A DNA stretch of 64,000 nucleotides from Candidatus Uhrbacteria bacterium (GCA_903843045.1 CAIMOJ010000046.1:650-64649), one strand, 5' to 3'; positions 1 through 64,000 are shown, counted from the first letter of the stretch. Numbers and translations are program-made. The notes: generated from the sequence alone by a model not told the origin.

Positions 1-22
1 CCATTCTTCTGCCGGACATCCT

Positions 23-556
23 ATGACGAAGGCGCTGGCCCTCACCCTGCTGTTCCTGATGCTCGCCATCGTCCAGACGAGCTTCTTTTCCTCGCTTCCG
101 GGCATTCTGGCATACGCCCCGCTCGTGATCGCGGCCGGCATCTATCTTCGCCAGCACGTCCAAGAGCCTTCCGGGGCGTTCTGGATCGTTGCGTTCGGGC
201 TTTTTCTCGACATGCTCGCAATCCCGTCGTTTCCGCTCGAGACGTTTTCGTACGGCGCGGCCGCCATCGCGGTTTCCCTCACGTCCCAGCATGTCTTTTC
301 AAACCGTTCCTGGTACGGCCTGATCGCATGCGGGGGATCGGCGATCGTCGCGATGAACGTGACGCGGGCGATCATCCTCGGCATCGTCGCGCTCCGTCAT
401 CCGGAGCGCGTTTCCTGGCCCGCGTTCGGTGAAACGCTCCTCTGGAACCTGATCCTGCTATTCGTTTTCCTCGTGATTTTCTTTGCGTTTGCCGGCCAGA
501 TCCGTTCGTTCCTGAAAACGACCTTCATGATCTCCAAGGATCGTGACACGCTGTAA
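23..556 (+). CDS. Polytopic membrane protein, MreD-like (rod-shape protein) by size, hydrophobicity and position immediately upstream of PBP2
   Basis: 177 aa, 5-6 predicted TM helices, 14-nt overlap with the following transpeptidase gene; no diagnostic motif. Confidence 0.35.
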   Translation: MTKALALTLLFLMLAIVQTSFFSSLPGILAYAPLVIAAGIYLRQHVQEPSGAFWIVAFGLFLDMLAIPSFPLETFSYGAAAIAVSLTSQHVFSNRSWYGLIACGGSAIVAMNVTRAIILGIVALRHPERVSWPAFGETLLWNLILLFVFLVIFFAFAGQIRSFLKTTFMISKDRDTL

Positions 557-2477
557 TCCTGTGGGAAATCCATTTTTTATCCAATCCAACCGCCTGGGAT
601 CCGTTCGAACGTCGCGCGAGCTGACGGCGCTTGACGAGAGTCCTGGAACCCCGTTCGGCGCGGCAAGCGCCGAACGCCAGTTTTTGGGATCAACCATACC
701 CGCGAGGCGGTTCTGGCTCGCCGCGGTTGGGTTTTCCGTCGCGATCGGCCTCCTGGTTGCCCGCGCCGTGGAGTTACAGATCGTCCGGGGCGCACAGTAC
801 GCCTCGCTTGCCGAGTCGAATCGCGTTCGTTCCTACACCGTCGTTCCGCCGCGCGGGATCGTTTATGACCGGTTCGGCACGCCGCTCATCCAGAACGTCC
901 CGGCATTCGTTTTTTCAATGACCTTCGCGGACATGCCGAAGGACAGGACGGAACGCGACCGAGTCGTCGCGCGGGCGGCCGACCTCGCGGGAGTGTCCCG
1001 AACGGACATCGACCTTCTTCTGACCGAGGCGCAAAAGAGCCCATACGACGCGTTTGCCGTTAAGAAGGGGATTCCTTACGAGGCGGCCATGCGGCTTGCC
1101 ATCGAGGCGGCGTCGATCCCCGGGTTCGCGCTCGACACGTCCACGATTCGCGCCTACCCCAAAAGTGCGCCAACCCTTTCGCACGTGCTCGGATACACCG
1201 GAAAGATCAGCGCCGACGACTACGAGGCAAGGAAGGCGGACGGCTATCGCGCCGTGGATGAGATCGGAAAGGCGGGATTGGAGCGGACGGAAGAAACCTC
1301 GTTGCGCGGAACCCCTGGGAAGCTGTCCGTCGAGGTCGACGCGCGCGGAAGGGAGCTCTCGGTTGACGGAAAGACCGACCCTGTTCCCGGTCAGAACCTG
1401 ACGCTGACGATCGACCTTCCGCTCCAGCAGTTCATCGAGGCGCGCCTGACGGACGTTCTCCAAAGACTGAAGCTGCCGAAGGGGGTCGTTGTCGCCATCG
1501 ATCCGCGCAACGGAGCGGTGCGCGCCCTGGTCAGCATGCCGACCTTCGACAGCAACGCGTTTTCGAACGGAATTGACTCCGAGCTGTACCAACGGCTGAT
1601 CACGGACAAGGACCAGCCTCTATTCTCGCGCGCGATCGCGGGCGAGTATCCCCCTGGATCGACCTTCAAGCCGTATGTGGCCTACGCGGCGCTTACGGAG
1701 GGTCTGGTTACCCCAAGCACGTCGTTTCTTTCCACCGGAGGGCTCCGGGTGGGCGAGTGGTTCTTTCCGGATTGGAAGGCCGGCGGACATGGGATTACCG
1801 ACGTCCGGAAGGCCCTTGCCTGGTCAGTGAACACCTATTTTTACATCGTCGGTGGCGGATACGAGCAGCAAACGGGTCTTGGCGTGGAACGAATCACCAA
1901 GAACTCCGCACTGTTCGGATTCGGCGCGAAGACCGGCATCGCGCTTCCCGGCGAGGCGGACGGATTTCTTCCAAGCAAGGATTGGAAGCAGGAGGCGAAG
2001 GGCGAGCGATGGTACGTCGGCGACACCTATCACCTCGCCATCGGGCAGGGCGACGCGCTCGCCACGCCGCTCCAGGTCGCGGTCGCGGATGCCGCGATCG
2101 GAAACGGAGGGACGCGTTTCGTCCCGCACCTCGTCGAAAAGATCGGCGACAAGCCCGTCGCGCCGGAACCGGTCGACGTGACGCTGAACAAGGATTCCGT
2201 CCAGGTCGTCCGCGAGGGAATGCGGGGCGCCGTGACGTACGGCAGCGCCCGCTTTCTCAATTCGCTGGCGCTTCCCGTCGCGGGAAAGACGGGCACCGCG
2301 CAGTCGTCCATCGACAAGCCGACGCACGCATGGTTCGAGGGGTTCGGCCCGTACGACGATCCGACGCTCGCCGTCGTCGTCCTTGTGGAGAACGGCGGGG
2401 AAGGGTCGTCGGTCGCCGTCCCGCTCGCAAAGGACATCTTTGAGTGGTGGTTCGCAAATCGACAGGCGACGGAGTAA
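543..2477 (+). CDS. mrdA: Penicillin-binding protein 2 (class B peptidoglycan D,D-transpeptidase)
   Basis: N-terminal TM anchor, SxxK (GSTFKP), SxN (SVN) and KTG (AGKTGTAQ) active-site motifs in order; 644 aa. Confidence 0.85.
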   Translation: MTRCNPVGNPFFIQSNRLGSVRTSRELTALDESPGTPFGAASAERQFLGSTIPARRFWLAAVGFSVAIGLLVARAVELQIVRGAQYASLAESNRVRSYTVVPPRGIVYDRFGTPLIQNVPAFVFSMTFADMPKDRTERDRVVARAADLAGVSRTDIDLLLTEAQKSPYDAFAVKKGIPYEAAMRLAIEAASIPGFALDTSTIRAYPKSAPTLSHVLGYTGKISADDYEARKADGYRAVDEIGKAGLERTEETSLRGTPGKLSVEVDARGRELSVDGKTDPVPGQNLTLTIDLPLQQFIEARLTDVLQRLKLPKGVVVAIDPRNGAVRALVSMPTFDSNAFSNGIDSELYQRLITDKDQPLFSRAIAGEYPPGSTFKPYVAYAALTEGLVTPSTSFLSTGGLRVGEWFFPDWKAGGHGITDVRKALAWSVNTYFYIVGGGYEQQTGLGVERITKNSALFGFGAKTGIALPGEADGFLPSKDWKQEAKGERWYVGDTYHLAIGQGDALATPLQVAVADAAIGNGGTRFVPHLVEKIGDKPVAPEPVDVTLNKDSVQVVREGMRGAVTYGSARFLNSLALPVAGKTGTAQSSIDKPTHAWFEGFGPYDDPTLAVVVLVENGGEGSSVAVPLAKDIFEWWFANRQATE

Positions 2478-2495
2478 CGACTATACTAAAATCCT

Positions 2496-3602
2496 ATGAA
2501 GCGACTGATACTTGCACTCGCCATCGTCGGGGTTTTTACCGCGCCGTTCTCCGTTCTCGCGGGGGACGCTCAGAATGACAACGTTCCGTTTCGCGCCGTC
2601 GTGCAGAGCGTCGACAAGGCGTATTCCGATGAAAACGGACGGCCCCAGCTCACGTTTACGGCGGAGGGATACGACGGAATGACCTATCGCATCGACACGT
2701 CCTCCTCCCTCGGTGCCGGGATCCATTATCCGCTCAACGTCGGTGACCGCGTGGTTTTGGAACGCCTCGACAATCCGGACGGGACGCAGACGGTTTACTT
2801 TAACGACGTCGTGAGAACCGGTGGGCTCTGGATTATCTTCGCCGTGTTTTCCCTCGCCGTCGTCGCGGTCGGGCTGACGCGCGGGATCATGGCGCTTGTC
2901 GGCCTCGCCCTGACCGTTCTCCTTTTGTTCGGATACATCGTTCCGTCGATCCTGGCCGGAAAGGACGCGGTGCTCGTAACGGTCGAGTCCTCGCTGCTCA
3001 TTTTGGCCGTGAACATGCACCTGACCCACGGATGGAAACGGCAGACGCTCGCCGCGTTCGCTTCCACGGCGATCGGCGTGCTGATCGCCTGGCTGTTCGG
3101 CGGCTGGTTCGTCCATCTCGCGGCCCTCTCCGGGCTGACATCCGAGGAGGGATCGCTCCTGTATCTGCAGAACCTCGACGCGACGGTGAACACGTCCGGG
3201 ATTCTCCTCGCGGGAATCATCCTCGGCGCGACCGGCGCGCTCGACGACATCGCCATCGCGCAGAGCGAGGTCGTATCCGAGCTGCGCGAAGCGAACCCGT
3301 CGCTCTCAAAGAAGGAGCTGTTCGTCCGAGCCATGCGTGTCGGACGGCATCACATCGCCTCCATTGCCAATACGCTCGTTCTGGCCTATGCGGGCGCGGC
3401 ACTTCCGATGTTTCTGCTTTTCTGGGCAACGCGATCCCTGACGATCGCGGACTTCCTCAACACGGAGGCGGTCGTCGAGGAAGTGGTCCGCACGCTCGCG
3501 GGAACGATCGCGCTCGTGCTGACGGTTCCTCTTTCCACGTGGTTTGCCGCATCGCTTGACGCATCCAAGAAAAAGCCCTATGATGGCCATCACGTTCACT
3601 GA
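2496..3602 (+). CDS. YibE/F-like integral membrane protein
   Basis: Signal peptide, ~110 aa extracytoplasmic domain then ~7 TM helices; architecture typical of YibE/F family; not RodA. Confidence 0.4.
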   Translation: MKRLILALAIVGVFTAPFSVLAGDAQNDNVPFRAVVQSVDKAYSDENGRPQLTFTAEGYDGMTYRIDTSSSLGAGIHYPLNVGDRVVLERLDNPDGTQTVYFNDVVRTGGLWIIFAVFSLAVVAVGLTRGIMALVGLALTVLLLFGYIVPSILAGKDAVLVTVESSLLILAVNMHLTHGWKRQTLAAFASTAIGVLIAWLFGGWFVHLAALSGLTSEEGSLLYLQNLDATVNTSGILLAGIILGATGALDDIAIAQSEVVSELREANPSLSKKELFVRAMRVGRHHIASIANTLVLAYAGAALPMFLLFWATRSLTIADFLNTEAVVEEVVRTLAGTIALVLTVPLSTWFAASLDASKKKPYDGHHVH

Positions 3603-3620
3603 ACATTCCTGATTAAACGT

Positions 3621-4076
3621 ATGCCAACTTACATTTCGGCCGAGGGGCTGAAAAAACTGATTGAGGAGTCGGAGACGCGCCGAACCATTACGCGCAAGGA
3701 GATTGCGCAGTGCATCTCGGACGCGAAGGAGCTCGGGGACCTCTCCGAGAATTTCGAGTACCAGGACGCGAAGGAACGCCAGGGATCGAATGAGGTTCGC
3801 ATCTCCGAGCTTGAGAGCATGATCAAGGACGCGATCGTCGTCGAGCAGCAGGCGGGCGGCGATACCATCGGTCTTGGGACCACGTTCAAGGCCGACGCGA
3901 ACGGCGTCTCGCGCACGTTCCAGATCGTCGGGTCGAACGAGGCCAAGCCGTTCGAGGGCAAGATCAGCAACGAATCGCCCATCGGAATGGCATTCATCGG
4001 CGGCAAGGTCGGGGAGAACATCTCCGTGGAGATTCCGAGCGGAACGATGGTTTACAGAATTACGGAAATCTCCTAA
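3621..4076 (+). CDS. greA: Transcription elongation factor GreA
   Basis: 151 aa, coiled-coil N-domain with acidic tip (GDLSENFEY), C-terminal FKBP-like domain (SPIGMAFIGGKVGE). Confidence 0.85.
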   Translation: MPTYISAEGLKKLIEESETRRTITRKEIAQCISDAKELGDLSENFEYQDAKERQGSNEVRISELESMIKDAIVVEQQAGGDTIGLGTTFKADANGVSRTFQIVGSNEAKPFEGKISNESPIGMAFIGGKVGENISVEIPSGTMVYRITEIS

Positions 4077-4079
4077 GAT

Positions 4080-4108
4080 ACGGGGGTAAACACCCCGTAT
4101 TTTTTTTG
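4080..4108 (+). terminator. Putative intrinsic terminator after greA (GGGGT/ACCCC stem + T7), abutting the lysS start codon
   Basis: acgggggtaaacaccccgtattttttttg; the T-tract ends 2 nt before the lysS ATG. Confidence 0.4.
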
Positions 4109-4109
4109 T

Positions 4110-5573
4110 ATGATCGAGGAAGAAGGCGTTCGCCGCTCGCGCTTGGAACGGCTGAAATTGGCGGGAAACGACCCATATCCGGCTCGCGTCGAGCGGACGC
4201 ATACCGTGGCCAAGTTCGGCCAGCATTTTGACGCGCTTCTTGCCGACCTGACCGTCGTAACCATGGCAGGCCGCATGCGCACCATCCGCAAGCACGGCGG
4301 GCTTACGTTCGCGCAGCTCGAGGACGGATCGGGGACGATCCAGATCGCCATCCGCCGCGACCACGTGGGCGAGGAAACGTACGCGTTCTTCCATGACACG
4401 GCCGACATGGGCGATTTCGTCGAGGCGAAGGGAACCGCGTTCGTCACGAAGACGGGCCAGCAGACGCTCGACGTCCAGTCGTATCGGATCGTCACGAAGA
4501 CGCTCCTGCCGATGCCGGAGAAATGGCACGGGCTTTCCGATACGGAGATCCGCTATCGCCAGCGCTACCTCGACCTTCTCGCCAACGAGCAGGTGCGTTC
4601 GATCTTCCGAACGCGCGCCAGGATCGTCACGACGATTCGCGCGTATCTTGACCGCCACGGATGTCTCGAGGTGGACACGCCGGTCCTTCAGATCGTCCCG
4701 GGCGGAGCGAGCGCGCGGCCGTTCCGGACGCACCACAACGCCCTCGACGCCGACATGTACCTTCGCGTCGCGCCGGAGCTGTACCTCAAGCGCTGCGTCG
4801 TCGGAGGATTCGAGCGCGTCTACGAGGTCGCGCGCTGCTTCCGCAACGAGGGGATCGACCACTCGCACAATCCGGAGTTCACGCAGGTGGAGGGCTACCT
4901 CGCGTACATGGACTACGAGCAGCTGATGGCCTTCCTCGAGGAAATGCTCCGCGAGGTGATCGTCGCGTGCGGTCTCGACCCGGCCGCCGTCCCGTTCAAG
5001 GGAAACCTGCTCAACTTCGCCGACGCCTGGCCGCGCATCACGTTCCGCGACGCGATCCTCTCGCACGCGAAGATCGACATCGAGGACTATCCCGACCGCG
5101 AATCCGTCGCGAAGCAGGCCGCGAAGATGGGCGTCCCGGTCGCCACGACCGACGGCCACGCGACGATCGTCGACAATATCTACAAGAACTTCGTCCGCCC
5201 GAACATCATTCAGCCGACGTACCTCATCGACTATCCGGTCGAGATCTCTCCGCTTGCCAAGCGCAAGACGAGCGACCCGCGGTACGTGGAGATGTTCCAA
5301 CTCGTGTACGGCGGGGGCGTGGAAAACATCAAGGCGTTCTCCGAGCTGAACGATCCACTCGACCAGGAGGAACGGTTCCGCCAGCAGCAGGCCGCGCGCG
5401 ACGGCGGCGACGAGGAGGCGCAGTTCGGCGACGACGACTACGTGGTCGCCCTCAAGCACGGCATGCCGCCGACCGCCGGATTCGGCATCGGCATCGACCG
5501 CCTGGCCGCCACGCTGACCGATTCGCACAACCTAAAGGAGGTCATCCTGTTCCCGACGCTCAAGCCGGTATGA
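4110..5573 (+). CDS. lysS: Lysyl-tRNA synthetase, class II
   Basis: OB-fold anticodon domain, class II motif 2 (FRNEG...HNPEFT) and motif 3 (GGGIGIDRL); 487 aa. Confidence 0.9.
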   Translation: MIEEEGVRRSRLERLKLAGNDPYPARVERTHTVAKFGQHFDALLADLTVVTMAGRMRTIRKHGGLTFAQLEDGSGTIQIAIRRDHVGEETYAFFHDTADMGDFVEAKGTAFVTKTGQQTLDVQSYRIVTKTLLPMPEKWHGLSDTEIRYRQRYLDLLANEQVRSIFRTRARIVTTIRAYLDRHGCLEVDTPVLQIVPGGASARPFRTHHNALDADMYLRVAPELYLKRCVVGGFERVYEVARCFRNEGIDHSHNPEFTQVEGYLAYMDYEQLMAFLEEMLREVIVACGLDPAAVPFKGNLLNFADAWPRITFRDAILSHAKIDIEDYPDRESVAKQAAKMGVPVATTDGHATIVDNIYKNFVRPNIIQPTYLIDYPVEISPLAKRKTSDPRYVEMFQLVYGGGVENIKAFSELNDPLDQEERFRQQQAARDGGDEEAQFGDDDYVVALKHGMPPTAGFGIGIDRLAATLTDSHNLKEVILFPTLKPV

Positions 5574-6358
5574 GGACCGTCCTGACATTCGGGACGTTCG
5601 ACGCGTTCCATCCCGGGCATGAGTACGTCCTCGCCAAGGCGGCCGCGCTCGGCGACCGTCTTGTCGTTGGCGTCGCCCGCGACGCGCACGTTCGCGCACT
5701 CAAGAACAAGGAGCCAAAGGACGACGAACAGGCCCGTCTCGACCGGATTCTCGCGCACCCGCTGGTATCCGATGCGCGTCTGAGCGACGAAAAGCTTGGA
5801 TCGTACGAGATTCTCGACGACTTGAAGCCCGACGTCGTCGCCATCGGCCACGACCAGCACGCGCTGCGCGAGAGTCTAGAGGCATGGATGTCGTCGACCG
5901 GCAAAGCCATCCCGCTGGTCCAGCTAGACCTATCAGTCCCGCGCCCCATTAAGACCGTCCCCATCGCCGTGGCCCTCGCCATGCGCGACGGAAAGCTCTT
6001 GCTCCTGCAACGGCGCGACGAGAACCCGATGTGGAACCGAAAGTGGGAATTCCCAGGCGGCAAGATCGAGAGCGGGGAAGACCCGGCCGATGCGATGCGA
6101 CGCGAGCTGAGGGAAGAGACCGGCCTCGACGTGAACGCCTGCGACTTTCTCGGAACGCACACCCACGACTGGGACCTCTCCGAACGAATCCTCCGCGTCG
6201 TGCTCCACTGCTTCCGCTGCGACCTCGCCGATGGCGACGTCGTCCGCGAGGATCGCGCCACGTTCGACCACGCCTGGGCAACCCCCGCCGAAGCCCTGAC
6301 CTACGACCTCCTCGAAGCCAACGCCGACCTTATTCGCAAATTCGTAGGAAGTTCGTAA
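5570..6358 (+). CDS. Fusion protein: HxGH-type nucleotidyl/cytidylyltransferase-like domain + NUDIX hydrolase
   Basis: N-term GTFDAFHPGH (nucleotidyltransferase HxGH motif), C-term Nudix box GGKIESGEDPADAMRRELREETGL; ATG overlaps the lysS stop (ATGA). The 565-aa ORF in the track is an upstream extension in this frame. Confidence 0.6.
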   Translation: MRTVLTFGTFDAFHPGHEYVLAKAAALGDRLVVGVARDAHVRALKNKEPKDDEQARLDRILAHPLVSDARLSDEKLGSYEILDDLKPDVVAIGHDQHALRESLEAWMSSTGKAIPLVQLDLSVPRPIKTVPIAVALAMRDGKLLLLQRRDENPMWNRKWEFPGGKIESGEDPADAMRRELREETGLDVNACDFLGTHTHDWDLSERILRVVLHCFRCDLADGDVVREDRATFDHAWATPAEALTYDLLEANADLIRKFVGSS

Positions 6359-6397
6359 TCAGAAAAAAGAATTCGTAATAAGCGAAGCATATTCGTA
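6333..6397 (+). promoter_or_regulatory. AT-rich island with 5 phased direct repeats TTCG(T/C)A(A/G) immediately upstream of alr
   Basis: ttcgca/ttcgta at ~6333, 6341, 6352, 6372 and 6392 (spacing 8/11/20/20 nt); ends 5 nt before the alr start. Confidence 0.3.
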
Positions 6398-6401
6398 AGC
6401 T

Positions 6402-7538
6402 GTGAACCATAAGACCTGGATCGAAATCGACGAACGGGCCCTGACGCACAACATCGTTGCGCTGAAGGGTTTGCTTTCCGAAGGGGCCAAGTTCTGCGCG
6501 GTCCTGAAGGCGAACGCGTACGGCCACGGGTTCGTCGAGGTCGCGCGCATCGCGGCCCGGTGCAACGTGGATGCGTTCGCGGTCGACAATATCGACGAGG
6601 CGCTCGTGCTTCGCGCGATGCTTCCGTCCGCCCTCGTGCTCGTGCTCGGATACACCCTCAAGGAGCGATATGCCGACGCGATCAACAATGAGATCCATCT
6701 GACCGTCTACGAAAAGGACCAGGTCGTCGCGCTCGAATACGCCGGGGCGGAGCACGCGAAGACCGCGTTCATCCACCTGAAGATTGAGACGGGAACGTCA
6801 CGCCAGGGCGTTCTTCCGGACCACCTGTACGACGTGCTCGAGGTTATCGGCGCCTCCTCGCACGTGGCGCTCGCCGGAGTCTCGACGCACTTCGCGAACG
6901 TGGAGGACACGACCGACACGTCGTTCGCGAACCGACAGTTCGCGCTGTTCCAAGAGGTCGTCGGGGCGATTCGGAACGCCGGATATCGGCCCGAGTGGGT
7001 CCATTGTTCCAACTCCGCGGCAACGATCCTGTATCCCGACACGCATGGGTCCCTCGTACGCGTCGGCATCGCGATGTACGGGATCTGGCCGTCGGAAATC
7101 GTCGAACAGACCGTGCGACGGCACAACGTGCCGCTCGAGCTCGAGCCTGTCCTCGCGTGGAAGACCCGCATCGCGCAGGTGAAGTCGCTTCCGGCCGGAA
7201 CGCCGATCAGCTACGGGATGACCGAGGTCCTTCGAAAGGCCAGTCGCATCGCCGTTCTTCCCGTCGGCTACTGGGACGGATTCGACCGTGGTCTTTCCTC
7301 CGTCGCGGAGGTTCTCGTGAACGGCATCCGGTGCAAGGTCATGGGACGCGTCTGCATGAACATGGTCATGGTGGACGTCTCAGCGGTTCCCCAGGTCGAG
7401 CCCGAGCAGGAGGTCGTCCTCATCGGACGGTCGGGACGGTTCGTCATCGCGGCGGAGGAAATGGCCGCCCATGCTGGGACGATCAGCTACGAGACGCTGA
7501 CCCGCATCAACCCGCTGTTGCCGCGGATCGTGATATAA
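6402..7538 (+). CDS. alr: Alanine racemase (PLP-dependent)
   Basis: AVLKANAYGHG PLP-lysine motif, TIM-barrel and C-terminal beta domain; 378 aa; non-ATG start. Confidence 0.85.
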   Translation: MNHKTWIEIDERALTHNIVALKGLLSEGAKFCAVLKANAYGHGFVEVARIAARCNVDAFAVDNIDEALVLRAMLPSALVLVLGYTLKERYADAINNEIHLTVYEKDQVVALEYAGAEHAKTAFIHLKIETGTSRQGVLPDHLYDVLEVIGASSHVALAGVSTHFANVEDTTDTSFANRQFALFQEVVGAIRNAGYRPEWVHCSNSAATILYPDTHGSLVRVGIAMYGIWPSEIVEQTVRRHNVPLELEPVLAWKTRIAQVKSLPAGTPISYGMTEVLRKASRIAVLPVGYWDGFDRGLSSVAEVLVNGIRCKVMGRVCMNMVMVDVSAVPQVEPEQEVVLIGRSGRFVIAAEEMAAHAGTISYETLTRINPLLPRIVI

Positions 7539-7547
7539 TTCAACGGT

Positions 7548-8474
7548 ATGCGACCCCGCAACCAATTTCGACTGCTGCAGAAAAAACGGTACGATGCCAA
7601 GCGTTTTTCAAATCCGTACTTCCAAACGAAGCCAAAGCGAAACTGGCGAGGAATCGTTATTGCCACCGGCGTCGGCCTGGGCCTGTTCTGTCTCGTCTCC
7701 GTCGTCTTTGCCTCGCCATTTTTTGCCATCCAGCGCGTCGACGTGACGGGAACGGACACGATCTCTCCGACGGAGATCGTCCAAAAGGCATGGGAACAGC
7801 TCCGTACGCGCCGCCTTGTTTTTTTCAGCGGGACGAACCGATTCCTTTACGACGAATCGCGGCTGCGCGCCGCCCTTGGCTCGGCATACGCGTTTGAGAC
7901 GCTTGCGATTCGCGAAGCTTGCGATTGGAAAGGCGGGGGATGCGGACTGACGATTGCCGTGCACGAGAAGACGTCCCAGCTGCTCTGGATGTCCGGCGAC
8001 CGACTCTACCTCGCCGACCTTCAGGGCGTCGTCATCCGAGAGCTCGCGCCCGAAGAGGTCGCGGCTTGGAAAGCCCCCGAGCCGCCGCCCCAGAACCCGC
8101 TTCCGGACGGATCGCTCCCCATCGCGGTACCGATCGACCCGCTTCGAAAGCTTCCGCTGTTCGTCGACGTCAACGCCTCCCCGACAAGCGTCGGATCCGC
8201 CGTACTGACGAAGGACGAGGTCGCGAACCTCTTCGCCTTCGAGCGACAGCTCGGCGACATGAGAATCCTCTTCTCGCAGGTGAACATCGACCGTCTCGCG
8301 GGAAAGTGGATGGCCGTGAAGACCCTGGCTGGGTTCAACATCCTCATCGACGCCTCCGGCGATATCCCGGCCCAGATTCTCAACCTCCAGGTACTACTGC
8401 GCGACACGCTGAAGGACACGTCGAATCTGCAGTATATCGACCTGAGGTTCGGCGACCACGTGTATTATAAATAG
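7548..8474 (+). CDS. ftsQ: Cell division protein FtsQ/DivIB-like (single N-terminal TM + POTRA domain)
   Basis: Basic cytoplasmic tail, one TM (IVIATGVGLGLFCLVSVVFA), then VDVTGTDTISPTEIV POTRA-like segment. Confidence 0.5.
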   Translation: MRPRNQFRLLQKKRYDAKRFSNPYFQTKPKRNWRGIVIATGVGLGLFCLVSVVFASPFFAIQRVDVTGTDTISPTEIVQKAWEQLRTRRLVFFSGTNRFLYDESRLRAALGSAYAFETLAIREACDWKGGGCGLTIAVHEKTSQLLWMSGDRLYLADLQGVVIRELAPEEVAAWKAPEPPPQNPLPDGSLPIAVPIDPLRKLPLFVDVNASPTSVGSAVLTKDEVANLFAFERQLGDMRILFSQVNIDRLAGKWMAVKTLAGFNILIDASGDIPAQILNLQVLLRDTLKDTSNLQYIDLRFGDHVYYK

Positions 8475-8483
8475 ACGAACCCT

Positions 8484-9782
8484 ATGACCCCGCTCATTTC
8501 CTACGACGACAGCCACATGCTCATTTCGGCGAAGGATCGCAAATCCGTTCAGAAACGACTCATTGCCGCTCACAAGCAACTGGAGAGTCTGCGCGTCAGT
8601 GAGGAACAAGGTTTCTTTGGTCTGCCGGACGATTCGGGGACAGTAAGAATCGTCGAGAGGCTCGCGAAGAAAGTCCAGGCGAAGTTCGACCGCCTGATCG
8701 TCATTGGGATCGGCGGGTCCGACCTTGGGGCACGGACGATCTGGCACGCGCTTGGCGAAAAGAAGATGTCGTTGGAATTCGTGAGCAACCCGGACCCGGA
8801 GACGCTCTACCATGTGCTCGCCACGACGGACTGGTCGAAGACGGCCATCAACGTGATTTCAAAATCTGGGACGACGCTCGAAACGATGGCGGTGTTCATG
8901 ACGCTCCGCCAGGGCCTGATCAACGCGGTAGGCGTCGCGGCGCACCGTGAGCACATCGTTGCGACAACGGATCCGTCGGAGGCCAGCACCCTGTACCAGA
9001 TCGCCATGGAGGAAGGTTACGCGATCCTCCCGCATCCGCTCAACGTCGGCGGGCGGTATTCCGTCCTCTCGGTCGTCGGATTGTTTCCCGCGGCAGCGAG
9101 CGGCGTGAACGTTCGCAAGCTGCTTGCCGGAGCCGCGACGGTCGAGGCCGAGCGCCGAGCCAAGCGTGTCGAGAGTATTCCAGCACGACTGGCGACGAAC
9201 CAGTATCTTGCCATGACGCAGTACGGACGTGATATCCATGTCCTGATGCCCTATGCCGACCTGTTGCACGAGTTCGGATTCTGGTACCGCCAAATCTGGG
9301 CCGAATCGCTCGGAAAGGTCCGCGACGGGGAATCCGTCGGCCCGACCCCGATTGCCGCGTTTGGAGCCATCGACCAGCATTCGCAGATCCAGCTGTACAA
9401 CGAGGGGCCGGACAACAAGACGGTCACGTTCATCGAGGTTGAATCGTTTCGACGCTCTCTGCGCGTTCCGAAGGTCTGGGGCGACAAACAGGGGATCGGA
9501 TACGTCGGCGGCCTGTCGTTCGCGGACATCCTCCATGCCGAGCGCGCGGGAACCGAACATGCCCTTGCAAGCCACGGACGACCAAGCGGAACGATTACGA
9601 TCCCGAACATCTCGGAAGAATCGCTCGGAGCGCTGTTTATGCTGTTTGAGACGGCAACGGCCTACATGGGGGAACTGCTGCACGTGAACGCGTTCAACCA
9701 GCCGGGCGTCGAAGCGGGGAAGAAGGAGGCAAAGAAAATTCTCGAGACGGCGGGGAAGAAAACCGGAAAGACGAAGGGTTAG
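8484..9782 (+). CDS. pgi: Glucose-6-phosphate isomerase
   Basis: SIS domains, IGIGGSDLG motif, catalytic region; 432 aa. Confidence 0.85.
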   Translation: MTPLISYDDSHMLISAKDRKSVQKRLIAAHKQLESLRVSEEQGFFGLPDDSGTVRIVERLAKKVQAKFDRLIVIGIGGSDLGARTIWHALGEKKMSLEFVSNPDPETLYHVLATTDWSKTAINVISKSGTTLETMAVFMTLRQGLINAVGVAAHREHIVATTDPSEASTLYQIAMEEGYAILPHPLNVGGRYSVLSVVGLFPAAASGVNVRKLLAGAATVEAERRAKRVESIPARLATNQYLAMTQYGRDIHVLMPYADLLHEFGFWYRQIWAESLGKVRDGESVGPTPIAAFGAIDQHSQIQLYNEGPDNKTVTFIEVESFRRSLRVPKVWGDKQGIGYVGGLSFADILHAERAGTEHALASHGRPSGTITIPNISEESLGALFMLFETATAYMGELLHVNAFNQPGVEAGKKEAKKILETAGKKTGKTKG

Positions 9783-9809
9783 GACTTGTTGTGTCGTAAA
9801 ATATCGATA

Positions 9810-9854
9810 GGGTGAGTGAGGGATTGAAGGGGACCGAGGTTCGAAGAGTCTCGG
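9810..9854. repeat. Short G-rich repeat, family B copy (intergenic, downstream of pgi)
   Basis: gggtgagtgagggattgaaggggaccgaggttcgaagagtctcg; ~82% identical to 14431-14472. Confidence 0.5.
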
Positions 9855-9880
9855 GGATGAGGATTGAATTACGGTCAGGG

Positions 9881-9911
9881 ACGGATCCGCGCATCGAGTC
9901 GGATCCGTTTT
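9881..9911 (+). terminator. Intrinsic terminator of pgi
   Basis: acggatccgcgcatcgagtcggatccgt followed by ttt. Confidence 0.5.
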
Positions 9912-10368
9912 AGTCTCTACGGCGAAGACAACGCGAAAAAAATATAATAACCAAAAACGCAAAGGCCTCTAATTTGATTTGGGGGGTATGTAGGTACGTC
10001 TCGTTTTAAAACTCAATTTTGAGAAAACGAGACGGAGCGTCAGAGACGACGATAGACCCGTACCTAGACACCCGGAAATCGTCCTGGACGCGTTTATGCC
10101 GTCCAAGGCGACCTGGGTAGAACCCATCAACGATGACCATGAGCGGGACCCAATTGAATCACGGGTACCGCGGAAGAACGATCCGGAAGGATCCAGACCA
10201 GAAAGGCTCTGACGGACAGGACTGTACGCCATGCAAAACACGGGCAAACGGCATAAAACGCCGAATAACCCGTGTCTTATTTTTAGCTCTATTTAGCCCA
10301 CTTCTGACATGACGTGTCGTCTAAGTTACAGAAGACGACGCTTAAGATCACCTTCTCGGATTGTCATT

Positions 10369-10590
10369 CTACCTCATGAACCAAGCCGTTGAGAACCCTG
10401 CAAAATATGTCATTGCAAGCAACCCCGCACCTATGACGAAGATTCCCACGCCAAGCATCATGATGCCTTTGATCGAGTCGTCGTCCTCGGCGGCACCCAA
10501 CATCATATACGCGCTAATGACGATGAAGACCGTTAACGGCGTTATGGCCATCGCCCACGCGACGACCTTCAGTGCGAGATCGAGATCCAT
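10369..10590 (-). CDS. Small two-TM membrane protein (hypothetical)
   Basis: 73 aa, two hydrophobic helices; 6-nt gap to the upstream peptidase gene. Confidence 0.3.
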   Translation of the reverse strand: MDLDLALKVVAWAMAITPLTVFIVISAYMMLGAAEDDDSIKGIMMLGVGIFVIGAGLLAMTYFAGFSTAWFMR

Positions 10591-10596
10591 AACAAT

Positions 10597-11859
10597 TTAT
10601 TCAAGCGGTGTGTGATCAAGATAGTTGAGCGGATTTACCGGGATGCCGTTCAACCGAACTTCGTAGTGCAGGTGCGCCCCGGTCGAAAGTCCCGCGCCCT
10701 GCATTCCAGGGACTCCGCCGGAAAGTCCGATCACCGTTCCGCGTCCGACGTACTCGTCCTGCTTTACGGCAAACTTCGATAAGTGGGCATAGAGCGTCGC
10801 GATGCCGTCCGCGTGGATAACCATCACGTAGTTGCCATACTGCGTTCCGGTCTTCGTCCATGCCACGTATCCCGGCGCGGATGACTTTACCGGAGTGCCG
10901 AGCGGCGTCGGTATATCGATTCCCGGATGCTCGAACAAATGTCGGAACGGATAGGTCGGATCATGATAAAGCGTCGAGAGCCCCTTGTTCGGAGCCAGTG
11001 GCCACGAGATGACACTACTCCCCTGCCCCGTATTGTCCAGAGTTGACAGTTTGCGCTCAACCTCGCCCTGAAGGGCGCCAATCTCCTGGCTGACGGACTG
11101 CTGTTCCGCGTGAATGCTGGATAAAAAGCCCTGAAACGCGCTTTCCGTGCGCTGAGTCTGGGCGAGAAGGAACTGCTTTGCCTCCTTTTCCTCGTCGAGC
11201 TGACCCTTTTGGCGCAATTGGTCGGCCTGGAGATCGGCAAGGCGCGTGCGCTTCCCAACCTGCGAGGCACGGTCATTTATCACGGACGTTCGCTCGGCCT
11301 CCGCGCGCGTCAGAGCGTTCTTCAGGTCTCCCGTTACGCTTGAAAGCTGCTGCAGCCGGTCGAACAGCTCGCCAAACGAATCCGAGCCGAACAGGAGCTG
11401 CAGCGTCATGTCGTTGTCATACGTGTCCATCTTGCGGAGAATGTCGCCAAGGGATGCGCGGTCGAGTTCAAGCTGATGCTCGATCGCGTCGGCGCGGATC
11501 TGCAGAAGCTGGATCTCGTCGTTCGTGGCCGAGATGTCCTCGTCGGTCGCCGAGATGTCCAGTTCAGTCTTCGCCACGCGGTTGTCGAGCAATTCCATCT
11601 CGCTTACGAGCGTCGCGCTCTGCGCCTCCGCATCCGCGATCTTTTTTTTGTACGTGGCCACGCTCCCGTTCAGCTTGTCCACCTCCGCCTTCTTCTGCGC
11701 GATCTGATCGTTCAGGTCCGTGATCGTTCCTGCCGCCTTGGAATCGCTTACGGCGACGGGTGATGCCACATCCGACGTATCCGCAAAAACAGCGCGAACG
11801 ACAACGGACGTCGCGGCCATCACGGCGATCAGCGGAATGAAGAGGAACGATTTTTTCAT
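10597..11859 (-). CDS. EnvC-like murein hydrolase activator / M23 (LytM) peptidase with long N-terminal coiled coil
   Basis: Signal peptide, ~250 aa coiled coil, C-terminal LytM domain (GIDIPTPLGTPV...GLSTGAHLHYEVR). Confidence 0.8.
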   Translation of the reverse strand: MKKSFLFIPLIAVMAATSVVVRAVFADTSDVASPVAVSDSKAAGTITDLNDQIAQKKAEVDKLNGSVATYKKKIADAEAQSATLVSEMELLDNRVAKTELDISATDEDISATNDEIQLLQIRADAIEHQLELDRASLGDILRKMDTYDNDMTLQLLFGSDSFGELFDRLQQLSSVTGDLKNALTRAEAERTSVINDRASQVGKRTRLADLQADQLRQKGQLDEEKEAKQFLLAQTQRTESAFQGFLSSIHAEQQSVSQEIGALQGEVERKLSTLDNTGQGSSVISWPLAPNKGLSTLYHDPTYPFRHLFEHPGIDIPTPLGTPVKSSAPGYVAWTKTGTQYGNYVMVIHADGIATLYAHLSKFAVKQDEYVGRGTVIGLSGGVPGMQGAGLSTGAHLHYEVRLNGIPVNPLNYLDHTPLE

Positions 11860-11872
11860 GTCGATATCGTCT

Positions 11873-11924
11873 CCCTCTCCTTTAAAAAGAGAGGGCTGGG
11901 GTGAGGTCTACGTCGTCTACGTCG
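11873..11924. repeat. Palindromic element family A, copy 1 (intergenic; its 3' end supplies the gltX stop codon)
   Basis: tccctctcctttaaaaagagagggctggggtgaggtctacgtcgtctacgtcg. Confidence 0.7.
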
Positions 11925-13386
11925 CGAGCGAGGCAATCGCTCCGTCCAACCTCCGCATCGTCTCATCCTTGCCAAGCGCCCAGGCGAGCTCGAACGGGCT
12001 CGGCGAGGCGGCACGACCGGACAATGCCACGCGGGTCGGCCACAGGACGTTTCCGTTCGACAAACCCTTTGACTCAATATACGCCTTTATCGACGCTTCG
12101 ACCAATCCGATCTCCGTCCAGACCGTCTCTTCGACGGTCGACAGATGGTCGCGAACCCCGACAAGGTTCGCCTTGCTGTCCGCCGCGTCCGCCTTCTTCC
12201 AGACGAGAATCGCCGGATCGAACGCCGGGACCGACACGTACGCGTCGACGATCTCGACGATGTCCGTGAGCCGTTCCATCCGTGTCTTCTCAATCGCGCA
12301 GATCTTCTCGAGCAACGCCGCGTCAATCGTCTTGCCAGCCGCGTCCAAAAACGGACGAACGAGGGCGACAAGTTCCGCGGACGTCTTCTTCATGACGTAC
12401 TGCCCGTTCATCCAGTTCAGTTTCGCCTGGTCGAACACCGCGCCCGACTTGTTGATCTTCGTCAGGTCGAACAGCTCGATCAATTCGTCGATCGCGTAAA
12501 TCTCCTGGTCCGCTTTCGGATTAAAGCCAAGAAGAGCAACGAAGTTCACAAGCGCCTCCGGAAGATATCCCTTTGCGAGATAGTCCTCGACCGCGACGTC
12601 GCCTTGGCGCTTCGACAGCTTCGACTTATCCGGGTTGAGCAGCAACGGCAGATGCGCAAACAGCGGCGCGTCCCAACCGAACAGGCGGTACAGGATGACG
12701 TGCTTCGGCGTGGAAGAGATCCATTCCTCGCCGCGAATGACGTGCGTGATCTTCATCAAGTGGTCATCGACGACAACGGCCATGTGGTACGTCGGAAACC
12801 CGTCGGACTTGATAAGAACCTGGTCGTCGACCTCCGCATTGTTGATCGTAATCGTTCCGCGGATCACGTCCTCGAAGGAGGTCTCGCCTTCCGGGACGCG
12901 GAGGCGGAGGACGTGCGCTTCGCCGGCTGCCGAGCGTCGTAAAACTTCGTCGGCAGGAAGGCTGAGGCAGTGACGGTCGTACTTCGTCGACAGCTTGGCG
13001 ATCTCCTGCTGCTTGCGAAGCCCGTCGAGACGCTCTGACGAACAGAAACAGACGTACGCGGCGCCGGCGTCGAGCAGACGCTTGGCGTGCTCCTGATAGA
13101 CGGGAAGACGCTCCGACTGGATATACGGCCCCACGTCGCCGACCTGCTCTACGGCTCCGTTCACGAGGCGCGGCCCTTCGTCCGGAAGCAAATTGACGCG
13201 TCCAAAGGCTTCAAGAAGCTTCTCGACGGCGCCGGGGACGAGCCGCTCGCGGTCCGTGTCCTCAATCCGAAGCAAGTACTGTCCCGACTGCTGCCGGGCA
13301 AGCAGATAGTTGTACAACGCCGTGCGAAGTCCGCCGACGTGGAGGAATCCGGTTGGAGACGGGGCGAAGCGAGTTCGAACGGACAT
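11917..13386 (-). CDS. gltX: Glutamyl-tRNA synthetase
   Basis: HIGH-class motif (PSPTGFLHVGG) and KLSKR (KMSKS) motif; 489 aa. Confidence 0.9.
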   Translation of the reverse strand: MSVRTRFAPSPTGFLHVGGLRTALYNYLLARQQSGQYLLRIEDTDRERLVPGAVEKLLEAFGRVNLLPDEGPRLVNGAVEQVGDVGPYIQSERLPVYQEHAKRLLDAGAAYVCFCSSERLDGLRKQQEIAKLSTKYDRHCLSLPADEVLRRSAAGEAHVLRLRVPEGETSFEDVIRGTITINNAEVDDQVLIKSDGFPTYHMAVVVDDHLMKITHVIRGEEWISSTPKHVILYRLFGWDAPLFAHLPLLLNPDKSKLSKRQGDVAVEDYLAKGYLPEALVNFVALLGFNPKADQEIYAIDELIELFDLTKINKSGAVFDQAKLNWMNGQYVMKKTSAELVALVRPFLDAAGKTIDAALLEKICAIEKTRMERLTDIVEIVDAYVSVPAFDPAILVWKKADAADSKANLVGVRDHLSTVEETVWTEIGLVEASIKAYIESKGLSNGNVLWPTRVALSGRAASPSPFELAWALGKDETMRRLDGAIASLAT

Positions 13387-13389
13387 AGG

Positions 13390-14172
13390 TTAGGATTCGT
13401 CGGATTTATGCTTCAGAGCTGCGTCGTATCGCGTGCGGATCGCCTTTGAAAGACCCGGCAGAAGAACGGAAAACTTGTAGGCGAACTCGTGCGGAAAATG
13501 ATGGCCTCGAAGCGAGTACGCGTTCATCACTTTGTCGATGTGGAATCCAGAAACGTCGACGGACGTCATCCAGCGCGTCTTCGACTTGATGATGACCCCG
13601 TCCTTTTCGTCGTACAGGGGTCCGTAGTCCAGTCGAATCCCCGACTTGGTGGCAGACCGCGCCGAGTATGGCGAACGAGAGACGATATTCCACGCGATGT
13701 TATTGTTCGAGAACAGCGCGTTGACCGACTCGAGCTCGCGATGGACCAGACCGTCACAGACGGGACTCAGCTCATAGACGTGCTCGTCCTTGTAAATGCT
13801 CTTCGAGAGGACATCCGGGTGGTTCATCTCCTGGGACGCGACCTTCAGGATCATCGAAAGCTCGTCAAACGCGTCGGATGACTCCTTTGAATTCTTTTCA
13901 GCGTGACACAGGATCTGATTCGACGTCTTGTTCAGCGCGGACTCGACGCCCGCGAACAGGTCCTCGAACACCTTGGCGGCGTCGGCTCGCTCAAGGGACG
14001 CGATGGCCGCGCGAAGCTCGACAAGGAATCGCCCGATTTCGAACGACGCATCCCGATAGTCCTCAAGAATTCCCTCTCGATCCTTCTTTGGAATCTTGTT
14101 CTCGTCGAAGGAGACTTCCTTTCCCGAATGTCCCACGCCGAATTCGCCCATGCGTCGGTTGGCCTCGCTCAT
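13390..14172 (-). CDS. Hypothetical protein (260 aa), no recognisable domain; possible Rx5H near the C-terminus
   Basis: Start MSEANRRMGEF; the Arg-rich 5' extension in the ORF track is spurious; 4-nt overlaps with both neighbours (operon). Confidence 0.4.
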   Translation of the reverse strand: MSEANRRMGEFGVGHSGKEVSFDENKIPKKDREGILEDYRDASFEIGRFLVELRAAIASLERADAAKVFEDLFAGVESALNKTSNQILCHAEKNSKESSDAFDELSMILKVASQEMNHPDVLSKSIYKDEHVYELSPVCDGLVHRELESVNALFSNNNIAWNIVSRSPYSARSATKSGIRLDYGPLYDEKDGVIIKSKTRWMTSVDVSGFHIDKVMNAYSLRGHHFPHEFAYKFSVLLPGLSKAIRTRYDAALKHKSDES

Positions 14173-15005
14173 ACGCCGCGCAGTTGATTGATAATTTCCG
14201 GCACCGTCGCGCGACACGCGGCCACGAACCGATGCCGCCTCAGTGTATCCCAGACGACCACCGCTGGGAAGACGACCGCGGCGTTGAAAATGCGTCGAAA
14301 CCGCCTCGGTTCGATAACGAGCCGCCAGAGCCATTCGAGGCCGACGCGACGGACGAACGCCGGCGCCCGTCGCTTTGTCCCGGCGATCATGTCGAGCGCG
14401 CCGCCGACGCCGATGTAGACGCGGGGAGAGGGGTGAGGAGGGTTCGGAGGGGCGGAGCTTCGAAGAGCCTCGATGAACCGTTCCTGCTTTCCCATGCCGA
14501 GCGCGACGGCAACGACGTCCGCGTTTTCGAGGCTGGTGGATTTCATGCGGTCGGATGAAACACGCCCGGCGTTGCTGTCGTCGCTCGAGACGATCCCAAC
14601 GTCGACCGTCGAGACATCGAGGCCGACGAACCGTGCCCGCATCGCGTCCGCGGCAGACTCCGCGACGCCTGGCCCACCTCCGACGAGAACGAGACGCCTT
14701 CCCTGCTCCGCGCAGAGTTTGGCGAGCAACAGCAGTGTGTCGACTCCGGTGTGGCGATGCGATAAACGATCGCCGGTCAACGCCGATGTCGCAAACCGAA
14801 GTCCGACGCCATCGGGCAAGGACAGATCCGCGCGATTCAGGAGCTCGACGAACGACGGGTCGCACCGGGCGGCGAGGACGAACTCCGGGTTCGGGGTCAC
14901 GATCGCGCACGACGAATTCGAATCCAACCACCCGGACAGGAGGTCCGTAAGCTCGCCTGTGGACAAGTCGGAAATACGCACGCCGAACAGTTCAAAATCT
15001 CTCAT
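14169..15005 (-). CDS. WecG/TagA/CpsF-family (GT26) glycosyltransferase
   Basis: MRDFELFGVRISDL... conserved GT26 core (ALGMGKQE, GVGGALD); contains an in-frame family B repeat insertion. Confidence 0.55.
   Translation of the reverse strand: MRDFELFGVRISDLSTGELTDLLSGWLDSNSSCAIVTPNPEFVLAARCDPSFVELLNRADLSLPDGVGLRFATSALTGDRLSHRHTGVDTLLLLAKLCAEQGRRLVLVGGGPGVAESAADAMRARFVGLDVSTVDVGIVSSDDSNAGRVSSDRMKSTSLENADVVAVALGMGKQERFIEALRSSAPPNPPHPSPRVYIGVGGALDMIAGTKRRAPAFVRRVGLEWLWRLVIEPRRFRRIFNAAVVFPAVVVWDTLRRHRFVAACRATVPEIINQLRGV
14431..14472. repeat. Short G-rich repeat, family B copy embedded in frame in the GT26 gene (encodes ...SSAPPNPPHPSP...)
   Basis: gggtgaggagggttcggaggggcggagcttcgaagagcctcg. Confidence 0.5.
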
Positions 15006-15032
15006 ATACAGCCAAAATACTAGCATTTCTAC

Positions 15033-15061
15033 TTGACTTTTGCAAATTAGCACTCTATACT
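15033..15061 (+). promoter_or_regulatory. Sigma-70-type promoter of clpB (TTGACT-17-TATACT)
   Basis: Near-consensus -35/-10 with 17-nt spacer, ~30 nt upstream of the clpB ATG. Confidence 0.6.
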
Positions 15062-15073
15062 ATCGAGTGCTAA
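15047..15073 (+). promoter_or_regulatory. CIRCE operator (HrcA binding site), perfect consensus TTAGCACTC-N9-GAGTGCTAA overlapping the -10
   Basis: ttagcactc tatactatc gagtgctaa. Confidence 0.8.
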
Positions 15074-15088
15074 TCTGTCTCCAACCTT

Positions 15089-17719
15089 ATGTTGCCGAAC
15101 AACTTTACCCTGAAATCCCAAGAGGCGCTCCAGACGGCCAACAATCTGGCGGTGCAGGGCGGACAGCCGGCGCTTGAGCCGATCCATCTGGTCGCTTCCC
15201 TCCTGTCGCAGGACGAGGGGGTGGTGCCGGCGATCGTGAACAAGATCGTCGGGAATCCGTCCGACCTCCGGGCCGAGGTTGAGAAGATCATCGATGCGCT
15301 GCCGAAGCAGAAGGCGCAGGGCGGCGGGATCGGGCAGATTTTTTTGGCGCCTGAGATGGCGACCGTGCTTTCGGAGTCCGCGACGATCGCGAAGCAGTTC
15401 AAGGACGATTACATTTCTACCGAGCATCTCCTGCTTGGGCTTTTGAAAAACAAGAACGTCTCGCGTTTCCTCGGCAAGTACAAGATGACCGAAGAAACCG
15501 TGCTCCAGGCGCTCAAGGACATTCGGGGAACGCAGCGCGTCGACAGCCAGGAGCCGGAGACAAAGTATCAGGCGATCAAGAAGTACAGTCGAAACCTGAC
15601 AGATGCCGCGCGCGTCGGAGAGCTCGATCCCGTGATCGGCCGCGACGCCGAAATCCGCCGCGTCATGCAGGTCCTGTCGCGCCGCACCAAGAACAACCCG
15701 GTGCTCATCGGCGAGGCGGGCGTGGGCAAAACCGCGATCATCGAGGGGCTTGCCCAGCGCATCGTGGACGGCGACGTGCCAGAGATGCTGAAGGAAAAGG
15801 AAATCATTGCGCTCGACGTCGGATCGATGGTCGCGGGAACGAAGTACCGCGGAGAGTTCGAGGACCGTTTGAAGGCGGTGCTCAAGGAAATCGAAGGATC
15901 CGGCGGGAAGATTATCCTGTTCATCGACGAGCTTCACACGCTCGTCGGCGCCGGGACGACCGAAGGAAGCTCGCTCGATGCGGCGAACATGCTGAAGCCT
16001 GCACTTGCCCGCGGAAAACTCCGCGCGGTCGGAGCGACGACGCTCAAGGAATACCAGCGCTACATCGAGAAGGACCCTGCGCTCGAACGACGGTTCCAGC
16101 CCGTGATGGTCGAGGAGCCGAGCGTCGAGGACAGCATCGCGATCTTGCGCGGTATCAAGGAGAAGTACGAGCTCCACCACGGCGTCCGCGTCTCGGACCC
16201 GTCGATCGTCGCGGCCGCCGAGCTGTCGCACCGCTACATTACCGACCGACAACTTCCCGACAAGGCCGTCGACCTGATGGACGAGGCCGCCGCCGCGCTG
16301 CGCATGCAGATCGACTCGATGCCGGAGGAACTCGACATGCTGAAGCGCGACCTGATCCGCCACGAGATCGAGCGGAAGGCTCTCGAGAAGGAGGAGGACA
16401 AGGATTCAAAGGCGCGACTCGGCGAGATCGAGCGTCAGATCGCGGATTTGCGCGAGAAGACCGACGCGCTCGAGGGAAAGTGGCGGAACGAGAAGGACAA
16501 GATCGGCGAGATTCAGTCGGCAAAGAGTGCCGTCGAGAAACTGCGCGCCGAGGCCGAGATCGCCGAGCGCCGCGGGGACCTGGAGACCGTCGCGAAGATT
16601 CGCTACGGGACGATTCCGACCGAGGAGCGGCGTTTGAAAGAGGCGGAGGTCGCGCTGACCCAGCTCCAGCAAGATCGCGGATTGCTCAAACAGGTCGTCA
16701 CGGAGGAAGACATCGCCGCGGTCGTGAGCCGCTGGACGTCGATCCCCGTCTCGAAGATGCTCGAGTCCGAGCTGAAGAAGCTGGCTCGCATGGAGGACGA
16801 GCTCATCAAGCGCGTCGTCGGCCAGAAGGAGGCCATCGCCGCCGTGTCGAACGCGCTGCGACGGTCGCGCGCCGGGATCTCGGAATCGAACCGGCCGATT
16901 GGGTCGTTCATCTTTCTCGGCCCGACGGGCGTGGGAAAGACCGAGCTCGCCCGCGCGCTCGCCGGGTTCATGTTCAACGACGAGTCCGCGCTCGTGCGGC
17001 TCGACATGTCGGAGTACATGGAGAAGCACGCCGTGTCCAAGATCCTCGGTTCCCCGCCGGGCTACGTCGGGCATGAGGAAGGCGGGCAGCTCACGGAGAT
17101 CGTCCGCCGCAAGCCGTACTCGGTCCTGCTGTTCGACGAGATCGAAAAGGCGCATCCGGACACGTTCAACGTCCTCCTGCAGATTCTCGACGAGGGACAT
17201 CTCACCGACGCGAAGGGCCGCAAGGTCAACTTCAAGAACACGGTGATCATCATGACGTCGAACATCGGATCGGACGTGATCCTCGACATGGGAAAGACGC
17301 GCGGAACCATCGGGTTCAGCGAGGACGAGACCGGCGCGGGCGACGAGGGCGAGATCCAGGAGCGCGTCATGGGCATGCTCCGCGACCACTTCCGCCCGGA
17401 GTTCCTGAACCGCGTCGACGAGATCATCATGTTCCACGCGCTGACCGAGGCGCAGATTGGCGAGATCGTGAACCTCCAGCTCACACGGACGTTCGAGCGC
17501 CTTGAGAAGGAACGCGGAATCGTCCTCTCCGTCTCGCCCGCCGCGAAGAAGCTGCTCGCGCGAAAGGGGTACGATCCGGCGTACGGCGCGCGTCCGCTGA
17601 AGCGCGTCATCCAGCGTCTGATTCTCGACCCGCTGGCGATGAGAATCGTCGAGGGAAGCCTGAAGGAAGGACAGTCCGTGGCCATCGGGGCCAAGGCAGA
17701 CGAGATCGTGATCTCGTAG
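15089..17719 (+). CDS. clpB: Chaperone disaggregase ClpB
   Basis: Clp N-domain, two AAA+ modules ([16 protein letters not shown]), long middle coiled-coil between NBD1 and NBD2; 876 aa. Confidence 0.95.
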
Positions 17720-17734
17720 TATAATGGCGCCGTT

Positions 17735-19144
17735 ATGAAACGGCGCCTTTTGCTTTCCTCCCTCATCGGTCTCGTGGCATTTTCCTCAGTGCCGGCGCCT
17801 GTTTTCGCGTACGACTTCGTGCCGAACTACGTCATTTCCGACGCGGAGATGACCGATGTCTCCAGCATGACCCAGGCACAAATCCAGGCATTCCTCGACG
17901 CGTACGGCACGCTCGGCTCACGTTCGTTCGAGGACGTAGACGGTTCCGTTCGAACCTCCGCGGAGATCATCTATAACGCGGCCAATCGCAATCGAATAAG
18001 TCCGCGCGTGATCCTTGTCACGCTTCAGAAGGAACAGAGCCTGGTCGACGACACGAGTCCGAAGCAAAGTCAGCTCGACTGGGCGATGGGATACGGCATC
18101 TGCGACAGCTGCAACCATGAGACGGAGGCGGCGCAGCGGTTTCGAGGATTCGCCAAGCAGGTGAACTCCGCGACGCTTCAGTTCGGCGAAGGCTACATGG
18201 CCGACCTCGCCGCGTTCGGAAAGACGCTCGCGGGATACGGCCCCGGCGTGACCGTCGCCGTCGACGACATCCTCCTCACCCCCGCGAACAACGCCACCGC
18301 CGCGCTCTACACCTACACTCCGCACACCCACGGCAACGAGAATTTCTCCAAGCTCTGGCAACGCTGGTTTACGCACGATTATCCGGACGGGACGCTTCTT
18401 CAGAACGTGGAGGACGGCGGCGTCTGGCTTATCCAGTACGGCACGCGCCGACCGATCACGTCCCGCGCCGCGCTTCTGACGCGCTTCAACGAACGCGCGA
18501 TCGTCCCGGTCACGTCCACGTCGCTCGCCGTGTTTCCGACGGGACGCTCGATCTCCCTTCCGAACTATTCCCTGCTCCAATCCCCGAAGGGAACGGTCTA
18601 TCTCCTCGTCGACGACTCAATCCGCGGATTCGTCTCCCGCGAGGCGATGCGCGCCGCGGGCCTGAATCCGGAGGACGCGATCAACGTTTCGTTCGAGGAC
18701 CTTGCCGGATACAGGGAGGGCTCGCCGATCACGAGCGACAGCGTTTATCCGCAGGGCGCGCTCCTTCAGGACACGAAGACCGGCGGCGTCTACTTCGTTG
18801 AAAATGGATCGAAGTCGCCGATCATGTCCCGCGAGATCATGAACACAAAATTTAAAAACCTCGCGATCCAACCGGCGGAAGCGGGCGAGCTCGACGCGTA
18901 TCCGACGGTCGAACCCGTCCCATTCCCGGACGGCACCCTAATCAGCCCAAACGGGAAGTCGGATATCTACGTGGTTTCTGCCGGAAAACGCCTCCCGATC
19001 CCGAACGGCGAGACGTTCCTGTCCTACGGGTGGAACTGGGACCAGGTCATCAAGACGAACGACCGATCGATCGACATTCTCCCGCTTGGCGATCCGATCC
19101 AGCCAATTCAGGCGATCGAGCCCAATGATACGCAATCCCTATGA
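17735..19144 (+). CDS. Secreted protein with three C-terminal ~35-aa repeats (hypothetical, possibly cell-wall associated)
   Basis: Signal peptide MKRRLLLSSLIGLVAFSSVPAPVFA; repeats G(T/A)LLQ..GGV(W/Y)..(Y/E)G.R.PI.SR. Confidence 0.45.
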   Translation: MKRRLLLSSLIGLVAFSSVPAPVFAYDFVPNYVISDAEMTDVSSMTQAQIQAFLDAYGTLGSRSFEDVDGSVRTSAEIIYNAANRNRISPRVILVTLQKEQSLVDDTSPKQSQLDWAMGYGICDSCNHETEAAQRFRGFAKQVNSATLQFGEGYMADLAAFGKTLAGYGPGVTVAVDDILLTPANNATAALYTYTPHTHGNENFSKLWQRWFTHDYPDGTLLQNVEDGGVWLIQYGTRRPITSRAALLTRFNERAIVPVTSTSLAVFPTGRSISLPNYSLLQSPKGTVYLLVDDSIRGFVSREAMRAAGLNPEDAINVSFEDLAGYREGSPITSDSVYPQGALLQDTKTGGVYFVENGSKSPIMSREIMNTKFKNLAIQPAEAGELDAYPTVEPVPFPDGTLISPNGKSDIYVVSAGKRLPIPNGETFLSYGWNWDQVIKTNDRSIDILPLGDPIQPIQAIEPNDTQSL

Positions 19145-19965
19145 TCGTCTTCGCCGCATTCACCCCGCACACCCCGCTTCTCCTTCCGCCCATCGGCAAG
19201 GATGCCCTCCAAAAAATGTCGTCAACGGCCGATGCCATGGATCGGCTCGGCGACGAGCTTCGCGAGGCGCGGCCCGACACGATCGTGATTATCTCCGCCC
19301 ATGCCACCCAGCATGACGGCGCTTTTTCGGCGAACCTGCACGACTCGTATCTCGTCGACCTCCGCGACTTCGGCGACCTCACCACGAGCGCGGAGTTCGA
19401 GCCGAACCTCTCTCTCATCGACGCGATCCAGCGCGCGGTTCGTCGCGCACAAATCCCCTTCACCCTCGACTCGGACTCGACGCTCGACTACGGCACCGCC
19501 GTTCCGCTCGTCGCGCTCGGCGCCAACCACCTGCTGCCAACGCTGAGCGTTGGCAGCAGCGACGGTTGCACGATCGTTCCGATCTCCTTCAGCAACCTTT
19601 CCGCGAAGGACCATTTCGCATTCGGAAAGACACTCAAGGACGTATTTGCAAATCGCAAGGAACGCATCGCCGTCATCGCGTCCGGCGATCTGTCTCATGC
19701 CCTCACTTCTGACGCACCGGCCGGCTACCGACCTGAGGGCGAAATTTTTGATTCTGCCGTCCGACAGGCGGTCGTCCAGGCAAGCGCGTCCCAGCTGCTT
19801 ACGCTCGACGAAGAGACCGTCGAAACGGCGGAGGAATGCGCCTATCGCCCCCTGCTCGTCCTCTTCGGAATCCTCGACCAAATTCCGGCGAGTCCGGAGG
19901 TGCTCTCCTACGAGCACCCATTCGGCGTCGGCTATCTCGTGGCGCAGTTCCGTCTCGACAAATAA
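19141..19965 (+). CDS. MEMO1/AmmeMemoRadiSam-B-like (LigB-type extradiol dioxygenase fold) protein
   Basis: 274 aa; DTIVIISAHATQHDG and GDLSHALT segments typical of the class III dioxygenase/Memo fold; 4-nt overlap with the upstream gene; carries a family C palindrome. Confidence 0.5.
   Translation: MIVFAAFTPHTPLLLPPIGKDALQKMSSTADAMDRLGDELREARPDTIVIISAHATQHDGAFSANLHDSYLVDLRDFGDLTTSAEFEPNLSLIDAIQRAVRRAQIPFTLDSDSTLDYGTAVPLVALGANHLLPTLSVGSSDGCTIVPISFSNLSAKDHFAFGKTLKDVFANRKERIAVIASGDLSHALTSDAPAGYRPEGEIFDSAVRQAVVQASASQLLTLDEETVETAEECAYRPLLVLFGILDQIPASPEVLSYEHPFGVGYLVAQFRLDK
19531..19559. repeat. Palindromic element family C copy (29-nt perfect palindrome, in frame, encodes LLPTLSVGSS)
   Basis: ctgctgccaacgctgagcgttggcagcag. 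Confidence 0.6.
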
Positions 19966-19978
19966 TTCTCTCTGTCTG

Positions 19979-20051
19979 TCATTGCGAGGAGGTCTCAACC
20001 GACGAAGCAATCCCACGAGAGATTGCTTCGGCCTGATGGCCTCGCAATGAC
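19979..20051. repeat. Nested inverted repeat / structured element between the MEMO-like gene and priA
   Basis: Outer 12-bp IR gtcattgcgagg...cctcgcaatgac; inner 10-bp IR cgaagcaatc-N9-gattgcttcg. Confidence 0.4.
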
Positions 20052-20065
20052 GGACGATTCGAACT

Positions 20066-21943
20066 GTGATCGCGGAAATCTATCCAATCAAACGCATGCC
20101 GCGCCGGTTCGACGTTTTCGACTATCAGATCCCGGCCGGCATGAACCTCACTCGCGGATCCGGCGTCCGGATCCCGTTTCGGTTTGGAGAAATGCGCGGA
20201 ATCGTGGCGCATGTAACCGACGGCGCAGGACGCGGAAAGACGATAAAGCCGGTCTCCGCGATCCTGTCGGACCTTTCGATGACTGACGACGAGCTCTCGT
20301 GCTTCGAGGACGTCGCGTTCGACACGGCGCAGAGCGTTTCCGCCGTTCTCCACGCGACGATCCCGATCCCGGGAAAACGACTCGTTTCGCCCCCCTCTCC
20401 TTCAAAAGGAGAGGGCCGGGGTGAGGTCTACGTCTCGCCACTCACCATCTCTGCCCGCGAAGCCCCGCAAATCTCTCAGGTCGTCACGGAACTCTCCACC
20501 CGGTCCGAGGCGTTTGTCGCCATTCCTGACCTCAAGCGCGCCGCCGTCCTCATCGCGACCTACCGCCGTGACCACCCGACCGAACCCATCCTCGTCCTCG
20601 CGCCGAACGTTCGCGATGCGCGTCTCCTCGCGTCCCGACTCGCCGGAAACGAGACGGTCGTCGTGACCGGCGAGGAGTCCCCGGCCGAGCGCTTCCGCCG
20701 CTGGAAGCTCTGGCGCGGCCGGAAGACGGGTCTCCTCGTCGGTTCCCGCATGGCAGCCCTTTGGACGCACCCGACGCTCGGCGCGGTATTCCTCGTACGC
20801 TCGGGACACCCCAACCATAAGCAGAACGACCGCAATCCACGCTTCGACGCGCGATTCGTGGGACAGGTTCTCCATGAACGGCTTTCCGCCAAGCGCTTTC
20901 ACCTCGACGTCATGCCAAGCACCGAGGATCTCGTCGGCTTCGGCGCGGCGAACCTTCTCGGCTCGACCGCGCGACCGGAGACGATCATCGCCGACATGAC
21001 GATCGAGCGCGCCGGCTCTCCACACCCTTGCCTCGGCAACAGCCTCGTCATCGAAGTCGCCCAGACGCTCGCCGAGAACCGCCGCGTCATTTGCGCCTAC
21101 AACCTGAAGGGCGTGTCCCGACGACTGCAGTGCGCAGACTGCGGGCACCGGTTTCCGTGCGAGAATTGCGGAGGCGTCCTCGCCCCGTACGTGACCACGG
21201 TCCAATGCCACCGATGCGGACGAACCGAGCCGCTGCCGACCTCCTGCCCCGCATGCCACAAGAACAAACTGACGCCGAAAGGATTTGGAAATCGCGCGGT
21301 CGCTGCGGCCCTCCAGTCGGCGTTCCCCGAGGCAACCGTCGCCTGCCTCGACCGGGACACGGACGTGGATGGCGCGAAGGACGCGGACATCCTCGTCGTT
21401 ACGCGCCATTACGTCGAGAACGTCTTTGACCCGTTTCACCCGCCGGACGTCGGTCTCGTCGCCGAGCTTGAGGGAGACCGGTCCTTGTTCGAGCCGTCCT
21501 ACCGCGCCCTCGAGAAATCCCTGCTCAACGCCGAGGAGTGGCGCGGAATCGCCCACGCCTGCCGCGCGAGGTTCCTCATCCAGACCGAGATGCCCGATCT
21601 GTTCCGCAACGCCCTCTCGCAGCCGGAAAAGGCCCTTCTCGACGACCTTGCCATCCGCAAGTCCTACGCCCAGCCGCCGTATGTCCGCGCCATGACCGTC
21701 GACTTCAAGCCCGACGAGCCGGACGAACAAGCCCGAGGAATCGCAAAGGCCATCGAAGCTATCCGCGCCGTCTCCCCGTCGACGGACATCGCCAAGCTCC
21801 CCTCTCCTTTAAAAGGAGAGGGTCAGGGTGAGGTCTACGCCTCTCTACGTCTCACCGTCCCCCCGTCCGACGAGCGCGCCGTTCTCCAGGCCTTTTCCCC
21901 GCTCGACGACTCGTATATCATTGACACAAGGCCGTTGGAATGA
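20066..21943 (+). CDS. priA: Primosomal protein N' (PriA)-like, apparently lacking a canonical Walker A
   Basis: PriA-type Cys-rich zinc-binding region (CADCG..CENCG..CHRCG..CPACH), PriA-like 3'BD and C-terminal regions; two in-frame family A insertions. Confidence 0.55.
   Translation: MIAEIYPIKRMPRRFDVFDYQIPAGMNLTRGSGVRIPFRFGEMRGIVAHVTDGAGRGKTIKPVSAILSDLSMTDDELSCFEDVAFDTAQSVSAVLHATIPIPGKRLVSPPSPSKGEGRGEVYVSPLTISAREAPQISQVVTELSTRSEAFVAIPDLKRAAVLIATYRRDHPTEPILVLAPNVRDARLLASRLAGNETVVVTGEESPAERFRRWKLWRGRKTGLLVGSRMAALWTHPTLGAVFLVRSGHPNHKQNDRNPRFDARFVGQVLHERLSAKRFHLDVMPSTEDLVGFGAANLLGSTARPETIIADMTIERAGSPHPCLGNSLVIEVAQTLAENRRVICAYNLKGVSRRLQCADCGHRFPCENCGGVLAPYVTTVQCHRCGRTEPLPTSCPACHKNKLTPKGFGNRAVAAALQSAFPEATVACLDRDTDVDGAKDADILVVTRHYVENVFDPFHPPDVGLVAELEGDRSLFEPSYRALEKSLLNAEEWRGIAHACRARFLIQTEMPDLFRNALSQPEKALLDDLAIRKSYAQPPYVRAMTVDFKPDEPDEQARGIAKAIEAIRAVSPSTDIAKLPSPLKGEGQGEVYASLRLTVPPSDERAVLQAFSPLDDSYIIDTRPLE
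20392..20446. repeat. Palindromic element family A, copy 2 (in frame in priA: SPPSPSKGEGRGEVYVSPLT)
   Basis: cccctctccttcaaaaggagagggccggggtgaggtctacgtctcgccactcacc. Confidence 0.75.
21799..21856. repeat. Palindromic element family A, copy 3 (in frame near the priA C-terminus: LPSPLKGEGQGEVYASLRLT)
   Basis: cccctctcctttaaaaggagagggtcagggtgaggtctacgcctctctacgtctcacc. Confidence 0.75.
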
Positions 21944-21962
21944 TATTATTTCCGCCAATCCT

Positions 21963-22436
21963 ATGATCGTCCTCACGAATCCAAACCCCGAACTTCGCGT
22001 CCGATCCGTCGAGATTCCCTCGTCGGACATTGCTTCGGATCGTCTCAAGGCGATGATTGTCGACCTGAAGAGGACGATGAGGGAGGAAAACGGCTGCGGC
22101 ATCGCCGCGCCGCAGGTTGGGATCCACGAGCGCGTGATCATCGTCGACGACGGTTCGGGCCCGAAGGCATACATCAACCCGGAGATCGTCTCAAAGTCGT
22201 TCGCCACGTTCCTGTTCGAGGAGGGATGCCTGTCCGTACCGGGCGTCTGGGGCATGGTCAAGCGGCACAAGTCCGTAAAGGTCATGGCGATCGGAGAGGA
22301 CGGCAAGCCCGTAAAGATCTCCGGAAAGGGACTTCTGTCCGTCATCTTCCAGCATGAGATCGACCACCTCAACGGTGTCCTGTTCATCGACACGGTCCAG
22401 AAGATTACCCGCATGCCGAACAACTCAATCCTCTGA
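21963..22436 (+). CDS. def: Peptide deformylase
   Basis: Motifs GIAAPQVG, EGCLSVPG, QHEIDHLNG; the real start is MIVLTNP, internal to the 21828 ORF. Confidence 0.85.
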   Translation: MIVLTNPNPELRVRSVEIPSSDIASDRLKAMIVDLKRTMREENGCGIAAPQVGIHERVIIVDDGSGPKAYINPEIVSKSFATFLFEEGCLSVPGVWGMVKRHKSVKVMAIGEDGKPVKISGKGLLSVIFQHEIDHLNGVLFIDTVQKITRMPNNSIL

Positions 22437-22452
22437 TCCGCATTGTACTTGT

Positions 22453-23430
22453 ATGATTCGCATTGCGTTCTTTGGAACCCCCGAGTTCTCCGTCCCATTT
22501 TTAACGGCCCTTGTCGACGACCCCGCATTCGAGGTCGTCGCTGTCGTTTCACAGCCCGATCGTCCGTCCGGACGCAATCACGAGATCGTCCCGACCCCGG
22601 TCAAATCCGTCGCGCTGGACCACCAGATTCCGGTCCTGCAACCTTCGACCCTGCGCGATGAATCCGTCGCGACGACGCTTCGCTCCCTTGATGCGGACTA
22701 CTTTGTCGTGGTCGCCTATGGCAAGATCATCCCGCAGGCCGTCCTCGACGTCCCGCGGCTCGGCTGCGTCAACGTCCATCCTTCCCTCCTGCCGAAGTAC
22801 CGCGGCCCGTCCCCGATGAACTGGGCGATCGCGGAGGGCGACGCGACCACCGGCGTCACGATCATGCTGCTCGACGCGGGGATGGATACCGGACCGATCC
22901 TGTCCCAGACGAGCATCGGCCTTGATTCCGACGAGACGATGGAAACGCTCATGGCCAAGGCGCACGAGCAGGGCGTCCCGCTCCTCGTCGACGCGCTCAA
23001 GCGATTCGCGGCAGGCGAGATCGTCCCCGTCGCGCAAAACGACGAGCTCGCGACGATGACGAAGCTGCTCGACCGCGACGACGGCCGCGTCAACTGGACG
23101 CTTCCCATGGCAACGATCGAGCGACGCCTGCGCGCCTACCAGCCCTGGCCGGGACTCTGGACCGTCTGGACCCGCACGCTCCCCTCTCCTTTAAAAGGAG
23201 AGGGTCAGGGTGAGGTCTACGTCCGTTTGAAGATCCATTCCCTCCAACCGTCCGACTTCCGCGCCGACCTTCCGCCCGGAACCGTCTCAACGAAAAACAG
23301 TCGACTCTTCGTCGACTGTTCGGACGGGACGATCGAGATCCTTGAACTCCAGCCGGAAGGAAAACCCCGAATGTCCGCGGAAGCGTTCCTCCTGGGCTAT
23401 TCCGACGTGAACGGCGCCATGCTTGGCTGA
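22453..23430 (+). CDS. fmt: Methionyl-tRNA formyltransferase
   Basis: Formyltransferase N-domain (FFGTPEF...HPSLLPKYRG) and C-terminal domain; carries an in-frame family A insertion. Confidence 0.85.
   Translation: MIRIAFFGTPEFSVPFLTALVDDPAFEVVAVVSQPDRPSGRNHEIVPTPVKSVALDHQIPVLQPSTLRDESVATTLRSLDADYFVVVAYGKIIPQAVLDVPRLGCVNVHPSLLPKYRGPSPMNWAIAEGDATTGVTIMLLDAGMDTGPILSQTSIGLDSDETMETLMAKAHEQGVPLLVDALKRFAAGEIVPVAQNDELATMTKLLDRDDGRVNWTLPMATIERRLRAYQPWPGLWTVWTRTLPSPLKGEGQGEVYVRLKIHSLQPSDFRADLPPGTVSTKNSRLFVDCSDGTIEILELQPEGKPRMSAEAFLLGYSDVNGAMLG
23181..23221. repeat. Palindromic element family A, copy 4 (in frame in the fmt C-domain: LPSPLKGEGQGEVYV)
   Basis: cccctctcctttaaaaggagagggtcagggtgaggtctacg. 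Confidence 0.75.
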
Positions 23431-24947
23431 AGCGCGCCGGAAGCGACGACAACCGAATCTGAAACGGGAACCTTCTGCGTCGTCGCGGGAGGTTTTTGGT
23501 TGAGGAACGGAACGACGAACAGAAGCAGTCCGAGGCCAAGCGGGTGGTTGAGATATGGCGAGGTAACGTGCGTCGCGTACAGCATGGCAAGACACGAGAT
23601 CAGCGCGACGGCAACCCAGGACTGACTCGTTCGCAACGTCGGCCAGAGCCCGCGAACGAGGCCGACGAACAGGAACGCGAAGGCGAGCGGGCCAAGCAGG
23701 CCCATCTTCAACCACAGCTCCAGCCATCCCCATTCGAGCGAATACGTCGTCCAGGTCCCGTCCGGATGGATGGCACGGGCGCGCGGATCGTCGGTCTTGA
23801 ACGTGATCTCCTGGCCGAACCCGCTGCCGAGTGCGACGTGTTCCTTGATTTGGGCCATCAGCGGCGGAAGCAGGTTCCAACGGCTGGAGATGGCCACGTC
23901 GGAGATATCCGTCGTTCGGCTCGAGACAAGACCGGTGAGATCGCTGACCCGGCCGACGCGATATGGCAACGGAAACAGGACGATCCCCACGAGCAGGATG
24001 CCCGCCCCGATCGTTGCGACCGCGACCGAGCCGAACGCCTTCCCCGCGACCTTCGTTCCCGGCCACCCATCGGCGAACTTCAGGACGACGAACGCGAACG
24101 CGCCGACGATAATCCCAAGCCAGAAGCTGCGCGACAGGCTGATGATGACGACGGATCCGATCCCCACGAGCAACAGCGTCACGGTGCGATAGGCGCGCTT
24201 CGGAACGTCGCGGAGGAATAGGAACGGCATGAGGAAGAACGCGAACGCGATCACGGAAAACTGGGCCTGAAGGAAGACGCGGAAGATGTTCCCCGCCATC
24301 TTGGTCAGCTCGCCGGTACGGGTGTCACGGATGAACAGGTAGACGGCGCCGAGCATCCACTCCGGAAAGTGCGTGAAGACATAGAGGAGGCCAAGCGAAA
24401 GGATCGTCACCCAGGCGGCGGAGGCGGCGAGGACCTGGAGGAGAAGCCGCTTCTTGGTCACGTCCCAGTCGACGCAGAGGACTGGAAACAAGTAGCCAAG
24501 GTAAAGATACGCGTTTCCGTCCTTGAACGCCGTCGTCGGGTCGTGCAGCAGGAACCCGATGACGAATCCGATCGCGACGGCGACGAAGAGCGGAACGAAC
24601 GGGGTCAGTCGCGAATCTCGCAGCGACAGCCGAACGCGTCGCGTAACGATCGCCAGAACCCACGCGGCCATGACGGCAACGAAGACGGCCATGCGGGACG
24701 AAAAGGAGAACCCGTGAATGTCGTACGCGATCAGATGGCCGTGCGAGTTGGCGAACAGCTCGGCGAAGGCGACGAGGAGTCCGAGGTCGAGGCGCTTCCA
24801 GGTGATCGCGAAGATGGCGACCATCGAGACGGCAAGCGCGACGGCGGAGGCGATCGGGAACGGAAAGACGGCGATCGAGACCGCAAAGACTCCGGCGAGG
24901 ACGCCAAGCGTGATCCAGAAGGGCTTTCCAAAGAATTGGTCGAACAT
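23397..24947 (-). CDS. O-antigen ligase / Wzy_C-family polytopic membrane protein
   Basis: 516 aa, ~12 TM helices, periplasmic loop with ISLSRSFWLG-type signature. Confidence 0.5.
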   Translation of the reverse strand: MFDQFFGKPFWITLGVLAGVFAVSIAVFPFPIASAVALAVSMVAIFAITWKRLDLGLLVAFAELFANSHGHLIAYDIHGFSFSSRMAVFVAVMAAWVLAIVTRRVRLSLRDSRLTPFVPLFVAVAIGFVIGFLLHDPTTAFKDGNAYLYLGYLFPVLCVDWDVTKKRLLLQVLAASAAWVTILSLGLLYVFTHFPEWMLGAVYLFIRDTRTGELTKMAGNIFRVFLQAQFSVIAFAFFLMPFLFLRDVPKRAYRTVTLLLVGIGSVVIISLSRSFWLGIIVGAFAFVVLKFADGWPGTKVAGKAFGSVAVATIGAGILLVGIVLFPLPYRVGRVSDLTGLVSSRTTDISDVAISSRWNLLPPLMAQIKEHVALGSGFGQEITFKTDDPRARAIHPDGTWTTYSLEWGWLELWLKMGLLGPLAFAFLFVGLVRGLWPTLRTSQSWVAVALISCLAMLYATHVTSPYLNHPLGLGLLLFVVPFLNQKPPATTQKVPVSDSVVVASGALQPSMAPFTSE

Positions 24948-24957
24948 ACACGAGGGG

Positions 24958-25803
24958 TCAGGAGGGTTTGATGAGGGATGCCAGGGCAGCCAGGACGAAA
25001 AAGATCGGATCGAGGGCGACGAACATCAGCCAGACGGGCGTGCCGTAATGCTTTTTCATGTACCGGCGCAGGCTGCGGCGGACCATCCCCTGCTTTTTCC
25101 ATGTCCCGACCCGGCTGAACGATCCGCCCTTGCGATGGAGCATCGAAACGTCGCCGTAATAACGGACTTTCCAGCCCGCGTCGACCGTTCGCTTGCAGAA
25201 GTCGACCTCCTCGTACCAAAGGAAAAATCCGTCGTCGAGCAGGCCGATCCTGTCGATCACCTCGCGCCGGATACAGAAGAACGCGCCCATCACCTGGTCC
25301 ACGTCCTGCGTACGGCCGTAGTCGAAATCCTTCATGAGATACCGTCGAATCGGTCCGAGGTTCGGGAACACGTGCGGGAGCTTCGAGAGCAGAAGGAGCT
25401 GGTCGACCGGCGTTGGAAAATGCCAGACGCAATCCTGCTGGGTCCCGTCGAGGTTCTTGAGTGAGATTCCGCCGATCCCAACGTCCTCGTCGCGCCGCAT
25501 CCGCACCTCGATCGCGGTGATCGCGTCGGACGTAAATATCGTGTCGGGGTTCAGGAGGATGACGAACTCGCCGTTTGACTGTCGAATGGCAAGATTGCAT
25601 CCGCCCGCGAAGCCGAGATTCCGCTCGCTGACGATAAATCGCACGATTGGGTACCTTCGTTGCAGCGCCGAAGGATCCGTCCCGTCTCCATTGATGACGA
25701 CGAAGACCTCCAGGTCGTCCCGAGGAACGAATTTAAAAAGCGACGCGAGCATCGTCTCGACGTAATCGAGGGACTTGTAGGAGACGGTGACGATCGAGAT
25801 CAT
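24958..25803 (-). CDS. GT2-family glycosyltransferase
   Basis: Start MISIVTVSYKS...; DxD-type GT-A fold; 4-nt overlap with the upstream GT2. Confidence 0.7.
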   Translation of the reverse strand: MISIVTVSYKSLDYVETMLASLFKFVPRDDLEVFVVINGDGTDPSALQRRYPIVRFIVSERNLGFAGGCNLAIRQSNGEFVILLNPDTIFTSDAITAIEVRMRRDEDVGIGGISLKNLDGTQQDCVWHFPTPVDQLLLLSKLPHVFPNLGPIRRYLMKDFDYGRTQDVDQVMGAFFCIRREVIDRIGLLDDGFFLWYEEVDFCKRTVDAGWKVRYYGDVSMLHRKGGSFSRVGTWKKQGMVRRSLRRYMKKHYGTPVWLMFVALDPIFFVLAALASLIKPS

Positions 25804-26501
25804 AGGCGGTGCTTCGTCGCGATAATCGTTCTGGCCTCGTCGTAGCGTCGAACCGACGACGGCCTCCAGCCAAGCCGGTGCCATGGAATCCGATAGATGA
25901 ACGACGGACGCCACTGGGAGATGCCCGGGCGGTCGGATCGGTCGATGACCTGGAACAGCTCACGGCCGACGAACGTCCCCGCATGGCCCCGCTCGAGCAT
26001 CGTGAGCCAGACATCCCAATCCTGGAAGCGCCTGATCGACGGGTCGAACCCGGGGAAATGCTCGCGGCGGACGAGCGACGTCGTGTGGACGAAGTTCATG
26101 CGGCGGAGTCGGTCCTCGTCGAACGAAAAGGACGAGAATGACTTCCAGCCGAATCGAAACCCGCTGTACGCGTAGCTCGCCTCCGGATGGTCGACAAGCG
26201 CCCGTTCCATCGTCGCGAGCATGTCCGGCGCCATGACCACGTCCGCGTCGCAGAAGATCACGAGGTCGCCGGTCGCCCGCGCGAACCCATTGTTCCGCGC
26301 GACGTTCCCGCCCTGGTTCGACTGCGTGACGATCGTGACGCGATCGGCAAACGCGGCGAGGACGCGTTCGGTCTCGTCCGTGCTGCCGTCGTTCACGACG
26401 ATGATCTCGTCGGGCTTCCGCGTCTGAACAAAAAGAGAGTTCAGGCACTCCGAGAGCGTCTTCGCGTGCTGGTAGGACGGGATGATGACGGAGATCGTCA
26501 C
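25800..26501 (-). CDS. GT2-family glycosyltransferase
   Basis: VIIPSYQHAKTLSECLNSL...VVNDGSTD...CDADV. Confidence 0.7.
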   Translation of the reverse strand: MTISVIIPSYQHAKTLSECLNSLFVQTRKPDEIIVVNDGSTDETERVLAAFADRVTIVTQSNQGGNVARNNGFARATGDLVIFCDADVVMAPDMLATMERALVDHPEASYAYSGFRFGWKSFSSFSFDEDRLRRMNFVHTTSLVRREHFPGFDPSIRRFQDWDVWLTMLERGHAGTFVGRELFQVIDRSDRPGISQWRPSFIYRIPWHRLGWRPSSVRRYDEARTIIATKHRL

Positions 26502-27583
26502 AGATATTCCTTCAATTTCTCAAGCTGTCTTTCGTTCGTAAACTCGTCGGCAGCCCGCCGATAGGCCGCTTCGCCCAGCCGCTGCCGTTCCGCGTCGCTC
26601 ATGGCCAGAAGATACACCGCGTCCGCGAGCGCCGCAATGTCCCCGTCCTTGACGAGAATGCCGGTTATTCCGTCGAGAACAGCCTCGTCGACGCCCCGCA
26701 TGTCCGTCGCAACCGACGGGACGCCGTGCAACGCGGCCTCGAGATACACCATGCCGAATCCCTCGCGGTCGACGGAATCCGCCACGACCGGCTCGACGAA
26801 TATGTCGGCGGCGGCGTAATGGTCGGAGAGCTGATCGTCGGCCACGTCGCGAGCGATCGTCACGCGGTCGTCGAGACCGAGCTCGGAGATGCGTCGCGCG
26901 ATCGTCTCGAGATAAGGCCCGTCGCCGACGATGTCGTATCGAATGTCGATCGCCGGCCACTGGCGGCGAAGCAATGCCATCGCGTCGAGAACGCGGACGT
27001 GTCCCTTGCGCGAGACGAGCCTTGCCACGGTCAGCAGGTTTACCGGACCGATCGCTCCAAGCATCCCAGCCCCCGGTCCCCTGACTCGTTTCCTCTCCTC
27101 ATAGGGAGGAGGGGTCAGGGGTGGTTGACGCGCTTCGACCGTCGGATACACGACAATCGTCCTCCTTACCCCAAACTCTTCTCTCACTTCCCTCTCCAGC
27201 GCCTTCGAGTTCGCGACGACAACCTTCGCCCCGCGCAGAACCATCCCCGCGACGATTCGCTTCATCCATCGCGTCTTCGCAAGCCCGACATCCATCCCAT
27301 GGACGATCACGACGTACGGCGTGCCCGTCATCCATCGGAAAACCATCGCCGCCGTCCCGATCGGAAGGACATGGCTAACCACGATCTGACTACCAACGCT
27401 TGGCATCGGTAGCAAACGTCGATCGCGAACAAACCGTCGAAGCGCCTGCCACCACCTGGTGGACGGATCAACAACCGTCACTTCCATCGAATCAGAAAAA
27501 TATGCGGTGAGATTCCCGAGATATCTTGCGACTCCGCCCCGCGATGGCGCGTAATCAGTCGTGTATAGCCGTGTCTTCGGCAT
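26498..27583 (-). CDS. GT4-family glycosyltransferase (GT-B fold)
   Basis: C-terminal EX7E motif (EGFGMVYLEAALHGVPSV); inter-domain linker carries a palindromic insertion and the N-domain a family C copy. Confidence 0.7.
   Translation of the reverse strand: MPKTRLYTTDYAPSRGGVARYLGNLTAYFSDSMEVTVVDPSTRWWQALRRFVRDRRLLPMPSVGSQIVVSHVLPIGTAAMVFRWMTGTPYVVIVHGMDVGLAKTRWMKRIVAGMVLRGAKVVVANSKALEREVREEFGVRRTIVVYPTVEARQPPLTPPPYEERKRVRGPGAGMLGAIGPVNLLTVARLVSRKGHVRVLDAMALLRRQWPAIDIRYDIVGDGPYLETIARRISELGLDDRVTIARDVADDQLSDHYAAADIFVEPVVADSVDREGFGMVYLEAALHGVPSVATDMRGVDEAVLDGITGILVKDGDIAALADAVYLLAMSDAERQRLGEAAYRRAADEFTNERQLEKLKEYL
27077..27120. repeat. Imperfect G/C-rich palindrome related to family A, in frame in the GT4 linker (QPPLTPPPYEERKRVRGPG)
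   Basis: cccctgactcgtttcctctcctcatagggaggaggggtcagggg. Confidence 0.5.
27397..27426. repeat. Palindromic element family C copy (in frame in GT4, encodes LLPMPSVGSQ on the minus strand)
   Basis: ctgactaccaacgcttggcatcggtagcaa. Confidence 0.5.
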
Positions 27584-29027
27584 AGGCGGTCTTTCGACGG
27601 ATAAGCCGCATGATGGCGGCAAAATGATGCTTTTGGACAGACCGGGACAACACGAGCATGACGGCATAGACGAATGCCGCGAACGGAAGAGCGAGGTAGA
27701 ATCCCGTCTCGGGACGAACGAGGCGCGTGGCGAATCCCATGGCGGCGGCGGAACAAATGATCGGAACGGTCGTCCTCATCAGTCGCGCGAACCCGTATTC
27801 CGGGATCACCCGGGGAACGAACCAGAAGCCGGCGACGAACAGGAAGGTGAAGCTGATCACGCCGGAATAGGCGGCTCCGAGGATTCCGAACGTCGGAATC
27901 AGGAAAAAGTTGCATATCACGTTGATGACCATCGTCACGCCCATCACCGCGGTCTTCGTTGCCTGCCGATTCGCGGCATTCAGGAGCGAGCCGACGGGAA
28001 AGTCGAGGAAGATGGGAATGAGGACGAAGATGAGGACCGCGAGTACCGGCGCGGCGTTCGCATACCCGTCCCCGGCAAGCGCGATCGCGTCCCCGGCAAC
28101 GGCCCAGAGACCGAACGCGATCGGGGCCGCGAGAATCGTCACGTACCAGACGGCCTCGTCGAACAGTCGCGTCAGGCCTTCCGTGTCCTTCTTCCCCACC
28201 ATCGCGCTCATTCCCGGATACAGCGCGGCGACGAATGCCATCGGGAGGAACTGGAACGCGTACGTGAACTTATAGGCCACGGCATAGACGCCGACCGCTG
28301 CGGTTCCGACGACCTTGGAGATGATGAGCGAATCGACGTACGAGTAAACCTTCACGAACATCCCGGCGAGGGCAAACGGGAGCGCGGCGAGCAATAACGA
28401 TCGAATCGCCTCTTTGTCGAATCTTGGTCGAAGAACGTTCCAGCCATAGATCGCAACGACATGGCGCGCGGAATAGAAGGCGTTGAACGTCGAGCCGACA
28501 AGGAGCGCGAGGACGAGTAGATGAAGCGACGGGTGCGTCAGAAGGACGATCCCGCCGAACAGGAGCGTGCACGTCTGTCCCACGAAGATCCCGAGCGACT
28601 CGAACCGCAGCGTGTGGTGTCCGCGCAGGACGCCGTAGAACAATAGGCTCATCGCGTCAGCAAGCATGACAAGCGACGCCACGAGGACGAGCTCGCGAAC
28701 GGTCGCATCGTATCCCAGCGCCCATGACATCGCCACCGCCCCGACCGTCGCCAGTACCATGAACGGAATCTTCAGCCAGACGGCCCGTCGGATCAGGTCC
28801 GCGGCGCGCTCCGGAACCTTCGCGACGTCGCGAATCACCACCGGCGTCACGCCAAGGTCGGTGATCGTCGAAAAGATCGTCGTAATCGAAAGCGCGAGGA
28901 AGTAATCCCCCGTCGCCTCGGGCCGCATCACGCGCGCGAGCAACAGGAAATAGAAGAACGCGAGGATCTTCTGCGCGATGGACGCGGCGGTGAGATAGAG
29001 GGTATTTTTTGCGACGGGCGAGGACAT
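27555..29027 (-). CDS. Wzx-type (MOP superfamily) polysaccharide flippase
   Basis: 490 aa, ~14 TM helices; N-terminal pattern typical of polysaccharide biosynthesis protein family. Confidence 0.65.
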   Translation of the reverse strand: MSSPVAKNTLYLTAASIAQKILAFFYFLLLARVMRPEATGDYFLALSITTIFSTITDLGVTPVVIRDVAKVPERAADLIRRAVWLKIPFMVLATVGAVAMSWALGYDATVRELVLVASLVMLADAMSLLFYGVLRGHHTLRFESLGIFVGQTCTLLFGGIVLLTHPSLHLLVLALLVGSTFNAFYSARHVVAIYGWNVLRPRFDKEAIRSLLLAALPFALAGMFVKVYSYVDSLIISKVVGTAAVGVYAVAYKFTYAFQFLPMAFVAALYPGMSAMVGKKDTEGLTRLFDEAVWYVTILAAPIAFGLWAVAGDAIALAGDGYANAAPVLAVLIFVLIPIFLDFPVGSLLNAANRQATKTAVMGVTMVINVICNFFLIPTFGILGAAYSGVISFTFLFVAGFWFVPRVIPEYGFARLMRTTVPIICSAAAMGFATRLVRPETGFYLALPFAAFVYAVMLVLSRSVQKHHFAAIMRLIRRKTAYAEDTAIHD

Positions 29028-29030
29028 AGG

Positions 29031-30776
29031 CTAGGACTTGAAGACCGGCTCGGTACGCTCGGGCTTGCCGTGGATCAGAAAGCGAAAGACGATCTTGTGG
29101 ATCGGGTCGAGGTGAGGAAACGTGGCTTCGACCTTGAGATAAACGAAAGCCCTACCCGTTGAATATTCCCCATCCTGGCGCGAAACGGCGGTATTCTCCG
29201 CCCCGCGGGCAAGGAGAGGCCTCACGATCGCGTCTCCGACGCCGTCGTTGAGCGCGTCGCTGAACGCAGGATCTTTCCCCGAGTGCGCACGTTGGACGAA
29301 CGTCGATCGCTCGGACGTCGAAAGCCTCGTAAGCTTCGTTAGAATTTCTTGTGACAATTCCCTTGCGGCGATCTCGATCTTCCGCGTCGTAACCTCGTGC
29401 GTCTTGTTCGGATCCACGAAACGATAGTTGCCCGACGGGACGACGACGCCGCTCGTCTTCATGGATTCCAAGTCTCGTGCGACGACGGCACGCTTGACCC
29501 GAAGATCGGCAAGGATCGCCTCGACCGCGCCGGGAGCGGAGAGATAGACGGCGTCGATCGCCTGGCGCCTAACGCGCTCGTAGGCAAGAACGGCCTGGTC
29601 TAGGCGCAGACGATACGTCGCGAATTCCGGAGAGGTCGCGTCCTTCTGCGAGATCATGTCGGTCGGAGGCGCAATCTCGTCGATACGGTGTAACGTTTCC
29701 TGATAGTAGCCTGCGATGACTGGCATCCAATCGGGAATTTTGACAAACGGAATGTCGATCAGCTGAATTGCCATTGCCCTGCGGCTCGCCGGGTCGGAAA
29801 AGACCGCGTCCTTGCTCATGCTGGTCGTGATATTCGAAAGGATCCCATGAAGCAGCTCGACTTCCTTCGGAGACAAGTTCTCAAACAGGTTCCTGTACGT
29901 CTCTTCCTTCAGATTCGTATCAATCTCCGCGCCCGTCGATCCGTCTCTCAGATACGCGATCACCTCGTCCTTTATGAAGCGAGCGGCAGTCTCAATGTCC
30001 GTCTTTGCCTCGTGCCTTCTTGGATTCTCGCTTTCCGCGAAGACCTTCATCAGACGATGGTTAAGGAAATGCTGGCGCTCGTGCGTCACGATCACGTCAA
30101 ACCCGTATGCGTCCGGAACCGTCTTGAGAACGATGAAGCTGCTGCTGATATCTCCAAGGTCCCAATGGGACGTCCCATGCTTTCGATCCAGGGTAATCGA
30201 CGTGTGCATGGATCCGCCATGGCGGTTTAAAATTTCGACCTGCTTGGTAAAGTCATCCGCCTTGCGATCCTCCAGGGCCGGGTCATAAAAGACATTGTAG
30301 TCCGCAGGGTTCGGGCAGGTCATGATGAAGTATCCCTCGCGGCGAACCAGAGACACCTGGCCAACGGGATGCTTCCCCGTCCGGGCGGTGAACAGCATCG
30401 CGGCGACGGTTTCCGGCGAGTTATCGCCGAATTTTTCTGATGCCTTTTTTTTCAAAAAATTCTCCTCATGGATCGCTGCCTTTAAAAGCGTCCCGTACTC
30501 GTTGACCGCCTCGCGGGCAGCATGTCGAATGGAAAATTTGGTGGCGGAAGAATCCGGCGGAAGCCGCGCGATGAGCCGGTTGACCATCGCCGAATCAACG
30601 CCCGAGTCGGACGCCGAAAGAACGCGGTCCAATTCCAAAAGCGTCGCGACCGTCGACTGGCGACGGTCCATTGCGGCATGCTCCAGGGACTCGCGTCGCT
30701 CGCTCTGCGAAACCGTGTCCGGAACAAGGCGTCCTCCTTCGGGCGGAAATGATCTCTCTGCCATAGTTGCATCCAT
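29031..30776 (-). CDS. Large hypothetical protein with an HExxH zincin-like motif
   Basis: VIVTHERQHFLNH...E motif; no signal peptide; start uncertain (ORF extends to 30803 into the r-protein operon terminator). Confidence 0.4.
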   Translation of the reverse strand: MDATMAERSFPPEGGRLVPDTVSQSERRESLEHAAMDRRQSTVATLLELDRVLSASDSGVDSAMVNRLIARLPPDSSATKFSIRHAAREAVNEYGTLLKAAIHEENFLKKKASEKFGDNSPETVAAMLFTARTGKHPVGQVSLVRREGYFIMTCPNPADYNVFYDPALEDRKADDFTKQVEILNRHGGSMHTSITLDRKHGTSHWDLGDISSSFIVLKTVPDAYGFDVIVTHERQHFLNHRLMKVFAESENPRRHEAKTDIETAARFIKDEVIAYLRDGSTGAEIDTNLKEETYRNLFENLSPKEVELLHGILSNITTSMSKDAVFSDPASRRAMAIQLIDIPFVKIPDWMPVIAGYYQETLHRIDEIAPPTDMISQKDATSPEFATYRLRLDQAVLAYERVRRQAIDAVYLSAPGAVEAILADLRVKRAVVARDLESMKTSGVVVPSGNYRFVDPNKTHEVTTRKIEIAARELSQEILTKLTRLSTSERSTFVQRAHSGKDPAFSDALNDGVGDAIVRPLLARGAENTAVSRQDGEYSTGRAFVYLKVEATFPHLDPIHKIVFRFLIHGKPERTEPVFKS

Positions 30777-30800
30777 TTTACCCTCTTTCTTCCCTTCCCA

Positions 30801-30838
30801 CAAACCAAAAACCGGTCCGACACATCGTCGGACCGGTT
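30801..30838 (-). terminator. Intrinsic terminator of the ribosomal protein/rpoA operon
   Basis: Minus strand aaccggtccgacgatgtgtcggaccggtt followed by tttggttt. Confidence 0.55.
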
Positions 30839-30849
30839 CGATATTCTTT

Positions 30850-31254
30850 CTAACGCTTCGCCCACTGCGGAGAGCGGCGCGCTCCGGTGTGGCCGTACTT
30901 CTTGCGCTCGCGCACGCGCGCGTCGCGGGAGAGGTAGCCGAGCTTTTTGAGCGTCGGGCGGAAGTCGATGCTGATGGTGATCAGCGCGCGGGCGATGCCG
31001 AGGCGGACCGCGTCGGCCTGGCCATGCACGCCGCCACCGGCGACGACGACGGAGACGTCGAACTTATTCTCCGTTCCGGTCGCGACGAACGGGGCGTTGA
31101 CCGCCTGCTGCAGCGTGAAGAGCGGGAAGTATTCCGCCATCTCGCGGCCGTTGACCGTGATCTTGCCCGAACCTTCCGGCGAGAGACGAACCTGGGCGGT
31201 GGCCTCCTTGCGGCGGCCGAGTCCCGGGATGTATTTTGCAGTCGTTTCGCTCAT
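30850..31254 (-). CDS. rpsI: 30S ribosomal protein S9
   Basis: Conserved S9 sequence ending ...RRSPQWAKR. Confidence 0.9.
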
Positions 31255-31255
31255 A

Positions 31256-31615
31256 TTAGTTCGAGATAGTCAGACGGCGCATGCGGGGCGTGCGGTGCGT
31301 GTTCTTCGGGAGCATTCGGTCCACGGCGCGTCGGAGAACGTCGGCCGGATCCTTGGCCCAGACGGTCTTCATGAGCGTGGCCGAGAGTCCGCGCGGCCCG
31401 CCCGTGTGCGAGTAGTACGTCTTCTGTTCCATCTTGTTTCCGGAAACCTTCATCTTGGAGGCGTTCTTCACCTCGACCGCGTCGCCGTCGTCGACGTTCG
31501 GCGTCCAGCTGGCCTTGGTCTTTCCAATGAGGGTCATGGCGATCTGGGTCGCGAGGCGTCCCGGGGCCATTCCTGCGGCGTCAAACGTTTGAATTGTGCG
31601 TGTGCTCTTCGTCAT
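31256..31615 (-). CDS. rplM: 50S ribosomal protein L13
   Basis: L13 family sequence; likely start MTKSTRTIQ (ORF track start 31633 overlaps rplQ). Confidence 0.85.
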
Positions 31616-31619
31616 AGGA

Positions 31620-31970
31620 TTAGACAAGCTCAATCTGAACCACGTCCGCGGCGTCGCTCACGCGGTGTCCGAGCTTGACGATACGGGTGTAGCCGCCCAT
31701 GCGCGTTGCATAGCGGGGACTAAGCACCTCCAAGATCTTCTTCACCGGATGTTCGGTGTAGAAGAACTTCATGAGGTTGCGGCGCGTGGCGAGCGACGGG
31801 ACCTTTCCCGACGTAATCGCGCGCTCCACGAGCGGACGGACCGCCTTGGCCTTGGCCTCCGTGGTCTGTATCTTTTCGTACAGGATCACGCTTGCCGCAA
31901 GGTTGCGAAGCAAGGCTTCGCGCGGAGCTTTTTCACGACCGAGTTTTACGCTCTTTTTCCGATGACGCAT
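31620..31970 (-). CDS. rplQ: 50S ribosomal protein L17
   Basis: MRHRKKSVKLGR... L17 signature. Confidence 0.9.
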   Translation of the reverse strand: MRHRKKSVKLGREKAPREALLRNLAASVILYEKIQTTEAKAKAVRPLVERAITSGKVPSLATRRNLMKFFYTEHPVKKILEVLSPRYATRMGGYTRIVKLGHRVSDAADVVQIELV

Positions 31971-31978
31971 ACAAGTGT

Positions 31979-32692
31979 TTAAGCCGCGCTTTCCTCCGAA
32001 GCGATCGGATTTTGCAACAGAATGGAGAAATAATCGATGAGAATCTTGGCGGACTCCTTCACGGCGTCCTCGGGGGTGATCGTACCGTCGGTCTCGATGT
32101 TCATGACGAGCTTGTCGTAGTTGGTGATCTCGCCGACGCGCGTGTTCTCCACGCGGTAGCCGACGTTTCGCACCGGCGAGTAGAGCGCGTCGATGGCGAT
32201 CGTTCCGATGTCGTTGATCTCTCCCGTTCGTTCCTCCGTCGGGATGTATCCGCGACCACGGCCGACCGTGAGCTCAAGCTCGAACGTTCCTCCATCGTCG
32301 GTGATCGTGGCGATCTTCATGTCCGGGTTGACGATCTCGACGTCGGCGTTCGCGTCGATATCGCCGGCCGTCACGACGCGGGAGCCCTTGACCTTCAGGC
32401 TGAGCTTGACCGGCTCCTCGCTGAAGCACTTCAGGCGGAGGCCCTTGAGGTTCAGGATGATCTCCAGCATGTCTTCCTTGACATTCGGGATCGCCTGGAA
32501 CTCATGGGTGCCGCCCTTGATCTTCACCGCCGTCACGGCCGATCCCGGCAGCGACGACAGCATCACGCGGCGGAGCGCGTTTCCGAGGGTTGTTCCGTAA
32601 CCGTGAAAGCACGGCTCAACGACCAAGACGCCCTCGTTGGAACGAGCGCCTGGTTCAAATTTGATCGTTGATGGGAGAAGGATGTTCTCCAT
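31979..32692 (-). CDS. rpoA: DNA-directed RNA polymerase alpha subunit, N-terminal domain only (no alpha-CTD)
   Basis: 237 aa; alpha-NTD dimerisation/assembly domain present; sequence stops where the linker and CTD would begin. Confidence 0.85.
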   Translation of the reverse strand: MENILLPSTIKFEPGARSNEGVLVVEPCFHGYGTTLGNALRRVMLSSLPGSAVTAVKIKGGTHEFQAIPNVKEDMLEIILNLKGLRLKCFSEEPVKLSLKVKGSRVVTAGDIDANADVEIVNPDMKIATITDDGGTFELELTVGRGRGYIPTEERTGEINDIGTIAIDALYSPVRNVGYRVENTRVGEITNYDKLVMNIETDGTITPEDAVKESAKILIDYFSILLQNPIASEESAA

Positions 32693-32706
32693 AGGCTCGC
32701 AAAAAA

Positions 32707-33327
32707 TTAGCGAGAATAAAATTCAACGATGAGGGTCGGGTCGAAAATGGTCTTCAGGTCCTCTCCGGCCGGGAGCGATGTGACCTTTCCAATCAGTGTC
32801 GCGGAATCAACCGTCAGCCAGCGAGGGGCTTCTTTCTTCTGGACGCGCTCGTTCATTCCCACAAGCAAGCCCTTTGCCTTCTTGTTCTCCTTGAAGGTGA
32901 TGACCTCTCCGACGTTCACGGAGTAGGACGGGATGTCCACGAGCTTGCCATTGATCATGATGAATCCGTGTCCGACCATCTGGCGGGCCTGGCGACGGGT
33001 CTTCCCGAAGCCGAGGCGGTAGATGACGTTGTCGAGACGGCGCTCCAGGGTCTGGATCAGGTTGTCAGCCGTGTTTCCCTCCTTGGCCGTGGCGGCCTCG
33101 AAGTACTTGCGGAACTGGCGCTCCATGATGTTGTACAGACGCTTGGCCTTCTGCTTCTCGCGAAGCTGAATGCCATACGAGGAGAGGCGCGGCTTTTTCA
33201 TCGCCTGTGCCGGACCGTGGACGCCCGGGGGGAAATTGCGGCGCGTGAGCGCGCACTTTTCCTTGCCACAAAGCGAAACGCCCTCGCGTCGGCACATCTT
33301 GCAGGTTGTCATCAATGTCTTTCCCAT
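32707..33327 (-). CDS. rpsD: 30S ribosomal protein S4 (zinc-ribbon type)
   Basis: N-terminal CKMCRREGVSLCGKEKC zinc ribbon, S4 RNA-binding domain. Confidence 0.9.
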   Translation of the reverse strand: MGKTLMTTCKMCRREGVSLCGKEKCALTRRNFPPGVHGPAQAMKKPRLSSYGIQLREKQKAKRLYNIMERQFRKYFEAATAKEGNTADNLIQTLERRLDNVIYRLGFGKTRRQARQMVGHGFIMINGKLVDIPSYSVNVGEVITFKENKKAKGLLVGMNERVQKKEAPRWLTVDSATLIGKVTSLPAGEDLKTIFDPTLIVEFYSR

Positions 33328-33335
33328 AGCAGAGA

Positions 33336-33737
33336 TTAGACGCGACGCGCTTTGCGCGCTCGGCATCCGTTGTGTGGAAGCGGGGTAAGGTCCTTAATGC
33401 TGGTAATGCTGAATCCGTTGGCGTTCAGCGCGCGGACGGCCGAGTCGCGGCCGGAGCCGACGCCCGTGACGAACACCGCGACGTCGCGAAGCCCGCTCTC
33501 CTTCACCTTGTCCGCGATGGTCTTGATGATCATGCTCGCGGCGTACGGAGTGGCCTTCTTCGGACCGCGGAACCCACAGGCTCCGGCGCTCGACCAGGCG
33601 AGCGTGTTGCCGTTCAGGTCGGTCACGGTGACGATGGTGTTGTTGTAGGTCGCCTGGATGAACGCGCATCCCGTGGAAACCTGACGCATCACCTTGGCCT
33701 TTGCTTTTTTGTTGGTGGAAACTTTTACGGTTGCCAT
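33336..33737 (-). CDS. rpsK: 30S ribosomal protein S11
   Basis: S11 family sequence. Confidence 0.9.
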   Translation of the reverse strand: MATVKVSTNKKAKAKVMRQVSTGCAFIQATYNNTIVTVTDLNGNTLAWSSAGACGFRGPKKATPYAASMIIKTIADKVKESGLRDVAVFVTGVGSGRDSAVRALNANGFSITSIKDLTPLPHNGCRARKARRV

Positions 33738-33743
33738 AGGGGA

Positions 33744-34130
33744 TTATGTCTTGGTGAGTGCGCGACGTCCGGATCCCATCGTCTTGCGCACGTTTCCGCG
33801 CACGGTGCGGGAGTTGGTCTTGGTGCGCTGGCCGCGAACCGGCAGCTTGCGCATGTGGCGCGTGCCGCGGTAGCTGCCCGTGTCCTTCAGGCGCTTGATG
33901 TTGGACATGATGTCGCGGCGAAGGTCGCCCTCGAGGCGATGGCTCTTTTCGAGCGCCTCGCGGATGAGGGTCACCTGCTCCTCGGTCATGTCCTTCACGC
34001 GAAGGGACTCGTCGAGCCCGACCTGCTTCAGGATGGCAGCCGAGGTGGTATCGCCGACGCCGAACACGTAGGTGAGGGCGATGACGATGCGTTTGTTGTT
34101 GGGGAGTGTAACTCCAGCAATGCGAGCCAT
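33744..34130 (-). CDS. rpsM: 30S ribosomal protein S13
   Basis: [26 protein letters not shown]... S13 signature. Confidence 0.9.
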
Positions 34131-34133
34131 ATA

Positions 34134-34247
34134 TTATCCCTGGCGCTGCTTATGGCGCGGGTTCTTACAAATAACACGGACCCGACCTTCACGGCGGATC
34201 ACCTTACAATCGCGGCAGATGGCTTTTGCGGAGGCGCGAACTTTCAT
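34134..34247 (-). CDS. rpmJ: 50S ribosomal protein L36 (not in ORF track; 37 aa)
   Basis: Minus-strand translation [37 protein letters not shown], zinc-ribbon L36, between infA and rpsM. Confidence 0.8.
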
Positions 34248-34250
34248 AGA

Positions 34251-34475
34251 CTAGAAGCGATAAACTATTCTTCCTTTCGTAAGGTCGTAAGGACTCATTT
34301 CAATCTTCACGTCGTCTCCCGGCAGAATGCGAATGCGGTTCATACGCATCTTTCCGGACAGATGTCCCGTGATGTACTGTCCATTCTCCAGCTTGATTTT
34401 AAATTGGGCTCCAGGAAAAAGTTCTTCAACCTTTCCCCGCATCTCAATAAAATCTTTTGCCCCTTGTTCGCTCAT
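34251..34475 (-). CDS. infA: Translation initiation factor IF-1
   Basis: 74 aa S1-like OB fold ([44 protein letters not shown]...); the ORF-track 5' extension is spurious. Confidence 0.85.
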
Positions 34476-34541
34476 AATCGTCAAGATTCTATCAGTTGAG
34501 CGAAAAAATGCAAGAGGGTGTGGATAGCTGAACGCGCCGGT

Positions 34542-34570
34542 ATTGTACGTTTTTGTGGCATAGGTGTCAA
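34542..34570 (-). promoter_or_regulatory. Consensus sigma-70 promoter (TTGACA-17-TACAAT) for the infA-rpmJ-rpsM...rpsI operon
   Basis: Minus strand ttgacacctatgccacaaaaacgtacaat; -35 overlaps the alaS stop codon. Confidence 0.6.
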
Positions 34571-36513
34571 GGGTTTGACAATTGGTCGTCCAAGGTTGCC
34601 TTAATTCGTCGGATTCCCGCGGCCACTGCTTCCTCCTTCGCGATACGGAAAGTGCCGAGTTCCTTGGTGTTTTCCACATGGGGTCCGCCGCAGACCTCCC
34701 GCGAATAGTAGTCCCCCGTCGCCTCGTTTCCGATAAAGTACACCTTGATCTTTCCGCCGAGCGACGCGTACTTATCCTCAAACACGCCTATTGCCCCGCG
34801 CCTCTTTGCCTCGTCGAGTTCCAGGATCTCGAAGTGAACCGGAAGGGCGCGTCGGACGTTCTCGTTCACGATGTCCTCGACCCGTTGAATCTGCTCGGGC
34901 GTCAGTTTATCGGGATGGGAGAAGTCAAACCGGGCCCGCTCGGCCGTGATGTTCGAACCTCGCTGAAACACATGGTCGCCAAGGACGGTCCGAAGCGCCT
35001 GGTGCAGCATGTGCGTCGCCGTGTGCAGCCGAACGACCGCGGCCGAGTGGTCGGCCAGCCCGCCCGTGAACTTCTGCTCGGACCCGGCGCGCGACAGGTC
35101 CTGATGCTTCTTGAACTCCCCCTGAAACGCGTCGCGGTCCACGACCTGTCCCTTTTCCCGCGCCAGCTCCTCGGTGAGCTCCCACGGGAACCCGTACGAC
35201 TGGTACAGGTTGAACGCGTCGATTCCCGACACGACGGACGATTTCGCGAAGATTTTCTCGAACTCCTTCAGCCCCTTCTCAAGCGACGCCTTGAACTTCG
35301 CCTCCTCCTTCACGATCTCGCCGACGACGAATTCCATCTTCGCCCCAAGCTCCGGGTACGCGTCGCGATACGTCTCGACGTACGCGGAAACGACCGATCC
35401 GCAAAACGCGTCGTTCGCCCCGAGCTTGTGCGCGAACCGAATGGCGCGGCGGACAAGACGCCGCACGAAGTATCCCTGGTCCTTGTTGGACGGAACCACG
35501 CCGTCCGCGATCAGGAACGTCGCGGCGCGCAGATGGTCAAGCGCGACGCGAAAGGCATAGGTCTCGGCCGCGTTTGCCCCGTACGTCTTCCCCGTCACCT
35601 TCTCGATGAGGGCGCGCGCGCCGTCGAACAAGCTGATCTTGAAAATGTCCGGATCGTCGTTCACCGCCATCGCCAGCCGTTCCAATCCCCCGCCAAAGTC
35701 GACGTTTCGCTTCGACAACCTGTGAAATCCGTCATTTCGTTTAATAACTAGGTTCCCCGTGTTCTCCTTCAACGTAGAATCCGTCTTGATATACTGCATG
35801 AACACGTTGTTCCCAATCTCGACGAACCGCCCGCAGTCGCAATTCACGTGGCACGGCAACGACACGAACGCCGACGCCTCGTGCAATCCGCGCTCAACCC
35901 CAAAGTCCCAAAACATCTCCGTGTCCGGCCCGCCCGGCTCGCCCACCGGCATCTTGTCCGGCGTTCCCGAGCGCGACCACCAGTTTTTCTTCTCCGGGTA
36001 ATAGAAGATGCGCCCGCCGTTCATCCCATAGGAGTCCGAGTGGTCGATCGCCTTCGCGTCGACGCCAACGGACGAAAACGCCTCCTGCCAATATCCGACC
36101 GTCTCGTCGTCCTTCGGGATCCCGATCGCGTCGTTTCCGCGGAAGACGGTCACGTACAGCCGAGACGGATCGATCTTCAGCTCTTTCGTCAGGAATTCGA
36201 ACATCCACCCGACCTGCTCCTTTTTGAAATAGTCCCCGAGCGACCAGTTCCCGAGCATCTCAAAGAACGTCGTGTGGCGGTTATCGCCCACCTCCTCGAT
36301 GTCGCCGGATCGGAAACACTTCTGCGAATCGGCGATGCGCGTTCCTTCCGGATGCGTCTCCCCCAGCAGATACGGGACCATCGGCTGCATGCCGGATCCG
36401 GTAAACAGGGTGGTCGGGTCGTTCTCCGGAAGCAACGACGCGGACGAGACCACCTTGTGGCCGCGCGCGGCGAAATAGTCGAGATAGGCCTTGCGAATGT
36501 CGGATGCGTTCAT
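34567..36513 (-). CDS. alaS: Alanyl-tRNA synthetase, short form (catalytic + tRNA-recognition + editing domains, no C-Ala/DHHA1-like tail)
   Basis: Class II AlaRS catalytic core, editing-domain HxxxH ([11 protein letters not shown]) and downstream CxxxH-type site; 648 aa vs ~870 typical. Confidence 0.9.
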
Positions 36514-36560
36514 AGTGCGCGTATTCTGCCCGTTTCTAAGTGAATCGACAAGGTCGGCCG

Positions 36561-38174
36561 TCAGGCTCCTTCCGTCGCGATCGTTTCTTCCGGCTGGGCC
36601 TTCTTCAGAACGCGGCGTTTCAGACCGGCAAGCACGTCGACCAATTCCCTGCTCCTGAGCGCGCGGGAAATAGCGACGTACACGACCAGACCGGCGCCCC
36701 CCGCGACAAGTCCCTGGGTCAAAACCCCAATGAATGTCTCAAGCGGAATCACGCGAACGATGAGCGGCTTCAGGGTCTGGATCGTCACGGCGCATCCGAT
36801 GCCGGCGGTTGCGGTAACGTAAAGCGACCGCAGGATGACGCTCTCATGAAGCGTCCCCATGCGCTGGCGGAGCGAGACCCAGAGCAGCACCACGTCCGCG
36901 AACGCGCCAATCGTGAATCCCATCGCCATGCCGGTGACGCCGAACTCCCGAGCGAAGTACAATCCGCTGACGAACGAGAGGACGGTGGAGACGACCGCCA
37001 TCGTAAGCGGCGTGGCCGTGTCGCGGATCGCGTAGAAGGCGCGTGCCAGGATCAGGGCCACGCACTGCGGGGCGAATCCAAGCGTGAAGAACGCAAGCGT
37101 GTCGGCAACGCGGATCGTGTCTCCCCAGCCGAACAGCCCGGCGCCGGCAACCACGCGGACGATCTGGGCGCGGAGGATGAGGAAGACGAGCATGAGCGGC
37201 ACGGAAAGAAAGAGCACGTGGCGGACGGCATGATCGAAGGAGTCGAGAAAGCGCCTCGTGTCGCGCGCCTCGATTGCCTCCGCCATCGCCGGGAACGACG
37301 CGATCGCATAGGATACGCCAACGATGCCGACGACGAAGAACTGGATGTTATATGCCACCTGGAAGACGGTCACGCTTCCCGCCGCAAGCGTCGTGGCAAG
37401 GACGGTCAGAATGACGAAGTCAATTTGGTTCACGGCGACTCCGAGCATGCGCGGCCCGGTCAGCCTGGCCAGGTCGCGGAGATCCGGATCCTTCCGGGAC
37501 AAAAGCGGCCTATAGCGGTATCCCGCGTCGAGCACTCCGTAAAGCTGCACGAGAAAATGAAGAAAGGCGCCGATGACCACGCCCCAGGCGAGCCCGATGG
37601 GTCCGAGGAGCGGGGTAAGCCAGAGCGCGCCCGCGATGATTCCGACGTTATAGAAGATCGGCGCGAGCGAGAATAACAGGAAGCGCTTTGTTCCCTGAAG
37701 GATACTGCCGTAAACGACGGAGAGCGCGAGGATGAACTGAGCGAGCACCATGACGCGCGTGTTGTCGGCGACGGCTCCCCGCTGGACCGCGTCGAACCCC
37801 GGGGCCATCAGCTCGGACAGCGGGCCGGCAAATACGAACAGAAAAACGCACGCGACCGCCATGATCGCGGCAATCGCGTTCAGCGCGTTGTTTGCAAACT
37901 CCCAGGCGCGCTTCTTCTGAAGCGGGTTGCTCCAATACCGCGTGAAGATCGGGATGAACCCGGCGGAAAGCGATCCGACCACAAGGAGACTGAACACCAG
38001 GTCCGGCAGCTTAAACGCGGCATAATACGCGTCGAGCGTGGCTCCCGCGCCAAAATGACCGAGAAGGATACGATCGCGAATCAGCCCGATGATTCGGCTT
38101 GCGAACGAGAGGGCCCCAACGATCGCGGCCGCGCCGACCACGGACTTGGACTCTGTGTTGAGAAACTTAAGCAC
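36561..38174 (-). CDS. murJ: Lipid II flippase MurJ (MviN)
   Basis: 537 aa, 14 TM helices, MurJ N-terminal signature. Confidence 0.85.
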   Translation of the reverse strand: MLKFLNTESKSVVGAAAIVGALSFASRIIGLIRDRILLGHFGAGATLDAYYAAFKLPDLVFSLLVVGSLSAGFIPIFTRYWSNPLQKKRAWEFANNALNAIAAIMAVACVFLFVFAGPLSELMAPGFDAVQRGAVADNTRVMVLAQFILALSVVYGSILQGTKRFLLFSLAPIFYNVGIIAGALWLTPLLGPIGLAWGVVIGAFLHFLVQLYGVLDAGYRYRPLLSRKDPDLRDLARLTGPRMLGVAVNQIDFVILTVLATTLAAGSVTVFQVAYNIQFFVVGIVGVSYAIASFPAMAEAIEARDTRRFLDSFDHAVRHVLFLSVPLMLVFLILRAQIVRVVAGAGLFGWGDTIRVADTLAFFTLGFAPQCVALILARAFYAIRDTATPLTMAVVSTVLSFVSGLYFAREFGVTGMAMGFTIGAFADVVLLWVSLRQRMGTLHESVILRSLYVTATAGIGCAVTIQTLKPLIVRVIPLETFIGVLTQGLVAGGAGLVVYVAISRALRSRELVDVLAGLKRRVLKKAQPEETIATEGA

Positions 38175-38177
38175 AGA

Positions 38178-39539
38178 TTATTCGTCGAGGTTTCGAACGC
38201 TCACCCGCTTCGCCTTCGGACGGTCGAGTTCCTCGTCGTCCTCCCCGACGGTGTTCTCATGGACGATTCCATGCGTCCCCGACGGCATCGACGAGACGGC
38301 CCTCGCGACAAGCTTCGACAGGCGCGACAGTCGCAGGACCATCCCAAGCCCGATCAGCAACAAGAACGACAGGAAGGCGACGATCACGTCGACGACCGTG
38401 TTCTGAAGCGTCCAAAACGGAACGTGCGCGACGATCGAATCGGTCGACGTGACGCCGGAAGGATCGATGACCGTAAACGCGACCGTAAATTCGCCGCTTG
38501 TGGTATAGGTGTGCTGAACCTCCGACCGGGACGACGTAACGCCGTCGCCAAAATCCCACTGGTACTGGTAACCGTCTGCCTCCGGGACGATCGCCTTGAA
38601 GGAGTAGGCGTTCCAGGCCGTGTGGGTCGTCAGGAAGATCGCCTTCGGGGAGATTTGCGTCCCGGCGGTCGTCGGCTCCGGAATGGACGTCGGGACAAGC
38701 TCGACGACGGGCACGGTTTCCGCCTGCGCTTCCGTTGACGTCGAGGCGGACGCGGGATCCGTCGACGATGGCGTCGCAACGTCTGTCTTTCCGACCGTCG
38801 TCGTGACGGTCGGATTCGTCGTCGCGGCTGGCTTCGGGGCGGTCGTCGTGACGGCCGGAGAAGCTGCCGGTAGCGGCGCGGCCGCAGGCGCGGCGACAAC
38901 GACCGGCTCGACCTTCGAGCGCGTCTTGTCCGTCGGGTACGCGTCCTTCGCGTCCGAGACCCCGTCCTTGTCGGTATCCGCCACGAGCGGATTCGATCCG
39001 TTTTCCTTCTCGACATCGTCCGTCACGCCGTCGTTGTCGTCATCGTCGTCGCACGCGTTTCCGAGCCCGTCGCCGTCCGTGTCCAGCTGGCTGGCATTTT
39101 TCGTGGAAACGCAGTTATCCTTCGAATCCGCGACCCCGTCGCCGTCCTGGTCCGGAACGGGAGTCGTCAGCTTGGTCATCGTCTCGTCGTTGGACGCGTT
39201 CGAGTCCGTCGGATCCGTTCCGCCGATGACCGCGCGAATGTTGAATACGGTGCTTGGGACGACGAAATCGACGTAGATTTCCTCCGGCGAACCATCGGCC
39301 CGAACGGAAATGATCTGAGACTGCCCGATCGCCGAGGATCCCTGGTAGAAAGTTACGTATCCGTCCACGTCTACGTCTCCGACGTTTTTGACCTGGGCGT
39401 AGACGCGCACGGTACTCCCGGCAATCAGGTCGCCGGAAAAGCTGATCGACGACTGGTCGATCGAAAGGTCCGCGGACGACGACGCGAATGCCATCGACGC
39501 GGAGAAAAGTAATTGAAAAATGAAAAGAAGAAACATCAT
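38178..39539 (-). CDS. Cell-surface protein: signal peptide, CARDB-like domain, thrombospondin-type-3 Ca-binding repeats, PKD domain, C-terminal TM anchor
   Basis: [23 protein letters not shown]...[12 protein letters not shown] (TSP3 repeats), WDFGDGVTS (PKD), C-terminal hydrophobic helix + KAKR. Confidence 0.55.
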
Positions 39540-40105
39540 AGAAGCACGACTTCGTCGCCGTTTTCAACCCAGAACTCACTCGCCTCGTCATGCGTCAGGT
39601 GCAGCGCGAGCGCAAACGTCGGGTGGACGCGAACGCTCACGAGTTCGATCCTGGTCTCCGGATGGCCGACGGGAACGACCGTCACCAGCTGGTGTTGCTC
39701 GACGCCAAGCTTCGCCGCGTCGCGCTCGTTGCAATGCAGGTGGCGTGCCGGGATGATGACGCCTGACTTCACGACGACGGACCCATCCGGCCCCACGAGT
39801 TCGCAGGACCCCGTTCGACTCAAATCTCCCGAAAGACGGACCGGCGCGTCAATCCCAAGCGCGAACGCCTCGGTCGGCGACAATTCTACCTGCGTCGCGT
39901 CGCGTTCCGGCCCAAGAACGCGCACCTCTTCCAACTCGACGTCGTTTGCCCCGATGACGCGTACGGTCTGATCCGAAGAAAACTGCCCGCGATGGGCCAA
40001 ATCAGAGCGTTTCGTTAGTTTTTCGGATCCAAAAAGTGCCTCCCTGTCCGCGACGGACAGGTGAACGTGACGATACTGAACATGAACGGGAATGACGGTT
40101 TTCAT
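39536..40105 (-). CDS. pduL: PduL-type phosphate acyltransferase (phosphotransacetylase/propanoyltransferase)
   Basis: Two PduL half-domains with the characteristic (I/V)P(A/V)RH(L/V)H motif ([14 protein letters not shown]; [10 protein letters not shown]). Confidence 0.6.
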
Positions 40106-40827
40106 GCGATGTGCTTCTTTTCGCGCTTCTTCGCGTGTCCGAACGTGTACTTGAACTTGTCGTGACGGATCGGGCCGAGCATCGCCAGGTGCATTTCCGC
40201 GAGGGTGTACTTGATGGCGATGTTGATGCGGCCATCGCGGTCGAGACGACGGATCGAGACCGGGATCTTCGTTGCGCGCAGAAACCCGAACGAGCCGATC
40301 TTTGCCGCGCGGCCCGCGTACTCGTGGTCCTCGCAGAACGTGATGCTCTCGTCGAACCCGTTGATCTTGTCATGCGTATCCCTCCGAACGAACATGCAGA
40401 ATCCCGGCGCGTGCGGAAACACGTCTCCCCAGGCCCGAACGTACACATTGTACGCCTTGTGGATCACGTGGTCGATCCACTGGTCGGACAGCGGAAACAC
40501 GTCCACCGTGGCGATGTCGAACTTCTTTTCCAGCATCTCCCCCACCGACCGCTCCAAAAACTCCGGGTCGCGCAGTTCCACGTCCGCGTCCAGAAACAAC
40601 AGGATGTCCGTCTTCGCCGCCGACGCGCCGCGATTGCGCCCCGGCCCAGGCATTCCGCCCTCGACGACACGACAGCCGAACGATTCGGCGATCTCTCGCG
40701 TTCGATCCTTCGACCCGGCATCCGCGACGATAATTTCCTTCGGCTGCATGGTCTGCCGTCGGATCGATTCCAACAGCCGAGGCAGGCTTGCCTCCTCATC
40801 CTTTGTCGGAATGACAATCGTGAGCAT
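40102..40827 (-). CDS. GT2-family glycosyltransferase
   Basis: LTIVIPTKDEEASLPRLLESI...LFLDADV GT-A signature. Confidence 0.7.
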   Translation of the reverse strand: MLTIVIPTKDEEASLPRLLESIRRQTMQPKEIIVADAGSKDRTREIAESFGCRVVEGGMPGPGRNRGASAAKTDILLFLDADVELRDPEFLERSVGEMLEKKFDIATVDVFPLSDQWIDHVIHKAYNVYVRAWGDVFPHAPGFCMFVRRDTHDKINGFDESITFCEDHEYAGRAAKIGSFGFLRATKIPVSIRRLDRDGRINIAIKYTLAEMHLAMLGPIRHDKFKYTFGHAKKREKKHIA

Positions 40828-40832
40828 AACGT

Positions 40833-41279
40833 TTATATTTTACCTGATCCTGTCGATAACACAAACAACGCGATTCCGGTCGCGACGGCGACGTTCAAGG
40901 AGCGCTTGCGTCCCGGCATCAGAATCTCGACCGTCGTGTCACAGAGCGCGAGCACGGACGGTTCGACCCCCTCGACCTCGTTCCCAAGCAACAGGGCAAC
41001 CTTCCCGTCCATCGGCCCGATCGGCACCGAACCGGGCCTGTTGTCGAGCGCGACGACTCGATACCCTTCCCCCTTGAGCCCCTTGATCACCTCGATAACC
41101 TCGCCACCCTTCCAGGGCACCCGGTCCTCCGCCCCAAGCGCCACCTTCGCGATCTCCGGCCGTGGCGGAGTTCCCGTGATTCCGGTAAGGTATACGCGTT
41201 CCACCGCAAAGCAGTCCGCGGATCGAAAGATCGCGCCGACGTTGTGGAGACTTCGAATGTTGTGAGCAATAATGACCAT
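40833..41279 (-). CDS. SpoU/TrmH-family RNA 2'-O-methyltransferase (SPOUT fold)
   Basis: NVGAIFRSADCFAV...LLGNEVEGV...SLNVAVATGIALF SPOUT motifs; start MVIIAHNI. Confidence 0.7.
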   Translation of the reverse strand: MVIIAHNIRSLHNVGAIFRSADCFAVERVYLTGITGTPPRPEIAKVALGAEDRVPWKGGEVIEVIKGLKGEGYRVVALDNRPGSVPIGPMDGKVALLLGNEVEGVEPSVLALCDTTVEILMPGRKRSLNVAVATGIALFVLSTGSGKI

Positions 41280-41281
41280 AT

Positions 41282-42673
41282 ATGAAGCTTCTCCAGCCCA
41301 TCTCAGGCACCGTCGACCGGCTTGCACCGGACGGCAGCGGCGTGATCAATCGTCCCGAGGGAAAACCTTTTTTGATTTATAACGTGATTCCGGGCGAGGA
41401 GGTGACCGCGACAGTCGTGAAGCGCGGGCCGGACGGCGTGCGGGCGAAGCTCGACTCGATCGTCGTCGCGTCGCCGGACCGCGTCGCGCCGCGCTGCCCG
41501 TATGCCGGAACGTGCGGGGGGTGCAAGTGGCAGCACGTGGATTATACACGGCAGCGGACGGAGAAGCTGAATCGGCTGCGGTCGACCTTCGCGGAAGCTG
41601 CGACCGAGTGCCCCGTCGAATCCGTCGTCGCGTCGCCGGACCAATTCTACTACCGCAATCGCATGGACTTCACCTTCGGCCGCGACGGCGAGCTCGGTTT
41701 GAAGATGCCGGACAAATGGTGGGCCGCGCTCAACCTGGAGACATGCTACCTGCTCTCCCCCGAATCCGTCGAGATCGTCAACGCGGTCCGCGAGTGGGCA
41801 CGATCGACGGGATTGCCGTTCTGGGACGGAAAGACGCACGCGGGATTCTTCCGATATCTCGTGATCCGCGAGGGAAAGAACACGGGCGAGCGCATGGTGA
41901 CGCTCGTGACGGCGACGAACGACGCGTTTCGTCCCGAGGGACTCGTCGCCGCGATTGGAGACCGGGCGACTTCGATTGTTCACGGGATCAACGATGGCAT
42001 CACCGACCTCTCGATCTCCGACGTGCTCGTCCCGCTCAAGGGCAACCCGTTCATTCACGAGGAGATAAACGGCGTCCGGTTTAAGATCACGCCGAACGCG
42101 TTCTTCCAGACGAACTCGGCAATGGCCGCCAAGCTCCAGGACGAGGTCGTGCGCCACTGCGAGACAGCCGTCGTTGGCAAGACGAACCCGACCGTCCTCG
42201 ACCTCTACTGCGGATCGGGATTCTTCTCGCTCGCGTTGGCGAAGCGATCCTCGACGATCAAGGTCGTCGGCATCGAGGAAAACGCCGAGGCGATCGCCTG
42301 CGCCAAGGAAAACGTGGCCGCGAACGCCGTCGAGGCCGAGTACTTCGTCTCAAAGGCCGAGGAGTTCGACTGGAAGAGCTACGCCCCCGACGTCGTCATC
42401 GTCGACCCGCCGCGCGCCGGAATGCACCCAAAGGTCATCGAGACCCTCCTTGAGGCCGCGCCGCCGACGATCATTTACATTTCCTGCAAATACGAGCGCT
42501 TCCTGATGGAATGGAACGGAACCGCCAACAGCGCCCCGGCCCTCTCGACGAAATACCGCCTCGCCGACGCGGCCGCCCTCGACCTCTTCCCGCACACCCC
42601 GCACATCGAGTTCGTCGCCCGCCTCGAATCGCTCCCCTCTCCTTCAAAAGGAGAGGGACAGGGTGAGGTCTAA
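41282..42673 (+). CDS. RlmD/RumA-family 23S rRNA (uracil-5)-methyltransferase (TRAM + Fe-S + SAM MTase)
   Basis: TRAM N-domain, Cys cluster (CPYAGTCGGCKWQH), SAM motif LDLYCGSGFFSLA; C-terminus extended by a family A element that supplies the TAA stop. Confidence 0.75.
   Translation: MKLLQPISGTVDRLAPDGSGVINRPEGKPFLIYNVIPGEEVTATVVKRGPDGVRAKLDSIVVASPDRVAPRCPYAGTCGGCKWQHVDYTRQRTEKLNRLRSTFAEAATECPVESVVASPDQFYYRNRMDFTFGRDGELGLKMPDKWWAALNLETCYLLSPESVEIVNAVREWARSTGLPFWDGKTHAGFFRYLVIREGKNTGERMVTLVTATNDAFRPEGLVAAIGDRATSIVHGINDGITDLSISDVLVPLKGNPFIHEEINGVRFKITPNAFFQTNSAMAAKLQDEVVRHCETAVVGKTNPTVLDLYCGSGFFSLALAKRSSTIKVVGIEENAEAIACAKENVAANAVEAEYFVSKAEEFDWKSYAPDVVIVDPPRAGMHPKVIETLLEAAPPTIIYISCKYERFLMEWNGTANSAPALSTKYRLADAAALDLFPHTPHIEFVARLESLPSPSKGEGQGEV
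42634..42673. repeat. Palindromic element family A, copy 5 (encodes C-terminal LPSPSKGEGQGEV* of the rlmD-like gene)
   Basis: cccctctccttcaaaaggagagggacagggtgaggtctaa. Confidence 0.75.
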
Positions 42674-42722
42674 GGTTGGCTCCACGATTGACGTCCGTCC
42701 CATTTCCTGATATTCTCCCGCC

Positions 42723-43607
42723 ATGTCTACCAAACCAACCCCAATCCCAGCCGTCCCGCAGAAGTCCGGCTTTGCCGTGCTCATCGGCCGCAGCAACGTG
42801 GGAAAGTCCACGCTGCTCAACACGATGGTCGGAACGAAGGTGGCCATCACCACCCCGAAGCCGCAGACCACCCGCCTTCCGGTGCAGGGCATCTTGTCGC
42901 GCCCGGACGGACAGGTGGTGTTCGTGGACACGCCGGGGCTCATGAAGAAATCCAAGGACGCGCTCACGAAGAAGCTCGCGGAGTTCGTGAAGGAGTCGTT
43001 GAAGGACGTGGACGTCATCGTCTACGTCGTGGACCCGACCCGCGCGATCGGAGACGAGGAAAAGTCGGCGCTAGCGCTCATCCGCAACATTGAGAAGCCG
43101 AAGATCCTGGTTCTCAACAAGTGCGACCTCCGCGACCGCGCGTTCCTCGACCACTACAAGGACCTTTCCGACCAGTTTACGACCGTGATCGACGTGTCCG
43201 CCATGACGGGAACGAACGTGAACACGCTCATCGACGAGATCTTCTCCTACGCCAAGGAAGGCGAGGCGTACTACCCGGAAGGCCAGGTCACGAGCATGAA
43301 GAGCGAGCTGTGGCTTGCCGAGCTCGTCCGCGAGAAGCTGTTCCTGCGCCTGCGCGAGGAGGTCCCGTACACGACCCACGTGGAGGTCGAGGACATGCAG
43401 AGCCGCGAGGACGGAACGCTGTACGTGGCCGCGACCATCTACACCACCGACGAGCGCTACAAGCGCATGATCATCGGCAAGGGCGGCCAGGGCGTCAAGG
43501 AAATCGGCCAGTCCACGCGCAACGAGCTGGAGGCCGTGATGCAGCGCAAGGTGTTCCTCGACCTGACGGTAGAGGTCGACTCGCACTGGGTCGACCGGCT
43601 CGGCTAA
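42723..43607 (+). CDS. era: GTPase Era
   Basis: G1 GRSNVGKST, G3 DTPG, G4 NKCD, C-terminal KH domain. Confidence 0.9.
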   Translation: MSTKPTPIPAVPQKSGFAVLIGRSNVGKSTLLNTMVGTKVAITTPKPQTTRLPVQGILSRPDGQVVFVDTPGLMKKSKDALTKKLAEFVKESLKDVDVIVYVVDPTRAIGDEEKSALALIRNIEKPKILVLNKCDLRDRAFLDHYKDLSDQFTTVIDVSAMTGTNVNTLIDEIFSYAKEGEAYYPEGQVTSMKSELWLAELVREKLFLRLREEVPYTTHVEVEDMQSREDGTLYVAATIYTTDERYKRMIIGKGGQGVKEIGQSTRNELEAVMQRKVFLDLTVEVDSHWVDRLG

Positions 43608-43633
43608 TCGATACGAAAGGTAAACGACCCCGC

Positions 43634-44320
43634 TTATGGCGAGGTCGTTTTGATTTCCGAGACTTCGAATCCGCGGAGCGCGCTGTCGAACGACGCGTCC
43701 GCGGCCGGTTTCAGCGTGACGGAGAGGATGAGCGGGTTGTCCGCGTTCTTGAGGACGAGATACTCCGCGAACCAATTCGATGCCTTGAGCGCGTCGACCT
43801 TTTGGAGCGTGCCGTCGACGCGAACCCAGGCGGTGGTCGCCAGGTCGTCCGTCTTGATCGTGAGCACGTCGGTCGCAGTCGGCAGGTCAGGCGCCGTCTG
43901 GTTCACGCTCGACAGGAACGATTTCACCGAGTCCGTCCACGCAAGCGCGCCAGAGATCGTCGTGTCGAGAAGTCCAAGGCTCAGGGTCGTGCTTCCGCCC
44001 GTCACAAGCCCGTCGTACTGCGCGGACGACAGGACGAACTGTGACTTCGACGTGTCCACGACCATCGCGCCCGTCTGCCAGTCGTTCGCCTTCTTCCAAG
44101 ATAATGTCGCGTCCGTCGTCGCAACCCGTTCGCTGAGCACGACCGTCTGCGCCTCCGTCCCCGCCCCGAACCACTCCGCGATCTTCCCGCCGATCCCAAG
44201 GACGGTCTCTCGGATCGTCAGCGTGTCCCCCGCCCCCACGGTCAGCGACGTCGACGGAGCGGACGAGCAGCCCGCGCCGACGAGAACGATCATCGCGACG
44301 ATCGCGGCAAGCCGTCTCAT
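43634..44320 (-). CDS. Lipoprotein (hypothetical)
   Basis: Signal peptide + lipobox (LVGAGCSS); start MRRLAAIV. Confidence 0.45.
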   Translation of the reverse strand: MRRLAAIVAMIVLVGAGCSSAPSTSLTVGAGDTLTIRETVLGIGGKIAEWFGAGTEAQTVVLSERVATTDATLSWKKANDWQTGAMVVDTSKSQFVLSSAQYDGLVTGGSTTLSLGLLDTTISGALAWTDSVKSFLSSVNQTAPDLPTATDVLTIKTDDLATTAWVRVDGTLQKVDALKASNWFAEYLVLKNADNPLILSVTLKPAADASFDSALRGFEVSEIKTTSP

Positions 44321-44580
44321 ACCTTTTTCCCGTTCGCCCACTTGCGAATCACATCCTCATCTTCCTCCCCGCAGATGAACTGCTTCGATTCCGTGTTGTA
44401 GAAAAATGGAACACCGCCGCACAGCCCGCGGTCGATCGTTTCCATCCGCTCGGCATTCTCCTTATTATGCCAGGTTTCCAGCTTCTCGATGGCAATCCCT
44501 TCCTTGATCAGCCTGTCGATCATCGGCATCATCTTCAGGCAGTGACCGCATTCGGAACCGTAGAACTCCAACAAGGCCAT
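44317..44580 (-). CDS. Glutaredoxin/thioredoxin-like small protein
   Basis: CGHC active-site motif in thioredoxin-fold context; 87 aa; 4-nt overlap with the downstream lipoprotein gene. Confidence 0.55.
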   Translation of the reverse strand: MALLEFYGSECGHCLKMMPMIDRLIKEGIAIEKLETWHNKENAERMETIDRGLCGGVPFFYNTESKQFICGEEDEDVIRKWANGKKV

Positions 44581-44616
44581 ATAGGGAAAATCGATGGGTT
44601 ATGCTAGGATTCTAAC

Positions 44617-45291
44617 ATGAAATACGCCCCGCATGCCATTTTCCTCGCCTTGGTCGCGATTCTCCTCGTCGGTGCCCGCTTTGGATTTGCGTGGGCGGGG
44701 GGTTCCGGACACGTGTCTACGCTCTCGGTCTTTCTCCAGGACGCGACCGGGCCGGTGACCGCGGAACGGAACGGGGTCGTCCGAACGCTTGCCCTCGATG
44801 ACAGGATCTACCGCGGGGAAACGATCGCGACGGCGCCGGGGAGCTTCGCCCAGCTCACGATCAGCGACTTCTCGCACATCGTCACCGTCGGGATGGACGA
44901 ACGGACGTCTCTGACCGTCGACGCGCTCACCGTCACGAAACCCGAGCTGTTCCTGCATGGCGGCCGCATCGAGACGTTCATGGACGGGACCGTCGACGGT
45001 CTCAACGTTCGAACGAACTTCACGAGATCCTCGCTTGGCAAGGGACGCGCGTCGTTCGTCAACTATGATTTCAAGGAGGCGGTCGCGATCGTTCCAATCG
45101 TCGGATCGGTGACGACCACCGCGACGAAGACGGACGAGACCAGAACGACGGCGACGGCGATCGGCATCCACGAGACGGACCCCGTCGCGTTCGACGAGAT
45201 CGGATTCAACCGGGACGCGGCGACGGTCAAACCGTTTTACGACTGGATTGAAACCCGGTTCGGACTCGAGGCGTTCGAGATCAAACAATAA
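44617..45291 (+). CDS. Secreted hypothetical protein
   Basis: Signal peptide; no recognisable catalytic motif. Confidence 0.35.
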   Translation: MKYAPHAIFLALVAILLVGARFGFAWAGGSGHVSTLSVFLQDATGPVTAERNGVVRTLALDDRIYRGETIATAPGSFAQLTISDFSHIVTVGMDERTSLTVDALTVTKPELFLHGGRIETFMDGTVDGLNVRTNFTRSSLGKGRASFVNYDFKEAVAIVPIVGSVTTTATKTDETRTTATAIGIHETDPVAFDEIGFNRDAATVKPFYDWIETRFGLEAFEIKQ

Positions 45292-46336
45292 TCCCGCCAC
45301 CGATCATCTCTTCCCCGTCGTAGAGGACGATCGACTGGCCAGGCGTGACGGCACGGACGGGTTCGTCGAATTCGACGGTGACTGAGTCCGCATCGGTCGC
45401 GACGATCGAACATGCCTGCAACGGCTGTCGATACCGAACGCGGGCGGAGATCTTTTCTCCGACGATTGGCTGACGGAACCAGTTCGTGGACGTCGCGACG
45501 AGTTTCTTTTCAAACAGTGCCGGATGGAAATTGCTCGAGACGATGAGCTGCCTCGTCTCGGGTTTTTTGTCGACCACGTAGTACGGCGTCCCTCCCCCGA
45601 CGTTCAGCCCGTGCCGCTGGCCGATCGTGTAGAACGCGACCCCCTCGTGCGTCCCCACCACTTCCCCGCCCGTCGTGACGATCTCGCCCGGATCCTCGGG
45701 AATGCGCTCCTTTAAGAATGCGCGGATGTCGACTTCCCCAACGAAACAGATCCCCGTCGAATCCTTCTTCTCCGCCGTCGACAACCCAAGCTCGCGCGCC
45801 TTCTCGCGCACCTCCGGCTTCGTCATCGCGCCAACCGGAAACAACACGCGCGGCAGCACGCTCTTCGGGATCGCCCAGAGAAAATAGGTCTGATCCTTGT
45901 TGTCGTCCGTCCCTGCAAGGATTCGTCCGTCGACGATCCGCGCGTAATGCCCCGTCGCGACGAACGCGCAGCCGAGACGGTCCGCCTCTTTGACGAACAG
46001 GTCGAACTTCACATACTTGTTGCACAGCACATCCGGATTCGGCGTCCTTCCTGCGGCGTATTCCTGGTACAAGTTCTCAACAACCAATTCGCGATATTGC
46101 TTCTCAAAGTCGAACGTCACGAACGGAATCCCAAGCTTCGCCGCCACCCGCATCGCGTCTCGCCGCTCCGTCCTCCATCCGCATTCCTTCGTCTCGCCGT
46201 CGCACTTGATCTCCGTCCAATTCTTCATGAACGCCCCGATCACCTCGTACCCCTGCTCCAACAGCAACGCCGCGGCCACGGACGAATCCACGCCGCCGGA
46301 CATGCCGAGCAGGACTTTCTTGCGAGCTTCTTCCAT
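45281..46336 (-). CDS. mnmA: tRNA-specific 2-thiouridylase MnmA
   Basis: PP-loop LLGMSGGVDSSV, catalytic cysteines, C-terminal barrel; start MEEARKKV. Confidence 0.85.
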   Translation of the reverse strand: MEEARKKVLLGMSGGVDSSVAAALLLEQGYEVIGAFMKNWTEIKCDGETKECGWRTERRDAMRVAAKLGIPFVTFDFEKQYRELVVENLYQEYAAGRTPNPDVLCNKYVKFDLFVKEADRLGCAFVATGHYARIVDGRILAGTDDNKDQTYFLWAIPKSVLPRVLFPVGAMTKPEVREKARELGLSTAEKKDSTGICFVGEVDIRAFLKERIPEDPGEIVTTGGEVVGTHEGVAFYTIGQRHGLNVGGGTPYYVVDKKPETRQLIVSSNFHPALFEKKLVATSTNWFRQPIVGEKISARVRYRQPLQACSIVATDADSVTVEFDEPVRAVTPGQSIVLYDGEEMIGGGIIV

Positions 46337-46416
46337 ATGATTTCCGGAGTTTGCCACAGATTTGGCCAATTGACAATCGTCCGATCCCATTGGATACTTA
46401 TCGCAGAGGTCGAACC

Positions 46417-46827
46417 ATGGAACCAAAGCTCATTCTGATCGTCTGCCCAAAGACCCACCAGCCCTTCTTCGAACGGTCGCTTCGCGAGGCGCTCGACAAG
46501 GAGCGCATCCGCTACGTCTTCGCCCACTGCGACACCGTCGCCGATGCCGCCAAGACCATGGACCAGGCGGGATATCCGGATTTCGTCGTCTGCGTCAAGG
46601 ACGCAAGTTCCGCGGACGCGTACTTCGACCTCCTGCGAAAGGTCCGCCATGCCGGGGAGTCGATGCCGTTCGTCGTCTGGAACGCGTCGTTCTCCCCCGA
46701 AGCCACCGAGCTCATCGCCAGCCTCAGCGGCCTCACCGTCTCCCTGGACAAGCCCGGCGCCCTCGCCCGCCTCAACCGCTACGCCACGACTCTCCTCCAC
46801 GGCCAGCGCCGCAAGCAGGCGTCCTGA
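46417..46827 (+). CDS. Hypothetical protein, weakly receiver (CheY)-like fold
   Basis: MEPKLILIVCPK... alternating beta/alpha pattern; no phospho-acceptor consensus. Confidence 0.3.
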   Translation: MEPKLILIVCPKTHQPFFERSLREALDKERIRYVFAHCDTVADAAKTMDQAGYPDFVVCVKDASSADAYFDLLRKVRHAGESMPFVVWNASFSPEATELIASLSGLTVSLDKPGALARLNRYATTLLHGQRRKQAS

Positions 46828-46881
46828 CCTCGATTCGTCGAGGTCTTTTCATTAAAAAAGCCCGGCGCGTGACGTCGGGCT
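46826..46881. terminator. Back-to-back intrinsic terminators for convergent genes
   Basis: + strand gacctcgattcgtcgaggtc+ttttc; - strand agcccgacgtcacgcgccgggct+tttttt. Confidence 0.5.
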
Positions 46882-47314
46882 AGTCGGCAAGGTCGTTCCA
46901 CTCCTCGAAGGACACCTCTTCCTCGTCGAGGACGTTAAAGATCAGGTTGAACGCGAAGTGCTCGCAGAAGGCGCGGCGTTCCAGATCATGGTCATCGAAC
47001 CTGCAGTGCGCGGTAAACTTGTTCGCGGCCACGTTTCCCTTGCAGAGCGGCCGGTCGCCGCCTATGTCCACCACCAGCCAGACTTCCGAGAACAGGGCGT
47101 CCTCCTGGTGGCGGAATGAGACAATCTGCATGGAGACGACAGTCGGAAACCGTTCGATCGCGGGAAACGGGAGTTCGCATTTCATACGCCGGATCGCCAC
47201 GCATGCGTACTCAAAATCGGCTGCCGACCGTGGCCGCTGGGTAGAGACCATCCGGTAATACTCGGGGAATCCGTCGTTCGCCCAGGCGAGCAGTTGCGTT
47301 TTGGTAATGGTCAT
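46880..47314 (-). CDS. Hypothetical protein (~144 aa) downstream of the ATPase terminator
   Basis: Likely start MTITKTQLLAWANDGFPEYY; no known domain. Confidence 0.3.
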   Translation of the reverse strand: MTITKTQLLAWANDGFPEYYRMVSTQRPRSAADFEYACVAIRRMKCELPFPAIERFPTVVSMQIVSFRHQEDALFSEVWLVVDIGGDRPLCKGNVAANKFTAHCRFDDHDLERRAFCEHFAFNLIFNVLDEEEVSFEEWNDLAD

Positions 47315-47402
47315 TGAGCACCGGGAAAGAGCATGCGGAGAGAGTGACAGAAATCGAGAAGATTGTCCATGCGGGTTGACGAGACGGCCACCCGACAAAA
47401 AA

Positions 47403-47462
47403 CGAACGGGACTAAAGTCCCTGGAAAACTCGATGAGTTCCCAGGGACTTTAGTCCCGTTCG
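47403..47462 (-). terminator. Exceptionally long intrinsic terminator (approx 29-bp near-perfect stem with nested palindromes, loop GAT, T6 tract) after the ATPase gene
   Basis: cgaacgggactaaagtccctggaaaactc gat gagttcccagggactttagtcccgttcg; minus-strand T-tract ttttttg. Confidence 0.65.
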
Positions 47463-47468
47463 CGGGGC

Positions 47469-49799
47469 TTAGTCGAACTTGATCGTCTGACCGGAGTAGA
47501 CCGTGCCGGACTTTAGCGGGACCCAGCCGTCATTGTCGTCGGACGGCGGAGGAGTTGGAACGACGGGGGCCGGAGTCGGTGGCTTCGGAGTTGGCGCGGG
47601 CGTCGTGACGGGAGCCGGAACCGGAGCCGGGTTACTACCAACGCTCGGCGTTGGCAGCAACGGCTTGGGAGCGACGGGTTGTTGTGGATGTGAGTTGTTT
47701 GTAATTTGTGGCGTAGCGGACGGCCTCGGCTTCGGGCTTTGCAGAAACGCCTGGGGCGAGTTCGGGCCGCCGGTGCCCTTGTTAGGGCGCTTGCGGCGCG
47801 TGTCCTTGCCTGGGACGAAGGGGCGCGGTCCCGTCGCGGCCGGGGTTGGCTGTAATTGTCGCGGAGTCGACGGAGAGCCGTGCGTCGCGGCAACCGCGAT
47901 CGGCGCGGCTGGCGTAACCGTCGGGGGGCTGTTGAGCGGAGACGACAGCATCTGAGACATGAAGTCGGTCGCGGGCGCTGGCGTCGAGACGACGGGCTTT
48001 GGCGCGACGACCACCCCTGACCCCTCTCCCACCGTCGGGCGGGATCCCGCCAACGGCGGTGACTGCCTATCAGGAGGGGAAACGTGCTTGATGACCGGAG
48101 CTGCCGGAGGCCTGGCGACTGGGGCCAATGCGGTGAGCGATACGGACGGCGCGGGACGAGGGGCCGCGACAACGGGAACGCTCTCAACCACGGTCCTTCG
48201 AGTTGTCTCAGGGCGATCTTGAGAGATCGGCGGCGGGGGCGGCGACGGAGGACGTCTCGTGTCCTTGCGGTCCTTCCCCTTCGCGCGTTCCTCCTTCACG
48301 ATCTCGATGCATTCCTCGCAGTAAATCGGACGACTCGTGTCGAGCTGAACTGCGAGCGCGATGTCCTTGTTACAGCGCGAACACTTGTAGTCGAACCTCG
48401 GTTTCTTCGCGCCCTTCGCGTCTTTTTTCTTCTGCTCCATCTCCGCGACCATCTTCCCGATGGACTCGTCGTCTCCCATCCCCGTCCACTTCATGATCTT
48501 GTCCGCGATCTCCTCGCGCGGCGTCGTGTACCGCTCGCGGCTCACCTTGATCACCTTCTCTTCCGATCCCGTCCTTTTGGCAATCGGCGGGAGCGTCTGA
48601 GCCGAGAATGGCTGGCTCGTAACGCCGTCGATGAGAAGCTTCAAATAGATGTTGTACTTGGGAAGGTTGATGATGTCCTCCGGCAAAAAGCGCGGCGCGA
48701 ACTCCGTTTCCATGTATGCGGCGTCCGGCGAACCGACGCGGAACGTAACGATCGTTCCGACGTTTCCAAACACGGCCTCGCGCACCTCGTCGGAGAGCTG
48801 GGCAATGTATTGGTGGGCCATCGTCAGGCACAGGCGGTACTTGCGCGCCTCGGATAGGATTCCGGCAAACGATTCCGTCGCGAAGTTCTGGAACTCGTCC
48901 ACGTACATATAAAAATCCTTGCGCTCGTGCTCCGGCTGGTCCACGCGTTCCATGGCCGACAGCTGCAGCTTCGTGATCAGCAGACCGCCGAGCAGGCGCA
49001 TGTTGTCCTCGCCGATGCGGCCCTTCGACAGGTTGATGATCAGGATCTTCTGCTCGTCCATCAGCTGGCGGATGTTGATGGTCGACTTTACCTGCGCGAC
49101 GATATTGCGAATGACCGAGGCGGACAAAAACTGACCGATCTTGTTCTGGATCGGGGCCACGGCCTCCTGCGCGTACTTCTCCTGGTAGCTGGCGAATTCC
49201 ACCAGCCAGAACTGCTTCACCACCGGATCCTGCACGTTTGCGACGATCTTGCGTCGGAAGTCCGCATCGGACAGCATGCGGTTGATTCCAAGCAGCGTCG
49301 ACCCCGGGTTGTCCAAGAGCGCGAGGATCGCGTTGTTCAGGATGTACTCCATGCGCGCGCTCCAGAGGTTCTCCCAAAGCTTCTTGAACACGCCCATCAT
49401 TCCGGACGCGACCAGGTGCTTCGTCTTCTCGCTGACCGTCTCCAAGATGTTGAATCCGATCGGAAAATCAAGGTCGGCCGGATTGAAGTAGATGACGTCG
49501 TTTATGCGCCAGCTCGGGATATAGTCGATAAGCCGCTCGGCCGTGTCGCCGTGCGGGTCGATGTACGCGCATCCGTGGCCGGCATAGATGTCGGTAAGAA
49601 TGAGGTTTTCGAGCAGGACCGTCTTGCCCATGCCCGTTTTTCCGATCACGTACACGTGGCGGCGGCGGTCATCGGTCTTAACGCCAAATTTCCGCATCTG
49701 ATTGCGGAAATTGGTGCGTGCAAAGTAGTTTACCTCGTTCTCGTGATCGTGGGCGTAGCTCATACGGGAAGGTTCGGGGGAATACCGTCGTCGACCCAT
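47469..49799 (-). CDS. VirD4/TraD/TraG-like (type IV coupling protein or HerA/DUF87-like) P-loop ATPase with C-terminal zinc ribbon and ~280-aa Pro/Ala/Thr-rich tail
   Basis: Walker A VIGKTGMGKT, Walker B FYMYVDEFQNF, coupling-protein-type LTMAHQYIAQL motif, CxxC-x17-CxxC ribbon (CSRCN...CEEC), low-complexity tail (PPSPPPPP, APVPAPVTTPAPTPKPP); alternative start 49763. Confidence 0.7.
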   Translation of the reverse strand: MGRRRYSPEPSRMSYAHDHENEVNYFARTNFRNQMRKFGVKTDDRRRHVYVIGKTGMGKTVLLENLILTDIYAGHGCAYIDPHGDTAERLIDYIPSWRINDVIYFNPADLDFPIGFNILETVSEKTKHLVASGMMGVFKKLWENLWSARMEYILNNAILALLDNPGSTLLGINRMLSDADFRRKIVANVQDPVVKQFWLVEFASYQEKYAQEAVAPIQNKIGQFLSASVIRNIVAQVKSTINIRQLMDEQKILIINLSKGRIGEDNMRLLGGLLITKLQLSAMERVDQPEHERKDFYMYVDEFQNFATESFAGILSEARKYRLCLTMAHQYIAQLSDEVREAVFGNVGTIVTFRVGSPDAAYMETEFAPRFLPEDIINLPKYNIYLKLLIDGVTSQPFSAQTLPPIAKRTGSEEKVIKVSRERYTTPREEIADKIMKWTGMGDDESIGKMVAEMEQKKKDAKGAKKPRFDYKCSRCNKDIALAVQLDTSRPIYCEECIEIVKEERAKGKDRKDTRRPPSPPPPPISQDRPETTRRTVVESVPVVAAPRPAPSVSLTALAPVARPPAAPVIKHVSPPDRQSPPLAGSRPTVGEGSGVVVAPKPVVSTPAPATDFMSQMLSSPLNSPPTVTPAAPIAVAATHGSPSTPRQLQPTPAATGPRPFVPGKDTRRKRPNKGTGGPNSPQAFLQSPKPRPSATPQITNNSHPQQPVAPKPLLPTPSVGSNPAPVPAPVTTPAPTPKPPTPAPVVPTPPPSDDNDGWVPLKSGTVYSGQTIKFD
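47631..47660. repeat. Palindromic element family C copy (encodes LLPTPSVGSN in the ATPase tail)
   Basis: ttactaccaacgctcggcgttggcagcaac. Confidence 0.5.
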
Positions 49800-51427
49800 C
49801 CCGGCGGCGGTCCGGGGAGCTCAACGTCGGCGGGAGGACCCATGTCAACCGCGTCGAGCCCGTCCTCGCCTTCCTCGTCGGGAGTAAACTGATGCGCGGA
49901 CGCGGGAGCCTCGGACGGTTCCATTCCAGGCAGCCGGATCTCCGGCTCCTGTGCCGTCTCATGCGATTGAACGTGCGATCCGTGATCCTCATGTGCACCG
50001 GCGCCATGCGACAATGCCACTCCGCCTTGATGCGCAGACAAAACCGGGGCGTGCGCGGAAACCGGCATGCGGGTCGGCGTCGAATGGTGGTCGACGTCGT
50101 CCGATCCGATCGGAAGCCCGACCGGCGGCTCGGCACGCTTGGCGTCGGCCTTCTTCACGAGCGGGGCCTTCACCGTGATCGACGGGAAGTGCCAGAGCGT
50201 GGCGAGTTCCTCGATGTTGAGCGTCCATGCGTCCGCGCCAATTCCCCACGATCGGTTGCGGAACGCGCGAACGAGCCGTCCTTGGCGCGCGGCGTACGTC
50301 CATGCCTGCCAGAAATAGTCGTCCTTCGGCGTGGCGTCACCGTGCAATCCGAGCGAGTTCATGTTCAGGTGCGCGAACTGGTTGAACATCCCCTTCACGA
50401 ACGCGGTACGTGCCTGCTTGTCGTATACGCCCTTCTTGCCGAGATACACCAGGCGCATCTTCGTCTTGTAACCCACCTTGCCAATCTTCTTCAGAACGCC
50501 CTCAACCTGTTCCTTTTCGGCCATCGTGATCTTGAATGCCTTCCACATGTCAGGATCCTGCGCCGGCTTCGCATGCGGATCCGCCCCCGTCGAAAAGCCA
50601 AACGCTTCCATCGCGATGTCTGCCGGGATCGAGAGGGCGTTGGTGATCAGGTTTTCGAACGCGCCCGGCGCATGTTTCTTCTCGTTTCCGAACACCTTGT
50701 TGATAAAGTCCTCGCCGGCCTTCTTCCAGTCGTTCCCGTCCGGCTTGATGATGATTTGAATCCAAAAGTGCTCGCCGACCTTCATCTTTGCCAGCTGTTC
50801 CAGAATCGGACCGAGCGGGTCCTTCAGTTCGCCGGAAATCTTATCCTCGAAGTCCGTGTAGGTGCGCAGCGGAAAGATCTCCGGTTTTTTCAAAATGAGC
50901 TCGCTTCCCCACGTGTCCCAGGTATCGTGCGGATATTCTCCCGGTGCCCAGCTCGCATAGTCCTCGACTTCCGTGATCTCCGCCTCCGGATACGCCGCGT
51001 AAATGCCCGCCTCGGCCACGTCGCGATAACGGGTCTGCGTTCGCATGTAGAACTGCACGTATCCCTCGGTAGAGACGATCTCAAACGAGAACGGGGACTG
51101 AAACTTTCCGATGATCCACTTTTCCTTCCAAGTCAGGTTGGAAAACGATCCCCAGAGGGAGGAGAACATGTTCTCGAGCGCCTTCGGCGTCTGCTCCGTC
51201 ATCGGCGGGACATCGATGGCAAGGAGACAGAATTTCAAGGACGCGTTGTACTTCTCCTGCCGCGTAACTTTCCAGATCTCCGTGATTCCCCACAGGATCA
51301 CAATCACGATAGGGATCCATCCGAACCACACGAGCAGGTCGTAAAGAACGACGTCTATCGGCTGGTTCCAAAACAGCGGGGACGAGAGGGAGTCGAAAAG
51401 GGATGCGGCGAAGAACATAGTGAGCAC
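49760..51427 (-). CDS. Membrane protein partner of the ATPase (two N-terminal TM helices, large soluble domain, His- and Pro-rich C-terminus)
   Basis: TMs at residues ~1-20 and ~28-50; C-terminal HGAGAHEDHGSHVQSH, PGPPPGW; 3' end overlaps the ATPase start. Confidence 0.5.
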   Translation of the reverse strand: MLTMFFAASLFDSLSSPLFWNQPIDVVLYDLLVWFGWIPIVIVILWGITEIWKVTRQEKYNASLKFCLLAIDVPPMTEQTPKALENMFSSLWGSFSNLTWKEKWIIGKFQSPFSFEIVSTEGYVQFYMRTQTRYRDVAEAGIYAAYPEAEITEVEDYASWAPGEYPHDTWDTWGSELILKKPEIFPLRTYTDFEDKISGELKDPLGPILEQLAKMKVGEHFWIQIIIKPDGNDWKKAGEDFINKVFGNEKKHAPGAFENLITNALSIPADIAMEAFGFSTGADPHAKPAQDPDMWKAFKITMAEKEQVEGVLKKIGKVGYKTKMRLVYLGKKGVYDKQARTAFVKGMFNQFAHLNMNSLGLHGDATPKDDYFWQAWTYAARQGRLVRAFRNRSWGIGADAWTLNIEELATLWHFPSITVKAPLVKKADAKRAEPPVGLPIGSDDVDHHSTPTRMPVSAHAPVLSAHQGGVALSHGAGAHEDHGSHVQSHETAQEPEIRLPGMEPSEAPASAHQFTPDEEGEDGLDAVDMGPPADVELPGPPPGWVDDGIPPNLPV

Positions 51428-51493
51428 AGTATAACACGGAGGGGCGAGTGGATACCAATCTATAAATCCGTTACAAAACCACGAATCAACAAA

Positions 51494-51522
51494 ACGCTAC
51501 GAATAAAGTATTCGTAGCGTTC
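51494..51522 (-). terminator. Intrinsic terminator of secDF (12-bp perfect stem)
   Basis: acgctacgaata aag tattcgtagcgt, then ttttgttg on the minus strand. Confidence 0.55.
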
Positions 51523-51553
51523 GATAGCCACCCGTTGATTGGTATCCCCGAGT

Positions 51554-52450
51554 CTACTTCTTCTTCATCATCTCCCACTCCACGAGCGCCGGGCTCGCGA
51601 AGAAGATCGAGGAGTACGTTCCAACGAGGACGCCGATGAGCAATGCCAGCGCGAACGGGCGCGTGGTCTCGCCGCCGATTACGAGGATCGAGGAGAGCGC
51701 GAGAAGCACGGTCACCGACGTGTTGATGGAGCGGATGTACGTCTGCTGGATGGACTTTTCCACGATGTCCTCGAACGCCTCGCCGGTGTGGCGGGACAGG
51801 TTCTCGCGGGTTCGGTCGAAGACGACGACCGTGTCGGAGATCGAGTAACCGAGGATGGTCAGCATGGCCGCGATGAACGCCGTGCCCACTTCCCAGTGCC
51901 AGTAGTGGCCGATCACGGCGAAGACGCCGAGCGGGATGATGACGTCGTGCGCCGCGCAGAGCACCGTAAGCATGCCGTACTTCCACGAGGCGATCGGCTC
52001 GGAAACCTTCCGGAACGCCCAGGAGATGTAGAGGCCGATCAGCACGAGCGTGGTGACGAGGCCGAGCATCGCGGACTTGCGCAGCTCGTTGCCGATCACC
52101 GGGCCGATGGAATCGAACTTGTCCTCGGTAAAGTCGCCGAACTTCGTATGAAGCGTGGTCAGGACGGCCTGGTGCTGCTCCTCGGTGAGCGACGGAAGGC
52201 GAACGAGCGCGCGGTTGCCGGACGACGACTGGACCGTGACGCCCTGCTCGCCGGAATCGGTCAGGGCCGAGGTGATGTCCGCGGAAGCCGGGGTCGCGTT
52301 CACGAAGGAAAGCTCCATGAGCGACCCCCCCTTGAAGTCAATGGAGAATTCCAAGCCGAAGACGGCAAGGGCGACGAAGCTGGCGACGATCGAGAGACCG
52401 GACAGGGCGAACCACCAGCGGCGAAGCCCGACGAAAGAGAATTTTTTCAT
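51554..52450 (-). CDS. secF: Protein translocase subunit SecF
   Basis: 298 aa, 6 TM helices, SecF signature; 1-nt gap to secD. Confidence 0.9.
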   Translation of the reverse strand: MKKFSFVGLRRWWFALSGLSIVASFVALAVFGLEFSIDFKGGSLMELSFVNATPASADITSALTDSGEQGVTVQSSSGNRALVRLPSLTEEQHQAVLTTLHTKFGDFTEDKFDSIGPVIGNELRKSAMLGLVTTLVLIGLYISWAFRKVSEPIASWKYGMLTVLCAAHDVIIPLGVFAVIGHYWHWEVGTAFIAAMLTILGYSISDTVVVFDRTRENLSRHTGEAFEDIVEKSIQQTYIRSINTSVTVLLALSSILVIGGETTRPFALALLIGVLVGTYSSIFFASPALVEWEMMKKK

Positions 52451-52451
52451 A

Positions 52452-54521
<2,070 letters not shown>

Positions 54522-54526
54522 AGGGG

Positions 54527-54563
54527 GTTACAAAGCCACAAATGGGCTACAAATCTACAAAGG
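54527..54563 (-). promoter_or_regulatory. Four phased TTTGTA(G/A) repeats in the secD 5' leader
   Basis: Minus strand ctttgtagatttgtagcccatttgtggctttgtaa, immediately upstream of the secD ATG. Confidence 0.3.
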
Positions 54564-54653
54564 GTTGACGGGCGGTAGTGTACCCTCAAGGCCCGGTTTG
54601 TCGCAAGATCGCCCTGGGGAAAAGAAAAAGCGGCCCGGTGGGGGGTCGCAGGG

Positions 54654-55136
54654 TCAGTTGACCGTGGCTTCCGGAGAACGGGTCGTCCTCGGCCGCCAGC
54701 TTTCGAGGTGCGCGTGCTCCATGTCGAGGTCGAACCAGAGGCGGCCGAGGGTGATGCCGAGCCGCTCGCGCAGCAGGTCGTACGCCTGTCCGACCTCGAA
54801 ATGGCCGGGGTATCCCATCCCATCCTCACGCTTGAAATCGCCGACATGAGGCGACCACTTGAAGCCGATGGCGGGATGGTACCTCATGTGAGCCGTCCAT
54901 CCGCCCTGTTCCTTGCAGCGGAACGCCCCGTTTCCGACGAGTCGCATCAGGATCTCCGCGACGCGGGCCGCTTCCGCCGGAGCGTCGCGCATGAGCCCGA
55001 CCTCGACGCGCTCGATGACGCTCTGCCTGCCGACGACGCGAACGCCGATGACATTCTCCCGAGCCATCCAATCCTCAAATGACATGGTGCCCTCCCAGGC
55101 GACGGCCACCCTAATCAAAACGGCGTCGATCGTCAA
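54654..55136 (-). CDS. Hypothetical protein (~145-160 aa)
   Basis: No recognisable motif; start may be MSFEDW (55085). Confidence 0.3.
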   Translation of the reverse strand: MTIDAVLIRVAVAWEGTMSFEDWMARENVIGVRVVGRQSVIERVEVGLMRDAPAEAARVAEILMRLVGNGAFRCKEQGGWTAHMRYHPAIGFKWSPHVGDFKREDGMGYPGHFEVGQAYDLLRERLGITLGRLWFDLDMEHAHLESWRPRTTRSPEATVN

Positions 55137-55162
55137 CCGGCGCCGTCTGGGATTCCGATAAC

Positions 55163-56602
55163 TTACGCGACGACAACCGCGTGGTTCTTCAGCGAGCGCC
55201 AGGCTTCGACCGGCTCGGTCCCTTCCTGGATCCCGAGCGCGTTCACGAACGAGCCCGATCCCATAAGCGCGGAATGGGCCTCGAACGAGACGAACCGCGC
55301 GTGCGGGGCGAACCGCTCAATCCAGTGTCGTACGCTCTCCTCGGCGGCCTTCCACGCGTAGATCGTGTCGACGGAGGACAGCGGAACCTGCGGTCCGAGC
55401 AGATTCCCCTCCCCGCCGTAATCGACGATCTTGTGGTCGTCATCCTCCCCCACGAGTCCCGAGTGCATCAGGCTAAGCGATTCGCCAAAGCCGGACTTCC
55501 GACTGCCAGGGTCAACCGTCCGGAGGTATTCCTCCTGCTTCGCCTGGCTGATCCCGAAGGTGACGAAGGACTCGTCAAACCAGGCGATCGTGTTATACGC
55601 GCTCCAGCCGCGGAATCCTCGGTCGCCGTAGACGTTCCAAAGACCGGATCCGTGCTTCTCGTCTCCCGCCTCTCCCGTTCGGATCGGGTGTTGCCGTTCC
55701 AGTAATTCTCCGCTCGACAGAATTGCTCCCTGCCGTCCGATCGGCCATAGCGCGGCAGACCCGCTGGCATGGGAGTAATCGGAAGGACGGTACCCCGACT
55801 CGATCAGGTCGACGACCTCGTCGATGACGCGTGATTCGACGAACGTGAACTCGTCCATGTACTCCGAGATTTTATCCGGAAGAAGCGACCACGTTCCCGC
55901 GGCCTGGTAGAACTTCTCGCGGTCCGACCAGTGCCAGGCGTTGCGTCCAGGTTCCGGCCGCGCGGTCACCATGCGTTCCGGGTGGACGCTCCGCTCCGTC
56001 GCGTACATGACCTGGCATCGAAACATCGAGATTCTCCGACGGGATACGTCTTGAAGGTAATGCGTTTGAAACGATGGGAATGACGTGAACGCCCCGAGCC
56101 ATGGGAAACGGGCTCGTTCGGCTGGATCGCGCGCGCGTCGCGACAGCTCGTAGAGGAGCCCGAAGAACGGCAGGTCCTCGACATCCGGCTGCGGACAGGA
56201 TTCCTTGACGCGACCGACGTATTCGACGATCCGCGCCTGGACGGCGGACTCCATCGTCTCAGGCGTCGCCTCGACGGACGCGGCAAGCTCAGCCATCGTT
56301 CGCGCGGGAATGCCCGTGATCCGAGGCGCCTGATCCAAACGTCGTTGCAGAAGCTCTCGGATCGGCAGCGCGCCGAGCTCCTCCAGCCGCTCCCGAAGCA
56401 GACGCGCCTTCTCTTCGCGCGCAGGCCGATCAAACTCGAACTTCGTTCGCATCCATGCCCGCTTTTTCTCCCCCTGCTCCCTGCTCCCATACGGAAGCGC
56501 CTCCCACTCCGCGCGCAGGCGATCCAATTCCTCTTCGGTCGTCGTCGCGACGCTTGAAAACGCCTGACGTTCCATCGGAACTTCGCGGCCTGATTCGTTC
56601 AT
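55163..56602 (-). CDS. Hypothetical protein (~480 aa), acidic/charged N-terminal helical region
   Basis: Likely start MNESGREVPMERQ; the Arg-rich upstream extension in the ORF track overlaps the DUF1294 gene and is spurious. Confidence 0.35.
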   Translation of the reverse strand: MNESGREVPMERQAFSSVATTTEEELDRLRAEWEALPYGSREQGEKKRAWMRTKFEFDRPAREEKARLLRERLEELGALPIRELLQRRLDQAPRITGIPARTMAELAASVEATPETMESAVQARIVEYVGRVKESCPQPDVEDLPFFGLLYELSRRARDPAERARFPWLGAFTSFPSFQTHYLQDVSRRRISMFRCQVMYATERSVHPERMVTARPEPGRNAWHWSDREKFYQAAGTWSLLPDKISEYMDEFTFVESRVIDEVVDLIESGYRPSDYSHASGSAALWPIGRQGAILSSGELLERQHPIRTGEAGDEKHGSGLWNVYGDRGFRGWSAYNTIAWFDESFVTFGISQAKQEEYLRTVDPGSRKSGFGESLSLMHSGLVGEDDDHKIVDYGGEGNLLGPQVPLSSVDTIYAWKAAEESVRHWIERFAPHARFVSFEAHSALMGSGSFVNALGIQEGTEPVEAWRSLKNHAVVVA

Positions 56603-56607
56603 AGGCG

Positions 56608-56994
56608 TTAAAACGTGATGTCTCCGTTCAACCTCAGTATACCCAAAACGATCAGAACCTGCACGAGGACGAGAATCGCCAGAACGAACTGAAACGACGT
56701 CTTGCTCGTCTTGTGTCGGAACGCCTTCATGGCAAGCAGCGCGCCGGGAGAGCCGGCGAGGAACGCGACGAACTGAAGCGTTCGTTCCGGAACGCGTCGC
56801 GACTGCGTGACGGCAAGGAGCTTGTCGAGGCCGTAGAGGACGAATGTCGCGACGTTGATCGCGACGAAAAGGACGAGGTACCATCGGTACGTCAGGTAGT
56901 GCTCGCCCGCGACGAAGCCGGCGACGATGAGGATCGTCCAGAGGATGAGAAACGGGACGTCGGGAGGTCGGCGATTTGGTTTGCGGCTGGCCAT
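56608..56994 (-). CDS. DUF1294-family small membrane protein
   Basis: MASRKPNRRPP...GLDKLLAVTQSRRVPERTLQFVAFLAGSPGALLAMKAFRHKTSK; three TM helices. Confidence 0.5.
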   Translation of the reverse strand: MASRKPNRRPPDVPFLILWTILIVAGFVAGEHYLTYRWYLVLFVAINVATFVLYGLDKLLAVTQSRRVPERTLQFVAFLAGSPGALLAMKAFRHKTSKTSFQFVLAILVLVQVLIVLGILRLNGDITF

Positions 56995-57011
56995 AGTGTG
57001 ACGAGGATGGA

Positions 57012-57458
57012 TTAAGCGCGCGCCTCGCGTTCCAGCGTCGGGCGCGCCGCGTCGAGCACGATCGCTAGGCACGAGTGAACCGGGGTCGGGAACGCGCCGA
57101 GCGGGAACCATCCGATCTCGTCCGCCTTTTCCGGCTCGCCGACCGTCGCGGACTCGCGATCGACGAGCACGACGTGGACGGCGGAAACCCAATGGCTCAG
57201 CGCCTCGCCCCCGCCGCGGAGCAAATTCTGGACGGAGGCGAGCTCCACGCGGACCGGCTCCGTCCCATACTCCTCCCGCACCTCGCGCCGCACCGCCTCC
57301 TCGAACGTTTCCCCAACTTCCATCGACCCGCCGCCGACGTCCCATCTCCCCTGCTCGTCGCGGCACGCGGCGCTTCGCTTGTGCATGAGTATATTCCCCT
57401 GCCCGTCGTGGCAGATAAAAACGACGCCGACGCCGATGTAATCCTTCCCCTTTTTCAT
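57012..57458 (-). CDS. NUDIX hydrolase
   Basis: Nudix box GGGSMEVGETFEEAVRREVREEYG; 148 aa. Confidence 0.75.
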   Translation of the reverse strand: MKKGKDYIGVGVVFICHDGQGNILMHKRSAACRDEQGRWDVGGGSMEVGETFEEAVRREVREEYGTEPVRVELASVQNLLRGGGEALSHWVSAVHVVLVDRESATVGEPEKADEIGWFPLGAFPTPVHSCLAIVLDAARPTLEREARA

Positions 57459-57994
57459 ACGCGATCGATCCGATCGCGCAACGCCGCCATCGCCAGCGCG
57501 CGGTGCGAGATCTTGTTCTTTACGTCCGCGCCAAGCTGGCCGAACGTCTGTTCGTACCCGTCCGGAATGAAGTACGGGTCGAACCCGAACGTCGAGTCGC
57601 CTGCCATTGCGGTGAGACGGCCCGTGACGACTCCCTCGACGTACTCCAGTCGTTCCCCGTCGAAGTACGCCGCACCGCACGTGGCCTTGGCGCTCCAATC
57701 GCTCACGGCCTCGCAGACGATCAGCGCCGGCTCATACCCCGCGGTCTTGGCCCAGAACTTCACGAACGGACCCGGCATTCCCTTCAGCGCGGCAATCTCA
57801 AAGCTCACGTCCTCGACGATCACCGGCCCGCCGACCGCCTCGAACGCGGCGCGGACCTTGGCGCGAACGATTTCCTCGAGCGAGAGCGACTGGATCTCCG
57901 GGATCTCAACCGTCGACGAAGTCATCTCACGTCCGGGAAACATCGTCTGCAGTTCCCTCAGCTTGTTCGGATTTCCCGTGACGATCGTGATCAT
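57455..57994 (-). CDS. rdgB: Non-canonical purine NTP pyrophosphatase (RdgB/HAM1 family)
   Basis: MITIVTGNPNKLRE... FGFDPYFIP... HRA motifs of ITPase family; 4-nt overlap with the NUDIX gene. Confidence 0.75.
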   Translation of the reverse strand: MITIVTGNPNKLRELQTMFPGREMTSSTVEIPEIQSLSLEEIVRAKVRAAFEAVGGPVIVEDVSFEIAALKGMPGPFVKFWAKTAGYEPALIVCEAVSDWSAKATCGAAYFDGERLEYVEGVVTGRLTAMAGDSTFGFDPYFIPDGYEQTFGQLGADVKNKISHRALAMAALRDRIDRV

Positions 57995-58454
57995 AGGGCT
58001 CGGCATGATGAATGAAGGACTTTCTGTAGTGGACAAGGAACTGCAGCACGGCGAGGTGGATGATGAGCAACGATACGAATCCGATCCCGGGATGCGTGAC
58101 GAGACGGTAGACGTTCGGCGGAAGCAGCACGACGAGCAATCCGAGCAACAGGTAATATCCCCACGACTTTCCGCGAAGAAACCCGATTCCACCCGCAACC
58201 TTCACCGAGCCGAACGCGATCAGGATCGCGGTAAAGACACCCTTTCCATGCAGCACCGACGGAAGGTGGTCCTGGACGAACCGGATGATCATATCCCGCG
58301 AATCCTCCCCAAGCTCCTCCGCCATCAGACGGTCCGCGATGTGCTCCAGCCCGCTCGCGGACAACATCAGCAGCGCGACGCCAAGCACGACCTCTACGAG
58401 GCCCGTCGAAATCTCATAGATCCCGATCGCAATGCGCTTGGCGCGTATGGTCAT
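57927..58454 (-). CDS. Small polytopic membrane protein (DUF2127-like)
   Basis: MTIRAKRIAIGIYEISTGLVEVVLGVALLML...; 4-nt overlap with bcp. Confidence 0.35.
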   Translation of the reverse strand: MTIRAKRIAIGIYEISTGLVEVVLGVALLMLSASGLEHIADRLMAEELGEDSRDMIIRFVQDHLPSVLHGKGVFTAILIAFGSVKVAGGIGFLRGKSWGYYLLLGLLVVLLPPNVYRLVTHPGIGFVSLLIIHLAVLQFLVHYRKSFIHHAEPYDHDRHGKSEQAEGTADDVSRT

Positions 58455-58918
58455 ACCAATTCTTTCACGTCCGCCAGCACCTCGTCGGCGTGGTCGGCCG
58501 GCTTGACGTCCTCGTAAATCTTCGCGATCTTGCCGTCCGTTCCGATCAGAAACGACCAGCGCTTGATGCCCATGTACTCGCGGCCCATGAACTTCTTCTT
58601 GGCCCACACGCCGTACGCGTTCACGACCTCCTTGTCCTCGTCGGCCAGGAGCGTGAACGGGAGCGTGTACTTCTCCGCGAACTTCTTGTGCTTCGCGACG
58701 GAATCCACGCTCATTCCGAGCACAACGACGCCGGCCTTCCTGAACTTGCTCCAACTGTCGCGAATCGTGCACGCCTCGACGGTGCATCCCGGAGTGTCGT
58801 CCTTCGGATAAAAGTAGAGAAGGACGACCTTGCCGGCGTAATCCTTGAGGGCGTGTGCCTTTCCGTCCTGGTCCGGGAGAGAGAAGGCCGGGGCTTTGTT
58901 TCCAACGGTCAATGGCAT
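58451..58918 (-). CDS. bcp: Peroxiredoxin Bcp (thiol peroxidase)
   Basis: FYPKDDTPGCTVEAC peroxidatic-Cys motif; 155 aa. Confidence 0.85.
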   Translation of the reverse strand: MPLTVGNKAPAFSLPDQDGKAHALKDYAGKVVLLYFYPKDDTPGCTVEACTIRDSWSKFRKAGVVVLGMSVDSVAKHKKFAEKYTLPFTLLADEDKEVVNAYGVWAKKKFMGREYMGIKRWSFLIGTDGKIAKIYEDVKPADHADEVLADVKELV

Positions 58919-58922
58919 AGGG

Positions 58923-59480
58923 TCAGATGAATTGTAAAATCGTTGGCAAATCCGTCGTTCCGTCGTCGCCGCTGAAATGCCCTTTCGCGTGCTCGACGAT
59001 CGTTTTCGCGCCGAAGCGGTTGCGGACGATTTCCTCGCTGGTCAGGAGGATATATGGGTCGTCGTCGGAGAAGATGCCGACGATCTTGTCCGCGAATCGG
59101 CGGATCTTGGCATCGACGAACGGTCGGTCGAGCCAGGGGCGGGCGACGAGTTCTTCCATGAGATCCATGTTCTCGATCGTGTTCACGACCGGGGCGACGA
59201 GGATGACCTTGCCGATCGTCGACCCTTCCGGGAGCCGCTCGAGAAACCGCAGCGCCGCAAGTCCGCCCATGCTGTGGCCGACGACGACGGTCTCCGCGTC
59301 CGACGTGCCTACGAGCGATTCGAGGAACGGAACCCATGTTTCGAACGACGGCTCGGACGGATTCGGCATGAGAGGCGACTCGACGGCGTAGCCGCGGGAT
59401 TCGAGCTCGGCTTTCAGCCACGGAAAGAATCCGTGCGATGGGTTGCCGTTCCAGCCGTGGATGAGAAAGGCTCGCTTCAT
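58923..59480 (-). CDS. Alpha/beta-fold serine hydrolase (RBBP9/YdeN-like)
   Basis: GHSMGG nucleophile elbow, start MKRAFLIHGWNGNPSHGFFPWL. Confidence 0.65.
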   Translation of the reverse strand: MKRAFLIHGWNGNPSHGFFPWLKAELESRGYAVESPLMPNPSEPSFETWVPFLESLVGTSDAETVVVGHSMGGLAALRFLERLPEGSTIGKVILVAPVVNTIENMDLMEELVARPWLDRPFVDAKIRRFADKIVGIFSDDDPYILLTSEEIVRNRFGAKTIVEHAKGHFSGDDGTTDLPTILQFI

Positions 59481-60412
59481 AGGTTGAATCGAAATGTCGA
59501 AACCATGTCGGAAAGCTCGGTGCGCGCCGTCGCCTGGCTGGCGTTCATGGCGCTTTCGTCGATGTCCGTGAAATCGCTGGCGTAATGGAGCGTCGTGGCG
59601 ATCTCCCAGCAGGTCCCGCTGAGATACGTCCGGTAGACCGTTTGCTCGTACCGGTTTCCCGCTCCCGCGTCGGTCGTCGAGGCAATTTTGAACGTTGTCG
59701 CCCCTATCGTCTGCTGGTCGGCAAAAGTCAGGTATACGCCACCGACCGGCGCGTAGCACGCCGTCTCGTCGATCGCCTGCGAACTGACGACAAACCAGGA
59801 ATCCTGGGAGTAGTTCATTGGGTGATAGCTTGCCTCGCTCGTCTTGTACGCAACGGCAACGGATTCCGTGGAAAGACGGCCATATGGCTCCTGCGCATCC
59901 GTCACGGCCATGCCGGGCGCAAAATGAAAGTCGAAGCGACCTTGCGGATCGGAATAGGTTTCCCAATCGACCCAGGTCATTTCTTGGCGGGTCACGACGG
60001 GCGGCTTCGATTCGCGGGCCTGCTCCGACTTGAAGTTATAGTACGCGACACCGAACGAGATCCCAAAGGTGACGACGATGGCAACGGCGATTGAGACGAA
60101 CCAGGCGATCTTCGTCTTCCGAAGCGCGAAGCCTACCAGCGCACCGAGCAGGACGTGAGAGAGGATTCCGACGGAATTCGCGATGATCGTCGTCGGGATG
60201 ACGCCGAGCGAACCAAGGAGCGTGCCGACCGCCGGAAGTACGACGAGCGGCAGGGTCGTCAGCGGGTACATGAACAGCGGCGAGAAGCTGAACGACTCCC
60301 AGCAGCTATTTGCATCGGCGACGCAGCCCCAGAGGAATAGAAGCCAGATCAGGAGATCAACGGCGAGAAACGAGAGAATCCACTGGCGAATGGACGGGTT
60401 GATCTTGATCAT
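59477..60412 (-). CDS. Membrane-anchored hypothetical protein
   Basis: ~5 TM helices in the N-terminal half, C-terminal soluble domain; 4-nt overlap with the hydrolase gene. Confidence 0.4.
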   Translation of the reverse strand: MIKINPSIRQWILSFLAVDLLIWLLFLWGCVADANSCWESFSFSPLFMYPLTTLPLVVLPAVGTLLGSLGVIPTTIIANSVGILSHVLLGALVGFALRKTKIAWFVSIAVAIVVTFGISFGVAYYNFKSEQARESKPPVVTRQEMTWVDWETYSDPQGRFDFHFAPGMAVTDAQEPYGRLSTESVAVAYKTSEASYHPMNYSQDSWFVVSSQAIDETACYAPVGGVYLTFADQQTIGATTFKIASTTDAGAGNRYEQTVYRTYLSGTCWEIATTLHYASDFTDIDESAMNASQATARTELSDMVSTFRFNL

Positions 60413-60414
60413 AC

Positions 60415-61458
60415 TTATTTCTGATACGCGAACGTTTTTCGCTGCACGCTCACCTTGTGGTCCGGTCCTCCGAAATATTCCTCGATTTCCTCAAGCGCGT
60501 TGCCATGCGCGTCGGACACCGTTGTCGTGCGTCGCATCAGGGTGCCTCCGAACGTCCAGGTGCGAACCGACCGCTTCCCGTCGGCCGACGAGGCGAAGGC
60601 GTTTACCCCGAACGGCTCTTCCTGGCCGACATATCCGACGAGGATTTCCGAGGCATTTCCGTCCTCACCGTACGCGTATGCCTCCCAGCGTCCCGGCGAA
60701 AGATTCACCTTCGCTGCGTTCGCGTCGTACGTTTCCGTCGTTCGCGCGACACGGCCATTCGCGTCGTACGACGTCGCGTGCTCGGTGACCGTCGGCTTGC
60801 CCCAGTTGTCGCCGCTCACGACTTCGAGGACTTTTCTGCCGTTCGCGTCATACGTGTACTCGGACATCGTCGTCCCGCTCGCGTCTCCGACGGAAACGGC
60901 CACGGAGGGAACCGTCTCGTCGCCTTGGTATTCAAAGTCCCTCGTCCATCCGGACTCATACGCCTCCGTGTCCGACGCGCGCATTCTCTTCCAGGCGAAT
61001 ACCTGCCGAACCAGCCGTCCCTTCTCATCGTAAGAATAGGAACGCTTCGCCCGGAATGCCTGGTCCTGTCTGGAAAGGAACCCGCGTTCCTTGTTGGGCT
61101 CATACGTTGTCGTTTGTTCCAAGACATGCCCGGCATCGTCGTACGCGTACCGGTCGACCGAGGTCCGATGCGAAAGCGGGGACTTCCCTGCCTCCCTCTG
61201 CAGTTTCTCATCCAAACCGGGCGCGACTTCGGATGACCTCCGTTCCGTGAGAACCCTCCCGCGACCGTCGTATTCAAACCGCACGATTCCCTGCGTCAGA
61301 TCCGGCCTTCCGTCGCGAATCGTGTGCGTGCACGTTTCCATGACCCGTCGGCTTTCACCGCGTTCTCGCGAATCCCCCGAAAAGCTAACCGATTCGTCCT
61401 GATTCCCCGTGCGTCGTTCGGACATATCCCTGATTCTTCGTTGGTTATAATTCCCCAA
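60415..61458 (-). CDS. YD-repeat (RHS-family) protein
   Basis: Multiple YD motifs: YAYDDAGHVLEQTTTYEP, YSYDEKGRLVRQ, YTYDANGRKVLEV, TSYDANGRVARTTETYDANA. Confidence 0.55.
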   Translation of the reverse strand: MGNYNQRRIRDMSERRTGNQDESVSFSGDSRERGESRRVMETCTHTIRDGRPDLTQGIVRFEYDGRGRVLTERRSSEVAPGLDEKLQREAGKSPLSHRTSVDRYAYDDAGHVLEQTTTYEPNKERGFLSRQDQAFRAKRSYSYDEKGRLVRQVFAWKRMRASDTEAYESGWTRDFEYQGDETVPSVAVSVGDASGTTMSEYTYDANGRKVLEVVSGDNWGKPTVTEHATSYDANGRVARTTETYDANAAKVNLSPGRWEAYAYGEDGNASEILVGYVGQEEPFGVNAFASSADGKRSVRTWTFGGTLMRRTTTVSDAHGNALEEIEEYFGGPDHKVSVQRKTFAYQK

Positions 61459-61510
61459 TACTCTATCACAAAACCGCCCCGACGTGCGTCGAAGCGGTTT
61501 TGGCTGTCTC

Positions 61511-62569
61511 TTATCGCATCGTCCGGTGCGGCGCGCTGAAGGTGAACTCGTCCTTGTCGCTCTGAGAATACACGTGGATGAGCGAAACCCAGTTGGAGCC
61601 GTACATGCGCTTGGCGGTGTACTCGTCCGGAATCAGGCGGAGATACTCGTTATTATCGAGCGTGTACACCCCCGGCTGGTTGTAGAACTGGACGAGGAAG
61701 CTGGCGCGCGAGTACGTCCAGGTTCCGACGACGTCGTAGGCGTCGAGGCGGGAGCACGAGATCGTGCGCACGTCGTCGAAGTCGTTGCCCCAGGCGTAAA
61801 ACGTTTCCTCGTTCGGGAACAGCTTGAGGTCGTTGCCGCTCGTCACCGAGTAGACCGACGCGCGGCCCGAGCACTTCAGAAGCGTGCCGGTCGCGTAGTC
61901 GTAGTCGGGATAATCGTCGTAGCGAACGTGGAACGAGTCGTTGATGTCGCCGACCGCGTCGCGATACGCCTCAATGACGTCGCTCGCGTCGCCGAGATCG
62001 TTCACGATGAACAGGCCCGGGTCGTAGAACCACGCGGAGCGTCCGTCGTCCGTCACGCCGTTGCGCGAGGCCTGCTTCAGGAAGAGGCGCATCGAGTCCG
62101 TATCGTCGGAAATCTGCTGGATGCCATAGGCTACCTTCCAGCCGGTGCCGGCCGAAGCGTGCTGTCGCATCGTCGAATCCGTCACGTACTCGTTGATTCC
62201 GCCGTCCTCGTCCAGGTCGTACGCGTAGAGGTACGGAAGCCCGGCGATGTTCTCGTTGCCGTTCGACAGCGGAGAACGCGGGTCCTCGGCGCGGGTGAAC
62301 GAGATGAACAGCGCGTACTCGCCCTCGTGGCGGGACGGGATCGAGACGTCCTCGTAGACGTACCCGTCGTGGCTGCCGTTCGAGGTCAGCTCAACGCGGC
62401 CGTCGCCCTTCACGTCGGCGTTGCCGTACTCCGTCCAGTCGGACGTGACCGGCGCGTAGTTCTTCTCGTTCGTATCGATGTCCGAACGGGTCGACGCCTG
62501 GGCCGTCGGGACGATCCCGGCGAGCAGGAAAACAAGGCTAAATGCGGAGACAATTTTTTGTGCAGTCAT
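61511..62569 (-). CDS. Secreted hypothetical protein (signal peptide, Asp/Tyr-rich)
   Basis: MTAQKIVSAFSLVFLLAGIVPTAQA signal peptide. Confidence 0.4.
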   Translation of the reverse strand: MTAQKIVSAFSLVFLLAGIVPTAQASTRSDIDTNEKNYAPVTSDWTEYGNADVKGDGRVELTSNGSHDGYVYEDVSIPSRHEGEYALFISFTRAEDPRSPLSNGNENIAGLPYLYAYDLDEDGGINEYVTDSTMRQHASAGTGWKVAYGIQQISDDTDSMRLFLKQASRNGVTDDGRSAWFYDPGLFIVNDLGDASDVIEAYRDAVGDINDSFHVRYDDYPDYDYATGTLLKCSGRASVYSVTSGNDLKLFPNEETFYAWGNDFDDVRTISCSRLDAYDVVGTWTYSRASFLVQFYNQPGVYTLDNNEYLRLIPDEYTAKRMYGSNWVSLIHVYSQSDKDEFTFSAPHRTMR

Positions 62570-62634
62570 ATATTATGATGATTGGCTCAAAATACTGCCC
62601 GATTCAACGTGTTTTGTCAATGATCATTACACGA

Positions 62635-63048
62635 TTAGGCGATTTTTCCCAGATCGCCAAAGATAACCGTCGGATTCACCGCCTCCAGCTCCGTTCGCAA
62701 GTATGCGTTTTCTGGCATCGGGTTCAGCAGGAAAATTCTCTGTCCGAGCACGTGCGCGAACCCGATCTCCCAAAAGGTATTCGCCCCGATGTAATTCTCC
62801 ACTCCGTTCTTCTCCACGTTCGTAACCAGCACCGCGTCCCCGCCCTGCATCAAGTTCCAAAACTCACGGACCGCGTCCATTGTCATCTTCTGGTCAATCT
62901 TAATCCGTTCCTTCTCCTCGTCGGACTTCCCAACGAACGGAGCCGCCAGCGCCGTAAGATACGCGTCATGCCCGAGACCGATCAGACGGTCGCGAAGGTC
63001 GATCATGACCTCCGTCTTCTGCATGCTCCCGATGATCCCGATGCGCAT
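62635..63048 (-). CDS. Small flavodoxin-like-fold protein, possibly nucleoside 2-deoxyribosyltransferase-like
   Basis: MRIGIIGSM... conserved E/F pattern; weak. Confidence 0.3.
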   Translation of the reverse strand: MRIGIIGSMQKTEVMIDLRDRLIGLGHDAYLTALAAPFVGKSDEEKERIKIDQKMTMDAVREFWNLMQGGDAVLVTNVEKNGVENYIGANTFWEIGFAHVLGQRIFLLNPMPENAYLRTELEAVNPTVIFGDLGKIA

Positions 63049-63054
63049 AGAATC

Positions 63055-63666
63055 TCAACTACGAATTATTTTGTCGACGATCCTCCCCGTTTGGTCGAAA
63101 CGATACACGTACACCTCGCCGGTCGCGATCTCAAGCGACGTGATATCGGCATCGGCGATCTCGTCCAAATGCTTCACAAGCGCGCGGAGCGTGTTCCCGT
63201 GCGAAACGACCACCGTATTGATTCCGGAAGCCAGATCGGGACGGATGACTTCCTCAAAGTACGGCACGACGCGAGCATGGACGTCCTTCAGGGACTCGCC
63301 GCCGGGAATGGGATGGTCCCAGCTTCGTCGAAGCAGTTCAAACCGCTCGACGCCATACGCGTCGCGCACCTCCCACTTGTTCTTGCCGGTCAGCTCCCCG
63401 TAATCCCGCTCGTCGAGCGCCCCGTGCTCGTGCGTCGGCAGATGAGCCGTCCCGTGACACGCCTTGATCTCGTCCAGTGTATGCCGCGCCCGAACGAGCG
63501 TCGAGCACCGAAACGCATGAATCTCGATGTCCCGTACCAACTCCCCGGCCCGCCGCGCCTGCTCCCTCCCGCGCCCCGTAATCCCGACGTCCGTCCGACC
63601 CGTCCAAAGCCCAAGCGCATTGTAATCGGATTCGCCGTGTCGAATGAGGATGAGGTACGAATGCAT
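63055..63666 (-). CDS. Histidine phosphatase superfamily, phosphoglycerate mutase-like
   Basis: LIRHGESDYN (RHG phosphohistidine motif), second His in SHGNTLRAL; start MHSYLILIRHG. Confidence 0.75.
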   Translation of the reverse strand: MHSYLILIRHGESDYNALGLWTGRTDVGITGRGREQARRAGELVRDIEIHAFRCSTLVRARHTLDEIKACHGTAHLPTHEHGALDERDYGELTGKNKWEVRDAYGVERFELLRRSWDHPIPGGESLKDVHARVVPYFEEVIRPDLASGINTVVVSHGNTLRALVKHLDEIADADITSLEIATGEVYVYRFDQTGRIVDKIIRS

Positions 63667-63692
63667 ATGGCCAAGCGGTCTTAGGATGATCC

Positions 63693-63884
63693 TTATGCCA
63701 ACTTCCACCGAATGATGAGCAGATGGCTGTCTTCCAGCGCCTCGCACTCATGGGCGCCCGTGTCGTACGCCAAATATTGTCCGGGCGTGGAAAGGATAAT
63801 TTCCCGGTTTTCCTCAGGAATCCAAGTCCTCCACGAACCGGAAATTAGGATCATGACGGTGCGAATGTCCGATGAAAGGTCCAT
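63693..63884 (-). CDS. Cupin-fold protein (fragment/possibly extends past window end)
   Basis: GQYLAYDTGAHECEALEDSHLLIIR cupin-like beta strands. Confidence 0.25.
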   Translation of the reverse strand: MDLSSDIRTVMILISGSWRTWIPEENREIILSTPGQYLAYDTGAHECEALEDSHLLIIRWKLA

Positions 63885-64000
63885 CCCGGCCGTTTTCTTG
63901 AGACCCTTCGGATGCTTCGCCCACTTTACTTCGCAGGACTCTGAATGAAGCAGCGACGACTCAGGGATAAAACTTCCAACGATCCAGCTTCGCGTCGCCG

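Follow-up and report, generated by a model that had tools for sequence, protein, structure and literature searches.

Two overlapping minus-strand genes of Candidatus Uhrbacteria, an ultra-small bacterium of the Patescibacteria (CPR), probably (about 0.6) make up a translationally coupled bicistron. Its two products would be the subunits of a single translocation ATPase, tethered to the membrane and belonging to the VirB4/VirD4 branch of the FtsK-HerA superfamily. The genes lie in a window of 64,000 nt, by which we mean the whole stretch of DNA that was analysed. The first subunit, a DUF8128 protein called the partner here, would cross the membrane with one helix (N-out/C-in), continue into a cytoplasmic domain folded like the VirB4 N-terminal domain (NTD) and finish in a flexible tail that closes with PPNLPV. 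The second would be a soluble TrwB/VirD4-like P-loop motor followed by a zinc ribbon and a long disordered arm, with a conserved peptide at the C-terminus. The catalytic motifs are intact, the pairing is conserved, and the two domain sets that are split here occur fused elsewhere. The function is presumably ATP-driven translocation of nucleic acid, possibly of protein, at the cytoplasmic membrane.

The ORF call gave a partner of 555 aa (49760..51427, GTG start) and an ATPase of 776 aa (47469..49799, ATG start), the lengths quoted in a preliminary description of this DNA. Because the 100% identical database copies are 552 aa (P0001) and 764 aa (P0121), the likely starts are ATG 51418 and ATG 49763 (Table 1). 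Both ORFs were confirmed. The ATGA at which stop and start overlap is a classic coupling junction, which indicates that partner and ATPase are probably translationally coupled. The same -4 overlap recurred at 9 related loci; in most others the genes were no more than about 30 nt apart. The terminator-like hairpin between secF and the partner gene suggests that the pair may be a bicistronic unit of its own. No paralogue of either gene was found within the window.

Table 1. Positions of the two genes, their parts and the flanking features in the window. A1 and A2 are the family alignments of partner and ATPase.
Feature	Position	Strand	Basis and remarks
secD (52452-54521) and secF (51554-52450)	51554..54521	-	Pfam annotation; context only, upstream of partner
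Terminator-like hairpin, 14-bp stem, between secF and partner gene	51492..51522	-	Sequence
Partner gene, 552 aa, DUF8128/PF26449	49760..51418	-	ORF and identical P0001; alternative GTG 51427 gives 555 aa
Single TM helix of partner, residues 20-49, PIDVVLYDLLVWFGWIPIVIVILWGITEIW	51272..51361	-	Kyte-Doolittle maximum 2.35; N-out/C-in predicted
Cytoplasmic globular DUF8128 domain, residues 60-428	50135..51241	-	Predicted VirB4-NTD-like fold
Disordered, variable partner tail, residues 429-546	49781..50134	-	pLDDT <50; unalignable and of varying length in A1
Conserved C-terminal peptide PPNLPV of partner	49763..49780	-	P547, L550 and P551 invariant in A1
ATGA junction	49760..49763	-	Read from sequence; partner TGA overlaps ATPase ATG (start ATG 49763)
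ATPase gene, 764 aa	47469..49763	-	ORF and identical P0121; alternative ATG 49799 gives 776 aa
Coupling-protein-type P-loop motor, residues about 30-425	48489..49676	-	Pfam, phrog_5156 and hhalign
Walker A GKTGMGKT, residues 41-48	49620..49643	-	Translation; G41-K47 invariant in A2
Walker B VDEFQ, residues 288-292	48888..48902	-	Translation; V288-Q292 invariant in A2
CxxC-x17-CxxC zinc ribbon of ATPase, residues 461-485	48309..48383	-	In 117/120 homologues
Pro/Ala/Thr/Val-rich disordered ATPase tail, residues about 500-744	47532..48266	-	Composition; pLDDT <50
Conserved C-terminal peptide of ATPase, SGTVYSGQTIKFD	47472..47510	-	sGTLxxGQxIxF[DE] at C-terminus in most of 120 homologues
17-nt palindrome CCAACGC-NNN-GCGTTGG in tail-coding region	47638..47654	.	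Second perfect copy at 19537-19553

The ATPase had been described as VirD4/TraD-like, and the profile searches agreed. Pfam TrwB_AAD_bind (41 bits, cut-off 20.5), T4SS-DNA_transf and TraG-D_C all scored above cut-off, TrwB and DotL were the best solved relatives in a PDB sequence search, and hhalign matched the ATPase to TrwB of R388 over 270 columns (P=94.7%, E 5.6e-8). The TrwB_AAD_bind match spans profile positions 12-317, and in a low-confidence model of the ATPase (pLDDT 55.5), residues 106-236 or so are mostly helical, where an all-alpha insert in the nucleotide-binding domain, as in coupling proteins, might lie. The motifs reported earlier as GKTGMGKT, hhhhDEFQ and AHQY were found as GKTGMGKT, YVDEFQ and MAHQY, with Walker A and B invariant across 41 homologues. 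Other members of the superfamily scored below cut-off: DUF87 (HerA) reached 20.8 bits of 23.2 and NCBIfam VirB4_CagE 12.7 of 643, and hhalign of A2 against the VirB4 protein TrwK gave P=4% with a match limited to the P-loop. FtsK_SpoIIIE, which as best match was to have spoken against the preliminary description, reached 13.3 bits (cut-off 24) with the P-loop alone aligned. In PADLOC, the ATPase matched mad8 of the MADS defence system at 54.6 bits and the partner had no match; membership in MADS was rejected, given the ATPase-only match and the housekeeping neighbours. No hydrophobic segment was found in the ATPase (maximum Kyte-Doolittle value 1.08), in line with the earlier reading that it has no TM segments, and it has no N-terminal TM domain of its own.

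P0001 and nearly all of its homologues carry a precomputed PF26449 (DUF8128) match. Two N-terminal TM helices had been proposed for the partner. Residues 20-49 were the sole Kyte-Doolittle window at or above 1.6, the AlphaFold model showed one long helix (21-60), and the other, short N-terminal helices of the model are insufficient in length to cross the membrane, indicating that the partner has one TM helix and not two. No Lys or Arg precedes this helix and four follow it. The partner thus does far more than supply an anchor, since it has a domain of about 370 aa predicted to fold like the N-terminal domain of VirB4; second-best in the fold comparison was EccE, from the ESX type VII protein secretion system. 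The likeness to VirB4 is structural only, and hhalign of A1 against TrwK found nothing (P=0.4%). The pair and VirB4 (TrwK) share the same overall order, an N-terminal domain followed by a RecA-type ATPase, and a membrane helix ahead of a VirB4-like domain recalls VirB3-VirB4 fusions. However, VirB4 is one polypeptide without sequence similarity to the partner, whereas two polypeptides are made here and the motor is coupling-protein-like by sequence. In most of 80 species loci, the partner had a PPxNLP[VIMLT] peptide at its C-terminus or close to it.

Outside the phylum, the nearest relative is the phage family phrog_5156 (Bacillus phage G gp156, SPO1 gp27.4 and 0305phi8-36 orf201), a single chain in which the partner corresponds to the N-terminal half and the ATPase to the C-terminal half. 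The profile matched both proteins collinearly: partner residues 93-353 aligned with positions 62-309 (E 1e-13) and ATPase residues 30-425 with positions 406-806 (E 3.5e-63). In hhalign against phage G gp156, the two halves gave P=97% and P=99.9%, respectively, and Foldseek against viral proteins returned gp156 at E 4e-17. A Priestia ORF, like gp156, carries both parts in one chain. Pathria et al. (2012) described such a phage protein as an N-terminal domain of unknown nature followed by a VirD4-like C-terminal ATPase, and the family, dispensable in the laboratory, lies in phage 'DNA translocation operons' with a relaxase-like and a VirB6-like gene (PMC3357382). Unlike the CPR ATPase, gp156 has no zinc-ribbon family among its Pfam matches, and because the hhalign match ends at residue 789 of 825, there is no space for a long tail.

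Related modules were also found on haloarchaeal plasmids. On NZ_CP135525 of Halomontanus rarus, a DUF8128-like gene lies directly upstream of and overlaps a coupling-protein gene, in the same order as in the CPR pair, although its product is shorter than the CPR partner, at 378 aa. This pair adjoins a VirB6/TrbL-like gene as well as another large ATPase, which, together with its plasmid location, indicates a conjugation-type context. A partner-like gene was present on 54 plasmids, and in some haloarchaeal plasmids the two parts are fused. The collinearity of both halves with single-chain phage proteins and the pairs and fusions on haloarchaeal plasmids indicate that the pair is one split motor. 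The single-chain forms (phrog_5156, gp156, the Priestia ORF) strengthened the earlier proposal that the membrane anchor is supplied in trans by the partner gene. In such a motor, the partner would tether an oligomeric, probably hexameric, ATPase at the cytoplasmic membrane and dock it to a channel, with ATP hydrolysis powering the threading of a polymer to or through the membrane. The disordered arms of both subunits and their terminal peptides may bind one another, or they may recruit an adaptor or the cargo.

Hundreds of related Patescibacteria/CPR species keep the pair as a chromosomal, housekeeping-like unit, and at 50% identity the family falls into 2,767 clusters. The ATPase gene was directly downstream of the partner gene in 76 of 80 species loci; three of the four exceptions are contig ends, which makes the pairing 76 of 77 evaluable species-level loci. 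At locus L078, the partner has no ATPase within 8 kb. A pairing not kept in relatives had been named beforehand as the result that would count against the module, and the opposite was observed. Across loci, the ATPase core was 52-99% identical, whereas SecD/SecF ranged over 41-98% and the partner over 37-94%, so that the ATPase core is conserved above SecD or SecF. The pair was absent from IMG/VR viral contigs. In Patescibacteria, these are vertically inherited, strongly constrained chromosomal genes.

These data bear on two other readings. It is highly improbable that the pair is an FtsK-like pump for chromosome segregation or division, or that it lacks a conserved cellular role and is left over from a mobile element or a defence ATPase. 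The shared FtsK superfamily, the membrane tether, a proline-rich linker resembling that of FtsK, the mad8 match and the relatives in phages and plasmids would fit this reading. However, the FtsK_SpoIIIE score is below cut-off and no gamma domain is present, the partner lacks a PADLOC match, and the chromosomal pair sits amid housekeeping genes and not in viral contigs. Moreover, constraint stronger than that on SecDF indicates that the pair is not a decaying remnant. It is also very unlikely that the pair acts with SecDF in protein export or membrane-protein biogenesis, for example as an unfoldase or motor for special secreted proteins. This would account for secF and secD being the next genes upstream at about 66 of the 80 loci, for the often envelope-related downstream neighbours (UppP in 27 loci) and for the EccE match. 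Against it, the strong hairpin separates secF from the pair, core-gene synteny in reduced genomes need not imply a common function, and every homologue from outside the phylum sits in a setting of the DNA-transfer type, either a phage 'DNA translocation operon' or a conjugative-type plasmid (PMC3357382).

Coupling proteins (TrwB of R388, VirD4, TraD, DotL) have a P-loop motor homologous to the ATPase but carry the N-terminal membrane domain in the same chain. Here the ATPase lacks that domain, is accompanied by a separate VirB4-NTD-like subunit, and adds the zinc ribbon, the long disordered arm and the terminal peptide; the pair resides on the chromosome, is conserved vertically and has no linkage to relaxase or mating-pair genes. 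Only housekeeping genes were found in the 64-kb window. No other Pfam-recognisable type IV secretion gene was among them, in line with the earlier remark that none is nearby, and genes for a relaxase, VirB6, pilin or ComEC were likewise absent. The pair could still be the coupling protein, that is the substrate receptor, of a type IV secretion system encoded elsewhere, feeding protein effectors or DNA into it for export to the host, which we consider possible but unlikely. Such a role would suit the sequence membership of the ATPase, the haloarchaeal relatives clustered with VirB6-like and large ATPase genes, and the disordered C-terminal arm, since F-plasmid TraD also has one that ends in a recognition peptide. 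In Patescibacteria, t4cp genes are often distant from virB4, only 148 of 5,713 being near it (PMC12102498). However, coupling-protein homologues occur in 2,918 of 3,035 genomes and so exceed VirB4 (2,474 genes), and in Southlakia epibionticum a t4cp homologue, not necessarily the orthologue of this ATPase family, is non-essential while the type IV secretion system is essential (PMC12102498). For coupling proteins, such very strong constraint on the sequence and synteny with housekeeping genes are also atypical. Given these counts and relaxases in only 103 genomes (PMC12102498), classical relaxase-dependent conjugation by the pair is unlikely. The literature records unlinked Patescibacterial coupling proteins but neither the DUF8128 partner nor the split architecture.

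For the split translocation ATPase that we favour, the cargo is most likely nucleic acid. The direction could be import, by analogy with CedB/CedD, or delivery to a distantly encoded type IV secretion apparatus. The crenarchaeal CedB/CedD have the same architecture, a TM segment, a VirB4-NTD-like domain and an ATPase of the same superfamily, they are encoded on the chromosome, and DNA import requires them (PMC11868833). Their ATPases are, however, of HerA/VirB4 type and single chains, whereas the one here is of coupling-protein type and split; matches of the ATPase to NCBIfam CedD and CedB were weak and at P-loop level only (25.7 bits, cut-off 600). On this analogy, we tentatively suggest, at rather low probability, that the pair is a bacterial counterpart of CedB/CedD that imports host RNA or DNA brought by type IV secretion pili, with the zinc ribbon and disordered arms capturing the incoming polymer. 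If true, this would explain the near-universal coupling-protein homologues (PMC12102498), the strong conservation of the motor wherever it is found, and a pair unlinked to relaxases and kept in genomes unable to make nucleotides. It would also supply the mechanism left open in a 2026 report on host-RNA feeding (bioRxiv 10.64898/2026.06.21.733656). Several points count against the favoured reading: the lack of relaxase, VirB6, pilin and ComEC genes in the window, the purely structural likeness to VirB4, locus L078, and the secDF adjacency, which could point to protein export. To these are added, in S. epibionticum, the non-essential t4cp homologue and a competence that depends on ComEC (PMC12102498, PMC12857230).

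The zinc ribbon and the Pro-rich low-complexity tail of the preliminary description were both recovered. The ribbon weakly matched PF23477 and TIGR04272, and the same domain type binds zinc in small proteins of Methanosarcina (PMC12704099). After about residue 500, P/A/T/V/S made up 66-76% of most 50-aa blocks (46% in residues 651-700), and the length beyond the ribbon varied from 23 to 474 aa across species. Variants of the terminal peptide across 80 loci were G[QE]xIxF[DE] and [DE][IV]FPW. Tail, ribbon and terminal motif are thus conserved throughout the family rather than special to this genome. Far from an oddity that hosts a mobile element, the tail represents a conserved disordered arm ending in a putative docking-type motif; the 'family C element' once assigned to it is merely the 17-nt palindrome, of which 2 copies were found against 0.08 expected.

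The genes for the DUF8128 protein (the partner) and for the ATPase were located on the minus strand (see table). Proteins identical to the partner and the ATPase are annotated in public assemblies with 552 aa and 764 aa, respectively, and the starts were therefore set at ATG 51418 and ATG 49763. The ATG of the ATPase thus lies on the TGA of the partner (ATGA, 49760-49763), in agreement with the translational coupling (overlapping or abutting genes) claimed in the preliminary description. A terminator-like hairpin with a 14-bp stem separates secF from the partner gene, and a weaker terminator-like hairpin was found 3′ of the ATPase gene. The ATGA overlap and the flanking hairpins suggest that the two genes form their own bicistronic unit. 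A scan for sigma-70 promoters found nothing.

Positions of the gene pair and of other features in the window
Feature	Positions	Strand	Remark
Partner ORF	49760..51427	minus	DUF8128
ATPase ORF	47469..49799	minus	
SecD	52452-54521		689 aa
17-nt palindrome	47638-47654		inside the ATPase tail-coding region
17-nt palindrome	19537-19553		
Palindrome, weaker copy	27389-27415		
30-nt match	48002-48030 and 27104-27133		
~53-nt element	11858-11910, 20378-20430, 21785-21837, 23167-23219, 42620-42672		five copies, at gene ends

The ATPase had been described as VirD4/TraD-like, and Pfam profiles agreed. TrwB_AAD_bind matched with 41 bits (cut-off 20.5), and T4SS-DNA_transf and TraG-D_C were also above threshold. 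The opposing assignment, with FtsK as best profile, failed, FtsK_SpoIIIE reaching 13 bits against a cut-off of 24. DUF87 stayed below the Pfam threshold (20.8 versus 23.2), and all NCBIfam matches were sub-threshold, with TraD and the VirD4-like CD1115 family ahead of the weaker CedD and CedB. TrwB and DotL were the only solved structures related to the ATPase by sequence; searching the PDB with the ATPase alignment profile was no more sensitive than with the single sequence. A profile of 41 ATPase homologues was then compared with proteins of R388. The alignment with TrwB spans 270 columns (E 5.6e-8, P=94.7%), that with VirB4 only the P-loop. The Walker A (GKTGMGKT) and Walker B (VDEFQ) motifs showed no variation among the homologues.

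As described earlier, the ATPase has no TM segment, no hydrophobic stretch being detected, and a zinc ribbon (CxxC-x17-CxxC) follows the motor in 117 of 120 homologues. Ribbons of this type bind zinc in small proteins of Methanosarcina (PMC12704099). The low-complexity tail is very variable in length, extending 23-474 aa beyond the ribbon across homologues, and the C-terminal peptide is conserved as sGTLxxGQxIxF[D/E], with [D/E][I/V]FPW instead in one sub-clade. The AlphaFold model of the ATPase (pLDDT 55.5) was too poor for a fold search or for a check of the all-alpha domain. A PADLOC match to mad8 was dropped as a functional assignment, being at odds with both the partner and the genomic context.

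Homologues of the partner carry DUF8128 (PF26449). The partner was missed by local Pfam and NCBIfam scans, the Pfam copy used being older than PF26449, and no mention of the name DUF8128 was found in the searchable literature. Instead of the two N-terminal TM helices previously assigned to the partner, one strong hydrophobic segment was found at residues 20-49, and the model shows it as one long helix. It is preceded by no basic residue and followed by four; an N-out/C-in topology is predicted, the remainder being cytoplasmic. A globular domain at residues 60-428 is modelled well and highly conserved, 71 columns being invariant among 43 sequences; residues 429-546 are disordered and variable, and the extreme C-terminus, PPNLPV, is essentially invariant. 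In a Foldseek search, thirteen chains of TrwK, the VirB4 of R388, ranked on top. Alignment of the partner family with TrwK by hhalign detected no sequence-level similarity, so the link to VirB4 is a purely structural one. As modelled, the DUF8128 globular domain has a VirB4-N-terminal-domain-like fold. At 50% identity the family falls into 2,767 clusters, and the best 150 of these are all stand-alone proteins.

The pairing was compared across 80 species-representative Patescibacteria loci. The ATPase gene lies immediately 3′ of the partner gene on the same strand in 76; the refuting outcome named earlier, a pairing not conserved in relatives, was not observed. Among the four loci without an adjoining ATPase gene, three are contig ends and one is a real exception: L078 (JBAZPX010000001.1) has a DUF8128 gene that lacks secDF upstream and any coupling-protein gene within 8 kb. 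At most loci the two genes are spaced by -4 or a few tens of bases, and secD-secF lies directly upstream of the partner in ~66 of 80. The secD-secF-DUF8128-ATPase block is kept across distant Patescibacteria, often with uppP or mnmA after it. No third specific conserved gene was found 3′ of the pair, the genes there encoding MnmA, UppP and an HD-domain protein. Conservation of the ATPase core was consistently above that of SecD, SecF and the partner, indicating strong purifying selection. Homologues are labelled, for instance, Candidatus Uhrbacteria or Patescibacteria group bacterium. The taxa seen so far are Uhrbacteria, Falkowbacteria, Paceibacter and others labelled only Parcubacteria or Patescibacteria, in at least 595 species genomes.

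Two further features were observed in this neighbourhood. SecD contains parvulin-type rotamase (PPIase) domains (PF13616, PF00639); its alignment with more distant relatives starts only from residues ~280-310 onward, so the insert may be lineage-specific. Directly 3′ of the main ATPase, 9 of 76 loci have a second, tail-less coupling-protein-like paralogue of ~459 aa (for example L009:4332-5711), a possible reason why about two t4cp genes are counted per genome (PMC12102498).

Relatives outside the Patescibacteria were found in phages and plasmids. In PHROGs, the phage family phrog_5156 matched both proteins: partner residues 93-353 fell on positions 62-309, and ATPase residues 30-425 on positions 406-806 (E 3.5e-63, a far stronger match than any in Pfam). 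Gp156 of Bacillus phage G (825 aa) is a full-length member. Its residues 17-167 align with the partner family (P=97%) and residues 376-789 with the ATPase family (P=99.9%, E 1.4e-35). Moreover, the partner model matched gp156 among viral proteins in Foldseek (E 4e-17). Further related phage proteins are SPO1 gp27.4 and those of CP-51, JL, TP-84 and D6E, and in a Priestia megaterium ORF a single chain runs from a membrane helix through a DUF8128-like domain into the beginning of the ATPase. The phage protein was named by Pathria et al. as coupling ATPase of a 'DNA translocation operon', with VirD4 resemblance in its C-terminal half alone (PMC3357382). IMG/VR viral contigs scanned with the partner alignment gave zero relatives. 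On haloarchaeal plasmids (54 records), a DUF8128-like gene lies directly 5′ of, or is fused with, a coupling-protein gene; in the one plasmid examined, a VirB6/TrbL-like gene and a second large ATPase adjoin them. Near gp156, phage G has an SPO1 gp27.3-like (relaxase-like) gene. Just upstream of gp156, gp155 (L083:4237-5886) matches Pfam P-loop_TraG, AAA_10 and DUF87, as a VirB4-type ATPase. PHROGs places it in phrog_2666, 'terminase large subunit', a label that may be a mis-annotation.

Sequence and model comparisons indicate that the pair is one unit, matching the single-chain phage proteins and the haloarchaeal plasmid modules. It is predicted to be a two-polypeptide assembly of a membrane-anchored VirB4-NTD-like protein and a soluble motor of the coupling-protein type whose catalytic motifs are intact. 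By sequence the motor belongs with coupling proteins, but the ATPase here lacks two features that define the classical ones, a membrane domain of its own and linkage to transfer genes. The overall plan of the pair resembles that of VirB4 and CedB/CedD, the order of TM, VirB4-NTD-like domain and ATPase being common to CedB/CedD and the pair. The partner would tether an oligomeric motor at the cytoplasmic membrane face and dock it to a channel, and ATP hydrolysis would move a polymer. The disordered arms of both proteins, each ending in a conserved peptide, could recruit cargo, an adaptor or one another. A nucleic acid is the favoured cargo, because every extra-phylum relative has a DNA-transfer context and because the motor is homologous to coupling proteins and bears a zinc ribbon. 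Classical conjugation is an unlikely role, since among 3,035 Patescibacteria genomes relaxases are rare (103) and coupling-protein homologues near-universal (2,918), yet only 148 of these homologues lie near virB4 (PMC12102498). Import is one possible direction of transport. CedB/CedD, with the same plan, serve DNA import in archaea and are necessary for it (PMC11868833). On the other hand, two published findings speak against import: competence of Southlakia needs ComEC, and its t4cp homologue, a possible orthologue of the ATPase family here, is dispensable (PMC12102498, PMC12857230). A preprint reports that a Patescibacterium feeds on host RNA, by a route left open (bioRxiv 10.64898/2026.06.21.733656).

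Many unlinked coupling-protein homologues of Patescibacteria are already published, and DUF8128 is already a Pfam entry. The searchable literature yielded no description of the obligate partner-ATPase pairing, of its split-versus-fused relation to phrog_5156 and to the haloarchaeal modules, of a VirB4-N-terminal-domain-like fold in DUF8128, of the conserved tails with their terminal peptides or of the synteny with secDF. Much of bacterial diversity belongs to the Patescibacteria, which live on material from host cells. In a 2025 survey, VirD4-type coupling proteins were present in 96% of Patescibacteria genomes and hardly ever lay beside the secretion system; the survey went no further than to say that another function "cannot be ruled out" (PMC12102498). 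Our results suggest an anatomy for this orphan coupling ATPase as half of a split motor, with the DUF8128 partner as the membrane-anchored other half. The unit would descend from, or be common to, phage and archaeal-plasmid DNA-transfer modules. A vague annotation is thereby turned into testable predictions of the interacting protein pair, the docking peptides and the activities to expect. The pair would also stand between VirB4 and coupling proteins as an intermediate form, which bears on the evolution of type IV secretion ATPases.

The remaining contents of the window were also surveyed. VirB4, VirB6, pilin and relaxase were Pfam-recognisable in none of the window genes, consistent with the reported lack of other T4SS components nearby. 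The genes present include those for cell shape and wall (MreBC, PBP2, MurJ), translation and RNA (aminoacyl-tRNA synthetases, ribosomal proteins, RpoA, MnmA, Era) and other housekeeping functions (ClpB, PriA, SecDF). The window has no paralogue of the partner or the ATPase, and the conserved C-terminal motifs of the pair occur on no other ORF within it. The 'family C element' reported in the tail-coding region is indeed a repeat, but just a 17-nt palindrome (CCAACGC-NNN-GCGTTGG) with one other copy; two copies compare with 0.08 expected in the window. No evidence was found to support it as a mobile insertion. A separate 30-nt match was also recorded. In each copy of the ~53-nt element, a hairpin CCCCTCTCCTT(N)AAAAGGAGAGGG is followed by (C/T)(C/A)GGGGTGAGGTCTA, and the copies resemble a family of intergenic repeats of REP-like or terminator-like type.
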